A program made the position numbers and the translations under genes. The notes beneath the pieces were generated by a model. That model did not search any database. It was given only the letters and a program-made list of their open reading frames with translations, and was not told the origin of the DNA. This document shows, one piece after another, positions 1 through 64,000 of a stretch of DNA of 64,000 nucleotides; the first letter of the stretch is position 1, and each line of letters begins with the position of its first letter. The stretch comes from Octopus sinensis (Eukaryota). The DNA lies in NCBI RefSeq assembly GCF_006345805.1, contig NC_043013.1, positions 46,252,001 through 46,316,000 of the forward strand, in the 5' to 3' direction.

Positions 1-9
1 CACACATAC

Positions 10-56
<47 letters not shown>

Positions 57-229
57 CATATATACAACAAGCTTCTTTCAGTTTCCGTCTACCAAAATCC
101 ACTCACAAGGCATTGGTCGGCCCGAGGCTATAGCAGAAGACACTTGCCCAAGATGCTACGCAGTGGGACTGAATCCTGAACCATGTGGTTGGTTAGCAAG
201 CTACTTACCACACAGCCACTCCTGCGCCT
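1..229 (-). mobile_element. SINE family A, 5' half (truncated by window edge)
   Basis: Matches other A copies: ctttcagtttccgtctacc...cacagccactcctgcgcct. Confidence 0.9.
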
Positions 230-257
230 ATGTTAAAAAAACAATAGTATTTTGTTA

Positions 258-462
258 ATGTGGTGAGACGGGAGAGTTGTTAGCACATTGGACAAAAGGC
301 TTAGTGGCATTTTGTCTGGTTTGACATTCAGGGTTCAAATTGCGGCAAGGCTGACTTTGCCTTTCATCCTTCATGGGGTGGATAAAATAAGTACCACTGG
401 GGTCAATGTAATCGACTTACCCTCCCCTGAAATTACTGGCCTTGTTCCAAAATATAAAACCC

Positions 463-503
<41 letters not shown>

Positions 504-521
504 AACAATAATAATAATAAT
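258..521 (+). mobile_element. SINE family B (degenerate, (ATT)n tail)
   Basis: ggttcaaat B-box, gactttgcctttcatccttc core, ccctgaaattactggccttgttccaaaat 3' module. Confidence 0.8.
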
Positions 522-590
522 ATATGTATATATATGTACATACATACATACATACATATATATATGTGTATGTATATATATATATATATG

Positions 591-643
<53 letters not shown>

Positions 644-653
644 ATATATGTAC

Positions 654-687
<34 letters not shown>

Positions 688-737
688 GTGTGTGGTGTGT
701 GTGTGTGTGTATATATGTATATATATGTACATACAGA
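522..737. repeat. Compound (TA)n/(TG)n/(TACA)n microsatellite
   Basis: Direct reading. Confidence 0.95.
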
Positions 738-789
738 TATGTATCTACATTGTGGAGCCGTTATTTTAATGAGTTGTATCTATTTATCA

Positions 790-925
790 CCCAGTGAGAC
801 ACATCTGCACCGCCAGATGCTTCCGAACCAGTTGTTAAGGGTCCCACCTGTGAGGGATCGACACGAGATGGATCGAAACAATTGTTGAGATTAATAAAAA
901 TTCCCATATTTTCTATCTTCCATTT
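790..925 (+). mobile_element. Penelope-like terminal-repeat fragment with degenerate hammerhead-like core
   Basis: ctg-tga ggatc...gatc gaaac aattgt t gag followed by attaataaa, the layout typical of PLE terminal repeats. Confidence 0.35.
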
Positions 926-3900
926 ACCATATTTATGTGTGTGTGTGTATGTGTGTGAATATACTATTTAAAACGCTATGATTTGGTTTCGTACTATAAT
1001 TTTTGCAGGCCTCTAATGGGAGCCGACTCCTTCAGGCTTCTGGAATATGTATATGTATGTGCATACACACACACACACATGGTAAACTGAGTGTTAGTCG
1101 ATTAGTACATTCACCTATAGCAGTGTTTTAGTGAAACAAATACAAATGCAAAGATGTCGCCTAAGTGGAAAAAAAAAAAAAATTTTAATCCTTAATTTTG
1201 GATTTGCCACATGCACACATCTTTAAAATGTATATACTTCCGGTCCCCTGTTTTTTTACAGCCAGATGCCTTCCTGGTTGCAACCCCCTGCCTGCTTATC
1301 TTTTATTTTAGATGCATGGAGTGGACAATTTGTTGATGGGAGAAGTGACAACATCGACTCCACTTGAAGTGGGTTGCTGTCATAATGTAAACAAAGAGGC
1401 AGGCACACACACATGCACACGTGTTAACACATACACACACACACACATGCACAGACATATGTTTTTATATGTATGTACATATGTGTATGCGTGTTTTTGT
1501 GTTTGTTTACATCTGTGTTTTACTGATAGCCACAAGCTACAAGCAAGCGATGTTGTCATTCCTCTTGTTAACAAATCATCTCTTGAGCTTTTACAAGCCT
1601 TGAAGGCAAATGAATGAAATATGCCTCCTTGCTTGAAAAAAATAGCTAGCTAAGTGCTAATGACGGGAAGGGTATCTGGCTGTAAAACGAGGTCTTGAAA
1701 ATATATCCATCTAACACATGCTAGCATGGAAAAATGGAAGTGAATAAGAAATGAACAAATATTCTTTTAAACAAAACACACAGACACACACACATACGAA
1801 GTAAACACTGATATACATTCAGCTCATGACTCATGCAGTTAATTGAAGTTTCCTGCTCGCTTAATCAATCAGATAGGCCCTGTTATATGAACTGTTCATG
1901 AGATAGAGCGAGTAGAAGCGTAAGGCATCAACTGAACAAATAAAAGTTCTATCCTATATCTTGTATTGAAGACATATATTTTAGGATAAATAAGAATAAA
2001 CATTCATAAGGATTTGATAATTGCAAAACTTTACTCCTGATCTAGAATACACAGTCGGAAATGAGTGATGGTCTACCTAGATTGTGTCATGTTTTGTAAG
2101 ATGCACATTTAATAGAACTGTCAACAGCGATTGTATTTACCTAACTAAAGAGTAATACATCTGACAGTCATTACCATAGCAGCTCTCCACTAGAGTAGGT
2201 GGTGGAATTAATCAATGACGACTATGATAACCAACTTATCTTGAAATAGAAATTAATGAGAGGAAATAGATTTTGTTTGTTTGTTTTTTTTTTGTTTTTT
2301 TTTTTTCGAATGCTGCTGGCTTAAGATTATCTTCAACTTTTTATCCTTTACAGAATTATATCCATATGGAATTAAGAATTAAAGAACATTGCTGTGTTGC
2401 ATAGGTATGGTGAGAGTTGCATAATAGTAGAGAAGCTAGTTTTCATTTTTCTTTATAATAGCATGAAGAATATTTTTATGCAATCATTGGCAAGATGTGG
2501 AGGGAGTGTCTGGTGTGGAACTGTAACTATACTACTATACTTATACCAATTCTTATTCCAGGGGCATAGGCCAGCATTAGGTATAATTAGAGAAAATGAC
2601 AGGAAAATTTCTCAGATAACTTTAGACATAAGTGCCACACATGGATAGCCAACTGAAGGTAAATATTCATCCTTTGACAGAGCACTAATGAGCTTTAGCA
2701 AATTGATGAGGAAGATATTACTGTTATAGAAGCAGATTTCAAAGGACCTCAAAGTGAAGCTAATAACTGGTATACAACATCTTAATCACAAGGAATCAAT
2801 ATGTAATATTTACTTTTCACTTGGCTTCTTTTCAAAGACAGAAAGAGGGGGGAACAAAAAAAAATCTGAGTTTACATAATGATTAATTCCAAGATAAACG
2901 TATCAGCCATTTGTGTTATATCTGGTACGATGAGTATTTTTACAAGTGAAGAATTATTGTTTCACCATTGCAACTGCCATGGCAGGAATGAGATAGGTTA
3001 GATCTTATCTGGTTGGTGTTTCAACACATTTTTATTGCTGCATGTTGAAATATTCAGCTAAAAACTTCCATTGATTGCTTTAATATATTGTTGTATTCAT
3101 TTATTGTGGAATATCATAAAAAACAAAAAAAAATTATGGAGTCATTTCAAAGCATCTCAAAATTGTACGTTATATTGTTAATCTGCGACAATATTAATTT
3201 TAACTTCATTAAATAACATGGCTTCATTGTTGTTCTTCATAAAATTAGACGTAAAAAAAGGATTGAAGAAAATCTTTCATATTTGGTACAAGCAAGCTTG
3301 CAAAAGATCCAAAAATGAAAATAATCAGTACAAAGCCTGGGTTTCGAATTTAGCTTAAGAGCTATTTTGCACAAAAGCGCTGAAAGTTTAAATAAATAAG
3401 AGACTTTCTAGCATTTTAAATTGATACTTGCTCTCTGGATGACTCTAATCTGTCTTTGTCTATTAGAATTTGACAGGAATCAACTTAGTTAATTTAAAAT
3501 CATGTTTCTCATGTAGATGAAATATTTATTAAGCAAAGGCAGAAAGTAAGAATAATATCCACTGATTCTTTTAAATATGCAGTAAATTAAACAGAATACA
3601 TAAAAAAAAATTTTTTTAAATCTATTTATGTATATCATGCTTCATCCAAATATTTCATGAAACTTTCACATTCAGATTAATCAATCAAAATAAATTTTTC
3701 ACATTTTCACTCCTCATACATTCTAAAGCAAACAAATTCAGTCAACATCATCCTTCTTTCTCTGATTTAAATCTTTATGGCGAAGAAATTTACACCTAGA
3801 GAACTAATTCCAAGAGTCTTCGTATCAATATTTAATTACATTAGTTGTTAAATGCAAAATATTAATATAAAAGCTATTTGTAAAAAAATATTTCAGTCTT

Positions 3901-4535
3901 GAGAAAATTAAGAAGGAAAAAAAAAAAAAGATATGAAAATAAATAATATGGGATATTCTTGTTAATATTTGATTACAGAAAAACATAATTTAGACACAGC
4001 AGGAAATTAAAATATTATTTTCGGTATACTAATAATACTTTTAAGTTAAAAAAAAACGGCGCTAATTACATGGACACAATATGAAGTAACGACTGCAAAT
4101 TTTTAATTTTGTTACAGAAAATAAGAAACTATTATCATTGCCAATATCATCTTATTTTGCTATATTCTTTTTGCAACATTGCAGTACAAGAGTCTAAATA
4201 TAGAAATAAAACAAACCACATGTTGGAGCTTAGTTGATGATGAAGGGTTGGTATTGCCAAGTATATAAACATAATTTAACATAAAAAGATACCACTACAA
4301 GGTAATATTTAATTGTAAGCTGTGAGTAGATGAGATGGCACGATAGAAAAGTCTTCACTGAATTTAAAAAGTTAAAAAAACAAAAAACAAAACTAACATT
4401 AACCAATAATTAGTAGATACAATAGTGTCAAAGAGACTTAACCCTTCTGTTACCATACTTCTGGTAAAATACTCTAGCTTTACTTTAATTAATTTTAAAA
4501 ATAAAGAATTTAACAAACACTATCATTATTAAGCT

Positions 4536-5047
4536 CGTGTGAAGGTGGTGAGCTGGAAGAACTGTTACTGTGCTGGGCAAAATGCTTACTTACTAACTTA
4601 TACTTGTGGCGACATTCACCCTGGGCGGGTTGAGTCGGCTTCTTCTACTCATGGAAGAAGTTTCGTGGGAATATGTGGATTTCACAAGCGGTCCCCAACA
4701 ATCCCGCATGTGGAGACATCCTGTGTGCCGCAGATTGTCCGCAGACGCAGGGACAGAACGACCGAGGAGCCGCCGGTTACCAAAACAGACACTCCGAGGA
4801 TTTTCACCAGAGCCCTGTCTGCCGGGTTGTGGCCCTAATACCACTCGGTGTCAGACCAATACGCCTTGGGTGGCCCTACCTACCAGGAACCGAAGTTCCT
4901 GATGTTCTGAGTTCAAATTCCAATTAGGTTGACTTTGCCTTTTATCCTTTTGAGGTTGATAAAATAAATACCAGTTAAACACTGGGGTCAATGTGATCAA
5001 CTTAACACCTTCCCCGAAATTGCTGGCCTTGTGCCAGAATTTGAAAC
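4536..5047 (+). mobile_element. SINE family B with 12-bp target-site duplication (TSD), itself interrupted
   Basis: Identical TSD cattattaagct at 4524-4535 and 5048-5059; head gaaggtggtgagctgg; body ttctgagttcaaattcc...gccttgtgccagaatttgaaac. Confidence 0.85.
4589..4901 (-). mobile_element. GC-rich insert with an RTE-type 3' end
   Basis: Minus strand ends gccgactcaacccgcccagggtgaatgtcgccacaagtataagttagtaag (EADSTRPG* frame), homologous to the RTE end at 46911-46960. Confidence 0.7.
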
Positions 5048-5800
5048 CATTATTAAGCTGGTGTTTAGAACATATACCAGCAGGGAATTTTGATGAAAAG
5101 TTTTGAAACTGAAAGTATTTACTAAAGAACCAGTGGTAGTCACTTTCAGGCAGTTTGGTACCAAAAGGGTTCAAAGTTATTCTAAATATAAGCTGCTGTT
5201 ATAAATGTAACAAAAAATGTCTTTTTAACTTTTTATGTTTTTCCATGTAAATCCATTGACAGAATTCTTTGTAAAGCTTTAACAAGATAAGAATATAAAA
5301 AATTTTTTTTTAATTATTTAAAGTAAATCATTACGATCACAGCAGTAAAACACTTGGTAATCAAACAAATGATAATTAAATTTTCTCTAGGCACATCTTT
5401 ATCATAACCAGTGTCTACAAACCAAGATTTGTCAATATAGAGCTGAGTATTGCCTTGTTTGGAATAGGCATGTAGCCAATGCTATTGAGTTTATGGTTGA
5501 TAAAAGATTACCAAAAATACTTAAGAACTCACACATCGCTATAAATTGATTACAACACAAACACATTCTAGTTTTAGCCAATTGATGTAAGCATAAGAAC
5601 AACTTTTTAAAAAAGCTCATCAGTTATTTGCTAAAGTCAAATGTACTTTGGTTTCTTCACTAATCATCTATAACTTCACTAATAATAACAGTTGGCTCTG
5701 TAATGAAGATGCTATATGACCAATGGTGGTCTATCTAATAGTACGTTTATATATTTGTTGTGCAAGATTTTTCATGTGAAGTCGTGTGTTGAAACAGATA

Positions 5801-6024
5801 TTGTTATATTTCGGAATGGTCAGTTTGCCAGTTTAGCCAATAAGAAAGAAGAAAATAAAGGACCACTGATGCAGTCACAGGTGTGTGACGAAAGAACTCT
5901 GGCCGAAATAAGATTAAGATTAATGTAAAAAAATAAATAACACTGAAGCAAAATAACACCAAATATATAGTGCGTGTGTTTTTATTGGCTAAACTGGCAA
6001 AATGACCATTCCGAAATATAACAA
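5801..6024. mobile_element. MITE with 43-bp terminal inverted repeats (TIRs)
   Basis: ttgttatatttcggaatggtcagtttgccagtttagccaataa (5801-5843) pairs with 5982-6024 with one mismatch. Confidence 0.75.
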
Positions 6025-6469
6025 GGTCTATCTAATGTTTTCGTAAATAAATTCTAGTAAAGAAGAATCCAAACATTTATTCCAACTGGTATGGTAAATA
6101 CGCCTATCTTTTCAAAATTGTTAACACACGTAGACTTTTACTTACAACTGTTCAGCAACTTAACAATAATAGTGAAATGTGATATGATTACACATACACG
6201 CGCGTGCACACACACACACTCACACGAGGTGGTGGTGGTGGTGGTGGTGGAATGAATATAAATTGAAATAAAAAATCTTTCAACTAGTCTGAAGGAGATA
6301 GCAGGCCAGTTACTGTTAAGAGTGAGATAATTGTTTGTACAGTAACATTACTGGTACTAATTTTATCACAGAAGGATAGAGAACACCAACGCTAAAATTT
6401 GGTGCCACACTATTTCTGCCAAAAACCGTGGCCCTTTCAGAACTACTATGGTTAATATAATTAAATCAT

Positions 6470-6830
6470 TCACATGCATGCATGCATACATACATACATA
6501 CATTACATACATACATATGTACATACATACACAAATACATACATACATAAATACATACATACATATGTACATACATACATATGTACATACATACATACAT
6601 ATGTACATACATACATACATACATACATACATACATACATAAATAAATACATACATACATACATACATACATAAATACATACATACATATGTACATACAT
6701 ACATACATACATACATAAATACATACATATGTACATACATACATATGTACATACATATATACATACATACATACATACATAAATACATACATATGTACAT
6801 ACATACATATGTACATACATATATAACGGG
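6470..6830. repeat. (TACA)n tetranucleotide array with TATG interruptions
   Basis: Direct reading. Confidence 0.95.
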
Positions 6831-9006
6831 AAGCTTTATGAAAATAAACAAAAGACGAAGGCAGGTGGAAAACAAACGAACAATTGTATTAGTATGGCGC
6901 TCAGGAAATATAAATAAAACAACATACATACATACATACATACATGCTGGTGTATTACATGTGGAGTGGGTACAAGTACAATCACACAGATTCAGCTACC
7001 AGTTGTAACGAACTAATTCATTTTGTTAATAGGTTTAGGAAAGGCATGACTGCCATCTCTTCCTTATTCAGCTCTCTAAAGCCAATAAGGGTGACCATTC
7101 ATTGGTTTACAAGTGAAACTCCATTTAGAAAAATTAAAACCCTAATTATCCTTATAAGTGTATGGGATAGAAGAGACACAAACCTGTGGCTGCCCTTTCC
7201 CTCTCTCTCTTTCTCACAATACACACACACACTATCCCACCTCCTTGTCCCAGATGTCTGCTTGTTTCCTGACAGGCTCAGAGAGGAGATGCAAGATCAG
7301 ATTACTGCATGATATATTCAAAAACAAGCAATGCTTCATCACCAAACAATTAATACATAATGAGACAGGATCTTTCTAATGAGGTAGGAAGGATTTCATA
7401 TATATTAATCAAGATTAGGCAGAAATAATCAAGATTAAAGAGAAAGACAAACAAGGAATAAATATGAAGGTGTATGTTTGCATGTGGTCACATGGGTGAA
7501 TAAGCATACATGTTAATAAAGTATATACATACATATATAATAAAGTATATACATACATATGTTAATAAAGGATATACATACATACATACATATATATACA
7601 CACACATATATACATAAAGATATATACATGCATACATGATGAACATAAAGAACAGAGATGTTCTGTATTCAAGTAGATAATGATATCTCTTCCAGGTCAA
7701 CATAATTTAAAATTCCTAGCTTATTTCTTTTAGCAGGAGCGAAACTCGTCATTACAAGATATTCTTAAATCCAATCAAAATTACTCAGTAGCTATACATG
7801 TTATTCCAGAAAAAGGATTCTAGAAGAACAAAATAAAAAGGAGCAGAAATTCGTCATGAAAACCTGCATTGTTTTTACCTTCCAACTGAATAGCAGAAAA
7901 TGTTGAAATAATTTCTCCATTGAAATATTAAAATTAAAGTAGATATACAAATAAATTTCTGTTTAACGGGTGTTTTAACATGAAACATAGCCACACAGAG
8001 CAGCAATAGTGAGAGGAGAGGAATTTTAAATTTAATATCAAATTAGCCAAAATATATAACTCAAATTAGGAAAGCGTGTAAAAAAAAGAAACAAATGTAA
8101 AACCAAAAACCCCAAGTACTAGCAGGTGCAGAATTAATTCTATGCAATAAATCTTTAAGAAATGTAACAAAAAAAAAAAAAAAAATGCTTAAATATATTT
8201 ATGACGAAGAATATAGTAAGAAAGTCGAATAATATTTGAATGCAGAAAGGAAATAAATTGTTTAGAAGAAATTTTGGAAAACATTACATTAGAAAATTAG
8301 TTTTTAGTTTTTTTTTTTTTGGTGTTATTTTTTTTTTTAAACGTACACTACATTCGAACTAAAATATAGTGGTCACTTACAAAATAGAATAAATGGAATA
8401 TTTCCATCACAGTACATTTAAACTAGTGAAAATATAACATATTAGCTTTTGGGGCTATTAGAAGCATTAAAGCTTAAGATCTGGTTTCAGTCTAAATTAG
8501 AATATATAACAGTTGGGGCGAGTTTCTCTATGTTTTGTCTGCATTTTGTTTTTTGTTATTTTTTCTTCTTCATTTTTTTCTTTCATATTTCAGATTGAAA
8601 GCAGTTATTTTAAATGATGTCAAATAAAAAATAAAAAAAATATCAAAAAAAATAAAAAACTGGACAATGTAATTTTGAAGAAAAATCAATAAAGTTCTTA
8701 ATTTGATTTTTATTTAAGATGAATATACAAAAGAATTAGATGTTCATTGGTGTAATAAACCTCTAGATGCATTAATGTGGAATTGTATTTGCATCCTATT
8801 TAGATTATATATTCTTACCAAAAGAGAGCCAGCATATACTGGGAAATTACTGCTGCTGCTACTACTACTACTACATTTTGAAACTCAACTGAACCCATTT
8901 TACTGATGTTACAAAAGCCTTTGGAAAGACCAAATGTCATAATTTTCAATTGACCTCCCTCTATTAACGAGAGGTTTATAAGTTATCAGTAATTTAAACT
9001 TTGGTT

Positions 9007-9048
9007 TTATATATATATACATATATATATATACATACATACATATAT

Positions 9049-9090
<42 letters not shown>

Positions 9091-9173
9091 TATACACATA
9101 TATACATATATATACACATATACATATATATACATATATAATATATATATATATACATATATAATATATATAT

Positions 9174-9204
<31 letters not shown>
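9007..9204. repeat. (TA)n/(TACA)n microsatellite
   Basis: Direct reading. Confidence 0.95.
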
Positions 9205-9462
9205 TGTCTCAACAAAAATAGTCTGGAGTTTTAAGCTACTGTATTCATTCTTATCTGATAGAGTAAAATTACTTGGGAGGAGATCAGAGTTTGTTACAGA
9301 TACCATACAGATAAAGAATAAAAGCATATATGCCAATTTTAGATTAGTTCAAATGTGTTTGTAACCTTTTTGAACCTGTAAAGACTTTTTCCCTGCAGTT
9401 TGCCTTGGGAAACATATTCTCATGCCCCCACACACAAATTTGTGAATAATACATACATACAT

Positions 9463-9832
9463 CTTTCTTTTACTTGTTTCAGTCATTTGACTGTGGCCAT
9501 GCTGGGGCACGGCATTGAGTTATTTTTCAAGTGTAGTACTTATTCTATTGGTCTGTTTCGCTGAACCACTAAGTTACAAGGTATGTAAACACACCATTTT
9601 GTCAAGTGGTGGTGGATGACAAACACACACACAGACACACACACATAGATACACACACACACACGTGTGATAAACTTCTTGCAGTTTTTATCTTCCAAAT
9701 CCACTCTCAAGGCTTTGGTCAGCCCAAGGCTATAGTAGAAGATACTTTGCCCAAGGTGCCATGCAGTGGGACTGAACCTGGAACCATGTGGTTGGGAGGC
9801 AAGCTTCTTACCGCACAGCCATGCCTGCACCT
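9463..9832 (-). mobile_element. SINE family A
   Basis: cttttacttgtttcagtcatttgactg tail, central (CA)n, head ending gcctgcacct. Confidence 0.85.
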
Positions 9833-10540
9833 ATACATACAAACATATATATATATATATATATATATAGTAAAACTAAAAGGACTTTTCTCATGAAAAT
9901 AGTCACCATAACTCGCAACATAGATTTGTGAAGAACTTTATAACAGAGCATCTAAAGTATTCCAGAGGTGAAAGGGTAATGGTGTTAATATCAGAGGTAT
10001 TTGAACTTTGAACTGAACATGGAATGAAAGTACATCGGCTAATATTTATGACAACAACATGGAGAAACTTAGTACAGATTATCATGTTAATTTATAATTA
10101 ATTATATATTTAAATCAGAACAACAGAATATTGATACAAGATGTAATGTGAAAAAACTTCCTTTAAATATGATGCACAAGTGAAATTATTATATATGAAT
10201 GGTTAGTCCAGTAGATAAGAGGAGATGGGGGAAAAAAATCACACACGAAAAAGAAAAAAAAAATGTCAAAGAAACAGGCTGTCATGCAGGTGAGTGGGTG
10301 AGTGAGTGGGTGAGTGAGTGGGTGAGTGAGTGAGTGAGTGAGAAAGTAAAACAGGAGTGACAGAATTAAAAATGGTAGAACCAGGAGTAGAGAGTGTATT
10401 GATGCTTTTTCGAGGAGAGAAGTTTTTAGAAAGCATGACCACACAAAAAAACAAAAAAAAAACACAGGAAGACTAGGTAAATGTGAGAGACAGATCTTAT
10501 TTAGTATATTCTGCAACCAGTTATAAAAGGTTTGTGTAGA

Positions 10541-10584
10541 AGTAGTAGCAGTAGCAGTAGTAGTAGTAATAGCAGTAGTAGTAA

Positions 10585-10620
<36 letters not shown>

Positions 10621-10648
10621 TAGTAGTAGTAGTAGCAGTAGTAGTAAT
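10541..10648. repeat. (AGT)n trinucleotide repeat
   Basis: Direct reading. Confidence 0.95.
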
Positions 10649-11777
10649 CAAATCATATTATTTGGCTGTGTGTCTAGTGATTGTTCTAATATAAGTAATA
10701 CAAATAGCTTGCTAGCAGTCATGCACAGATCTATTTGCTGTGGCCCTAGAGAAGGGGACGGCCTGTCACTTAAGCATTGGCGCACATCAGTACTAGGCAA
10801 AAACATGCGCAGAGCTTACTTTTAGTTGATTTCAAATAAAGTGGTCTGAGTATATATCAATCCATAACATGGGTATGTTATTTTTCCAAGGCCTGAAAGT
10901 AGAACGAAAACTAGCTATAGTTTAACTGGCCTTATTCAAGCAGTGAATCAGCTTACTTATATATATATATGTATATGTATATATATATATGTGTGTGTAT
11001 GTGTGAGTGTGTGTATGTGTAAAAAATATAAAAGAGAGAAAGAGACATATCAAAGAAGAAGAAGAAGAGGAAGGAAGATTCAGAGGTTGGGAGAGTCAGA
11101 CAATGGATGAAGTGTTTAAAGTTCTGAATATTTTAAAATAAAATGAAACATTAATGAAAAACAAGGATTGAAAAGAAAGGCAAATACTACGTGAGGGGAA
11201 GGAATTGAAGGTATACAGTCATTTGAAGTTAGAATGGGTACAGTCGGTTTGTCAGGTAAATAATATTTCACTTGAGCAACGTAGAATTATCAAAGATCAT
11301 TTCCTACTTTCGGCATTGTGGAAGAAACAATAACAAAATCTGAAGAACCATACATTTTAGAAACCAAACAGGGTAAACTTTGCATTAGATGTGTGACTAG
11401 CTAGAAATAATAGTCAAATCACTCTGAAATCACAGCTTGGCATCTCAAAATAGTAATCAGAAAACAGAACAGCAAGGACACAGTGTATAACAATAGCACA
11501 AGATAACATTTAGAATAAAATGATTTGAGTAAAGGCATGGTAGGATTGTCCATCTGATCATAGGTCTATAGGATGAGGAATGACCAATTAAACCAGTCTA
11601 AGAAATATCCAGCTGGTTAATCTTTACTTTTACCTATTCCATATCTTCTGCTCTGACCTTCCTATCCATCTTGTTATTCATTATGTATCCCTTTATTATC
11701 TTCACTTATTGGTTTCTGGGTTCCAATGTCTTTAAGGATCTTTAACCAATTTACATGAACTCTAGAACTTAGTCTGT

Positions 11778-11991
11778 TCTTTTATTGTTTCACTTGTTTC
11801 AGTCTTTTGACTAGGCCATGCTGGAGCACCACCTTCAAGGGTTTTAGTTGAACAAATCGACCCCAGGACTTGTTCTTTTTTTAAGCCTAGTTCTTATTCT
11901 ATCAGTTTCTTTTGCTGAACCACTAAGTTATGGGGATGTAAACACACCAACACCAGTCGTCAAGCGGTGATGGGGGACAAATAGACATATT

Positions 11992-12024
<33 letters not shown>

Positions 12025-12223
12025 TACACATACATACATACATACATACATAGACATACATGATAGGCTTCTTTCAGTTTCCATCTACCAAATCCACTCT
12101 CAAAGCTTTGGCTGGCCCAAAGGTATAGTTGAAGACACTTGTGCAAGGTGCTATGCAGTGGAACAGAACCTGAAACCATGAGGTTGGGAAACAAGCTTCT
12201 TACCACACAGCCACACCTGCACC
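11778..12223 (-). mobile_element. SINE family A
   Basis: Colinear with other A copies. Confidence 0.85.
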
Positions 12224-12580
12224 AACAGCCACATTTTTTTCTTTTTTTTTCCCCTATCAATCTCTATCCATCAAATGGCTGAGTTCACCTATTGGATTTA
12301 ATCCCTTTAGGAAGTCACCTCCTCTCAAGGAAAGAAAAAATATACCACAAGGTGCTTACACTAGTGAATACAGACACATATAAATATGCGCATGACATGT
12401 TTCTTCACCGTTTCCATCTAACGAATCTCACATACAAAGCTTTGGTCACTTATTTGCTGACGCAGTCATAAAAGAAACTTGTCATAGGTACCATGCACTG
12501 GGATTGAAACTGGAACTACATGGTTGACAAAGTGAACTTGTTTACAACATTGACACACCTGTGCTCATATATGTATGTAA

Positions 12581-12801
12581 TTAATCCTTTGACATTTAGA
12601 CCGGCCATATCAGGTCGAAATATTCTACATCTTTTAACTGACCACATTCGGCTTCTCACACCTACCATGCAATGCCATTCTAAAAACATACAATCACGTC
12701 ATTGAAATCTAGAACCAGTGAGACAATGCATGATTAATTCAAGCCAATTCGAACGAATAAACATTATGCGTAACAGAATAATCCGAATGCTAAAGGGTTG
12801 A
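12581..12801. mobile_element. TTAA-flanked piggyBac-like MITE family E
   Basis: ttaa|tccttt...aaaggg|ttga; internal similarity to 29951-30177. Confidence 0.7.
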
Positions 12802-12843
12802 TATTTAGTATAAAGTATATAGTGTTTGTGTGTGTGTGTGTTA

Positions 12844-13070
12844 TAAAGGCTGTGGGCTGGCAGAATCATTTGCATGTTAGGTGAAATGCCGAGTAGCATT
12901 TCACCGGTTTTTCCATTCTGAATCCAAATTCTGCCAAGATCAACAAAATAAGTACCAGTCGAGCATTGCAGTCCATATAATCGACTTAGTCCCCCCAACC
13001 CCGCTGAACTTGTTGGTCTTGTACCTGCATGACTCGAGTGTAATGACTGAGACCAGTAAAATAATAAAAT
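12844..13070 (+). mobile_element. SINE family B (old)
   Basis: gctggcagaatca head; aaaataagtaccagt...taatcgactt core. Confidence 0.65.
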
Positions 13071-13126
13071 TCTACTTGCACATACTCACATATACACCTA
13101 ATCTTTTATGATTCTTCCAGACTTAT

Positions 13127-13463
13127 CATCATCATCATCATAATTGTTCGACCGTGGTCGAGACAATGGAATTTACTATGTTACGCCAAACTTCACGGTC
13201 CATCATAGAACTACGGAGGTCCTGTTGCTGGATGCCTGTATCCCTGGAGATTACATCAGGGTAGGAGAGTGTGCACCCTCTGGTATCGCGAGCAGATGGC
13301 TTCCAGGGGGGAAGAGTAGAAATTACCTCGTTTTCAGCTCTACAACAATGTCCATGATACAGGTGGTAATTTCCCATATATTTGTACTTTGGTTGGATGA
13401 TGCTTCCACGAGAGATTTTGAGCTCTCATAAGGAGGCGAGTGTAAGTTCCATCCAACCGCCTC
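13127..13463 (-). mobile_element. RTE-X-like LINE 3' fragment with (ATG)n tail
   Basis: ORF track: RRLDGTYTRLLMRAQNLSWKHHPT...YPDVISRDTG...DREVW; flanked by tccagacttat at 13116 and 13464. Confidence 0.8.
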
Positions 13464-14269
13464 TCCAGACTTATATACCAGTTAAGAGTACACATACATA
13501 CATGTGTGTCTGTGTATATGTATACACACACACACACACACATGCATGAGGTAAACATGGAGCAAGACATTTATTATGCTACTATTGGTTATTCCAGGAT
13601 TCCCTGTTCAGAAATATGATATTGGGAATAGCTCTCAACCCATCTCCTGGTGGAATTGACATAGAAACATTTTGTCCACTATTGTCAGTGCTTAACAAAA
13701 AATATTTAAATTTTAATAATCTGTGGGCATTTTACAAGAAAAAATATATATATTCTTACCAAAAGAGACCTCACATATACTTTTACTGAAGAGCAATTAT
13801 ACTAGGCAAGAAATAGGTGGTTTGTCAGATGATTCCTATGCTAGTCACTGAGAAGTAACATATTCAAGACACCTGTACCTGATTCTCTACCATACTTCAA
13901 TCTCTCAACAACTGAGATGAGGCTATCTTCCTTAATACTACACCCCCACTTAGTTGAGGGATCTTGTCTTGCAAGTTAAGTGGTGACTGCTGTGAATAGA
14001 GCACTTAGTACACTCTGTAGAGTCATCGGTGCGAGTAAGAGCATCCAGCCATGGAAACCATACCAAAGTAGACACTGGTGCTTGATGCAGTCTTCTATCT
14101 CATCAAATTCTGCTGAACCATCCAACATATGCCAGCAAAGAAGCAGACATTAAAAGAGGAGGATGATAATGATAAACTGTGTCAGTTTTCTTTACAAAAA
14201 TATTGCCTATGAGTGAGAAAGACAGAGAATTGTCAATGAGAGATGGTCACTTATTAGGAATAGGACACA

Positions 14270-15060
14270 GTTTAGCTCTATAGGTGTGATGGATAGGGGG
14301 AAAGAGAGAGTGGGAAGCATACGGCTTCCGTGATGAGGTGGGAATGTGACAAGCAATCAACATTGTTGCAGTTGAATAAGTGGTTGAGCTGTCACACCTG
14401 GTAGGTGTAATCTGAATAAAGTGTGAACAGATTGGGCTGAAATAGATAAATCCAATAGGGAAGTTTATTGGAGGGCCTGGGAGAAAATGTAGTGTGTGTC
14501 ATGTAGAGAATGGATTTAAAGACAAAAGCAGGTGACAAATACGCCAACTTCATCTGCAGTGCTAGATGAACAATATGGTTGGATCAAAGATTTGTGATTT
14601 GTGACAATGAGGAATGCAGAAAAACATTGATCAGAGAGCACATCTGTTGCAGACTTCAGTACAAAGTTATTGCTTGCTCTATAAGCAGTTCTGTTACCTC
14701 TGTACATGAAGACTTTTGAGTTGGTGTCAGTGAATTTCTACAGGTGTTTGTAGGATGACCTGAGAAAGATACTTTAGGCAATCATTTATTTACATGTCTG
14801 AAACAAGTCAGGAACCAAACAAATTTCCCACAGAGAATTGGCAAGAAACCAACAGGTTAATTAACCAGAAAGAGCATGTAAGGGTTGTAGTTGTGTGACA
14901 TTTTGAAATAAGGTGACATATGGTAATGAATTAATGAGCATCAGATTATTACAGCATATCAAGACAGGAGCTGGTAATGAGTAGAAGTAGAGCCTTAGAT
15001 AGCATAATGGTTGGACTAAAAGCTGAATCTGGAAATGAAGGAAAACAACCTGATAAAATG
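14270..15060 (-). mobile_element. Degenerate CR1/Jockey-group LINE relic
   Basis: Frameshifted minus-strand peptides (LIQPYCSSSTADEVGVFVTCF) weakly resemble the endonuclease-RT linker of the clade seen at 38.3-39.1 kb. Confidence 0.35.
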
Positions 15061-15106
15061 ATGAGTTTGAAGTTATTTAACTGCTGCTATGAATAACATT
15101 AGCATT

Positions 15107-15530
15107 AGGCGCAGGAGTGGCTGTGTGGTAAGTAGCTTGTGGCAGGAGTGGCTGTGTGGTAAGTAGCTTGCTTACCAACCACATGGTTCCGGGTTCAGTC
15201 CCACTGCGTGGCATCTTGGGCAAGTGTCTTCTACTATAGCCTCGGGCCGACCAAAGCCTTGTGAGTGGATTTGGTAGACGGAAACTGAAAGAAGCCCGTC
15301 GTATATATATATATGTATGTGTGTGTGTTTGTGTGTCTGTGTTTGTCCCCCTAGCATTGCTTGACAACCGATGCTGGTGTGTTTATGTCCCCGTTACTTA
15401 GCAGTTCGGCAAAAGAGACCGATAGAATAAGTACTGGGCTAACAAAAGAATAAGTCCCGGGATCGAGTTGCTTGATTAAAGGCAGTGCTCCAGCATGGCC
15501 GCAGTCAAATGACTGAAACAAGTAAAAGAG
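15107..15530 (+). mobile_element. SINE family A (young), with duplicated 5' end
   Basis: aggcgcaggagtggctgtgtggtaagtagc head present twice; tail gactgaaacaagtaaaagag. Confidence 0.92.
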
Positions 15531-15736
15531 TATTAGGACCCAGTCTAGTATGGAAAATGGAGGTCATAACATTCAAACATTCAAGGAAACTAGGGATAAG
15601 TAATAATCTCTGAACACTTAAAATTTTCTGCTAATCTGTTTACAGTGCTTACGAATATGAAAACTTTCTGCAATATATAGCGATATTTAGTAATTCTAAA
15701 ATGGCTTATTGAAACATAATCATAGTTATTTGGTGT

Positions 15737-16195
15737 GGTATAGGTGCAGACGTGAATGTGTGGTTATGAGACTTGCTTCCCAACCAGGCGGTTTCAGGTT
15801 CAGTTCCACTACACGCCACTTAAAGTAAGTGTCTTGTACTATAGCCCTGGGCTGATTAAAAGCATCATGGGTGTATATGCTAGACAAACCAAAAGAAGCC
15901 CATCACATATATGTGTGAGTGTGTCCCTGTCTGTCCCCTGGTATATATCTGTGTCCTGAAATCACTTGATGGTTGCAAATGAGCAGCAATGTCATGGAAG
16001 CGATGTCACTTGTTTCCAGTCTTTTGTGAAGACCATGGGAAATAGCTTGCTTGGAAACAAGTGAAGTTTGACAACAGTATGGGTGTCTGGCCATAGAAAA
16101 TCTGCCTCAACAAATACAGTCTGACCCATGCAAGCATAGAAAATTGTCTACTAAAACATTAATAATTATGATGATGATGATGATGATATACATAT
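15737..16195 (+). mobile_element. Old composite SINE: A-type head with RTE/C-type (ATG)n tail
   Basis: Head gtgtggttatgagacttgcttcccaacc...; tail acccatgcaagcatagaaaa...(atg)n. Confidence 0.55.
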
Positions 16196-16229
16196 AAAGT
16201 TAATCCAAACATGAAAACACAAAGAGAAA

Positions 16230-16410
16230 ACACAACAACACGAGGACGTGGAACAAATATAGTATTATTGGATGCTCAGGAAGGAAGGGAAGAAGGAGGG
16301 TTTAACGTTTCGAGAGGAGCTCTTCATCAGAAACATAGGAAAAGGAAAGATCCAGAGAAAGGAAGACGGAGGAAAAAAAATAAAATCGCCAACAGTACAC
16401 ACACGGTCAC
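16230..16410 (-). mobile_element. Penelope-like element terminal-repeat fragment
   Basis: Contains aacgtttcgag...gctcttcatcag, the motif characteristic of PLE terminal repeats. Confidence 0.5.
16300..16334 (-). ncRNA. Minimal type-I hammerhead ribozyme motif (predicted)
   Basis: GUUU-CUGAUGA-A-GAG(CUCCU)CUC-GAAAC-GU-U-AAAC: intact core, 4-bp stem I, 3-bp stem II, palindromic ACGU stem III. Confidence 0.5.
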
Positions 16411-16447
<37 letters not shown>

Positions 16448-17481
16448 CCTGTGTGTATGCACTTGAGTGTATGTGTGTGTACACTTGATACTAATTTAAG
16501 AATTTGAAAAATTACATTTTACTAAAAATACAATTTCCTCAATCCAGTATAATTAAAACAGAATCTAGAGCAGAGAAAACACTATAACGACTCTTGCAAT
16601 TTAAACAAAAGCAAAACGCTGAGATAACTCCATACTGAAAGAAAAACGTGTACCGTGAAACTTGAAAAACTCATCACTAATTTCACTTACAACAAATGAT
16701 TTGCTAATTTCAATAACAGAACTAATTTCTCTTAACGGAATTAATTCTTATGTCTCATAATTTTTGTTTCATTTAGACAGAAGATATGAAATAGTCAGAT
16801 TTTAAAAGAACAAGCAAGCCAGCTTAGTTGCTTTGAGGCCACGGATTTATTTATTTATTTATATCTTCCTGTTTTTTTAATGAAGTGCAAGTCAACATAA
16901 ATATTTTTATCATTGAATTTAATTCAACAATAGTGAAATCCATTTACACCAATTCCTGAAAACATTAAGTGAAAGCCAGAGATAAGGCACCCTTCCACTT
17001 TGGTAATGACTAACACTACACACAGAAACAAAAGAACGCAACTTCAAGCCTAATGAATTAAACAAAAGCAACTTTGAATGGCATTGTTACGTCTTCCTCT
17101 GACACTGAATTACTTGACATTATGGCACCTGTTTAGAAAACAGCTAAATCGTTTAGAGAACTTCAATGAATAAAGAATAAAACACAATCGTTTTCAAAAG
17201 TCCACGATGTATCTTTTGTTGATAAAATAATGAAAAGTTTTAATGAATAATATATCCACTTAATCATCGATTTCACAACGTGACACATCTGATTGGTGCT
17301 CTCTGCTTTCTTCAGATATTAACGTGTTTACTATTACTGTCGAAATGCTACATGAACGACATTTTGATGATGCAGCAGAGACATTATTAAATGACATCAA
17401 TCTAACATTCATTGGGTAAGTGTGTATACATGTGCCTCTGTGCACGTGTGTGTGTGTGTGCATGCACACATGCAAAGACAT

Positions 17482-17970
17482 GTGGCCTTGTAGTTAGGGT
17501 GTTATGCTTGTGATCAATAAGATTGTGGGTGAGATTCTTGCAGCAAGCCATGCGTTATGTTCTTGAGCAATGTACCTTATTTGTTTGTTCCTTCTCAAGC
17601 CACGCCTGGCTCATAAGGGCCGGTTTCCCGGTTTCCTCGATGTATAGGTTCCCCACCTGGATGGGATGCCGGTCCGTCACAGGTGAGCTGCAAGATGCAG
17701 GAGGAAAGAGTGAGAGAGAGTTGTGCCGAAAGAGTCAGCAGAAGTTCGCCATTACCTTCTGCCGGTGCCGCATGGAGCTTAGGTGTGTCACTCATAAACA
17801 CACACATCGCCCGGTCTGAGATTCGAACCTGCGATCCCTCGACTGCGAGTCCGCTGCTCCTAACCACTAGGCCATGTGCCTCCAATGTACTTTACTTGAC
17901 ATTGCTCCAGCCTACTTAACATGAAATGACTACCAGCAATTACTGGGTGATGGTCGTTTCCCAGCAGACT
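17482..17970 (+). mobile_element. Old tRNA-headed SINE interrupted by a family F SINE
   Basis: gtggccttgtagttaggg...ttcttgagcaa head resumes after 17894. Confidence 0.5.
17580..17883 (-). mobile_element. SINE family F (tRNA-Arg-like head), tail type 1
   Basis: Head ggaggcacatggcctagtggttag...ggttcgaatc; TSD aatgtac(c/t)tta at 17569 and 17884. Confidence 0.88.
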
Positions 17971-18149
17971 AGATTCATGCTTATATTCTTTGGAAACAAG
18001 GATGAACTGTGGTCTAATGAAAATTTTATGCTTGAGGTCAACTAATGTAAACATGTTTACCTACATGTGCACACACACACACATGTTCACACAATGGCTC
18101 ATGCCTTTCTGCACATACAGCCCTCAGGCATTCATGGAAAATTATTCAA

Positions 18150-18620
18150 GTTGATGGCAACAGAATGCAGCATCTGATTGGCAACTGAGTATACTGAAAC
18201 TCAGCAATGGACATGAGCATTCATAACCAAATAACTACCAAGGATTCCATCATTTGCATTATTCATATAAATGTTCTGGATAACCGAAATATTCAACATT
18301 CCAAAATAAAAACCAGAAATTGCTGTGAATCTGTTTCAATCTGATCTTAAATGTTGTTATCAAATGATCTGAGTAGATCAACATGAAAGTAAATGGCAGC
18401 AAATTTGAACTATTCGTGGTTAGTAAAGCAGTCCTACTACTTTCATGCTGGCAACTCTTTAAGGGCATCAAATAACTTGAGAAGTTTTATAGCTGGTGAA
18501 AAATCTAGAGTGGAAAGGACACCTTAAATGAAAATGTTGTTGAAACTAAAGTCTGTTTCAGGACACTCAGAACATTCTTATCCAATGAGGTCTGTGAAGT
18601 GCTAGCCATTTCACAGACAC
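18150..18620 (+). mobile_element. CR1-like LINE RT relic
   Basis: Broken peptides resembling LQSDL...NMKVNGSKFEL and NLEWKGHL. Confidence 0.4.
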
Positions 18621-18697
18621 GATGCAACTAGAAATTCTGCAGAGAAAAATTGCTGCTAATATCGATGGGAAACTGGTTGGAATTGAAAGGCCATATT

Positions 18698-18997
18698 ATT
18701 ATTATTAGAAGAAGAAGAAGAAGAAGAAGAAGGAGGAGGAGGAGGAGGAGGAGGAGAAAAAGAAGTAGGAGGGGAGGGGAAGAAGGGGGTGGAGGAGGAG
18801 GGAGGGAAGAAGAAGAAGTAGGAGGAAGGAGGGGAAGAAGAAGGAGGAGGAGGAGGAAGAGGAGGAGACGAGGAAGGAGGAGGGGAAGAAGAAGGAGGTG
18901 AGGAAGAAGGAGGAGGGGAAGAAGGAGGCGAGGAAGGAGGAGGAGGGGAAGAAGGAGGCGAGGAAGGAGGAGGAGGGGAAGAAGAAGAAGAAGAAGA
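18698..18997. repeat. Polypurine (AAG)/(GAG) tract with emerging ~30-bp higher-order unit
   Basis: Direct reading. Confidence 0.95.
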
Positions 18998-19129
18998 TAA
19001 TCTAGATGAGGAAAATACAACATCTTTATATGAAAATGTAGTTTTAAAACATCAGTGAAAAACAAGCTTGTAACATTTAAACACTTGCAAAAACAAAGTC
19101 CCAACATACTAACAAGGTTAGCTAAGATT

Positions 19130-19275
19130 AGGGGCAGGTGTGGCTGTGTAGTAAGAAGCTTGCTTCTCAACCACATGGTTCCGGGTTCAGGCCCAGTGCA
19201 AGACACCCTGGGCAAAGTGTCTTCTACCATAGCCTTGAGTGGATTTGGCAGACGGAAACTGAAAGAAGCCTGTCG

Positions 19276-19308
<33 letters not shown>

Positions 19309-19536
19309 GCATATATATCCATGTGTGTCTTTGTGTTTGTCCTCCACCACCACTTGACAACTAGTGTTGTTGTGTTTGTGTCTCCATAACTTAGCAGTTT
19401 GGCAAAAGAGACTGATAGAATAAGTACCAGGCTCAGAAAAACAAAAAATACTGGGGTTGATTCACTTGACTAAAAATTCAAGATGGTGCTCCAGCATGGC
19501 CACAGTCTAATGACTGAAACAAGTAAAAGATAAAAG
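19130..19536 (+). mobile_element. SINE family A
   Basis: Full head, (TA)n middle, gactgaaacaagtaaaaga tail. Confidence 0.88.
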
Positions 19537-19543
19537 TCAACTC

Positions 19544-19769
19544 CAGTAATCCCTTGCCATATCAAGGTCCACCTATCGCGGTTTATTATCTAAGCTTACA
19601 CAGATTCCTCTTTGGTGTTGATTTGCAATTATAATAAAATAAATATATACAAATTATAAAAATAATATTAAAAATATATATATAGTACAGTACTGTTTCT
19701 GCTTCGTGGATTTTCACCTATAGCAGGGTATTTTGGAATGTAACACCTGTGATGGTCGAGGGTTTACTG
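19544..19769. mobile_element. pogo/Tigger-like MITE
   Basis: Ends cagtaatcccttgccat ... atggtcgagggtttactg|ta. Confidence 0.6.
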
Positions 19770-20077
19770 TATTTTATATCATGCATCAATCTCCAATTGG
19801 CTGGTCAAAGGTCAAAATACATTCAGTCTTGAAAAGCTGAAACAGTTGCTTGAACCAAGATGAAAGCAGTGCCAAATAATGGGAATGAACTTGGCACATG
19901 GGTATAATAAAGTGAGCTTTGTCACTATGCAGCTATGCCTGTGCTTATATGTTATATGTGTGAGTGTGTGTATTCGTGCGCGCGCACATGTGTGTGTGTG
20001 TGTTTACACACAGCTGAGCACATAACTGCAAAATAAGCTGGAAAAAAAATTATACTCGTAGACCAAGGGTAGAGTAA

Positions 20078-20218
20078 TATACTTTTTATTATTAAAGCTG
20101 CAAAATTTTACAGAACTGTTACTCAGAGTTTCAGGTTCTCACTTGTCCAATGAATGGGAATGTGAAACTCTGAGCAACAGTTCTGTGATCATTTTGCAGC
20201 TTTAATAAAAGAAGTATA
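20078..20218. mobile_element. Foldback MITE with ~56-bp arms
   Basis: 20078-20133 is the imperfect reverse complement of 20163-20218. Confidence 0.8.
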
Positions 20219-20246
20219 CACCTACATATATACATATATATATATA

Positions 20247-20462
20247 GCCGTTGCCAGCCTCCCCTGGCACCTGTGCCGGTGGCACGTAAAAAGCACCCAC
20301 TACTCTCATGGAGTGGTTGGCATTAGGAAGGGCAACCAGCTGTAGAAACACTGCCAGATCAGACTGGAGCCTGGTGCAGCCCCCTGGATTCCCAGACCCC
20401 GGTCGAACTGTCCAACCCATGCTAGCTAGAAAAACGGAGGTTAAATGATGATGATGATGATA
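20247..20462 (+). mobile_element. Short RTE-tailed repeat, family C
   Basis: tgccggtggcacgtaaaaagcaccc...ggaagggcaaccagctgtag...ccaacccatgctag...(atg)n. Confidence 0.85.
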
Positions 20463-21544
20463 TATATCTATCTGCTGTAAATCCTACTTTGGTGCTTCAA
20501 TGAGATGTAGCAGAGCTCCTGGGTGTTTGGTAGCTATGGTTTTTGGGGTATAACTACATATAGCCTGGAGGTCCAACCCAGCCACAAAGGCGCTGAACTA
20601 ACAACCACACTGGTGGACTGCCTTCGCCAAAGTGGGCATAAAATTTATTCAGAGAGGTTGAAAGTCGGCTAAACCGAAGAGATAAATAGCCTGCCTGCTT
20701 AGCCAGTGATGTGGCATCATTTAATGGCTAAATAAGCAAGCACACACACATAGGTCATATTCCCAGGTTGTCTATCACATCAGTGATGTGTATGTATATA
20801 TGCATGTATGTGTGTGTGTATGCATATAAAATGTTAGTCTGTCACCAACTTACACATTCTCCCTATTATTCCTCAGTCCTTATTCTCCCTTATACTCACC
20901 TTTATGTACTCTGAGAATTTGCTCTGAAATATCAACACCGCCATCTTTTTCTTCTTCCCAGCTAACCTCAACCATGATTATATAATGTGAGAAAGCCATG
21001 CACCTCTTCTACAGCAAAACACTGGTGCCTGTCCCTCAATAATGCTTTAGCCTTTCCACACCTGGCGTAAAGCCACCACGCTCCTCTACTACACAATATT
21101 TTGTCTTGCGACTCACTTGGTAACTTCCTTAGTGCTAGGGTCATGAAAATAGCACCCAACTGTAGAAAGCATATCGTAGAAGACATTGGAACTTGACATA
21201 GCCCTCAAGCTTGTTGGATGCCATCAAACCAGCTAACCCATGCTAGGATGTTAGATAATGATGATGACAATCATGTATGTATGTATTGATTTTTATTTAA
21301 GTTCTTGAGAGTTCAAGCCAGTTGCTAACAAAGCGATAAAACTTTTTGAGTTAAGAAAGTTATTAGTGTTTGTAAATTTGTGGTTGAGTTGGTATATTGG
21401 TTGAACTGTCGATGTATACATCCAAGCGAGTGCATTTATTCACATAAGAATATCAGATGGAGAATTTGGGGAATATCTTACAAATCTTCACAGACTGGAT
21501 TTGGAGAATCCACATCAATTTCTCTTGCGCTTTCTCAGTGAAAT

Positions 21545-21665
<121 letters not shown>

Positions 21666-21924
21666 TGTATATATGTATAAATATATGTATGTATGTATAC
21701 GTACATGCAGCCACCATTACACAAACCTCATGTGGGTACTTTCTCTTTGATTGCATCTTTTATTTATATTTTTCTCATAATTCCTTCATCCTTACCACTC
21801 TATTCCCTATTGTAAAGGACAATATCCACAACACCTTAAAACTTTTACCATTCCTCTCATAGCCAAACTAATAATGTTAATCTTTAACTCATCCACTTTT
21901 TACCCCACTATAAATACACACACA

Positions 21925-22130
21925 CACAGGTAGTGGTTTGGATCCTCTGCTCTCAAATCATGAGATTACAGAGACTGATTCTTGGAGCTGAAGGAGCATC
22001 GTGTTCTTCCTTAAGTGAAGGCACTTAATTTGATGTATCTCAGTTTCCCTCCTTGAAACTCGGTACCAGTGACAACTTGGTGAAGCGCTGACCTTGAGAT
22101 TGATTGGCATTCTCTTCAGTGGGGAGCCGT
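21925..22130 (+). mobile_element. Old tRNA-headed SINE
   Basis: ggtagtggtttggatcctctgctctc... head-like segment. Confidence 0.4.
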
Positions 22131-22764
22131 GTAGAAACACACACTTATGAGGCGGCATAAAAGTACTTGTGATGGTGAATAAAAGTGCTGTAGGTCCACT
22201 GGCGGTGACAGGTAGACTTGTGCTCTTTAGACATAGAGAAAGCAGCTTGTCTTGGAGATGGTTTTTCTAAATAACCTCCAAGAAAGTAAAAGCAATAAAA
22301 TCTTTGATGTGCACTAATTATAATATCTAATGATTTCCCAAACTGCTACCTGAAGATTTAAGCATGTGGCCATGCAAAGTATTGTTATCCACGCACAGAA
22401 GTTGCTTGTTGACATGGGTGGTCCATTTAGTTGAAATAGCCTAACTTCTTCTGGGTAAGATATATATACAGCTGGAATAAAAAGTCGTCTTCACTTCATG
22501 GGTCATTAACAAGCATTAAGTGAAGCAGGACATGTTGCTATGGGACCCAAGAAGACTCATCTCTTTTATGTGAAGAGCTGCATTGAAGGTGAGGATATAT
22601 GGATTTGTCTGTCTATCTGTATGCGTGCATGTGTATCTGTGTATATATGGCTGTATATAAATGAATGTCTTGTCTGTTCTTGTCAAACCATCCAACCCAT
22701 GCCAGCATGGGTAAATGGATGTTAAATGATGATGTATATGTATATATGTATATAAATATATATC

Positions 22765-23012
22765 TGTGCCGGTGGCATGTGTAAAAGATTCGAGCGAGGT
22801 CGTTACCAGTACCACCCGACTGGCCCCAAGCAGGTGGCACGTAAAAGCACACACTACACTCTTGGAGTGGTTGGCGTTATGAAGGGCATCCAGCAGTAGA
22901 AACTCTGCCAGATCAAGATTGAAGCCCGGTGCAGCCATCTGGTTCGCCAGACCTCAGTCATTTGTCCAACCCATGCTAGCATGGAAAGTGGATGTTAAAC
23001 GATGATGATGAT
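22765..23012 (+). mobile_element. Family C repeat (preceded by a separate C tail fragment at 22680-22735)
   Basis: Colinear with 20247-20462. Confidence 0.85.
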
Positions 23013-23081
23013 AACAAAACCATAAACATGAGAAAAGGCTAATTAGTTGAATTGAAGCAAGTTTCTTGACTGGTGTGTCAT

Positions 23082-23309
23082 TTAACTTTTTAGCACACAG
23101 ATTATTTTGGCAAATGTATTGCTTATTTATTCACATTGTTTTGAATTAATCATGCATTATCTTTTAGCTTCAAGATTATGATGATGTGATTGTTTATTTT
23201 TATAACAACATTGTAGGGTAGGTGTGAGAGGCAAAATATGGCTAGTTTGAACATAAAACGAGCAGAAAATTTTGGCTGGATGTGGCCAGTTTAATGGCTA
23301 AAGATTTAA
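23082..23309. mobile_element. MITE family E (degenerate)
   Basis: ttaa...tatttattcacattgttttgaattaatcatgc...gtagggtaggtgtgagagg...ttaa. Confidence 0.65.
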
Positions 23310-23350
23310 CTGAGCCTGTAAGACTCATTCTTACAACTAGATGACCTTGG

Positions 23351-23383
<33 letters not shown>

Positions 23384-23387
<4 letters not shown>

Positions 23388-23628
23388 CCGGTGGCATGTA
23401 AAAAGCACCATCCAATCGTGGTCGTTTGCCAGCCTCGTCTGGCACCTGTGCTGGTGGAACGTAAAAAGCACCCACTACACTCATGGAGCGGTTGGTGTTA
23501 GGAAGGGCATCCAGCTGTAGAAACACTGCCAGATCAGACTGGGCCTGGTGCAGCCTTCTGGCTTCCCAGACCCCAGTTGAACCGTCCATCCCATGCTAGC
23601 ATGGAAAGAGGACATTAAACGATGAACG
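23384..23628 (+). mobile_element. Family C repeat
   Basis: Two copies of the tgccggtggcacgtaaaaagcacc motif, then the C body and tail. Confidence 0.88.
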
Positions 23629-24754
23629 ATATATAGGCACACACATTTTGTGTGTCTATTAATAATATATTGTTGCATTGCAACTCAGAATTTCACATGT
23701 ATATCCTACATGCACGTATCATGTACATGGTCAGGCATTATTTACTGAATGTTCTTACTTATGTCCATATGCATCTGCCAAGACGATTCTTAGTGGCCAA
23801 GCTGAACTGCTATGGTGAAAAGGAAACCAATTATTTGGTGGAAGGGCACTGTTCTGTGGGCACATTTGACGGCACTTAGATTTTCATATGGAAGCTGTCA
23901 AAGAAGAATTTCAACCTCTGGCAATTAGATAATATCTGTAAGCTCTGGATCTGTCATATTCCTGGCTGTTTTGATATCCGGAACTTCTCAAATGCAGCAA
24001 AGCCTTGTGTTTACTGTTAGTTGTGTGCTTTCTTTTATACCATCCGATGGTATAACAGCTTCCGGATATGTCAAAGCTATGGAAAGAAAGTATTCCCAGA
24101 GGCAAAGAAAAGTTGGCTGGTTGTGTGGAGGGTGAGGCGGGTGTATGTCATACGAGAACTAGAAACCAATGTGATCCGGAAAATGGGTGTTAAATAAATC
24201 TGTTCCACTTGTGTCTGGGAAGTGTTGTCTTACTAAATATACAGGAGATTCCTGGTTATAATCAAGTTAGCTGTTGAGCTCTTTTCATTTTGACAGCAAA
24301 ATTATGTTGCAAGAACAAATATTTGCAAACACACAGACAGAGACACACATTAAATTAAGACTTTAAAAGGTTTATTACTCCAGAGATATATGTATATTTG
24401 ATGTAATTTTTAAGTCTAACCAGTGTGACATACTATGTATGTGTATATGTAATATATAATATGTATGTATACGTATACCTCTATGTATAATACATTTGTT
24501 ATATATATATATATATATGTATGTATGTGTGTGTGTATATATATGTGTGTGAGATGATAAAACTACAGAAACATAGATGTACATACATACCTATAAACAC
24601 ACACACATTTTCATTTAATATATTATCAAAAATTTTTATCTATATAATTCATATATGTATGCATATTACATATATGATATATAAAAATAGTCATGTTTTA
24701 TTAAAAACATATATACACATGGTAATATCTCTCTCACTGTGTGTATGTGAGTTT

Positions 24755-24803
24755 GTATGTATGTATGTATGTATGTATGTATGTATGTATGTATGTATGT
24801 ATG

Positions 24804-24838
<35 letters not shown>

Positions 24839-24859
24839 GGAGAGAGAGAGAGAGAGAGA
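24755..24859. repeat. (TATG)n-(TA)n-(GA)n compound microsatellite
   Basis: Direct reading. Confidence 0.95.
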
Positions 24860-25360
24860 TGAATACACAGATATATATAAAATCTATAATTTTATCATTT
24901 ATCATTATATATATTATGAAATTTGCTTTTTGAAAGTCTGAAATTCTTTCCCTATTACAAAGTAAAATTTAAACTTTGCCTAAAATGTAACTTCACTGAA
25001 CTACAGAATAAATTGCCAGTTTTCTTTTTCTTATAGCATAAGTGGTTAATTATCAATAGAGCAGGTGCTCTGTCAAGGATCATATCTCAATGTTTGTTCA
25101 TTTGAAATTAAGGAATGAGTGTCTAAATTCTTCTCTTTTCTAATTTTCTAAAATCCCCAACTACAAACAGAAAGGTTTTATTCAAAACAAGTAAGAATCA
25201 TTTTTAGCAATCAGAATGAAGAATTTTGGATTATATGAAAAATAGCCAAATGAAAATATGTAGAGCTCATACTTTTTTTCTTCTTTTTTTGACATTTTTA
25301 AAGAACATTCGATAAAACTGAATCCTATGTTGATTACAACTTAATTATCATCTTTCATAA

Positions 25361-25924
25361 ATATAATAATTGAAGAATTATTAAAATATATCCTGTAGAA
25401 TTCCTTACAGAAAAACAGCAATATTTAATTCCAGATTTATAACTTTTATTTCAGAGGTGCGGATATTGGTGAATGGTTAAAGAATTTGATTTGCGGCTAT
25501 GAGGTTTCAGGTTCAATCACACTGTACAGCACTTTGGTAAGCAACTTCTACCAAAGAGTTACCTGGCAAGCGGAAATTGGTAGAGAGAGAGTGTTTGGAA
25601 GCCCATATATGTACAGGTGCATGTGCATGTGGCTATATTTTGCTTATTTTAATTATGAAGAATGCAAATGTTGGTGAAAACGTGACAAACGGTGCTCTTC
25701 CAACAATGTTCCTTGTGATATTTCTACTACACTAAGTTATAGTCATTCCCTTGCCACAAATACCATCCAGAATTCAGTGACCAAATGATTGGCTCATTAA
25801 TCTGTAATCATGATGCTATTATTTTCCAAATCACCATATAATAATTGAAGAATTATCAAAATATATTCTGTAGAATTCCTTACAGAAAAACAGAAATATT
25901 CAATTCCAGATTTGTAACTTTTAT
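25361..25924. repeat. 89-bp direct repeat (25361-25449 and 25836-25924) flanking an old SINE A head
   Basis: 5 mismatches between the copies by manual alignment. Confidence 0.85.
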
Positions 25925-26100
25925 CTCAACTATGTAACTAACAGAATCTCTTTGTCTGTCCATTAAGGCAGATTTGCAATTATCAAGAAAAGAAAAAGAA
26001 AGGTATAACATATAACTAAGTCTCTTAAAGGCAATTTAAATAATTGATTCTGAAGGTAGGATTCTTGGGAAAGTATTACCATTATAGCGTTTGATATATT

Positions 26101-26334
26101 TATTTCTGTATTGCCTACAGGGAGCTAAACATAGAAGGGACAAATAAGGACAGAAAAAGGGATTAAGTCGATTACATCGACCCCAGTGCATAACTGGTAT
26201 TTATTCAATCGACCCCGAAAGGTTGAAAGGCAAGGTCGACCTCCACAGAATTTGAACTCAGAACGTAAAGACAGACGAAATACCGCTAAACATTTCGCCC
26301 GGCGTGCTAATGTTTCTGCTAGCTCGCTGCCTTA
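26101..26334 (-). mobile_element. SINE family B (single unit, long-tail type) with ~16-bp TSD
   Basis: Flanks read aatatatcaaac(a/g)cta on the minus strand on both sides. Confidence 0.88.
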
Positions 26335-26439
26335 GTGTTTGATATATTGAGACATTATCATAACTTGGGTATTCAGTGATAATACACTGAACGTGCTAGA
26401 ATATTTCAATGCTTCTAGATTTCCAAAGCACCCAGCACA

Positions 26440-26603
26440 CTGTTAAATGGTTGACAATAGGAAGGGCATCCAACTGCAGAAACCCTGCCACGACAGGCAA
26501 TTGGAGCCTGGACAGTTCCCTGCTAGCCAGCTCTATGTAAAACTGTCCAACCCATGCCAGAATGGAAAGCGGACAATAAATGACAACGACGACGAGGACG
26601 ACG
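26440..26603 (+). mobile_element. Family C repeat (3' part)
   Basis: ggaagggcatccaactgcag...ccaacccatgccag. Confidence 0.75.
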
Positions 26604-26814
26604 GTTCTTTTGTAAATCACTTAAACTGAAAACTGAAGAAATTTCATGAAATCCAATAAGCTGGAGAACTGAGTTGCTTTTGTCAGTTTGGCTGAAATAC
26701 AACTACATACTGGTAACTTTTTATCAGGTCTTTTTCCTGATAATGGACAATCACACATACTGTTGACATGGGCAAATATTTATTATGAATATATTCACTT
26801 CTGAAGCTCTATCT

Positions 26815-26895
26815 GCGATGATTTCATCTCAATCGAAGGAGAGGGGCTTTCTCCGTCCGGGTTGCGGATCCATGGAATAAGCTGCTGGACAAGAT
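26815..26895 (+). mobile_element. CR1 LINE 3'-ORF fragment
   Basis: FHLNRRRGAFSVRVADPWNKL resembles the CR1 C-terminal F(S)xRVV..WN.LP motif. Confidence 0.4.
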
Positions 26896-28095
26896 AGGTT
26901 CAAAGTCTCTCTTGACCAGAAATGACCTGAACTCTTTGTATGACCACTCTCCCTATACTTAACTCCTTGTCCCACTACATGGCCTTGCTTTTTGCTTTTT
27001 GAGCCAAAAAAATTAACTTAACTTAACTATCACATCTCTTGACTTTTGTTACTTAAGAATCAAGCCCGATAAGAATGGTGAGTGGCTGACTATCTTTGGC
27101 ACTGTTGTTATATCACTATTATAGCGTCTGCGATGCTCAACAATATCCCAACAACACTTATTTGAAATAACATTCAATACGCTGGACACCAGCCAATAAA
27201 AACAATGATTTAACAACCATTTTGTAGACTATAAATGAATCCTGGCTCCACCAACTTATTTGGTTTGATTTAGTCATTACAGCTTAGGCCTTGCAACAGA
27301 CTTCTTTTTTACATCTTCAGTATACACAATATTTACAACAACTGCCTTGGTTATTCCAAAGAAGACTATCGAATTATATTTTACTTTTTGGTACAGAAAT
27401 ACTTTTTAAGGTATATTAATAAACACATTAAATTTCTCTTTTTATGTATAATGTGTTTTTTAAAAACACAAAGACTGTTAGATCTAACCTTAACCATTAT
27501 CAACATGCCTCACGCAGTTTACTCCACATATCACATTAATATCTTATTAAAATCCTACAAAATCTCCAATATTTGCAACACATATGGCCAATAAAGGGTT
27601 AAATTACTTAAGATTTATTAAAATATTCCATGTAAAATTCATATACCAAAAGGAAAAAAAAATGCAAATAGCATTATGTCAAAAATATTTTGAAATATCT
27701 CTGAAACCTAATCTTGCTATAAAATTTGTACTGATACATTAAAGTTTGGCAAATAGATGAGCTTTAAGAGAGAGAGAGATAAGATAAAAATCTATATAAA
27801 AGAAAATATGTTGTGTATCATTAAGCAGTCTGGTTGTTAAAAAAAAAGACCGGCGTAAATGTAGTTTTACAAATACACATTAATGCATAGTTCCTGTTCA
27901 GGTGTACTTGTTACTTCTTCAGCCAGTTGAAATAATTGTTCATATTTTAATGAAGCAGCATTAACAAATATATCTCGACTGTACTTGTAACAGGATTGTG
28001 GGAGAGTTGCAGCACTGAAGTAGCTTTCTTATTTTTGATAGCATTGACATTTTCAGTATATTAATTACTGGCAGGATAATGTTATATACCCATTT

Positions 28096-28307
28096 ACTCT
28101 TTTACGTGCTCCAGTCATTTGACTGCGGCCATGCTGGAGCACTGCCTTTAGTCGAGCAAATTGACCCCGGAACTTATTCTTTTGTAAGCCCAGTACTTAT
28201 TCTATCGGTCTCTTTTGCCAAACCGCTAAGTGATGGGGACATAAACACACCAGCATCGGTTGTCAAGCAATGCTAGTGAGACAAACACAGACACACAAAC
28301 ATACACG

Positions 28308-28356
<49 letters not shown>

Positions 28357-28492
28357 GACGGGCTTCTTTCAGTTTCCGTCTACCAAATCCACTCACAAGG
28401 CTTTGGTTGGCCCGAGGCTATAGCAGAAGACACTTGCCCAAGGTGCTACGCAGTGGGACTGAACCCGGAACCACACAGCCACTCCTGCGCCT
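28096..28492 (-). mobile_element. SINE family A (young; short internal deletion in head)
   Basis: Colinear with 57417-57826 except for the loss between ggaacc and acacagcc. Confidence 0.92.
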
Positions 28493-29950
28493 TTATATAT
28501 AATAACAGGTAAACATTTTCCACTTTTAATAAATTCAACCAGATTGAAGTTCAAAACCAACTATCTTTTACGTTATTAGACATCATCTACATAATTGTGT
28601 AATCGTTTATAACACAAAATCCAATCTGATTCAAACCAGGCATTAAGATAAGAACCTTGTATCAAATCTAACTGTTGCAATGATTGCTATTATGATTGTT
28701 AAGTACCGTATTGGCATCTTGGCTGTTTTGTAAAAACAGAACTAGCAGTATACAAGCTTTATTCAGCTCAACTGGATATCTCTAACAGAAAATTACTGTC
28801 TCTTGACGGGAATGCCATTTCCAAGAAGCTAAGCCGGGCTGTCTTAACACTGTTAAATAAATATAGCCAATCCCCTAATCAACTTTCTAGGTGGGTCCAG
28901 AGAGATGCTAACTTGGTTGCATAAGCTGGTGGCAAATTGACATCAAACTACTTTACGCACTCCACATTGGATTTTCTCTGACAATGTTCTCTTTTAGTCT
29001 TTCTTTCACTTCAGAACACTTGCACAGCAGAGAGCAGCCACTTGTCTATGGTTAAGGGTTGTTAGATATGATTTCTTAGAAAAGTAATGATTGGGAAACA
29101 TGGTAGTTTCACAAATAGAAGTGATAATGTAGGCTTCATTTTCAAAGATAAAGATTTGAAAATCATGAAAGCCTAAGGTCAAAACAAAATTCTTCTACAG
29201 TAAAATGGAACAGTGGATTATTATTGAAGATGAATATCAAGAAACAAGGGAGGAAAATGGCAAAATTTATAATAAAGTGATCATCAGTTTTGGTGGTGAA
29301 GTATACAGCATATAATACTACTGTGTCATCTACTGTCAGAATGGTTCCACAGCAATTGTTGTTTAACTGTAATAGGGGCGGGTGGGGAAATAAAGTATAT
29401 TAAATTGAGAAAATGGGACCAGTAAAAATGTGTTAGAACAATTATAAAGCAACCAAAATATCTGCTGTTTATTAGCTTCTATGTTGGCGCTAAGAGGAAA
29501 ACTGAGCCAATTTCTTCAAGAATAAATATATTTCTCTTTCTTGAGATTTTTATGTATATATGAGTGTGCATGTGTGTGTGAATATATATGCGTGTATGTC
29601 TGTATGTATGTATGTATGTGTGTGCATGCGTGTATGTATGTGTATGCATATGTGTGTGCATTACAGAATGTTCAAAGATAATATCCCTAATCTTGTTTAT
29701 ATCTTCTAAAATAGGATTCTGTCTAGTTTTTTATTACGGGGTCTTTGTAGGTTTCATTTCCTGGGGGTTAATCTATTTGTAAATCTCATGGCTGGATAAA
29801 GTGAATATATATGTTCTGTTCCACACTTTGGAACCAGAATTTGTTTTTGCATTTCTTTCAATAACTAATGTTCAAAAATTGAAACAACTTGTAGAAGATA
29901 ATTATAAAGGGATTCATCAAGTAAGAACATATTAAACTATTCATACTTCG

Positions 29951-30177
29951 TTAACCCATTAGTATTTAAACTGGCCATATCCGGCCAAAATATTTTATCT
30001 GTTTTATGTTCAAACTGACCAGATCCGGGTCCTCACATCTACCCTACAATGTTATTCTACATTAAGTAATTACACCATCAAGATCTTGAAGATATGAAAT
30101 AATGCATGATTAATTCAAATCAATGGGAATTGATAAGCAATATGTTTGATAGAATAATCTGAACACTAAAGGGTTAA
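29951..30177. mobile_element. MITE family E
   Basis: ttaa|cccatt...aaaggg|ttaa. Confidence 0.85.
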
Positions 30178-30370
30178 AATACATCTCTAAAAATATTGTA
30201 GCAATACAAACTCAAATATTTTGAAATTTATCAATGGTTTTCATTGTTTCAAAATATATAAAGAAGAAATTTTTTAATTCCTTTAGTCAATTATAATGAA
30301 AATAGCACCAACCCTTAGCATTCAGACTACTCTGGCAAATGTAACGCTTATTTATTCACACCATTTTGAA

Positions 30371-30604
30371 TTAACATTTTTGATACCAACTCACCTGAGA
30401 TCACCCCAGATTCTATGACATAAGCTTACTGTTTCAAAGTGGTCTAAATGATAATATTTCATGAAAATTTTAAGCTAATTTGTTCCAAACCTCAGCTTAA
30501 TAACAAGAAAGTTATTTGTTTCTAAATACTTCATTATTTCAAAAATTAATTGAAACAAAGACAGCATATGTTGTTAACAGAAATATGGTTAACAAAAGGG
30601 TTAA
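30371..30604. mobile_element. MITE family D (old), nested at TTAA
   Basis: ttaa duplicated at 30371 and 30601. Confidence 0.8.
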
Positions 30605-30759
30605 TCCTGCATTATCTCATAGTTCTGAAATTTCAATGATGTGATAGTTTATTTTTAGAATGTCATTGTAGGGTAGGTGTGGGGGGGGGAGCTAAAGTTA
30701 GCCAGTTTAATCATAAAAATAGGTAGAATATTTGGGCTAGATATGGTCAGTTTAGATGC

Positions 30760-30989
30760 TTAACCCTTTCGTTACTGTATTTATTCTGAGATGCTCTGTG
30801 TTTCTTTCAATTACTTTAAATATAACAAAGAATTTAGTAAAATAACTTAGTTATCATTCAGCTAGTGTTAGGAACATAAATTGTGACTAAGGTTTGGTGG
30901 AAGATTTTTAATTCAGGACTTATGAAAACAAGACATTTGTACTACAGAGCCAGAGCCGGTTTCAGCCGGGTTGGTAACAAAAGGGTTTA
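30760..30989. mobile_element. MITE family D1 (young), nested at TTAA
   Basis: Reverse complement of 62602-62829 at high identity. Confidence 0.88.
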
Positions 30990-32165
30990 GGGTTGAAACA
31001 ATCCTGTTCCAAACAGGTTTTAAGTATTACATTTTATTTCATTGTTAAATGAAGATTGACGTAATAAATTTTGCTAGTATATTTAACAGTATAGTTTTGT
31101 CAGTGAACAGGTCACAGATTTTAGCGCCGAAAATATTTTGACAAATTAAACTTAAATGTTGAAGTGAATCGAACGGCTTTGTGTGTCTCTTAAATGGCTT
31201 TCAAACACCTTCCATGCTGCAATTGTTTCGTTCCAGCACACGATCTCAGATCAAATCACTTGCTATGCGAGTACATCTCCGTAATTTAACAGTAAATAAA
31301 CCAAAAAAAAATTTAATGAACTTGGGTTAAAAACCATGACAGTCTAGTTAATAAATGCAGTGATAAATGATAGATGTATAAATCTCAAAGGTTCTAGGTT
31401 AAATCAAGAATATTTCTAATCACTGATTTTTATTTCAATTTCAAGTTTGCATATCACTTCTTGGGGCAACAAATTAAAACATTGCTCTGTAAGTGTATGT
31501 GTGATTTTCCATCAGTGTTCATATGCAATTCATGTAGTCCAATAAATTTGGATTATGTATATAATATATACATGTATGTATGCATGCATGTGTGTGTGTG
31601 TGTGTGTTAAATTCCTTTTACAAAACAGATTTCACATATGTCAAACCACTTGTCAATATGCAGATATATTAAAAACTGAAGAAAATATCAATAAATAATA
31701 AGCTTTAGTTTTCTAATCTCCTCCGTCTGTTCTAGAAACACACAAAGCAACATTACTGTAAACAAATACAACAATCAGGTCAAACCCAGCGAACCCAGCG
31801 AACCCGCTCAAAATATGAACTGGGTGTCCAAATCCTAATACTATGTCTCTTATCACTAATTAGTAGAGAAGTGTGTGAGTTGAGTTAGAAATGACCCCAT
31901 TGTATAACTGGTACTTATTGTACTATTCCTTGTAGGATTTAAAATCAGAAGAAAGAAGGAAGCTTTTAGGTATTCACTTTAGCATTTCTGCTGGTCCATA
32001 ATTGTTCCAACAGTTATGAAACCCCTAAGGAATTAAAACTACCACACACTAACTAAATCCATCTCTGTGTGCCATAGCTGCATTCATCATCTGCAACCTC
32101 TGAACATACACAAGACAAAATAAGTAGATGAAGCAAACATACACTGCTATATTTGCAATCAGATT

Positions 32166-32394
32166 TTAACCCTTTAGTGTTTAAACAGGCCATATCTGGC
32201 CCTGATATTCTACATGTTTTATATTCAAACTGGCCATATCTAGCCTCTCACACCTAACTTACATTGACATTCTAAAAATAAACAATCATGTCATTGAAAC
32301 CTCAAAACTATAATATAATAAATGATTAATTCAAAATAATTTGAGTGAAAAAAGTATTACATTTAACAAAGTAATCTGAACTCTAAAGGGTTAA
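32166..32394. mobile_element. MITE family E
   Basis: ttaa|cccttt...aaaggg|ttaa. Confidence 0.85.
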
Positions 32395-32420
32395 GCAAAA
32401 CATGAGTTCATGGCACAAAT

Positions 32421-32570
32421 CAGTGGTTCCCAAAGGCAGTGCTGCAGATTGGTGAGGTGAGTTCAAAATTTGCTGAGCAGACAGACGTTTTGAAAGTTTT
32501 GGGGATCTGTGAGAGAATGATTCATTTACATAAAAGTTGTCCTTGCTAGTGGAATGATTGGGAACCACTG
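32421..32570. mobile_element. hAT-like MITE
   Basis: 13-bp TIR cagtggttcccaa / ttgggaaccactg; no 8-bp TSD visible. Confidence 0.45.
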
Positions 32571-33115
32571 GTAAGCCTTGTTGAGCTGATCTCATGATTG
32601 GAATATAGTCCAAGTTCACATCCATGGTCACATGCACACCACACACACACATGTGCGATAAATAAACATTTAACTCAAACCCAAAAAGAAACAGTCTGCG
32701 TGGTCAGCTGACCTGCTAGAAATAGAAATTAAATCTTCCTCAAATATCAACCAACTGTTACAAAAAGGACATACTGTGGTATGACACACTTTGCCTGAAA
32801 TAAAAATATTGATGGTCACATGTGGAATGTCACTGATCAGTGATCTGTTTGGTCAGGGCTGGAGTTAAACAATCAACTGCATCATTATCATTCTTTACGA
32901 CAGCCCTTCAATATTTAACCAATAATACTGAGGACATTAACATACCAAGGTTGCTTATAAACACAGTATTTGCTATAAAACATTCAGTTAATGAACATTT
33001 ACGTTAGATACTCAAACTCTTTGGAATCTTGTTTACATATCATACTTTGTACCAAGTGCCCTATGCTCTTTGACAATCCAGAAACATACAATATAAACAC
33101 ACATACACACACACA

Positions 33116-33315
33116 CTGTATCTACTCGTATAAAAGCCACACTATTCTGTATTCGATTTTAATTGAAAAAACTGGGGCATGACTTACACATGGGACAAAT
33201 TTAAAACCATGCAAGGGACAAAATTTCGGACCAAGACTTAACATTAAACGAGGGGTGCAACTTATACACGAGTGTGACTTATACATGAGTGTGACTTATA
33301 CGTGAGTAGATACTG
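33116..33315. mobile_element. pogo-like MITE
   Basis: Ends ctgtatctactc / gagtagatactg; subterminal 16-bp repeat around gacttatac, three times. Confidence 0.65.
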
Positions 33316-35805
33316 CATGTGAGTGTGTGTGTGTTATTGTATGTAATCACAATTATAACTGATTTCATTTTCAAAGTTAATTCAACATTTCAGTGACCCA
33401 GAGGTCATTCCATGTGTCACCGTGTTCTCTTTACCGTATTTACATAGTAAACATACAAAGCACTGTACACATTACAATACAAGGAGCTCCATTCAGGGTG
33501 GTAGTGGCAATACAGCTAGGAGTGTGGTAGTAGAGTTAATTCCATTTAAAAGATAATTTCTAACAGTAATTAATTAATACATTCTTACATATGACTACAT
33601 AAATGATTCAATGGTTGGTGATGTCAGATTAATAATTTCGTGTGAAACAGAGAAAAATGTACTTTTACTCCTAACACAGAATGACATAACCAAATACACA
33701 TATGGTTTTGTGGTTTCTTTTTCTGTAGCTTTCTGTAATAAGCAGTTCAGCATGTGTATAACTGAAGTAAATTTTTCTCTCTTTCTCTAATAAAACGAAC
33801 AATATGTAAATCTCATGTAGCATTGTGTGTGTGTGTGTGTGAGTTGTCTATTCTAAGGCCTCATTAACATGCAAATTACACAAAATTTATATTTCATAAA
33901 AGAATGTCTTTTTCAGCAATAATTTAAACAACGTTTCCATAAAAATCAATGAAAGTGTATTTAAGTCACGTGGTGCTGATGATGACGACGAATATTGAGT
34001 GAATAGAGAGAGAGAAAGAAAGGAAGAAAGAAATGCTTGAAATAAAAATATGAGAAAACTAAAATATTTAAAAATATTTTGTTCATCAAAATATTTATCA
34101 CAGTTGTGACTATGAGTGCAATGATGTTTCATAATTAAGAATGGAACTCTACATATTTGTCGTCAACGATATTGACAAAAGATCTTGTCATACCAGTAAG
34201 TGAGCTTCGACAAAGTTGAGTGGGTTTAAAATATGCCAGTTTTATTAACGTTGTGATTTGTTAAAGTCTAAAAATTTGCTCAATGGATGTATTAGTTTTA
34301 TAATGGATGAAATTATAAATCAGTTCATGACAGAAGAGAAGAGAGAAAAAAACAAAAAAAAAACAACAAAAAAGTAACAAACTCATTAGTATATTACTAA
34401 TTTAAAAAAGTTAATTTCCACACTAATAACATGGAATAAAAGTACAATATTGAAAGGTGAAATGATGAGCCACTAGCTAAGCTGAAATGCATAAAATCAG
34501 GTTTAAGGTAATATTCTATTTTGAGAAATTATTTTGGCTTATATTTCAAATCTATACTGATAAAATTGATTAGCTGAATTAATTATTAACTATCAAAATC
34601 AGACAAAAGAATTAGAAAAAGTCCATTTTTCTTGATTTGTTTTTATCAACAATTTATACACGTTGTTGTTGTTGTTATTATTATTATTATTATTATTGTT
34701 ATTATTATTATTATTATTATTATTTTTTTTTTTTTGTTTCTCAGTATACTACTGCAACAAATCTTATTAACAAATAGCATCATAATCTAAATGCAAAGAA
34801 ATTTAATGAATAGACAAACATCAAAATTTCTTCAGAAAAGGAACTATTTTAAAATTATCAGCTACAACATAATTTATTTTATATATTAAATTCAATAGCA
34901 TTCAAAAGGCTTAAATTATAATTAGATTTTGAAAAACTTAACATTTTCATATTGATGAGTTGTGACATTTTTGTATCAGATTTTCCATTAAAAGTCAGCC
35001 ACAACTATGGAAATGCATCTCTTATATGCAGTACTACTCTATAACATTGCACATTTTCAATAAAGCTGACAGACACACTGGAGAAAAACTGAGTCTTTTT
35101 TGAATAAAATAAAGGAGAAAGAAATAAGAATTCACTCCAGAATGTTCCAGCTTATTTGTCTAAATATGCATTCATTGATTGTGTATTTAAAATTTAAAAT
35201 ACTTGTCTTATATGGTAAATTATGTTATGAAGAAAAAAAGGTACAAAGAATTAGAAAAATAGCAAAGTAACATATGATAAGGAAAAGAATTTAAACAATG
35301 CAGAAATTTTTATTAAAACCATATTATTGTGTCCAGTTAATGAGGGCATGCTAGGAGGGATGACAAGAGCCTAAATTTAAAGAAAAATGCGAAAGCTCAA
35401 TAAAAATCTAAATAATTATATAAATTATTATTCTGTGCAAATACTATGAAGTATGACATATTTGCAACGCTCATTGCAACACATTAATGGGGAAGAATAG
35501 GAGAGAGAAAAATATAGACAAATTCTTAGAACATATCTATTCTCTGGAATATGCCATTGAATTAATAATGAAGTCTAACAATAAGGGTCATTTTCGAAAA
35601 TATTATTGTAAAACTGAATATTTTCTTGATAAACTCCCAGGAAATTCAATTGCTTTTAAAGGAATTTCCATTTTTATGTTTGTCTTTCTGTTCTTAAAGG
35701 CAAAATTATGACTAAATTAGGGTATCGTTCTAACAAAATGTTTTAATTGATCCTTTGGGTCTGAGGCAGATAACAGAGATGGAATTAGCAACCAAACAAT
35801 AATAA

Positions 35806-35911
35806 CGATGATAATAATAATAATAATATAATAGTAATAATAATAATGATAATAATAATAATAATAATAATGATAATAATAGTAATAAGGATAATAATAA
35901 TAATAATAAGG

Positions 35912-35976
<65 letters not shown>

Positions 35977-36042
35977 AAGAAGAAGAAGAAGGAGAAGAAG
36001 AAGAAGAAGAAGAAGAAGAAGAAGAAGAAGAAGAAGAAGAAG

Positions 36043-36072
<30 letters not shown>
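35806..36072. repeat. (AAT)n followed by (AAG)n
   Basis: Direct reading. Confidence 0.95.
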
Positions 36073-36073
<1 letters not shown>

Positions 36074-36804
36074 TAGGTGTTACATTTTTTTTCAATATTT
36101 TCATACGAGCTGAGGAGAACTAGCTACTTCACTGAGTGAAGTTCTGAGCAATAAACAATAATAATACATCATTATGCAGTGTCAATGTATTATTGTCAGA
36201 GTGGCCTCAGAATTGTATATGTAGTTCAGATGATGTTTGGCCTATGACTATAGATCTATGAAGAGATTTTATTAATGCTGGTGCTGACATTTAAAGGACT
36301 TAATGTTGTTACTTTCCAGCAAGTGACCACCACTGGGGATACCGACAGTTAGTGTAAAGCGATGGCAAGTCAAGTTCTCTCACTTTGGTCAGATTTTTTT
36401 TTCTTAGCAATATACGCTAAGAAGGAGAGACAATAAGAAAGTAAACATCAATATATACCAACCATACTGCCAGAGTCCCTCTGGATGTCACAAAAATAAT
36501 AATAAAAATAAATAAATGAAAATAAAAATAAATAAAATGAATGGATAAATTGTTGTTGCTAGTCTAAAGAAGACATTTCAAAGTGATTGTTTTCACTCTA
36601 CATGAATGTGTTAAAGAGGATCAAAGCAGAACTAGCAAAAAGTAAAATAAGGATAGAAGCCATGCAATACAGATGTAGCTTTCTGAAAACAAAAAGATAC
36701 AGCTCTATGTGATCTTCATAAATCAAAGAATTTCAAAATCTATAAGTTAGGGAGAGAAGTATATATATATTTTTTTATATATAACATAATTGGGAGAACT
36801 AAGC

Positions 36805-36935
36805 TTGCTTATCCAGGGATACAGGCATCCAGCAACAGGATCTCCATAATGCTATGATGGACCGTGAAGTCTGGCGTAGCATGGTAAATTCCATTGTCTC
36901 GACCATGGTCGAACAATGATGATGATGATGATGAT
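36805..36935 (+). mobile_element. RTE-X-like 3' fragment with (ATG)n tail
   Basis: Same sequence family as 13127-13463, opposite orientation. Confidence 0.8.
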
Positions 36936-37107
36936 TAAGAAGGGGTTGACAAGAAATTTAAATTACCACCAATGTTCTGTGCCCTATTTTTACACAACTT
37001 ACAAAATCTAATAGTAGTAGCAAAAAACTGTTACTTCTAACAAAAAAAATAATCAAAGTTTATAAAATTTTGTAAGTGGGGAAAAGGGCCTTGGTGTGAA
37101 AACATCA

Positions 37108-37152
<45 letters not shown>

Positions 37153-38299
37153 CTAACCAGAAAATTTCAATAATTGCCAATACCATCTTCAAGAAATGCA
37201 AATCATTGCAATATGTTTGTGAAAGAGGAAACTAGCGTAGCGATAGCTGCTGAAGCTAAACACTAATAGAATGGTCTATTGCTAAATTTACAGTGGGGTT
37301 TGCTAGAGAAGAGGGTAATTAATTTTCTCACTAGACTTAAAGTAATGCTTCAAGAATATTTTTAAAGCAAACCCTGTACAGAGAATTGGAAACATTTTGA
37401 AATGTTTATGATGTAAATTTGGAAAGAATTTTTTGTAGAGGGTACAAATTTTCATATATAGATTTATAATCAAAAGAAGACCGAAATCTTTGTGAAAATA
37501 AGTTTCATTGGGGAAGAATTAACTGAAATATTGGGAAAATAGCTAGTTCTTAAAAAGAAGTAGAGATTAATTTAGAAGTCATATTGAAAGGATCTATGCG
37601 TAGTTTTACTTTATTTGTCAGGGTCATCATTACAAAACGATTAGGCAACATTCTTACGTTACATATCTTTCAACATAATAAACATCTCCTTGGAATGCCA
37701 TTTAGTGTAATGACCAAGTATGACATACAGAAATGAGAAAACAACCAATGGTATCAATGAAGGGAGAATTTCATGATTTTGCTTAATTTGCAATAATAAT
37801 TGAGCATTTTAATGATACATGGACAATTATCATAAAAGCTTCTGAGATAAAAACAAAGAATTCCTAGCTAAAACTACTGTCAAGATGTTGTATTTTTGTA
37901 AAACATGGATTTTACTTGATATATATTTTTTTTTTAAATCAGATTTGTAAAAACCAAGTTTAGGCATGCACATATTAGAAGATATTACATTTCTGAGCAA
38001 ATAGTTTTCAGATTCATACTTGAAAATGAATGGTTAGTCGATAAGAATAATTAAAACATTTGTAAAGAATTTTAAAACAAAGTCTAGAATTAAGAAGACA
38101 ATTTTTTGACAACTTTTATTATAAAATTGGAAGAAATGACGATATTGAATTAATGCCAAATTCTTGGCAAGAATTTCAAAGATTTGGTGAAAGGTTTTTT
38201 TCTGAATGTTTTCAGAAACATTAAATAATAAAAAAATTACTGTCAAAAACCAGTCACCTATTAGAATTTATTATGATTATTGTTATCATTTTTTTTTTA

Positions 38300-39120
38300 T
38301 ATATATATATGAAAAGACAGAATTAAAGATAAGCCAGTGTAGAAATATCTGCTAATAAGTTTCTCCAGATGTGAGCAATGCTCCATTTGCAGTCTGAGCT
38401 GAAGTTTTTTTATGTGTAAGAAATGGCAGCTTGCTGAATGTTGAAAGTATCTTTCTATGGATAGGAAGACCAGCTTTTTAAGATACAACCTTAATGAAAC
38501 AAAATGCTGTTTTCTCAATAGGTAAAGTTAGTTGGAAAAAGAAAATGTTCAGTGACGTGCTAACCATGGAAATGTAAAGATCATACTTGTCTTTCTTGCT
38601 TGTCATATTGGAGTGATTGTGTTGTTGGTTAAGTGAATTAAAGTTTCTGGAGCACCATTTTTGAGTAAAGTTTGAAATTAGAATCCATGCTTCAAACAGT
38701 GGCACATAAATCCTTTCAAGATTGGCATAGAAGTATGGCAGGAAGACAGATGTATTAGTTTTTTTTTTTTCAACAGAAGAATGAATAAAAGTCCTTGGTA
38801 GAGAAGAGCAGGATGTTGATAACTTATAGTGCATGGGTAGGATTTTGGAAAGAACATTGCTGATGGCTAACCATAGAGTGGTTAGGCTCAAGAGTTAGCC
38901 TGCCAATTTCAGATGTTTGGCTGGATTTCATGAGAATACCTTGCTGAGATCTTGGTATTGGAGTTTATCAAAACCCTTGTTTATGTCAAGTGCAACTGCT
39001 CTGCTTTCCCCATGATGCTTCGTGGTCGAGGGCCATTTGGAGGTGATATACAACAGTAGGTCACCGGTTGACCTGTTTGAACGAAAGGCATACTGTTGGT
39101 CACTGAGAAGCAAGATTGTT
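38300..39120 (-). mobile_element. CR1/Jockey-group LINE reverse-transcriptase relic
   Basis: ORF LLSDQQYAFRSNRSTGDLL...VALDINKGFD carries the RT QYGFR...STGD and ALD.SKAFD motifs; the downstream ORF has degraded later RT motifs. Confidence 0.72.
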
Positions 39121-41556
39121 TTCTAGATGAGTTAGGAGCTTATTATTACCCCATAATCATTTGGATTTGTAAAATAAGTGTTAAAAGATGGTAATTTGTA
39201 AGAGAATATGTATGTTTGGCATGGAATTTTTCCCATGTAACATGGAAGATTGTTAGAATAGCTTGGTGAGTGTTGAGAACTTCAGAACAGTTTGTTAATT
39301 TACATAAAACGTCTTCAACATGCAATATAGAAATATGATGTTACGGTAGAGTTTGACAGTGTTAGCAAGTTTGGAAGGAAGTTAAATTGAAAGGATCATT
39401 TTAGTAGAATGTGTAGATAAGAATGTTCCATGAGAGAGAGAGAGATAGGAAAGAGACAATGTAATCCACTTTCATTGCACTTGTGCACAATGTTAATAAA
39501 ATGAATTGAATGTTATTTTGGCAAGAAGCCTGAAGATAAATCAACTACTTGGAAAAGTAAAAAGTTTCTTTTTTTTTTTTCCTTTTGTATTTTCTTTTGA
39601 CTTCTTGCTCCAGTGTACCACACCCTCTTGGAGTGGGAATGGTAACACTTTAATAGTAACAATGTTAATGAAATGATGATGACAACTGTAGTTTTTAACT
39701 CCTTTAAAAGGGTGCTGGATGCGTACTTTGACAAAAGCAGTATTGCAAGGTGTGGGGGTCTATTTTAGATTTTGAAGAAATGGCTTTTTTAGGCATTTTG
39801 AAATGCACAAACCTCAGGGAACAAGTGTAGTGACACAGATCTTGGTCAAGAGTTCTTGTGTATGTTGTGATGGGGCATGTTCTGGAGGTTGACTTTAATG
39901 ATAAGTGAAACAGAAAAGATAAGTCCTCTAAATAGCAGGTGGACAAATCACAAAAAGTAAGAATCTTATGTTGGCAGTTATATGAATAAATGACATGAAA
40001 TTCCAGCAGAATAATGTAAGGATTATAATAACATCTCTCCACCAAAAACAGTTTGATATCAGACAGAACAAAAGACACTTTAAAATTTGAAATTATCACA
40101 CAAGCTGCCATTTACTTGGATAATATCAAGACGTTTTAGTCATTTAATAGGTGTGTTTACATGCATTGACAATTGATCAGTCATAAAACCATATTACTAA
40201 ACCAATATAAGAGAACTGATCAGCCATAAAACCTTGTTATTGAACCAATGATTTGGGCAGTGGATCCCTGACATTTACAATGAAGCCTCTAAAAGGTTTT
40301 ATTAAGATCTGCTCTGATAGGTCAGTGAAATTTCTTGAAAGACACGACATTAAAGATCCTCGGTTGTACTTCTTAAACTGTGTTTCCATAGCAGTAGATA
40401 AGGTCTTTCATCACAAGGAGCCAATGAAATTTTTTAAAGACAAAAATTATCAATTAGAATTTTGCTACCCAGGAAAGAGCATAATTCTTTTTAAGATATG
40501 TATTATTATTAAGTTACATTGTAACTAATTGGGTTTTTTTAAAAAAGACAGCGTTAAAAATGAAAGCTAATGAAACTGAATTATCAAACATATTTTATAA
40601 TCATAACTTCAAAGGCAACAATTAAAATAACTGCAATTTACAAATTGTAAATGTGTTATGTTGAATGGATGAAGAGGATTTAATTCATTTGAAAATATTT
40701 GGAAGACTTTAAATAATTTTACCTTTTACTTTGCAAAAATACAATTGATAATTATATTCCTTCAGGAAATTAAGTTCAAAACAAATTATAAAAGAGATTT
40801 AGGAAATTTCTTAACTTTCAAACATTATTTCAAGTCAATGAATTTTTATGTTTCTGTGAATTAACACAAAACCTTAAGAACTGAGTTTGTTTTTTTTTTT
40901 TGTTGCTTTTTTTACAACTGAAGCCAGTATCATTGGGTTTGATGAAAATGGCATGGTTTAGTCAAATGTCCAAATAGGTATCAGGGTTCTACCTTGGAAG
41001 CAGTAAACTGGGCCAAAATAGTACAAAGTAATACAAGTAAAGATATTAAAATAATTTTTGATTTGTCTTCACTACCATAATTTCTAATGCAGAAAAGAGT
41101 TCAACTTTTCATCCATTCTAATGTTTTAGTAATCTTGGAATATTTCAGTAATATTTTTTAGCCCTCTGATTACTTCGAACATTAATAAAAAAATATTTTA
41201 AAATTTCAAAAGTTAAACATTTATGATAAGATGCTAATGTTATGATTCAGAGATTAAAACCATGGATATTTGTTAGTTTCAGTAGGGTGTAGAAATAAGG
41301 CCCACATATTGAATTTGAATAAAATCATTTCTACATTAACTCAACTACAAAAAATCTTGAATTTAATTTATTAATTTCTCTAAATAACATCATTAACACA
41401 AGATAAATGATATCTTTGTTAAGAATTACCACTGTAAATAGAGACCACCACCACCACTGCCACTACCACCACTACCACCAATAACGGTGAGAATGGAAGA
41501 ATAACGATTAAACATTAACAAGAATACAAAAGATGTTAACAAATGGAGAAGCCTAC

Positions 41557-41786
41557 CTCTACTTTGATGTCGGCTTGGGGTGAAGCACCTGATGAGCTAC
41601 CTGTGTTAGCAGGACTGATGTTACGAGGAGGCGGATGTGTGGCAGGGTTCCATGTAGGAGCATTCACAATGGGAGGTGTGGAATGCAATGTAGGATAAGT
41701 ATTAACAGCAGTTTGATCCCTCACAGTGGCACTGATGCTTCCAGGAGCTGGACTTGATGAACCAACAACTGGACCTTGGAATGCAG
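41557..41786 (-). CDS. NAB: NAB homolog, third coding exon (end of NCD1 plus Pro/Ser/Thr-rich linker)
   Basis: Acceptor ctttatattttcag|CT continues the frame (WVANP-AAFQ); donor GAG|GTAGGC; 230 nt, phase 1-0, no stops: AAFQGPVVGSSSPAPG...SGASPQADIKVE. Confidence 0.85.
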
Positions 41787-43419
41787 CTGAAAATATAAAG
41801 ATTTGTTTTAGGACCTAGATTTAGCAATCATAAAAAACTACAATGCAAAGAAGACTATCAACAAGCAAAATCTCGATAAGTTAATGCAAAAAAACTCTGT
41901 TGCTTTTTATGTGTTAGTGGAACATCTCTGCAATTCCTTGACAGAGAGTTCAAGTCAAATATACAAGTAACAGTTGGACAGTATCAGCCACAAGATTATC
42001 TCTAGTTATGGTTGGCTACTTTTTCTGATAAGCTTTTCTTTTACTTGACTTTTAAATTTTTGGCTGTTAATTTGACTTGTATTTACAGTAGAAATTTTTA
42101 CAATTGCATACTCTATATTAAGCCAAACCAATTTATAATGGTAAAATGATTAACTGCTACCTACAAAGAGCTAACGAAATGTTTTGAAAACAGACTAGTG
42201 GCAACTGTAAGTGAATGGTGGTGGAGGATGTCCAATGAGTTGTTTAGGTTATTGGTAACGTCAGAACTGATGCCACTAAAGCAAATCAATAAAATTAAAA
42301 TGGGCATGAAAATGTCTGAATGAAGTTGCCCCAAGAGACTCTATCCTAAAGAGACTAGAATGGACTTTTGCCAATTCTTGTCAATAAAAAGACACAAAGT
42401 TATAAAGCAATTTATTGGCTAACTTAAAACTTCCATCCAGAAGGAAATTCTATAAGAAAGAATTGTCAGCGATTCTGTCAGTTCTTTAACAATGTTTTGG
42501 AAGAAAGTTTATTGAACCTTATCTTTGGTCGAAATAGAAGTAAGTAGGTAATGGATTGAAAAGTGACTTTTCATATGTTCACTCCAGATGCAATCAATAT
42601 TTTGGCAAGCTTTAAGGTTGTTAAATCTCAAAAATTTGACTGATACTACAGATAAGATGTAAGATATCATTGTTACTAAACACTACAGGAATGGTTTCAA
42701 ATCAGTTATTCTGAATAGAAACTCATTATTGTATAAACAAATTTCTTACTCAATCTCAGGGAATAAAATGGAACAATAATCTTGTAACACATTTATTTAG
42801 CGGAAATGATGATATATAAAGATACCTTATCTTCCTTTTTATGATTATCCTGTGAAGCAGCTTGAACTGGACAAATATATTCAAATGACACCATTTTATC
42901 AATCTAAATTGCCATAATTCACTCTAAATTACTTTATTTTATTTTGTGTTCGTAGCACTTAACTAATAATATACTAAGATGTCCAGCGCTGATGAACTAG
43001 CTTCACTATATCTTAGGACAAACTGGGCTTCATTAATTTAATGAAACTCAAGTTAGACAAAGTAACATTTATATAGCTGTTGTGTTTCTCAAACCAACTA
43101 TCATTCAGCAGCCTTTTTTTTAAATTTTGAGACATAGTCTTGTACAAAGAATCAATTTATCTGTCTATCTATCAATTGCTCTCTCTCTCTCTCTCACCAC
43201 ACACATCTATGATCGGTTTTGTATAGTTTTCTTCAACCAAATTCACTTGCAAGGCAATTGCTGGCCTGGGGCTACAGAAAATACTTACCCAAGGCGCCAT
43301 GCAGTGGGAATGAACTCAAAACTGCATGACTGCAACTCAAACTTTTATATGCTTGTCCAGAAAACAAATAGCAGACTTAGTAAATACTACACAGTTTACT
43401 AACTCATTATACATATAGT

Positions 43420-43639
43420 TACTCTCTTTTATTCTTTTACTTGTTTCAGTCATGTGACTGTGGCCATGCTGAAGCACCGCCTTTAGTCGAGCAAATCGAC
43501 TCCAGGACTTATTCTTTGTAAGCCTAGTACTTATTCTATCGGTCTCTTTTGCCGAACTGCTAAGTTACGGGAACGTAAACACACCAGCATCGGTTGTCAA
43601 GCAATGGTGGGGGGGACAAACACAGAAACACAAACACAT

Positions 43640-43682
<43 letters not shown>

Positions 43683-43874
43683 ATATTATATATATATATA
43701 TACATATATACGACGGGCTTCTTTCAGTTTCCGTCTACCAAATCCACTCACAAGAATTTGGTCGGCCCGAGGCTATAGTAGAAGACACTTGCCCAAGGTG
43801 CCATGCAGTGGAACTGAATCCAGAACCGTGTGGTTGGTAAACAAGCTACTTACCACACAGCCGCTCCTATGCCT
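43420..43874 (-). mobile_element. SINE family A
   Basis: Full length, colinear with other copies. Confidence 0.92.
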
Positions 43875-44907
43875 AGTTAGGGTATCTAGCTCTAAACAAA
43901 CCTGATATACATTAATTGAACCCATTTAATCCCCGCAGGTATGACAAAACATTAAATACGATAATAACAGAGTTACTGTTTTGTAACCATCACACAGAAT
44001 TTTAGTGTATAACAAATTATTGAAGAATGTAACAAATAAAAAAAAAATGATGTACATTTAATGTAGGTGTTCAAACTTCAAGCATAATTTGGTTACAATA
44101 AAGGCATGGAAACTTTGAAATTTCCTAATGTTGAATTGAAATTGCAACGGATACTTTTGTGTTGAACATCAAAATAATAGGAATTAGATATTAAAGTATC
44201 AAGGAATTCTATTTCATAGATATATTCTATAGAATAATGGTTTTAAAATATTCCTACTTATATCTGTTTATGATTATGTAAAATTTTAAGGTGAAATTAA
44301 TAATCTTTAGTTGTTAATTGAGACTCCATACCATTCCTTACTTGGTTCTAAACACCTCAATATGAGAATTAGAAACCACTTCTTAAGCAAATTTCTGTAA
44401 TATTCATTGTTAAAAACCTGACACTTAACGTTGTTTTTTAGCTGATTGTTTCCAAAAAATATCGTTAATGTGGAACTTGAACTGCAAAACTGCAGAGGCT
44501 AGATGATGGCTAAATCAGTGGAATACGGTGAGTAAATGTATAAGGATGTCAAAAAAAAAAAAAAAAAAAAAAAAAAAACAACAGAAAAAGCTTCCACTTT
44601 GAGCAGGTGTTAATACAGAAGATTGTTATATTTCACAAAACCTGAGATTGATGATGATAGATATTGTATTTGTGTTATATGCAGAGAAAACAAGGAGAAA
44701 CTTCTGGATTAGAAATATTTAATTAGGAAAACAAAAATGCAGCAAGAATGGAAGGTGATAATAGCTTGTTATCTCAAATACAGAGGAGCTGCTTAGAAAA
44801 TACAAACAATAAAAAAAAACATGAAAATGCATATGATTATACACACACACATGCAGGTATGGTTGTGTGGTATATGAAGATATACCACATGTGTGGTATA
44901 TAAAGAT

Positions 44908-45326
44908 GAAGGCGGCGAGCTGGCAGAAATGTTAGCACGCTGGGCGAAATGCTTAGCGGTATTTCGTCTGCCGTTACGTTCTGAGTTCAAATTCCGCCGA
45001 GGTCGACTTTGCCTTTTATCCTTTCGGGGTTGATAAATTAAGTGCCAGTTATGCACTGGGGGTCGATGTAATCAACTTAATCCGTTTGTCTGTCCTTGTT
45101 TGTCCCCTCTGTGTTTAGCCCCTTGAGGGTAGTAAAGAAATAGGTATTTCGTCTGCCATTACGTTCTGAGTTCAAATTCCGCCGAGGTCAACTTTGCCTT
45201 TCATCCTTTCGGGGTCGATAAATTAAGTACCAGTTACGCACTGCGGTCGATGTAATCGACTTAATCCGTTTGTCTGTCCTTGTTTGTCCCCTCTGTGTTT
45301 AGCCCCTTGTGGGTAGTAAAGAAATA
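44908..45326 (+). mobile_element. SINE family B with tandem ~185-bp internal duplication
   Basis: Units start at 44958 and 45143; TSD ggtatat(a/g)aagat at 44895 and 45327. Confidence 0.9.
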
Positions 45327-45869
45327 GGTATATGAAGATATAACTGCATAGTAAAGAGACTCCCTTCTCAGTGTCACATGGGAACATATCAGAAGAAACT
45401 TACCTAAGGTGCCACTGTGTGGCGTCGTGGGCAAGCTTCTGATATTATAACCCCAAGCTGACTAAATTCAATAGATGGAAACTGAAAGAAGCCTGTCTCT
45501 TTTTCTCTGTACATACAAACTCCCACCACACACATAAACATATTTGTAAGTATGGACATGCGTGTGTCTGTGTGTCCGTGGGTGTTACAGGCTAATAATG
45601 CTTTCTTTTGATGATAATGTATTAAAACAAAATTAGAAAACATTTAATATTAATAAGATAAGGGGAAAAAAATGTTTGCCAGCAAAGAAACTGTTTTACT
45701 TGTATTTATTGTGGAATTCCATTGTTTTGAGATTAAATTGCTTGTCATCTCTTAAAACACAATTAAATGAATAACAGTTGTAAAACTATGGAGCATTTAA
45801 ATCAGTCGAGGTTCTTGCTCAAGTGAAAGACAGAGAAAGTGCTGCTTTTCTTCAAGAAAGTTATCAAAC

Positions 45870-45931
45870 CTGAACTACTACTACTACCACTACCATAACC
45901 ACCACCACCACCTCTACTACTACTGCTGCTG

Positions 45932-45962
<31 letters not shown>

Positions 45963-46030
45963 CATAACCATCACCACGACTACTACCTCTACTACTTCTA
46001 CTTCTACTACTACTACTGTTGCTGCTGCCG
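45870..46030. repeat. (CTA)/(CCA)/(CTG) compound trinucleotide repeat
   Basis: Direct reading. Confidence 0.9.
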
Positions 46031-46336
46031 CCACACACACACACACCTGCTTTTCTAAGGTCAGTAGGGCTACCATCTGTATCATCCTAACTGTGAGTAT
46101 GACTCTTCTGTGGAAGTCTAATCTGAGTCTTCTTTTGTTGCCATGACTTTAAATCTCTACCAATTCATGATTCCAAATTCCATCAACATATTGCATCTTA
46201 TAATAATAATTCCACAGCCATGGCTTTTTGTATACTTCATTTGTATACTTAAAAAAATCTCCACGTATATAAGATCCAGTTATATTTGTTTAAGCAATTG
46301 TAAATTGTCTCATCTGCAGACAGTGACTAAAAGTAT

Positions 46337-46528
46337 ACTCTCTCTTTTACTTGTTTCAGTCATTTGACTGCAGCCATGCTGGAGCACCGCCTTTAGTCGA
46401 TCAAATCGACCCTGGGACTTATTCTTTGTAAGCCCAGTACTTATTCTATCGGTCTCTTTTGCCGAACCACTAAGTGACGGGGACATAAACACACCAGCAT
46501 CGGTTGTCAAGCAATGCTAGGGGGACAA

Positions 46529-46563
<35 letters not shown>

Positions 46564-46727
46564 CGACAGGCTTCTTTCAGTTTCCGTCTACCAAATCCAC
46601 TCACAAGGCATTGGTCGGCCCGGGGTTATAGCAAAAGACACTTGCCCAAGATGCCACGCAGTGGGACTGAACCCGGAACCATGTGGTTAGTAAACAAGCT
46701 ACTTACCACACAGCCACTCCTGCGCCT
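46337..46727 (-). mobile_element. SINE family A (young)
   Basis: Full length. Confidence 0.92.
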
Positions 46728-46728
46728 A

Positions 46729-46848
46729 TACATGTATTAAAGCGCTACTAATAGTTTCATATATTGAGAAAACTCAAACATATTCTTCAGGCGCAAACCA
46801 CACATCATAACGAACTATGAAACTATTAGTAGCACTTTAATACATGTA
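46729..46848. mobile_element. TA-flanked MITE with 33-bp TIRs
   Basis: tacatgtattaaagcgctactaatagtttcata vs tatgaaactattagtagcactttaatacatgta, one mismatch. Confidence 0.75.
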
Positions 46849-46910
46849 TTGTGTCCTTTAAATAATGTTTATCTATCATCAGATGGAGTACTTTTTTTGT
46901 TGAATTTTCT

Positions 46911-47224
46911 TCTTCTTCTTCTTCTTACAGCATTCACCCGGAGTGGGTTGAGCTGGCTTCATTCATCCTCAACGCTGCATCTCTCACAAACGCCGACCAG
47001 GCCTGGCAATTTGAGGCTAACGACCGCGTGATCTCCAACCACTCCTTATTCCAGCGGCGAACACCGTAGATATGGGGGCCTAGATTGGGTTCCAGATCAG
47101 CCTTGACTGTCGTCAGCCAGGTTTTTTGTTGTCCACCACATTGCTTTCGCCAACCCTGATTTGGGAGCTGGGGCAATTGCTTCGTAGATGAATTCTCCTG
47201 GTTGACGACGGATGTGTTCAGGGA
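46911..47224 (-). mobile_element. RTE-clade LINE 3' fragment with (AAG)n tail
   Basis: ORF WRKQCGGQQKTWLTTVKADLEP...AWSAFVRDAALRMNEASSTHSG*; 13-bp TSD tgttgaattttct at 46898 and 47225. Confidence 0.85.
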
Positions 47225-47299
47225 TGTTGAATTTTCTATCACGGCTCAGTATATTATATATATTATTTAAAACATTTTGATTAAGCTCCCATGCATCTC

Positions 47300-47417
47300 T
47301 GAAAGGATGAAAGGCAAAGTCAACCTTGGCGGAATTTGAACTTAGAATCTAAAGACAGATGAAATACCAATTAGCATTTAGCCTTGCATGCTAATGATTC
47401 TGCCAGCTCACCACTCT
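47300..47417 (-). mobile_element. SINE family B 5' part
   Basis: aaaggatgaaaggcaaagtcaacc...ctgccagctcacc. Confidence 0.75.
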
Positions 47418-47823
47418 ATGAACAGATGAAAACAGTGAGTGATACTTTTGCCCATTATAGAATTTGAAATAATGTGTGCCATACTATAGATATAAAATTC
47501 TATATAAACCATGTGTGTGATTCTATTTCATTTATACCTCTAACGCAATTGAGAAAATTATAAATATCATAATTCCTGCCTGCTCTCCTGCGCCTCAAAG
47601 TCAAAAAGGCAGATCACAAATTGATAAAACATCAAAATATTGACTCTGTTTATTGCTCTGGTAAGTGGGTTGAATGAATTTTTATCTTTATAAATACATA
47701 ACTACAGATATAATATATGCAGAGATGGGAAATACAAAATATCAAACTGAAGTGTGGGGTACCATGGATGGGGGTACTTGAAGAACGAAGGCAATTGTGT
47801 GAATAAGAATAGAGATTTTGCAG

Positions 47824-47863
<40 letters not shown>

Positions 47864-48618
47864 CAGTACAATCTAATGGAAATGATGATGGTAAAAAGTT
47901 ACTATTGTATTTATATTTCTTTGGGGGCTGTAGGCTCCAAAGCTATCATGAAGCAGAAGTGGTAGAAGAATGGAAAGCAGCACTAAGATATATATATGAA
48001 GCCACAAGTAGAGATTTTAACAATAAAAACTGTTTTGTATTCTTGTGTGTTTGTTTACTCAGCTGCTGTATAGTCTGAGGTCATGCAAGCCAAGCCATAT
48101 AAAAAAAAGGCAAGGAAGAAAATAACTGAATGAAAAGTTGCTGATATATATTTTTTTAATATTTTGAGTTTCTGCTTGGGAGAGTGTTTCGTAAAATGAG
48201 AGTTCAGAAAGGAATAATAAGATGAGTACGGGGTTGATCTATACAGAGCAAGGATCCGTGTGATTCAGTTGAGAAAACCAGCATGAAACATGTTTGCAAA
48301 GATTTATATATAAATGATAATAGTATCTAACAAGGTTTTAGAATTTTTTCACAAAGATGTTCAACCTGCTTGTGTATATAGAGACCTTTCCGAAATACAT
48401 GTAGGTACATGTTTATTATAAATCAGGAATATGCCTTATATCTCCCATGTAGTGTCTCTGATAGTGGTTCAGTATCTGATATAAAAATCTAGTTTTCAAC
48501 TGTTGTTATTCATCTTGCTTCTATTAAAACAAACAAAAGAGCTACAGTTCCACGGGAGGAATGATAGTAAATGGATTACCAAGTAAATACTCTACAAGAA
48601 GAAAGCAAATATTCCTAC

Positions 48619-48756
48619 CTGGATTTGCTACCCACTCTTGGAGTGCTTTTTGTAAACGTCTAACATGCAGAGGTTTACTTGCCATGCCTACCAGAGCCAT
48701 AATCTCAAGAAATTCTTCCTCTCCAGCTTCACACAATTGTTGAACATCATCTCCTC
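48619..48756 (-). CDS. NAB: NAB homolog, second coding exon (NCD1 core)
   Basis: Acceptor tttctctctattttcag|GA and donor CCAG|GTAGGA; 138 nt, phase 1-1. Translates (G)[45 protein letters not shown], near-identical to the NAB NCD1 signature. Confidence 0.97.
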
Positions 48757-51291
48757 CTGAAAATAGAGAGAAAGCTTCTTATCATTTTTAAGAGACAAAA
48801 ATTGATTGTTATGGAAAAAAAAAAAAATATGGTGAGATAATTTTGTTTGTTTTACAACACAATGTAAAATAATAGAAAGCAATCAAATGATAAAAAAAAA
48901 AGGCAAAACAATCAAAAGATTATAAGATTCAATCTGAATGGAATATTGGGAGATCAATAAACATTCTGAATTATTTATTGAAACTTTTTCCTAACTGGTA
49001 AATTCACATTGCTTTTGCAAGGTTTTCCCTTTGTTTTTAATTTTTTTTCTTCTAATTTTTAGATATTCACACAGCTTTCTTGTTTGTACATTATACAAGT
49101 GAGAAAAAGTAAATATAAATAAAAATTATATATAAAAAATTCAAAAATAGTAAGAGAAAATATTTAATAATATCAATTCTAATTGTATGATATAACTTCT
49201 TTTTCTAAAGAGACAAAAGGAAGAAGTACAGTTATTGATATTAGACATTTAACACTTTTATTATTTAAATATTGACTCTAGAATAATTCACAGTATTTAT
49301 AAAATCTTTTGTACTGTCAAAACTGTTTGAATTTTTAATGTAAAGTTACTTCACTACAACACTAGTAGCTTTTTATTCAAGTCAAAACATGAATAGTTTA
49401 AAAACAAAACAAAATCAAGGTAAAAGTTCTGTTTTAAAAGAAAACTATTCCAACAAAACTTGCCATCAATATTAGTAATAAAATGAAACAGAAGCAAATA
49501 AGCACCTGATATGAAATGTAAATTAATAAAAACTAAACCGATACCTAAGCCTTTATATCTTTTGCAAGACAACATTTGAAAACATTTAAGAAAAATCAAA
49601 CTTATATGTTATCAAACTAAAACGTGTATTGAACTCTACATCTAAAGAACATGCACTTCCAGTAGTTTTATGTTATTTTTCTGCTGACAATTCTTTTTCA
49701 TTTTCTTTCAAAGTGTGGATATCTTCATTCTATTTCTAAAACAACACAAAAGATTTCAATGATAGAGAAAATATGCTTTTTAAATACTTCAATAGAATTA
49801 TTATTTCATAGAAGCATGAAATGCAGAGTGGAAGCTGTGTTTTCTTTTTTCTTTTTCTTTTTTTTTATTTTTACTTTTTCCTTTTTTTTTAATATTTATT
49901 TATTTATTTATTTAAAAAGTGAATTTTAATTCAAGCTATTTGCCTTCAGGTTAGTGAAGTCTAAAGAGGAGTCTCACCAAACCAACAGATAATGAGCAGT
50001 TAAAAATATTCCATACTTGGCGAACCAATATTTGAAAAGAATATAAAATGTATAAAATGACAGTTATAAAAATGGAATTAAAGAAAAAGTATTAAATTAA
50101 CAACAACAAAAAAAAAGTAAATCCCCTCACTATATATATTTTTTTTTCTCTGTGTTTTGCTCTTATCAAATATTTTGTATTGAAAGTTTTTATTTTATTT
50201 AAGCAGTTTGAAAAGAATATTCTTTTAGCTTGTAAAAAAAAAAGTCTTATTTAGGAAAGATTTATGCTGTATTTTATAGCACATCCAGGTTCAGTTGAAG
50301 TACATGTACATTAAATAGAGGAAAATATAGAGAACTGAAATTAAAGAGATTAAATCGCAAGAAAATATTATAGGTGGAATATCAGTGTAGGAACCAACTG
50401 CATGATGGACAAAAAAAGCATAAACAACAATGGCAAAACAAAAATATGCTAAACTAAAATAAAAAAAATAAAAAAAAAAAAAGGAAAAAAAGATACTATT
50501 AGAGAATTAGACTTGAACTTCATCTATGAAATTTTGCTTTTGGAAAGTAACATCGAGAATACTGTCAAGAATAATGGAAATAGAATTATATGTTTAGGCT
50601 TCAGTTTATTTTTTGAAGTTTAGAAATACTTTAAAAAAAAAAACCTTAATGAACTAAAGACTTTAAAGAGAACTTCCAAACCGACACTTACTGTACCCAA
50701 GAAAAATACATTGGAAAATAGATAGAAATCTGCAAAAATGAGCCATTTCTTTTTCCTTCCTTTTTTTTTTTTTTTTTTACTTTAACCGCCCCCCCCCCCC
50801 CCACCTTTGTATGCACTCAAGATGCCATGAGGCAACTTCAGATTTTTCTATTGCTACGAAGAAGTAAAATGTTCTTGAAGAAAATCTTGAAATGAAACCT
50901 TCGACATATCAGTAGTAGTAGTAGTAGTTTTCATATTGCAACCACAAACATGAATATTTACATTGTTATCTACGTAAAGACTAAGCCAACCCATCTATGT
51001 AATGACAAACACTCAGCTTAGAAAATACAGAAAGATAATGCAATAATTACACTGCACTGCACAATTAAGATAAGGAAACGTTATTGGTGTTTCACACTGT
51101 CCTTTCCATCAATAAGTCCAACTGTGAAAGTATGAGTGAAAGCCATTTTTATCAGCCAAGCAAACTGAGGTGAGGAGGGTTATGTACCTTGCCTATGAAA
51201 ACCCCCACAAAGTTAGTTGTAAATTCAGGACTCCAGGTCGACCGTATGCAAATCTTCAAAATATTGAATGTTACTACTATATGAATAATCA

Positions 51292-51665
51292 GTGGAGGCG
51301 CAATGGCCCAGTGGTTAGGGCAGCGGACTCGTGGTTTCGATTCCCAGACCGGGCGTTGTGAGTGTTTATTGAGCGAAAACACCTAAAGCTCCACAAGGCT
51401 CCGGCAGGGGATGGTGGTGATCCCTGCTGTACTCTTTCACCACAACTTTCTCTCACTCTTACTTCCTGTTTCTGTTGTACCTGTATTTCAATGGGCCGGA
51501 CTTGTCACTCTCTGTGTCACGTTGAATATCCCCGAGAACTACGTTAAGGGTACATATGTCTGTGGAGTGCTCAGCCACTTACACGTTAATTTCACGAGCA
51601 GGCTGTTCCGTTGATCGGATCAACCGGAACCCTTGTCGTCGTAACCGACGGAGTGCTCCCCTCCC
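51292..51665 (+). mobile_element. SINE family F, tail type 2
   Basis: 15-bp TSD ctatatgaataatca at 51277 and 51666. Confidence 0.9.
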
Positions 51666-52012
51666 CTATATGAATAATCACTAGAATTAGTAAGAGACTG
51701 TCTACACCAATATAAAGCCATTAGGGGGAAAAAAGCTGCTAAAGAGATATATGCCTGTTACTGCTAGATCTCACAACATGTAATCATAGACTTCTTTTGC
51801 TGTTGTTTCTTGTTAGAAATTCTGTTGGTTAATATTTAAAGAACTCTTACATAGTCCATGATTTTTCTCTTTGAAAGTGCATGTGTCTCAATGCGAACTT
51901 TCAGCTACCTATGTGTAAAACTATGTCTTTTAAAATTTTAACTTGTTTGCCAATACATACATATATAGATTTTTCTCATTTTGCTCTCTCTCTCTCTCTC
52001 ATATATATTTAT

Positions 52013-52298
52013 GGAGGCGCAATGGCCCAGTGGTTAGGGCAGCAGACTCGTGGTCGTAGGATCGCGGTTTCGATTCCCAGACCGGGCGTTGTGAGTGTTT
52101 ATTGAGCGAAAACACCTAAAAGCTCCACAAGGCTCCGGCAGGGGGTGGTGCTGTACTCTTTCACCGCTCTTTCTTCTGTTGGCCTGCTCACTTAGCTAGT
52201 GGGGTGGCGTCATTCGAAGGCTAAAACAATGCGAACGCATTGTGACCAGCGATGTGTAACAACATCTGATAGTCTGGTTGGTCATGTGATCATGTGAT
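52013..52298 (+). mobile_element. SINE family F, tail type 3
   Basis: Head shared with 51292 copy up to ggctccggcaggg, then a different 3' module. Confidence 0.85.
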
Positions 52299-52589
52299 AT
52301 ATATATATATATATATATATAGCTGCCTAACGATAACTGGCTATATGCAATTTTTCGTTTGAACAGATACAAGTATAACAGAATAAAAATACAAACAGGC
52401 AAACAACTGGTACCAGGGTAGATTATGACATTTATATATTTAAACATGAGGTCTGAGTTATTTCAAAAGTATAGATAGATCATAAGAGGAAGAATGTGCA
52501 GATAGTCTCTAACCAACTGCTTAGATGTTACCAATATAAATTCCATTTATTCTGAATCTCTTTTAATCTAATCCCACAGGGCAGTTTCC

Positions 52590-52818
52590 TTAACCCTCTA
52601 ACATTCACATTATTCTGTCAAATGCAATGCTTTATTTATTCACATTGTTTAGAATTTATCCTGCATCAGCTCATAGCTTTGAAATCTCAATGACGTGATT
52701 GTTTATTTCTAGAATGACATTGTAGGGTAGGTAAGAGAGACTGGATTTGGCCAATTTGAACTTAAAACAGCTAGGATATTTGAGCCAGATATAACTGGTT
52801 TAAATGCTAAAGGGTTAA
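52590..52818. mobile_element. MITE family E
   Basis: ttaa|ccctct...aaaggg|ttaa. Confidence 0.85.
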
Positions 52819-53528
52819 TGATAGCTATTTTGAATTAGAACCAAATTTTCTTAGGTCTCTCCTTTTTTCTGAGATTACAATTAAAATATCATCTCTAAGT
52901 ACATCACCTATCAAATTTCCATAAAATTTAAGACTCTTCTCAATTTTCTTCGCATTTGTTTCAGCTATTTGGTAACATTTTAAAAGTTTAATGGAAAAAG
53001 TTAGTAAAACTGTTAAGAATTTCTATACCACATAAAACATGTTATGATGCATTAGAATAGAAATATTTAAAAATTCTTCCATTAAATTTTATCAGAACCA
53101 ACACTAAAAGTTTGGAAGTTTAGAAACAATAGATTTTACCACATAATGCTAGTTATAAAATTATATTTAAGTTCTTTAATTATATTACAGAAAAAGAAAT
53201 TATCAATCATAAATATAATGGATTAATATTCATTCATTACAAAGATTGAGACTCTATTAGATTATTCTCCTAAAATCAACTAAATTATACATGAGACTTT
53301 CTAATGAAAAATACAATTTTCAACTTTTATCCGAAAAATAAATAAATAAAAACAAAAAATATATCTAAGTGCTGAAGAAACTATAAGATATTCATATAAA
53401 TTGTAATTTCTAAGATATATTTCAAATTACTAGTTTCACTACATTCTCAACATCCAGTACCCAGCCAGCAACAAGTGGGGTACCATTGGTGATTTAACTC
53501 ATTGTAGCAAACAGTGCTGTTGATATTG

Positions 53529-53718
53529 TCTTTTATCTTTTACTTGTTTCAGTCATTAGACTGTGGCCATGCTGGGGCACTACCTTGAAGAATTTTTAGT
53601 TGAATGAATCAACTCCAGTGCTTAGTTTTTTCTTTGTTTTAAAGCCAGGTACTTACTCTATTGAGTTCTTTTGCTAAACAGCTAAGTCACGGGGATGTTA
53701 ACACACACACACACACAA
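53529..53718 (-). mobile_element. SINE family A, 3' half
   Basis: Tail and body up to the microsatellite. Confidence 0.75.
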
Positions 53719-54400
53719 ATACAGATTTCTTTATTTTTTAGAGTTTTGCCACCCTTTAATTGACCAAATACAGCCTTATTAATGACAAGAACTGAGTTTT
53801 CCAAATCGTCCATTTGGAAGAATTTAACTCAGTGGCAGAAACTGTGACAGAAAGATGTCTTATCCAGGGAGCTATCTGTAGTTTGCTTTATTCAGCAGAA
53901 TCTGGAGACATACACTGGAATCTTGATTTGGAAATGAACTGGATTAGGAGTATCAGCTGTTTCCTGATCTACAAAAATTTCCTTTGCAGTTCAGAATCTG
54001 TCTTTATTACATTAGTCAGATTTTCGACAGTACTCAATCCTAGCCACAACTATGTCCATAGTGTATCTCAAAATAAAACAACTGTTCCACAATCACATTA
54101 ATTATTATCAACTCAGCTATTATCATTGCCAAAGTATCCACAATAACAGCTAAGAACCCTTTCTTTAGCTTCTAAACATTACTTATACTTCACCTTAGTT
54201 GCAAAAGCAAATTCCAATGCCTTGGGTGTCAGGTTTACAGTCAGCAATCATATAATTGATCAATTAGCTAATTGTTTGGGTAGGTGAATGCTAATTGGAC
54301 AAATGGCTTCATGACTATATAACTTTTAATATGGAGTAGCAATGTAAAGATAGGTTTCAGATAAAATTCTACAAAACACACTCACACTCACACCCTAGCT

Positions 54401-54745
54401 CAGTGGTTATCACCCACTCTTTTTTACCTATGGATCCAATTGATTACTATTTTATTCTGGTGGGTCCCCATAGTCATTCGATGTTTAAAAACTAGTTTTA
54501 TAGATGCTTTTTTCAAAATTCCTGTTTTGTTTTTCATACATTAACTTGTGTAGGTTGAACTATGTAAAACATTAGAGAAAGAAGCCCAGCTGTTTCTGGC
54601 AATAAATACATTTAAATCAAATTTTTTCATGGGACCTTAACATACTGTTGTGGATACAGTTTTGCTTGCACGGACCCCTCACCCAACCCACTCAAATCTT
54701 ATATGGACCTTCAGGGGTCAAATAGACCTCGATTAAGAACCACTG
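54401..54745. mobile_element. hAT (Charlie-like) MITE
   Basis: Ends cagtggttatca / ttaagaaccactg; subterminal ggaccc repeats; flanks ccctagct and ctcttgta are both close to an NTCTAGAN target. Confidence 0.6.
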
Positions 54746-55902
54746 CTCTTGTATTTGAAATGTGAAGTCACAAACTTGCAATACTAACAGAAAAGGGCCA
54801 ATATTTTCAAATGAGTAACAATAAAAAATCTGAGTTATTTGAGAAAAGTAAAACAAAATCTTGTTTTTAACATAAGATTAACAGGAAACACAATTTCCGG
54901 ATTCTCACTGATTATAATTTAATAGCACGATTAATTAATACAATTTTTACTTAGAACAAACTTTATCAGCAATTATCAGTGAAACTTTGTAACAGATCTC
55001 AACATTATCTCCTCCCTGATGCAATCAATAACAAAAGGGCTAAGTTACTTCATTCTACAAGTGCACTTGCTAACCCTTAACTGACATAATGACAAATTTC
55101 CAGAGAAAGAGGAATTATTAAAGCATCGGATTGCCTTGCAGTATTTGTTCCAGCCCTCCGTGCCCTGAGTACAAATACTGCTGAGGTCAACCTTGCCTTT
55201 CATCCATCCTGAGGTTGTTAACCCTTTTTTATGGCAGTTTGTGTTTTTCTAGAAGAAATCAGTCTTGGTCAGAGCTGGAAAGGGATGGGCTGTGCTTGGT
55301 CTAAAACAGTCCAAAACACATCATATGCCACAATGATGCTCCTATGAATCCATCAGGAGATGAAAGCTCGAGGCAAAGCAATGAATCACTAGTAACGTTT
55401 TGTCTTCTCGAATGGATAACAAGCTCAGGATTTAAACTCATTAACTTTGTAAGCAAAATAGACTCAAGTCTTTGTAGGTAATTTAGTACAATTGTGCAAA
55501 CAACTTTAACCTTCTTGATTAAATAATAATTTCTCACAAAGGTAAATGATTACAAATTTGTTAAGTGGCATGGCATGGTTAATTGACCCCGAGGGGGATA
55601 AAGCAACCACAGTTGCGATTAAACCCAGTGTAGAAGAATATAATAAATAATTCAAGAAATCTAATAAATTAAATATCATCAATGCTCTAATGTAGCTGTC
55701 ATTCTGTCATCCTTCAATGTAGTAGCAGTAGTAATAGTAGTAGTATTAGTAGTAGTGGTGGTGGTGGTGGTGGTGGTGGTAAGTACAAGAAGCTGTTGTT
55801 GTTGTTTCTACCATAGGTGCAACAAGAGTTTAGTCAATTATATTAACCCCCTTCCCCGAACTTAACTGATACTTTATTTTGACAATGATAATAATGAAAA
55901 TG

Positions 55903-55939
<37 letters not shown>

Positions 55940-57416
55940 AAGGAAAAAAAAACAACTAAAGACAAAATTCCAGAGTTGTAAACATCTCAAAAATAAATTT
56001 GAACTGATAAAGAAATAGTCAAAGAAATTTCTTTTACAGTAAAATTGAATACAAATCGTTGTGTCGATTTGGTAAAAAGTTCTCTTAACGATTAAATGGC
56101 TGCTCAAAAATTAGCTCTACCACTGTATTAACAAGCTATACACTACAACAGCAACAACAACAACAAAAGCCTTCTTTGCTACAGGAAGCCATATCTATAG
56201 GCATGCAGGGAGGATAAGTATTGCTAGGTTTAGTTCAGTAAGATTCTGTAGAGAAAACACCAAAATCATTGTAAATCTTATTAAAGATCAGCTTATGATA
56301 TGGTTTCAGTTATGTAAGTAAAAATCAGAAATTAAATATTAAGAATAAAAAAATAAATAAAACTAATAAAAGTGAGTGGCAGAGTTGATTTGATGGGCCA
56401 ACTATATGATGTAGAATTAATCTCATTTTGTAAACAACAAACAAAAACACTGTGTCTAAAGCAATTTCGCAGAAATAAGGAACCCTAGCAATTTTTTGAA
56501 TAAAACATTTTTTCCTTTCATTTTAAGGTAAAATTGAACTCCAGGATTAGAAATTGCAAAGGGACAAGGGAATTGAATTAGAAACTATCTCCTACAGGCA
56601 ACAGTCAAAAAGGGACAACAGATACGGATAGCGCCAATGAAAATATCGGTTATTTAAAATATCGGCTTAAATGAGAATTAAAATTCTTTTACATATTACT
56701 AAGTGACATATTGCAATTCCTGTGAAACTAGCAGCACAAATCAACGAGCATAAATGTTGAAATGTGATTAATTTGTTGAGTAAATAGTTATAAAACAGAA
56801 TCAAGTAAAAACAAAAACGGAAGGGGAAAAAAAGTAGCAGTTACTTCAATTTTTCCCAGAATAGCAAGATAATTAGTAGCATATAAAATAGCTGGAGAAT
56901 TACTGGCTTTAAATTTTTGAGAAGGGAGAAGCTAATTGCAGTTCAGCTACTGTATATATTTTTACCAAACATTGTTTTTAGAGGTTATGTTCTGTGCTAT
57001 GTAAATAAAATAAAATGAAAAAAAAAAAGTCTAGCAAATATGTAAAGAATGAAAGAAATATATTCACAGAAAAGACATCTCGAAGATTCAAAGACATCTT
57101 TGTAAATTACTATAATTATTATTTTTTAAAGAATATTTATTTCATTTTATGTATGTGAAATGCATTGACAATAGATACTGTGTACCTGTATTTTAATAAG
57201 TATTTGAGTGGAATGCTTTATTTAACTTGCTCCACACCCAGGTGAATTAACACTGGGTGCAGTCAAATATGCACATGCATATGTATGTACATACGTGTGT
57301 ATGTATATCATGCAAAATCACACAAAAACGTATTCTGCTACCCACCATATTCATCATAGAAGACTTTTATATCCATCATGGAGTAATAAGCTGTTTATAT
57401 ACTTTTATATACACAT

Positions 57417-57826
57417 AGGCGCAGGAGTGGCTGCGTGGTAAGTAGCTTGCCTACCAACCACATGGTTCTGGGTTCAGTCCCACTGCGTAGCATCTTGGGC
57501 AAGTGTCTTCTGCTATAGCCTCGGGCCGACCAATGCCTTGTGAGTGGATTTGGTAGACGGAAACTGAAAGAAGCCTTTCGTATATATGTATATGTATGTA
57601 TGTGTATGTATATGTTTGTGTGTCTGTGTTTGTCCCCCTAGCATTGCTTGACAACCAATGCTGGTGTGTTTACGTCCCCGTCACTAAGCGGTTCGGCAAA
57701 AGAGACCGATAGAATAAGTACTGGGCTTACAAAGAATAAGTCCCGGGGTCGATTTGCTCGACTAAAGGCGGTGCCCCAGCATGGCCGCAGTCAAATGACT
57801 GAAACAAGTAAAAGAGTGAAAGAGTA
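57417..57826 (+). mobile_element. SINE family A (young)
   Basis: Full length; tail aaagagt repeated. Confidence 0.93.
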
Positions 57827-58117
57827 TGCTAAAGAAAGTCTTGCAAGTACAGAATTATCCAACACATGACAATGTAGGAACGACAGATGTAATACACAGA
57901 CGAGGAAAATAGAAACAGCAGTAATGAACCTACAAGAGAATTTCACTTTCAAGGTCAGAAACTAAAGTCTCATCTACGAGAACTTGCAATTAGCTAACTG
58001 AAAAGATGAAACTTCATCAGAATGAAGAGGGGTATATAGTTACACACATATAAGTATATACATATGTAGACATAAATATCATAATCAACATCATTTCACA
58101 TCCATTTTTATCATAAT

Positions 58118-58540
58118 CATTATTATTATTATTATTATTATTTTGTGATTGCATGGGTTGGCTGGGTCTTCTTCAGCGGAGTGTCTTGTCATTTGTTGCA
58201 GTCCTTTGTAGTATCTTCTCACGAGGTTCAGCTTCCCAAGATCACAGCATCTTCTTCTCCTCATATTTTCCTTGGTCTTCCTCTTTCACCTGGAGATTCT
58301 TTGCACACAGACAGCTTGGCATTTCTTAACCCGGTTGCCATCCACATGCATCACACGTGTCCATACAAGTGCAGTCTCCTCTGCTGTACACTATAATCTA
58401 CTTACTTTATATGCAGTTTTTCTTTCATTAAATTCCTCATCATTTACACACGTTTACACAACTAGCTTGTCACATTTCTTTCCACCTTCAAAGCACACTT
58501 CTCTCTATCAACACAAAACACCATATAAACAACCCATCAC
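58118..58540 (-). mobile_element. RTE-type LINE 3' fragment with (AAT)n tail
   Basis: Broken minus-strand peptide RRLHLYGHV...KKC...GRPRK-like. Confidence 0.6.
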
Positions 58541-58845
58541 TGGATAAGTAAAGCTTTTACTGTCAGCAGGAGCAGGGCATCTGTGAACTTTTACTAACAA
58601 GTCTCTACTCTGGTTACTATTTCCTTCCAGATTACACCCTATCTCCACTGCTAATTAAGTCATCTAATTAGTGGAAGCTTTAACTAATTCCAAGTAGTCC
58701 TCTGAGCATTTAATCTAAGCGTGCTAATCACTCCTGCACAACTACTATATATGGAATTCTTCTCTGTTTGCATGCCTGTGATTCCAGTGCATCCCTTGTA
58801 CACAGTTACATGTGTGTATATGTATGTATATATATATATATATAT

Positions 58846-59005
58846 ATCATCATCATCATCGTTTAACGTCCGTTTTTCATGCTAGCATGGGTTGGACGGT
58901 TCGACCGGGGTCTGGGAAGCCAGAAGGCTGCACCAGGTTCCAGTCTGATCTGGCAGTGTTTTTACAGCTGGATGCCCTTCCTAACGCCAACCACTCTGTG
59001 AGTAT
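58846..59005 (-). mobile_element. Family C repeat
   Basis: (cat)n tail, catgctagcatgggttgg, ggatgcccttcc. Confidence 0.88.
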
Positions 59006-59449
59006 TTTCCCAAAGTCAGCCTGCATCTTATAAGGACATGGTCACAGTTTGAGTCACTGGTAGGTAGTTGTTTAGGTGCTTGCAATGACCAGCAAAATCA
59101 ACAGTAAACATCTCTCTTAGTGATAACTCTAGGAAGCAGATTGTAAGTATTTTTTAATACAACAACACGCATCAGCAGTACTTACTTTATATAAAATAAA
59201 ATCAGTGAGGAGAGGCAAATTAAGTGATAACACCTGACCATACCCACAAACAAATCAAGCTTTATGACTTGGGTCAGGTTCAGAGTACTTCATTAGTTTG
59301 GGGATAACAATCACTAAGGCAAGCTACCTTCATAAAGCTTTAACTTAGAGGGTAATATTTGGCTAATTGACATAAGCAATCTATTTTTGGATTAACAGAT
59401 TTTCTTCAGAAAACAGTGGCGCTTGCTGTACAATGTTTGTTTAATGGGT

Positions 59450-60058
59450 AGACACAAATAATCAATTATTGATCAGTCATTCAAGTTTAAAATCTTCAGA
59501 TTACCATCGCTCTGACATACTGGCGTCACAGAGAAGACATGCTTAGACAATGGCTTCTAAGTTACCCTAGGAGAAGGAACTGGATGTTCCAATTTCTGAA
59601 AGTGTAAACAATAGTTGAACAGCAACGGTGAAAGCAGTAATTTCCAGAAAGAATGGGGGCAAAATGTTTAAAATATGCTTTCCAATATTTTTAGAAATGG
59701 CACCCAATAAGTAGCCATCCTTATGACTCAAACCCATTGAGTATTTACTTTGGTTTATTGCAATTTAAGCGTTCCACATAACATCAGTGGAAACAGATCA
59801 CTTTGTACAAATGTAAACAAAGGAAAGCAAATGTAAATTAAACACAATTAGGGCATTTTTGTCGTTATAATAATAACGGACAGTTAGTGAGTTAATATCT
59901 GCTAAAAATTCATTTTATACGGTGATATTTGAAGAAAATTGAAATAATTTTAAATTTCAGATTTTATCTCTGTTGGTTATTAGAGTACTTTTGAAACAAA
60001 AATTCTTTATAAATCTATGTAAAGACCTTTTGTTAAGTTGTGTGTGAAACACCGTATC
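59450..60058 (+). mobile_element. Possible Tc1/mariner relic
   Basis: Degraded FPER and D.NPL..Y-like motifs, and a tgaaacaccgtat end. Confidence 0.25.
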
Positions 60059-60781
60059 AAAATGCCAATAAATACAAAGCTATAGGTGTTTCACGAAACC
60101 AATCTGAGTTTGTGATTATTTCAGAAAATTTTATTGAAGCGCATAGGTGCGTGATGGGTGGGGGGGGGTCAACGTTTTAGTTAGAAATACAGGAATGAAA
60201 GAATTAAGGGTTTTTTTTTGTTTTGTTTTTTTTTTTAAAATAAGAAATAACAAAATTTCAAAACAATCTGGATACAACAAACTTCAAAATGACCTGACAG
60301 GCGGGGACTATGAATAGATATGGTTTTACAATTTTTATTTTTAAAAAAAAGCTCGCCAAAACTGAATGTGTCATGAGCTGTCAAATATTGCATATGTGCT
60401 TGTACATTGTGTTTGCACACACACACACAGAAGGAGACAATGTTGTAGATGAGCTAAGAAGCAGTTGTATCCACTCTTTATAATAACCTATAAAACTTTT
60501 GTCCTATGTTATATCCTGATATTTATTTATATTTTTCTCATTTACAGCTTCGTTTTCTCCGAAATACTTTAAATTCCACACTTTTCACACTGAGAAAAGT
60601 TTCAAAAGTAAAAATTAGCCAAGTCGTTTTCGAAAATAGATATTTACTAGAAGAAGCCAGTCTAGTTTTAATGAACAATAGAATTTTTTTGCTAAATATT
60701 TCAATCTTATAAAATTAGGATATAATTGAAAAGTTCTTAAAGACAAAACAACATTGAAGTAAAAATGTAAATAGTATTCAC

Positions 60782-60881
60782 CTTGAGCAATAAATGTATC
60801 ATAATATTGTAAGAGGTTTGCACGTTGTAAAACTCGATATAGTTGCCATTCTGATGCATTCGTAGGCTGTGATGACGTCAT
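60782..60881 (-). CDS. NAB: NAB (NGFI-A-binding protein/EGR corepressor) homolog, first coding exon in window (start of NCD1)
   Basis: Translates MTSSQPTNASEWQLYRVLQRANLLQYYDTFIAQ(G), matching the NCD1 start of NAB1/NAB2 ([24 protein letters not shown], recalled). Start in gccATG context. Donor CAAG|GTGAAT at 60781 (phase 1). Upstream acceptor ttccttcactttttag|G puts the exon start at 60897. Confidence 0.93.
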
Positions 60882-61038
60882 GGCATCCAAGTATTCCCTA
60901 AAAAGTGAAGGAATAGAATAATGTTAGAGCATTGCTGAATAAGAAATCTCAAGAGGTTAGCAAGCCCCAAACAAATACTTGATAATATTTTTGGTTTCAC
61001 TTCTGCTTTTTATGCTATAAACAATGGGAGAAATAGCG

Positions 61039-61905
<867 letters not shown>

Positions 61906-62601
61906 AGATATACAGAGATAGAGAGACAAAAAGTAAAGCTCTGAAAGAAGAAAGCTGTTAATAAATGTGATGAGCTATGAAGCCAGAGCTTAGAACATAG
62001 AGCAGATTTGTCATTTGATAATACACAATGTAATTCTTTTAAAGATCATGAAATAGTCAACAGACATCTAATATCTATGATAAAGGAAATTATTTCAATT
62101 GTTTTTTGAAAAATACTGCTCAATCTGCTACATTTAATACAACCAATTCCATAAGTCCAGATAAATCTAAAATATTAATTTGGGTATTGAAAAGAAATAT
62201 GCAAGAATTTTAATACATACATACATACATACATATATATATGTATGTATGTATATGTGGTTGCAACAATTTAAAAAAAAAAACATTTTAAATTAAAAAT
62301 ATGATCGATAGATTTGAGATATTTATAAAGTTAACATTTATAAGCGATCTTTTTTCGACTCTCTTCATATTGTAGGCAAGCAAACAACTTTAAGATATTA
62401 CAATGGTAAATTTTTTTAATAATCTGCAGTAATGGAAAATTTACCCCATTTAAATGAAACTTACAAATCTGAAACAAATTCTGATGCAAATACTCAGATT
62501 TCTTGGTAATATATTTGACAATTCTTGGAAATGTTGAGAAAGAGAGACCCAACAAGGATTGCGGTAGTGACTAATACTAAAAATAGTGGCAGTATATACT
62601 A

Positions 62602-62829
62602 TTAACCCATTCGTTACCAACCCAGCTGAAACTGGCTTAGGCTCTGAGTACAAATGTCTTGTTTTTGTAAGTTTTGAATTAAAATCTTCCACCAAACCTT
62701 AGTCACAATTTATGTTCCTAACACTAGCTGAATGATAACTAAGTTATTTTACTAAATCCTTTGTTATATTTAAAGTAATTGAAAGAAACACAGAGCATCT
62801 CAAAATAAATACAGTAACGAAAGGGTTAA
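62602..62829. mobile_element. MITE family D1
   Basis: ttaa|cccatt...aaaggg|ttaa. Confidence 0.88.
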
Positions 62830-63222
62830 GAGACTATATAGTAAAAGGAGTGACAAAATTTTGCCTATTAGTATACAGTCATCAAATTTCTACACCTCAT
62901 GTAAACACCCAGGATTAACAGTAAATTAATGAAATGACTATATGACTTATTTATTTCTGTACGAATAAATTTCAATAGGGATGTACGGCTGCTAATATCC
63001 TGTGCTCAGACTTCTTATTATCGTCTTTGTCTGATAAAATCAGGAAGAAACAGATTGTCAAGTGACCTTTCTTTCAACACATTGATACTCATTCTGTGAA
63101 AGAATCACAAAGGAACTTTGAATCTTAAATGAGTGGATTTGAATCAAAAGGTTGCAAAGTAGATAAAGTGAGGATTAAGAGACATAGAAGTGAAAGGTTT
63201 ATACAAAATCCTTCAATATTAG

Positions 63223-63251
<29 letters not shown>

Positions 63252-63253
<2 letters not shown>

Positions 63254-63694
63254 GTGGCAAGCCGGCAGAATCATTTCCGTGCAGGGAAAAATGCTTAGTG
63301 GCGAGCTGGGAGAATCGTTAGCATGCCAGGCGAAATGCTTAGGGGTATTTCGTCTCTGCCATTATGTTCTGAGTTCAAATTCCGCCGAGGTTGACTTTGC
63401 CTTTCATCCTTTCGAGGTCGATAAATTAAGTACCAGTTATGCACTGGGGTCGATGTAATCGACTTAATCCGTTTGTCTGTCCTTGTTTGTCCCCTCTGTG
63501 TTTAGCCCCTTGTGGGCAGTAAAGAAATAGGTATTTCGTTTGCCGCTACGTTCTGAGTTCAAATTCCGCCGAGGTCGACTTTGTCTTTCACCTTTTTGGA
63601 GTTTTGATGAATAAGGTCACTGGGGTCAATGTAACTGACTTACCCCCGTCCCCTGAAATTGCTGGCCTTGTACCAAAATTTGAAACCAATATTA
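63252..63694 (+). mobile_element. Hybrid SINE family B (young copy inside an older copy)
   Basis: Two heads, one full ~186-bp unit, a partial second unit, then the older short-tail type. Confidence 0.8.
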
Positions 63695-63799
63695 CAGACA
63701 CATATATCTGCTAAGTATGTTGCTTGGTAGAGAACAGAATCTTTGTGCTGTATTTCAAGTCCAAATAATTCTGTAGCATAACAAGTGCCATATTGTGGT

Positions 63800-64000
63800 T
63801 TAACCCTTTTGATACCAACCCGGCTGAAACCGGAACTGGTTTTGTAGTACAAATGTCCTGTTTTCATAAGTTTTGAATAAAAATCTTCCACGCAACCTTA
63901 GTCACACTAGCTTAATGATAACCAAGTTAGTTTACTTAATTCTTTGTTAAATTTAAAATTAATTGAAAGAAACACAGAGCATCTCAAAATAAATACGGTA
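63800..64000. mobile_element. MITE family D1 (truncated by window edge)
   Basis: ttaa|cccttt; colinear with 62602-62829. Confidence 0.85.

What the first reader, a model, noticed from the sequence alone, without database searches (positions are those of the whole stretch)
16300..16334. Minimal hammerhead ribozyme motif, sense to the NAB pre-mRNA
The minus strand reads GUUU CUGAUGA A GAG-CUCCU-CUC GAAAC GU U AAAC. All core nucleotides are present (CUGANGA, GAAA, GUH), with a 4-bp stem I, a 3-bp stem II, an extra A after A9 and a palindromic ACGU stem III. This is the layout established for minimal, dimer-dependent hammerheads of Penelope-like elements. It is transcribed in the active orientation inside the large NAB intron, so it could in principle cut the pre-mRNA. 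A lone minimal copy may be weak or inactive; activity is not shown.
Basis: partly seen in the sequence, partly recalled or inferred. Interest (0 to 1): 0.72.

Follow-up and report, generated by a model that had tools for sequence, protein, structure and literature searches.

The report
Lone minimal hammerhead motif, octopus intron
A 35-base sequence inside a giant intron of the octopus NAB gene really has the full layout of a Penelope-type minimal hammerhead ribozyme. It is a single, weakly folding copy with no partner, so it is most likely a dead transposon relic or a coincidence, not a working RNA cutter.

Summary
The letters are exactly as reported (minus strand 16334..16300). They form a complete type-I minimal hammerhead: CUGAUGA, an extra A, G10.1-C11.1, a 3-bp helix II, GAAA, loop-less palindromic ACGU, U17 and a 4-bp stem I. 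The window is the 5' part of an Octopus NAB gene on the minus strand. The motif lies, in sense, in an intron of at least 41.5 kb.

A generic minimal-hammerhead descriptor matches by chance about 0.004 times per window (about 156 per genome). This exact architecture matches only about 9e-6 times per window (about 0.4 per genome). Public metagenome contigs hold real hammerheads of the same build, one of them inside a canonical Penelope-like element.

Against activity: there is no second copy in the window, no family copy could be found, and no RT or GIY-YIG remnant was detected in the stop-free segments scanned within about 10 kb. Helix II is almost never formed in the predicted ensemble (P=0.016, against 0.66-0.996 in the five intact real examples). 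The double-hammerhead fold is +0.7 kcal/mol.

The Rfam negative is uninformative, because a bona fide PLE hammerhead is missed too.

Verdict: probably a solo, degraded PLE-type relic (about 0.55) or chance (about 0.4). Self-cleavage of NAB pre-mRNA is very unlikely (about 0.03). The orthologous site could not be fetched.

The parts
16300..16334 (-). Complete type-I minimal hammerhead-like motif (35 nt)
   Evidence: Read directly. It is the sole hit to strict and relaxed descriptors and to covariance model R1 (37.9 bits; this score is largely circular).
16331..16334 (-). Stem I 5' strand GUUU (2.4-2.1). It also pairs, together with C3, to the core GAAAC in the predicted MFE fold.
16323..16330 (-). 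Core C3 U4 G5 A6 U7 G8 A9 (16330-16324) plus the unpaired extra A (16323)
   Evidence: The extra nucleotide is a reported PLE min-HHR hallmark.
16312..16322 (-). Helix II GAG/CUC (3 bp, G10.1-C11.1) with loop CUCCU. A fourth pair would be a C.U mismatch.
   Evidence: Ensemble probability of this helix is 0.016.
16304..16311 (-). G12 A13 A14, then the loop-less palindromic helix III A15.1 C15.2 G16.2 U16.1, then H17 = U (16304). The predicted cleavage is between 16304 and 16303.
16300..16303 (-). Stem I 3' strand AAAC (1.1-1.4)
16197..16391 (-). About 195-nt CT-rich segment, unique within the window, that carries the motif. It is a candidate body of a heavily 5'-truncated element (inferred, not shown).
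   Evidence: No second copy in the window. Sequence read. The geometry is compatible with real PLE 3' ends.
16392..16480 (.). Compound microsatellite (CA)n(TA)16(TG)n immediately 5' of the segment (context)
   Evidence: It is the source of spurious miRNA hits.
15734..16196 (.). Flanking interspersed repeats 3' of the segment: a (CAT)6-headed repeat (about 16196-15940) and a tRNA-like SINE copy (15938-15734) (context)
41557..41787 (-). NAB exon (aa 122-199 of XP_052829809.1). Its GT donor opens the intron that contains the motif.
   Evidence: tblastn 98.7%; donor GAG|GTAGGC
48617..48757 (-). NAB exon (aa 76-122, NCD1 second half)
60780..60899 (-). NAB exon (aa about 36-76, NCD1 first half)

Best explanation
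The motif is a solitary, degraded copy of a Penelope-like-element (PLE) type minimal hammerhead. It was most likely left in the third mapped intron of the Octopus NAB gene by a heavily 5'-truncated PLE, or by a related non-autonomous element. In a live PLE such hammerheads sit in the pseudo-LTR about 100-160 nt from the element's 3' end. They work only as double hammerheads, formed between two copies on one tandem transcript. Here only one copy exists. Its helix II has shrunk to 3 bp, and its 5' strand GUUUC prefers to pair with the catalytic GAAAC. It is therefore transcribed passively as part of the NAB intron and does nothing. Shown: the motif, its architecture, its gene context, the existence of real PLE hammerheads of the same build, the absence of a partner, and the poor predicted fold. 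Inferred: descent from a PLE, and catalytic inertness.
For: (1) Under an order-1 Markov null the exact architecture is expected about 9e-6 times per window and about 0.4 times per 2.7-Gb genome. That is about 400-fold rarer than a generic descriptor hit. None of the 8 generic null hits had the three hallmarks. (2) Those hallmarks are the ones listed for genuine PLE min-HHRs in PMC4209133. (3) A pattern scan of metagenome contigs returned low-GC, eukaryote-like contigs with the same build and a short 4-5 bp helix II. Stem I was not in the pattern, yet it pairs and covaries across independent families. L016 is a canonical PLE: RVT_1 at E=5e-8, a GIY-YIG core with the CxC cysteines read (Pfam itself reported no GIY-YIG family for that ORF), and the hammerhead about 680 nt past the ORF and about 100 nt before the element's end. 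(4) The prior is reasonable. Octopus genomes contain many elements classed as Penelope (PMC13282606, PMC8967140). The giant squid genome has 235 Rfam hammerhead_1 loci (PMC6962438). Most min-HHRs in animal genomes are solo copies from truncated PLEs. (5) Inertness: no second copy within 47 kb upstream or 16 kb downstream. P(helix II)=0.016, against 0.66-0.996 in the five intact real examples. The double-hammerhead energy is +0.7 kcal/mol, against -4.5 to -13.7 in those five. Single min-HHR copies show no detectable cleavage in vitro.
Against: No family membership was demonstrated. The 195-nt host segment has no other copy in the window. An ORF spanning it has no relative among 5.8 billion predicted proteins (a weak test). 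No RT or GIY-YIG remnant was detected in the stop-free segments scanned on either strand within about 10 kb. The only PLE clade explicitly documented in Octopus in the papers I read is Naiad, which lacks hammerheads. Helix II is shorter than in any intact real example, while all 11 core positions are intact; that is an odd pattern for neutral decay unless ascertainment explains it. The flanks are CT-rich low-complexity DNA, unlike the complex pseudo-LTR flanks of the real examples. The Markov null may understate chance in hairpin-rich real DNA. The orthologous site could not be examined.
Confidence: 0.55

Rival explanations
1. Pure coincidence. Unique, CT-rich, low-complexity intronic DNA happens to contain an imperfect hairpin (GUUUC...GAG / CUC...GAAAC) followed by GUUAAAC, and this reads as a minimal hammerhead. 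It has no transposon ancestry and no function.
For: Generic minimal-hammerhead matches are expected about 150-340 times per octopus-sized genome. 58% of chance hits have a 3-bp helix II, as here. The predicted MFE fold is the simple hairpin, not the hammerhead. No repeat family, PLE coding remnant or second copy could be found. The field discards min-HHR hits that cannot be grouped into a family or tandem context, and regards relaxed minimal-motif hits as mostly false positives. The finding was picked post hoc by a reader scanning an unknown number of windows.
Against: The specific combination of extra nucleotide, G10.1-C11.1 and loop-less palindromic helix III occurs in only about 1 in 400 chance hits, about 0.4 per genome. 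In eukaryote-like metagenome contigs, the same 20-nt core pattern is overwhelmingly associated with real hammerhead families.
Confidence: 0.4
2. A functional intronic self-cleaving ribozyme. It cuts NAB pre-mRNA co-transcriptionally, either as a monomer helped by cellular factors or by pairing with another copy beyond the window. This would tune NAB expression, by analogy with the conserved intronic hammerheads of amniotes.
For: All catalytic core nucleotides and a cleavable GUU triplet are present, in the sense orientation, inside the transcript. The authors of PMC4209133 speculate that cellular factors may boost min-HHR activity.
Against: No dimer partner in 64 kb. Helix III cannot close as a monomer, because ACGU has no loop. 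P(helix II)=0.016, and the double-hammerhead conformation is +0.7 kcal/mol, against -25.5 for an alternative duplex. There are no helix I-II tertiary-contact loops. Single min-HHRs are inactive in vitro and even dimers are slow. Bimolecular pairing of two nuclear pre-mRNAs through 4 bp is implausible (inference).
Confidence: 0.03
3. A solo monomer of an animal non-LTR retrozyme: a small, non-autonomous, circRNA-forming repeat of about 170-400 nt that carries a type-I hammerhead.
For: The host segment is about 195 nt, within the retrozyme size range. Molluscs carry thousands of such elements (mussel about 5000; PMC7229834). A 2026 preprint links animal retrozymes to PLEs and finds dispersed solo monomers.
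Against: There is no tandem repeat at the locus. Rfam Hammerhead_1, built on canonical type-I ribozymes, does not score it. The extra nucleotide and the loop-less helix III are PLE-min features, not the canonical retrozyme build.
Confidence: 0.05

Closest known systems
Minimal hammerheads (min-HHR) of Penelope-like elements (Cervera & de la Pena 2014, PMC4209133; Lunse, Weinberg & Breaker 2017, not readable here)
   Same: Type-I topology; full CUGANGA / GAAA / UH core; unpaired nucleotide between A9 and 10.1; G10.1-C11.1; loop-less palindromic helix III (ACGU) that can pair only between two copies; 4-bp helix I; occurrence as a solo copy. The real examples recovered here (L012, L016, L024, L032) have the same build.
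   Different: Helix II is only 3 bp (4-5 bp in my real examples, 6-8 bp in the published Schistosoma and Drosophila families) and is not formed in the predicted ensemble. No pseudo-LTR, RT/EN ORF, tandem copy or family could be shown. The flanks are low-complexity.
Canonical metazoan type-I hammerheads of non-LTR retrozymes / satellite DNA (newt, Schistosoma Sm-alpha, mussel, coral; Rfam RF00163)
   Same: Type-I topology; very short palindromic helix III that calls for dimers; small host unit.
   Different: No loop 1 / loop 2 tertiary contacts, no tandem array, shorter helices I and II, and not detected by Rfam at E<=10 in 66 nt.
Conserved intronic hammerheads of amniotes (RECK, CTCL introns; cited in PMC6155905)
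   Same: Sense orientation inside a large intron of a protein-coding gene.
   Different: Those are full-length ribozymes with tertiary contacts, active as monomers and ultraconserved. None of this is shown here, and the fold is poor.

Membership tests
Hammerhead ribozyme (catalytic core, any type) | Conserved core C3 U4 G5 A6 N7 G8 A9 ... G12 A13 A14 ... A15.1-U16.1, H17 not G | tested here: met
   Read directly: CUGAUGA, GAA, A15.1/U16.1, H17 = U.
Hammerhead ribozyme (catalytic core, any type) | Three helices I, II and III that can form around the core | tested here: inconclusive
   Stem I (4 bp) and helix II (3 bp) can be drawn, but their ensemble probabilities are 0.002 and 0.016. Helix III cannot close within one molecule.
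Hammerhead ribozyme (catalytic core, any type) | Site-specific self-cleavage giving 2',3'-cyclic phosphate and 5'-OH ends | not testable with these tools
   Needs in vitro transcription or RNA end mapping.
PLE minimal hammerhead (min-HHR) | Unpaired nucleotide between A9 and 10.1; G10.1-C11.1; palindromic 15.2-16.2 with no or minimal loop 3 | tested here: met
   against the criteria. The joint chance rate is about 9e-6 per window.
PLE minimal hammerhead (min-HHR) | Stable helix II (6-8 bp in the published families; 4-5 bp in the real examples found here) | tested here: not met
   3 bp only. P(helix II)=0.016, against 0.66-0.996 in the five intact real examples L012, L016, L022, L024 and L032.
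PLE minimal hammerhead (min-HHR) | Location in a PLE pseudo-LTR (RT + GIY-YIG ORF nearby) or in a recognisable truncated PLE copy | tested here: inconclusive
   Pfam found no RT or EN domain in the stop-free segments scanned: minus strand 1-22.9 kb (segments of at least 30 aa); plus strand and upper minus strand to about 27-31 kb (segments of at least 55 aa). A regex screen found no signature. A short truncated copy would carry no ORF, and no octopus PLE reference was available.
PLE minimal hammerhead (min-HHR) | Membership in a within-genome consensus family with covarying stems | not testable with these tools
   There is no access to Octopus genome DNA beyond this window. The gene loci are too long to fetch. 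The protein-space proxy found nothing.
PLE minimal hammerhead (min-HHR) | A second copy in tandem or close by (<50 kb) to form the active dimer | tested here: not met
   No second motif in the window by strict or relaxed descriptors or by the covariance model with filters off. This covers 16 kb on one side and 47 kb on the other.
Canonical type-I hammerhead / non-LTR retrozyme (Rfam RF00163) | Match to the Rfam covariance model; loop 1 - loop 2 tertiary contacts | tested here: not met
   No hammerhead family at gathering threshold or at E<=10 in 451 or 66 nt. The same is true of a bona fide PLE hammerhead, so this excludes only the canonical class.
Canonical type-I hammerhead / non-LTR retrozyme (Rfam RF00163) | Host unit of 150-450 bp arranged in tandem repeats | tested here: not met
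   TRF finds only microsatellites near the motif. Self-BLAST finds no repeat of the unit.

The most novel reading that the evidence does not exclude
The motif is a domesticated or still-competent hammerhead that cleaves the NAB pre-mRNA inside its giant intron, perhaps with a partner copy beyond the window or with protein chaperones. That would be the first intronic self-cleaving ribozyme tied to a named gene in a cephalopod. A milder version: it is the first sighting of an HHR-bearing PLE lineage with an unusually small helix II in Octopus, where only hammerhead-less Naiad PLEs have been described.
Probability: 0.03. Interest if true: 0.6.

Novelty: new member of a known kind. Interest (0 to 1): 0.22.

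Why it matters
If it is a PLE relic, it is one more of the many thousands of solo minimal hammerheads scattered through animal genomes, and of little consequence for NAB. The modest value is twofold. First, it hints that octopus genomes hold hammerhead-bearing PLEs or retrozymes, which I did not find described in the papers I could read. Second, the work gives a practical calibration: Rfam does not detect PLE mini-hammerheads; generic descriptors hit by chance about 150-340 times per genome; and the three hallmarks, extra nucleotide, G10.1-C11.1 and loop-less palindromic helix III, cut that to about 0.4. Only if cleavage were shown in vivo would it matter for gene regulation.

Tried and rejected
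(1) Rfam scans gave no hammerhead. I rejected this as evidence after a bona fide PLE hammerhead also scored nothing.

(2) I first leaned towards 'chance' on the generic null. I revised this after the architecture-specific null. An exact enumeration of that probability timed out, as did the order-3 Markov run.

(3) Orthologous site. Exact look-ups of ORFs next to or spanning the motif were not on record. NAB isoform X8 of both species was not indexed. The longest isoforms of O. sinensis, O. bimaculoides and O. vulgaris are indexed, but their gene ranges (195-221 kb) are too long for DNA to be returned.

(4) Contigs carrying the NAB exon (L001-L011) are from distant animals. Only the exons align, at 79-86%.

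(5) A protein-space search with the ORF spanning the motif found no relatives.

Pasted stop-free segments gave no domains.

(7) (TA)n adjacency as a PLE signature was set aside. The cited preference is for Naiad PLEs, which lack hammerheads.

(8) The covariance-model score of 37.9 bits is not used as independent support, because the training set was retrieved with a pattern derived from this motif.

(9) Lunse et al. 2017 (PMC5785218) is not held, and PMC4209133 has no text supplements. So the helix II length distribution in published families is known only from the main text.

Full report
OBSERVATION. In standard hammerhead numbering this is a type-I arrangement:
- stem I 5' strand (16334-16331);
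- C3-A9 (16330-16324);
- one unpaired A (16323);
- helix II GAG/CUC with G10.1-C11.1 and a 5-nt loop (16322-16312);
- G12 A13 A14 A15.1 (16311-16308);
- C15.2 G16.2 U16.1 (16307-16305), which with A15.1 makes a loop-less palindrome ACGU;
- H17 = U (16304);
- stem I 3' strand AAAC (16303-16300).

It is the only such motif in the window by a strict descriptor, by a relaxed one that also allows the U3-A8 core variant, and by a covariance model run with filters off.

CONTEXT. Two stop-free minus-strand segments encode the NAB NCD1 domain (Pfam PF04904, E=2e-46). The 624-aa Octopus bimaculoides NGFI-A-binding protein homolog (XP_052829809.1) maps as three exons. They lie at about 60899-60780, 48757-48617 and 41787-41557, all on the minus strand with canonical AG/GT boundaries. 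Residues 200-624, which include NCD2, have no match in the window. Pfam finds nothing in the minus-strand stop-free segments below 22.9 kb. The annotated gene spans 195, 221 and 214 kb in O. bimaculoides, O. sinensis and O. vulgaris. The three species match the exons equally well, so only the genus is certain.

Locally, reading the minus strand 5' to 3', the layout is:
- a compound (CA)n(TA)16(TG)n microsatellite (16480-16392);
- about 195 nt of CT-rich DNA, unique within the window, with the motif in the middle (16391-16197);
- TATATGTATAT plus (CAT)6 heading an old interspersed repeat;
- a tRNA-like SINE copy (15938-15734).

IS IT MORE THAN CHANCE? A generic minimal-hammerhead descriptor (stem I at least 4 bp, helix II at least 3 bp, helix III at least 2 bp, optional extra nucleotide) hits shuffled or Markov sequence 0.004-0.008 times per 64-kb window. 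That is about 150-340 times per 2.7-Gb genome. On that basis a lone hit is unremarkable. But the motif also carries the three features that Cervera and de la Pena list as emerging from real PLE mini-hammerheads without being in their descriptor: a nucleotide between A9 and 10.1, G10.1-C11.1, and palindromic 15.2-16.2 (PMC4209133). Conditional sampling of 17 million anchors puts that exact architecture at about 9e-6 per window, about 0.4 per genome. The estimate rests on 6 hits and an order-1 Markov null, so it is good only to within a few-fold, and real DNA is richer in hairpins. So coincidence is possible but no longer the comfortable default.

DO REAL RIBOZYMES OF THIS BUILD EXIST? The published PLE families have a long helix II: 6-8 bp. 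To see whether short-helix-II versions occur, I scanned public metagenome contigs with CTGATGANGAGN{3,7}CTCGAAACGT, which returned 21 loci.

The GC-rich loci, and those with G at position 17, have no stem I and look like chance hits in microbial genes. The low-GC, eukaryote-like loci fall into several families with an extra A or U, a 4-5 bp helix II, ACGU and H17 = C, U or A. One example is CUGAUGA-A-GAGC-UAAC-GCUC-GAAACGU-C. Stem I was not in the pattern, yet it pairs and covaries between families.

L016 is a canonical PLE. It has an RT (RVT_1, E=5e-8). It then has an ORF with the GIY-YIG core ...NIYMLKCPCGLAYVGKT...EH read; Pfam itself reported no family for that ORF. The hammerhead lies about 680 nt after the ORF and about 100 nt before the three family copies diverge. 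A 5'-truncated copy of only 200-300 nt would therefore still carry the ribozyme. That is compatible with the octopus geometry, where the motif lies about 100 nt from the end of the unique segment.

Octopus genomes contain many elements classed as Penelope. The giant-squid genome paper reports 235 Rfam hammerhead_1 loci. The only PLE clade explicitly described in Octopus in the papers I read is Naiad, which lacks hammerheads and prefers (TA)n targets. For that reason I do not count the adjacent microsatellite as support.

WHAT ARGUES AGAINST A LIVE RIBOZYME.
(i) No partner. Strict and relaxed descriptors and covariance model R1 find no second copy, even a degenerate one, in the 16 kb downstream or the 47 kb upstream. 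The next best hit scores 13 bits and lacks helix II and GAAA.
(ii) No element. Pfam found no domain in the stop-free segments scanned on either strand within about 10 kb. A motif regex screen found no RT or GIY-YIG signature. No other copy of the host segment exists in the window. An ORF spanning it has no relative among 5.8 billion predicted proteins (a weak test).
(iii) Fold. As a monomer, GUUUC pairs with the catalytic GAAAC (MFE -5.0 kcal/mol). The stem I + II structure is worth -0.6. P(stem I)=0.002 and P(helix II)=0.016. The double-hammerhead conformation evaluates to +0.7 kcal/mol, against -10.0 for two folded monomers and -25.5 for an alternative duplex. Calibrated on the real examples, helix II forms with P=0.66-0.996 in the five intact members (L012, L016, L022, L024, L032), and their double hammerhead is -4.5 to -13.7 kcal/mol. 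The visibly decayed family member L017 has a 3-bp helix II that still forms (P=0.978), but its double hammerhead is as poor as the octopus one, at +9.1.
(iv) Literature. A single min-HHR shows no detectable cleavage and dimers are slow. Workers in the field accept hits only with family, tandem or tertiary-contact support. They regard relaxed minimal-motif hits as mostly false positives.

THE RFAM CHECK. No hammerhead family matches at gathering threshold or at E<=10, even in a 66-nt search. The bona fide PLE hammerhead of L016 gives the same null result, with the same spurious C/D-box hits. So this test excludes only the canonical type-I class with tertiary contacts. It does not exclude the PLE mini class.

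WEIGHING. Take N as the number of intact real min-HHRs in an octopus genome.
- The hallmark trio favours 'real' by roughly 200-fold over a generic chance hit.
- The 3-bp helix II favours chance by roughly 10-fold. It is seen in 58% of chance hits and is rare or decayed among real ones.
- A non-Markov genome may raise the null several-fold.

'Real' then wins if N exceeds about 100. That is typical of invertebrates with HHR-bearing PLEs, which have thousands, but it is unverified for Octopus. I therefore give:
- about 0.55 to a solo, degraded PLE-type (or retrozyme-type) relic;
- about 0.40 to coincidence;
- about 0.03 to a functional intronic ribozyme.

Under the first two, which together carry nearly all the weight, the practical conclusion is the same: no effect on NAB pre-mRNA is expected.

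NOVELTY AND INTEREST. PLE mini-hammerheads and their solo relics are well known and extremely numerous, so this is at most a new member of a known kind. Interest is low (0.22). It is raised slightly by the lack of any description of hammerhead-bearing PLEs in cephalopods in the papers I could read, and by the calibration results above.

The decisive tests need the Octopus assemblies or the bench, and could not be run here: copy number and family structure of 16197-16391 in Octopus genomes, alignment of the orthologous intron, in vitro cleavage of monomer and dimer, and RNA end mapping at 16304|16303.

Noticed in passing
window 41557-41787, 48617-48757, 60780-60899 (minus strand): Three exons of an Octopus NAB (NGFI-A-binding protein) gene with canonical AG/GT boundaries. 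The exon for aa 1-35 and all exons after aa 199 lie outside the window. The gene spans 195-221 kb in three Octopus assemblies.
   Followed up: yes
window 15734-15938, 15142-15337, 9639-9836, 12061-12233, 43702-43859, 46521-46731, 57415-57589, 28349-28472, 71-231: About ten diverged copies (69-74% identity) of a SINE-like repeat with a tRNA-like head and an internal TA/TG microsatellite. The 31-nt head GCAGGAGTGGCTGTGTGGTAAGTAGCTTGTG is tandemly duplicated at 15111-15170.
   Followed up: partly
window ~15940-16196 (-), ~58.8 kb (+), ~22.5-23.6 kb, ~19.6 kb: A second interspersed repeat family, headed by a (CAT)n tract and often preceded by TA-rich microsatellite. In translation it is recognisable as 'HHHH-LTSVFHASMGWT...'. 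The copy next to the motif is old (69% identity to another copy over 81 nt).
   Followed up: partly
window 16392-16480: The palindromic compound microsatellite (CA)n(TA)16(TG)n folds as a long hairpin. It produces a string of spurious miRNA-family hits (mir-3149, mir-297, mir-1277 and others) at the permissive Rfam threshold, all far below gathering scores.
   Followed up: yes
window ~38.9 kb (-), 46937-47245 (-), 13141-13425 (-): Fragments that look like non-LTR (LINE) retrotransposon ORF2: an RT box stretch and two typical C-terminal tails. These were read by eye from translations. Pfam found no domain in the 13141-13425 segment, and the other two were not submitted to Pfam.
   Followed up: no
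window 60957-61929 and 6366-6995: Long tandem arrays with about 12-nt periods (translated as SIYL... and MYVC... repeats). The first lies immediately upstream of the first mapped NAB exon.
   Followed up: no
L016 (metagenome contig MDSP01002983.1), oriented coordinates 3-1551 ORFs, hammerhead at 2228: A canonical Penelope-like element: RT (RVT_1), then a C-terminal GIY-YIG with a CxC core (read by eye; not called by Pfam). A mini-hammerhead lies about 680 nt past the ORF and about 100 nt before the element's end. It is followed by an ORF that looks like the C-terminal part of a hAT transposase (by eye only; Pfam found no family for the one neighbouring ORF tested). L015 and L018 are further copies.
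   Followed up: partly
L012, L016, L017, L032 hammerheads: In these real mini-hammerheads RNAfold prefers an alternative helix, in which core nucleotides CUGAU(G) pair with (C)GU plus the start of the 3' stem I strand (for example CUGAUG/CGUCAG in L012 and L017), over stem I, while helix II stays formed. This recurring competitor may matter for how the dimer is assembled.
   Followed up: no
L013, L021, L028, L031 (GC 0.65-0.68) and L023/L029, L025/L030: Identical pattern matches with identical flanks recur in GC-rich contigs without stem I or with G at position 17. They are presumably a conserved stretch of microbial genes that mimics the hammerhead core, and are a ready-made false-positive set for such scans.
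   Followed up: no
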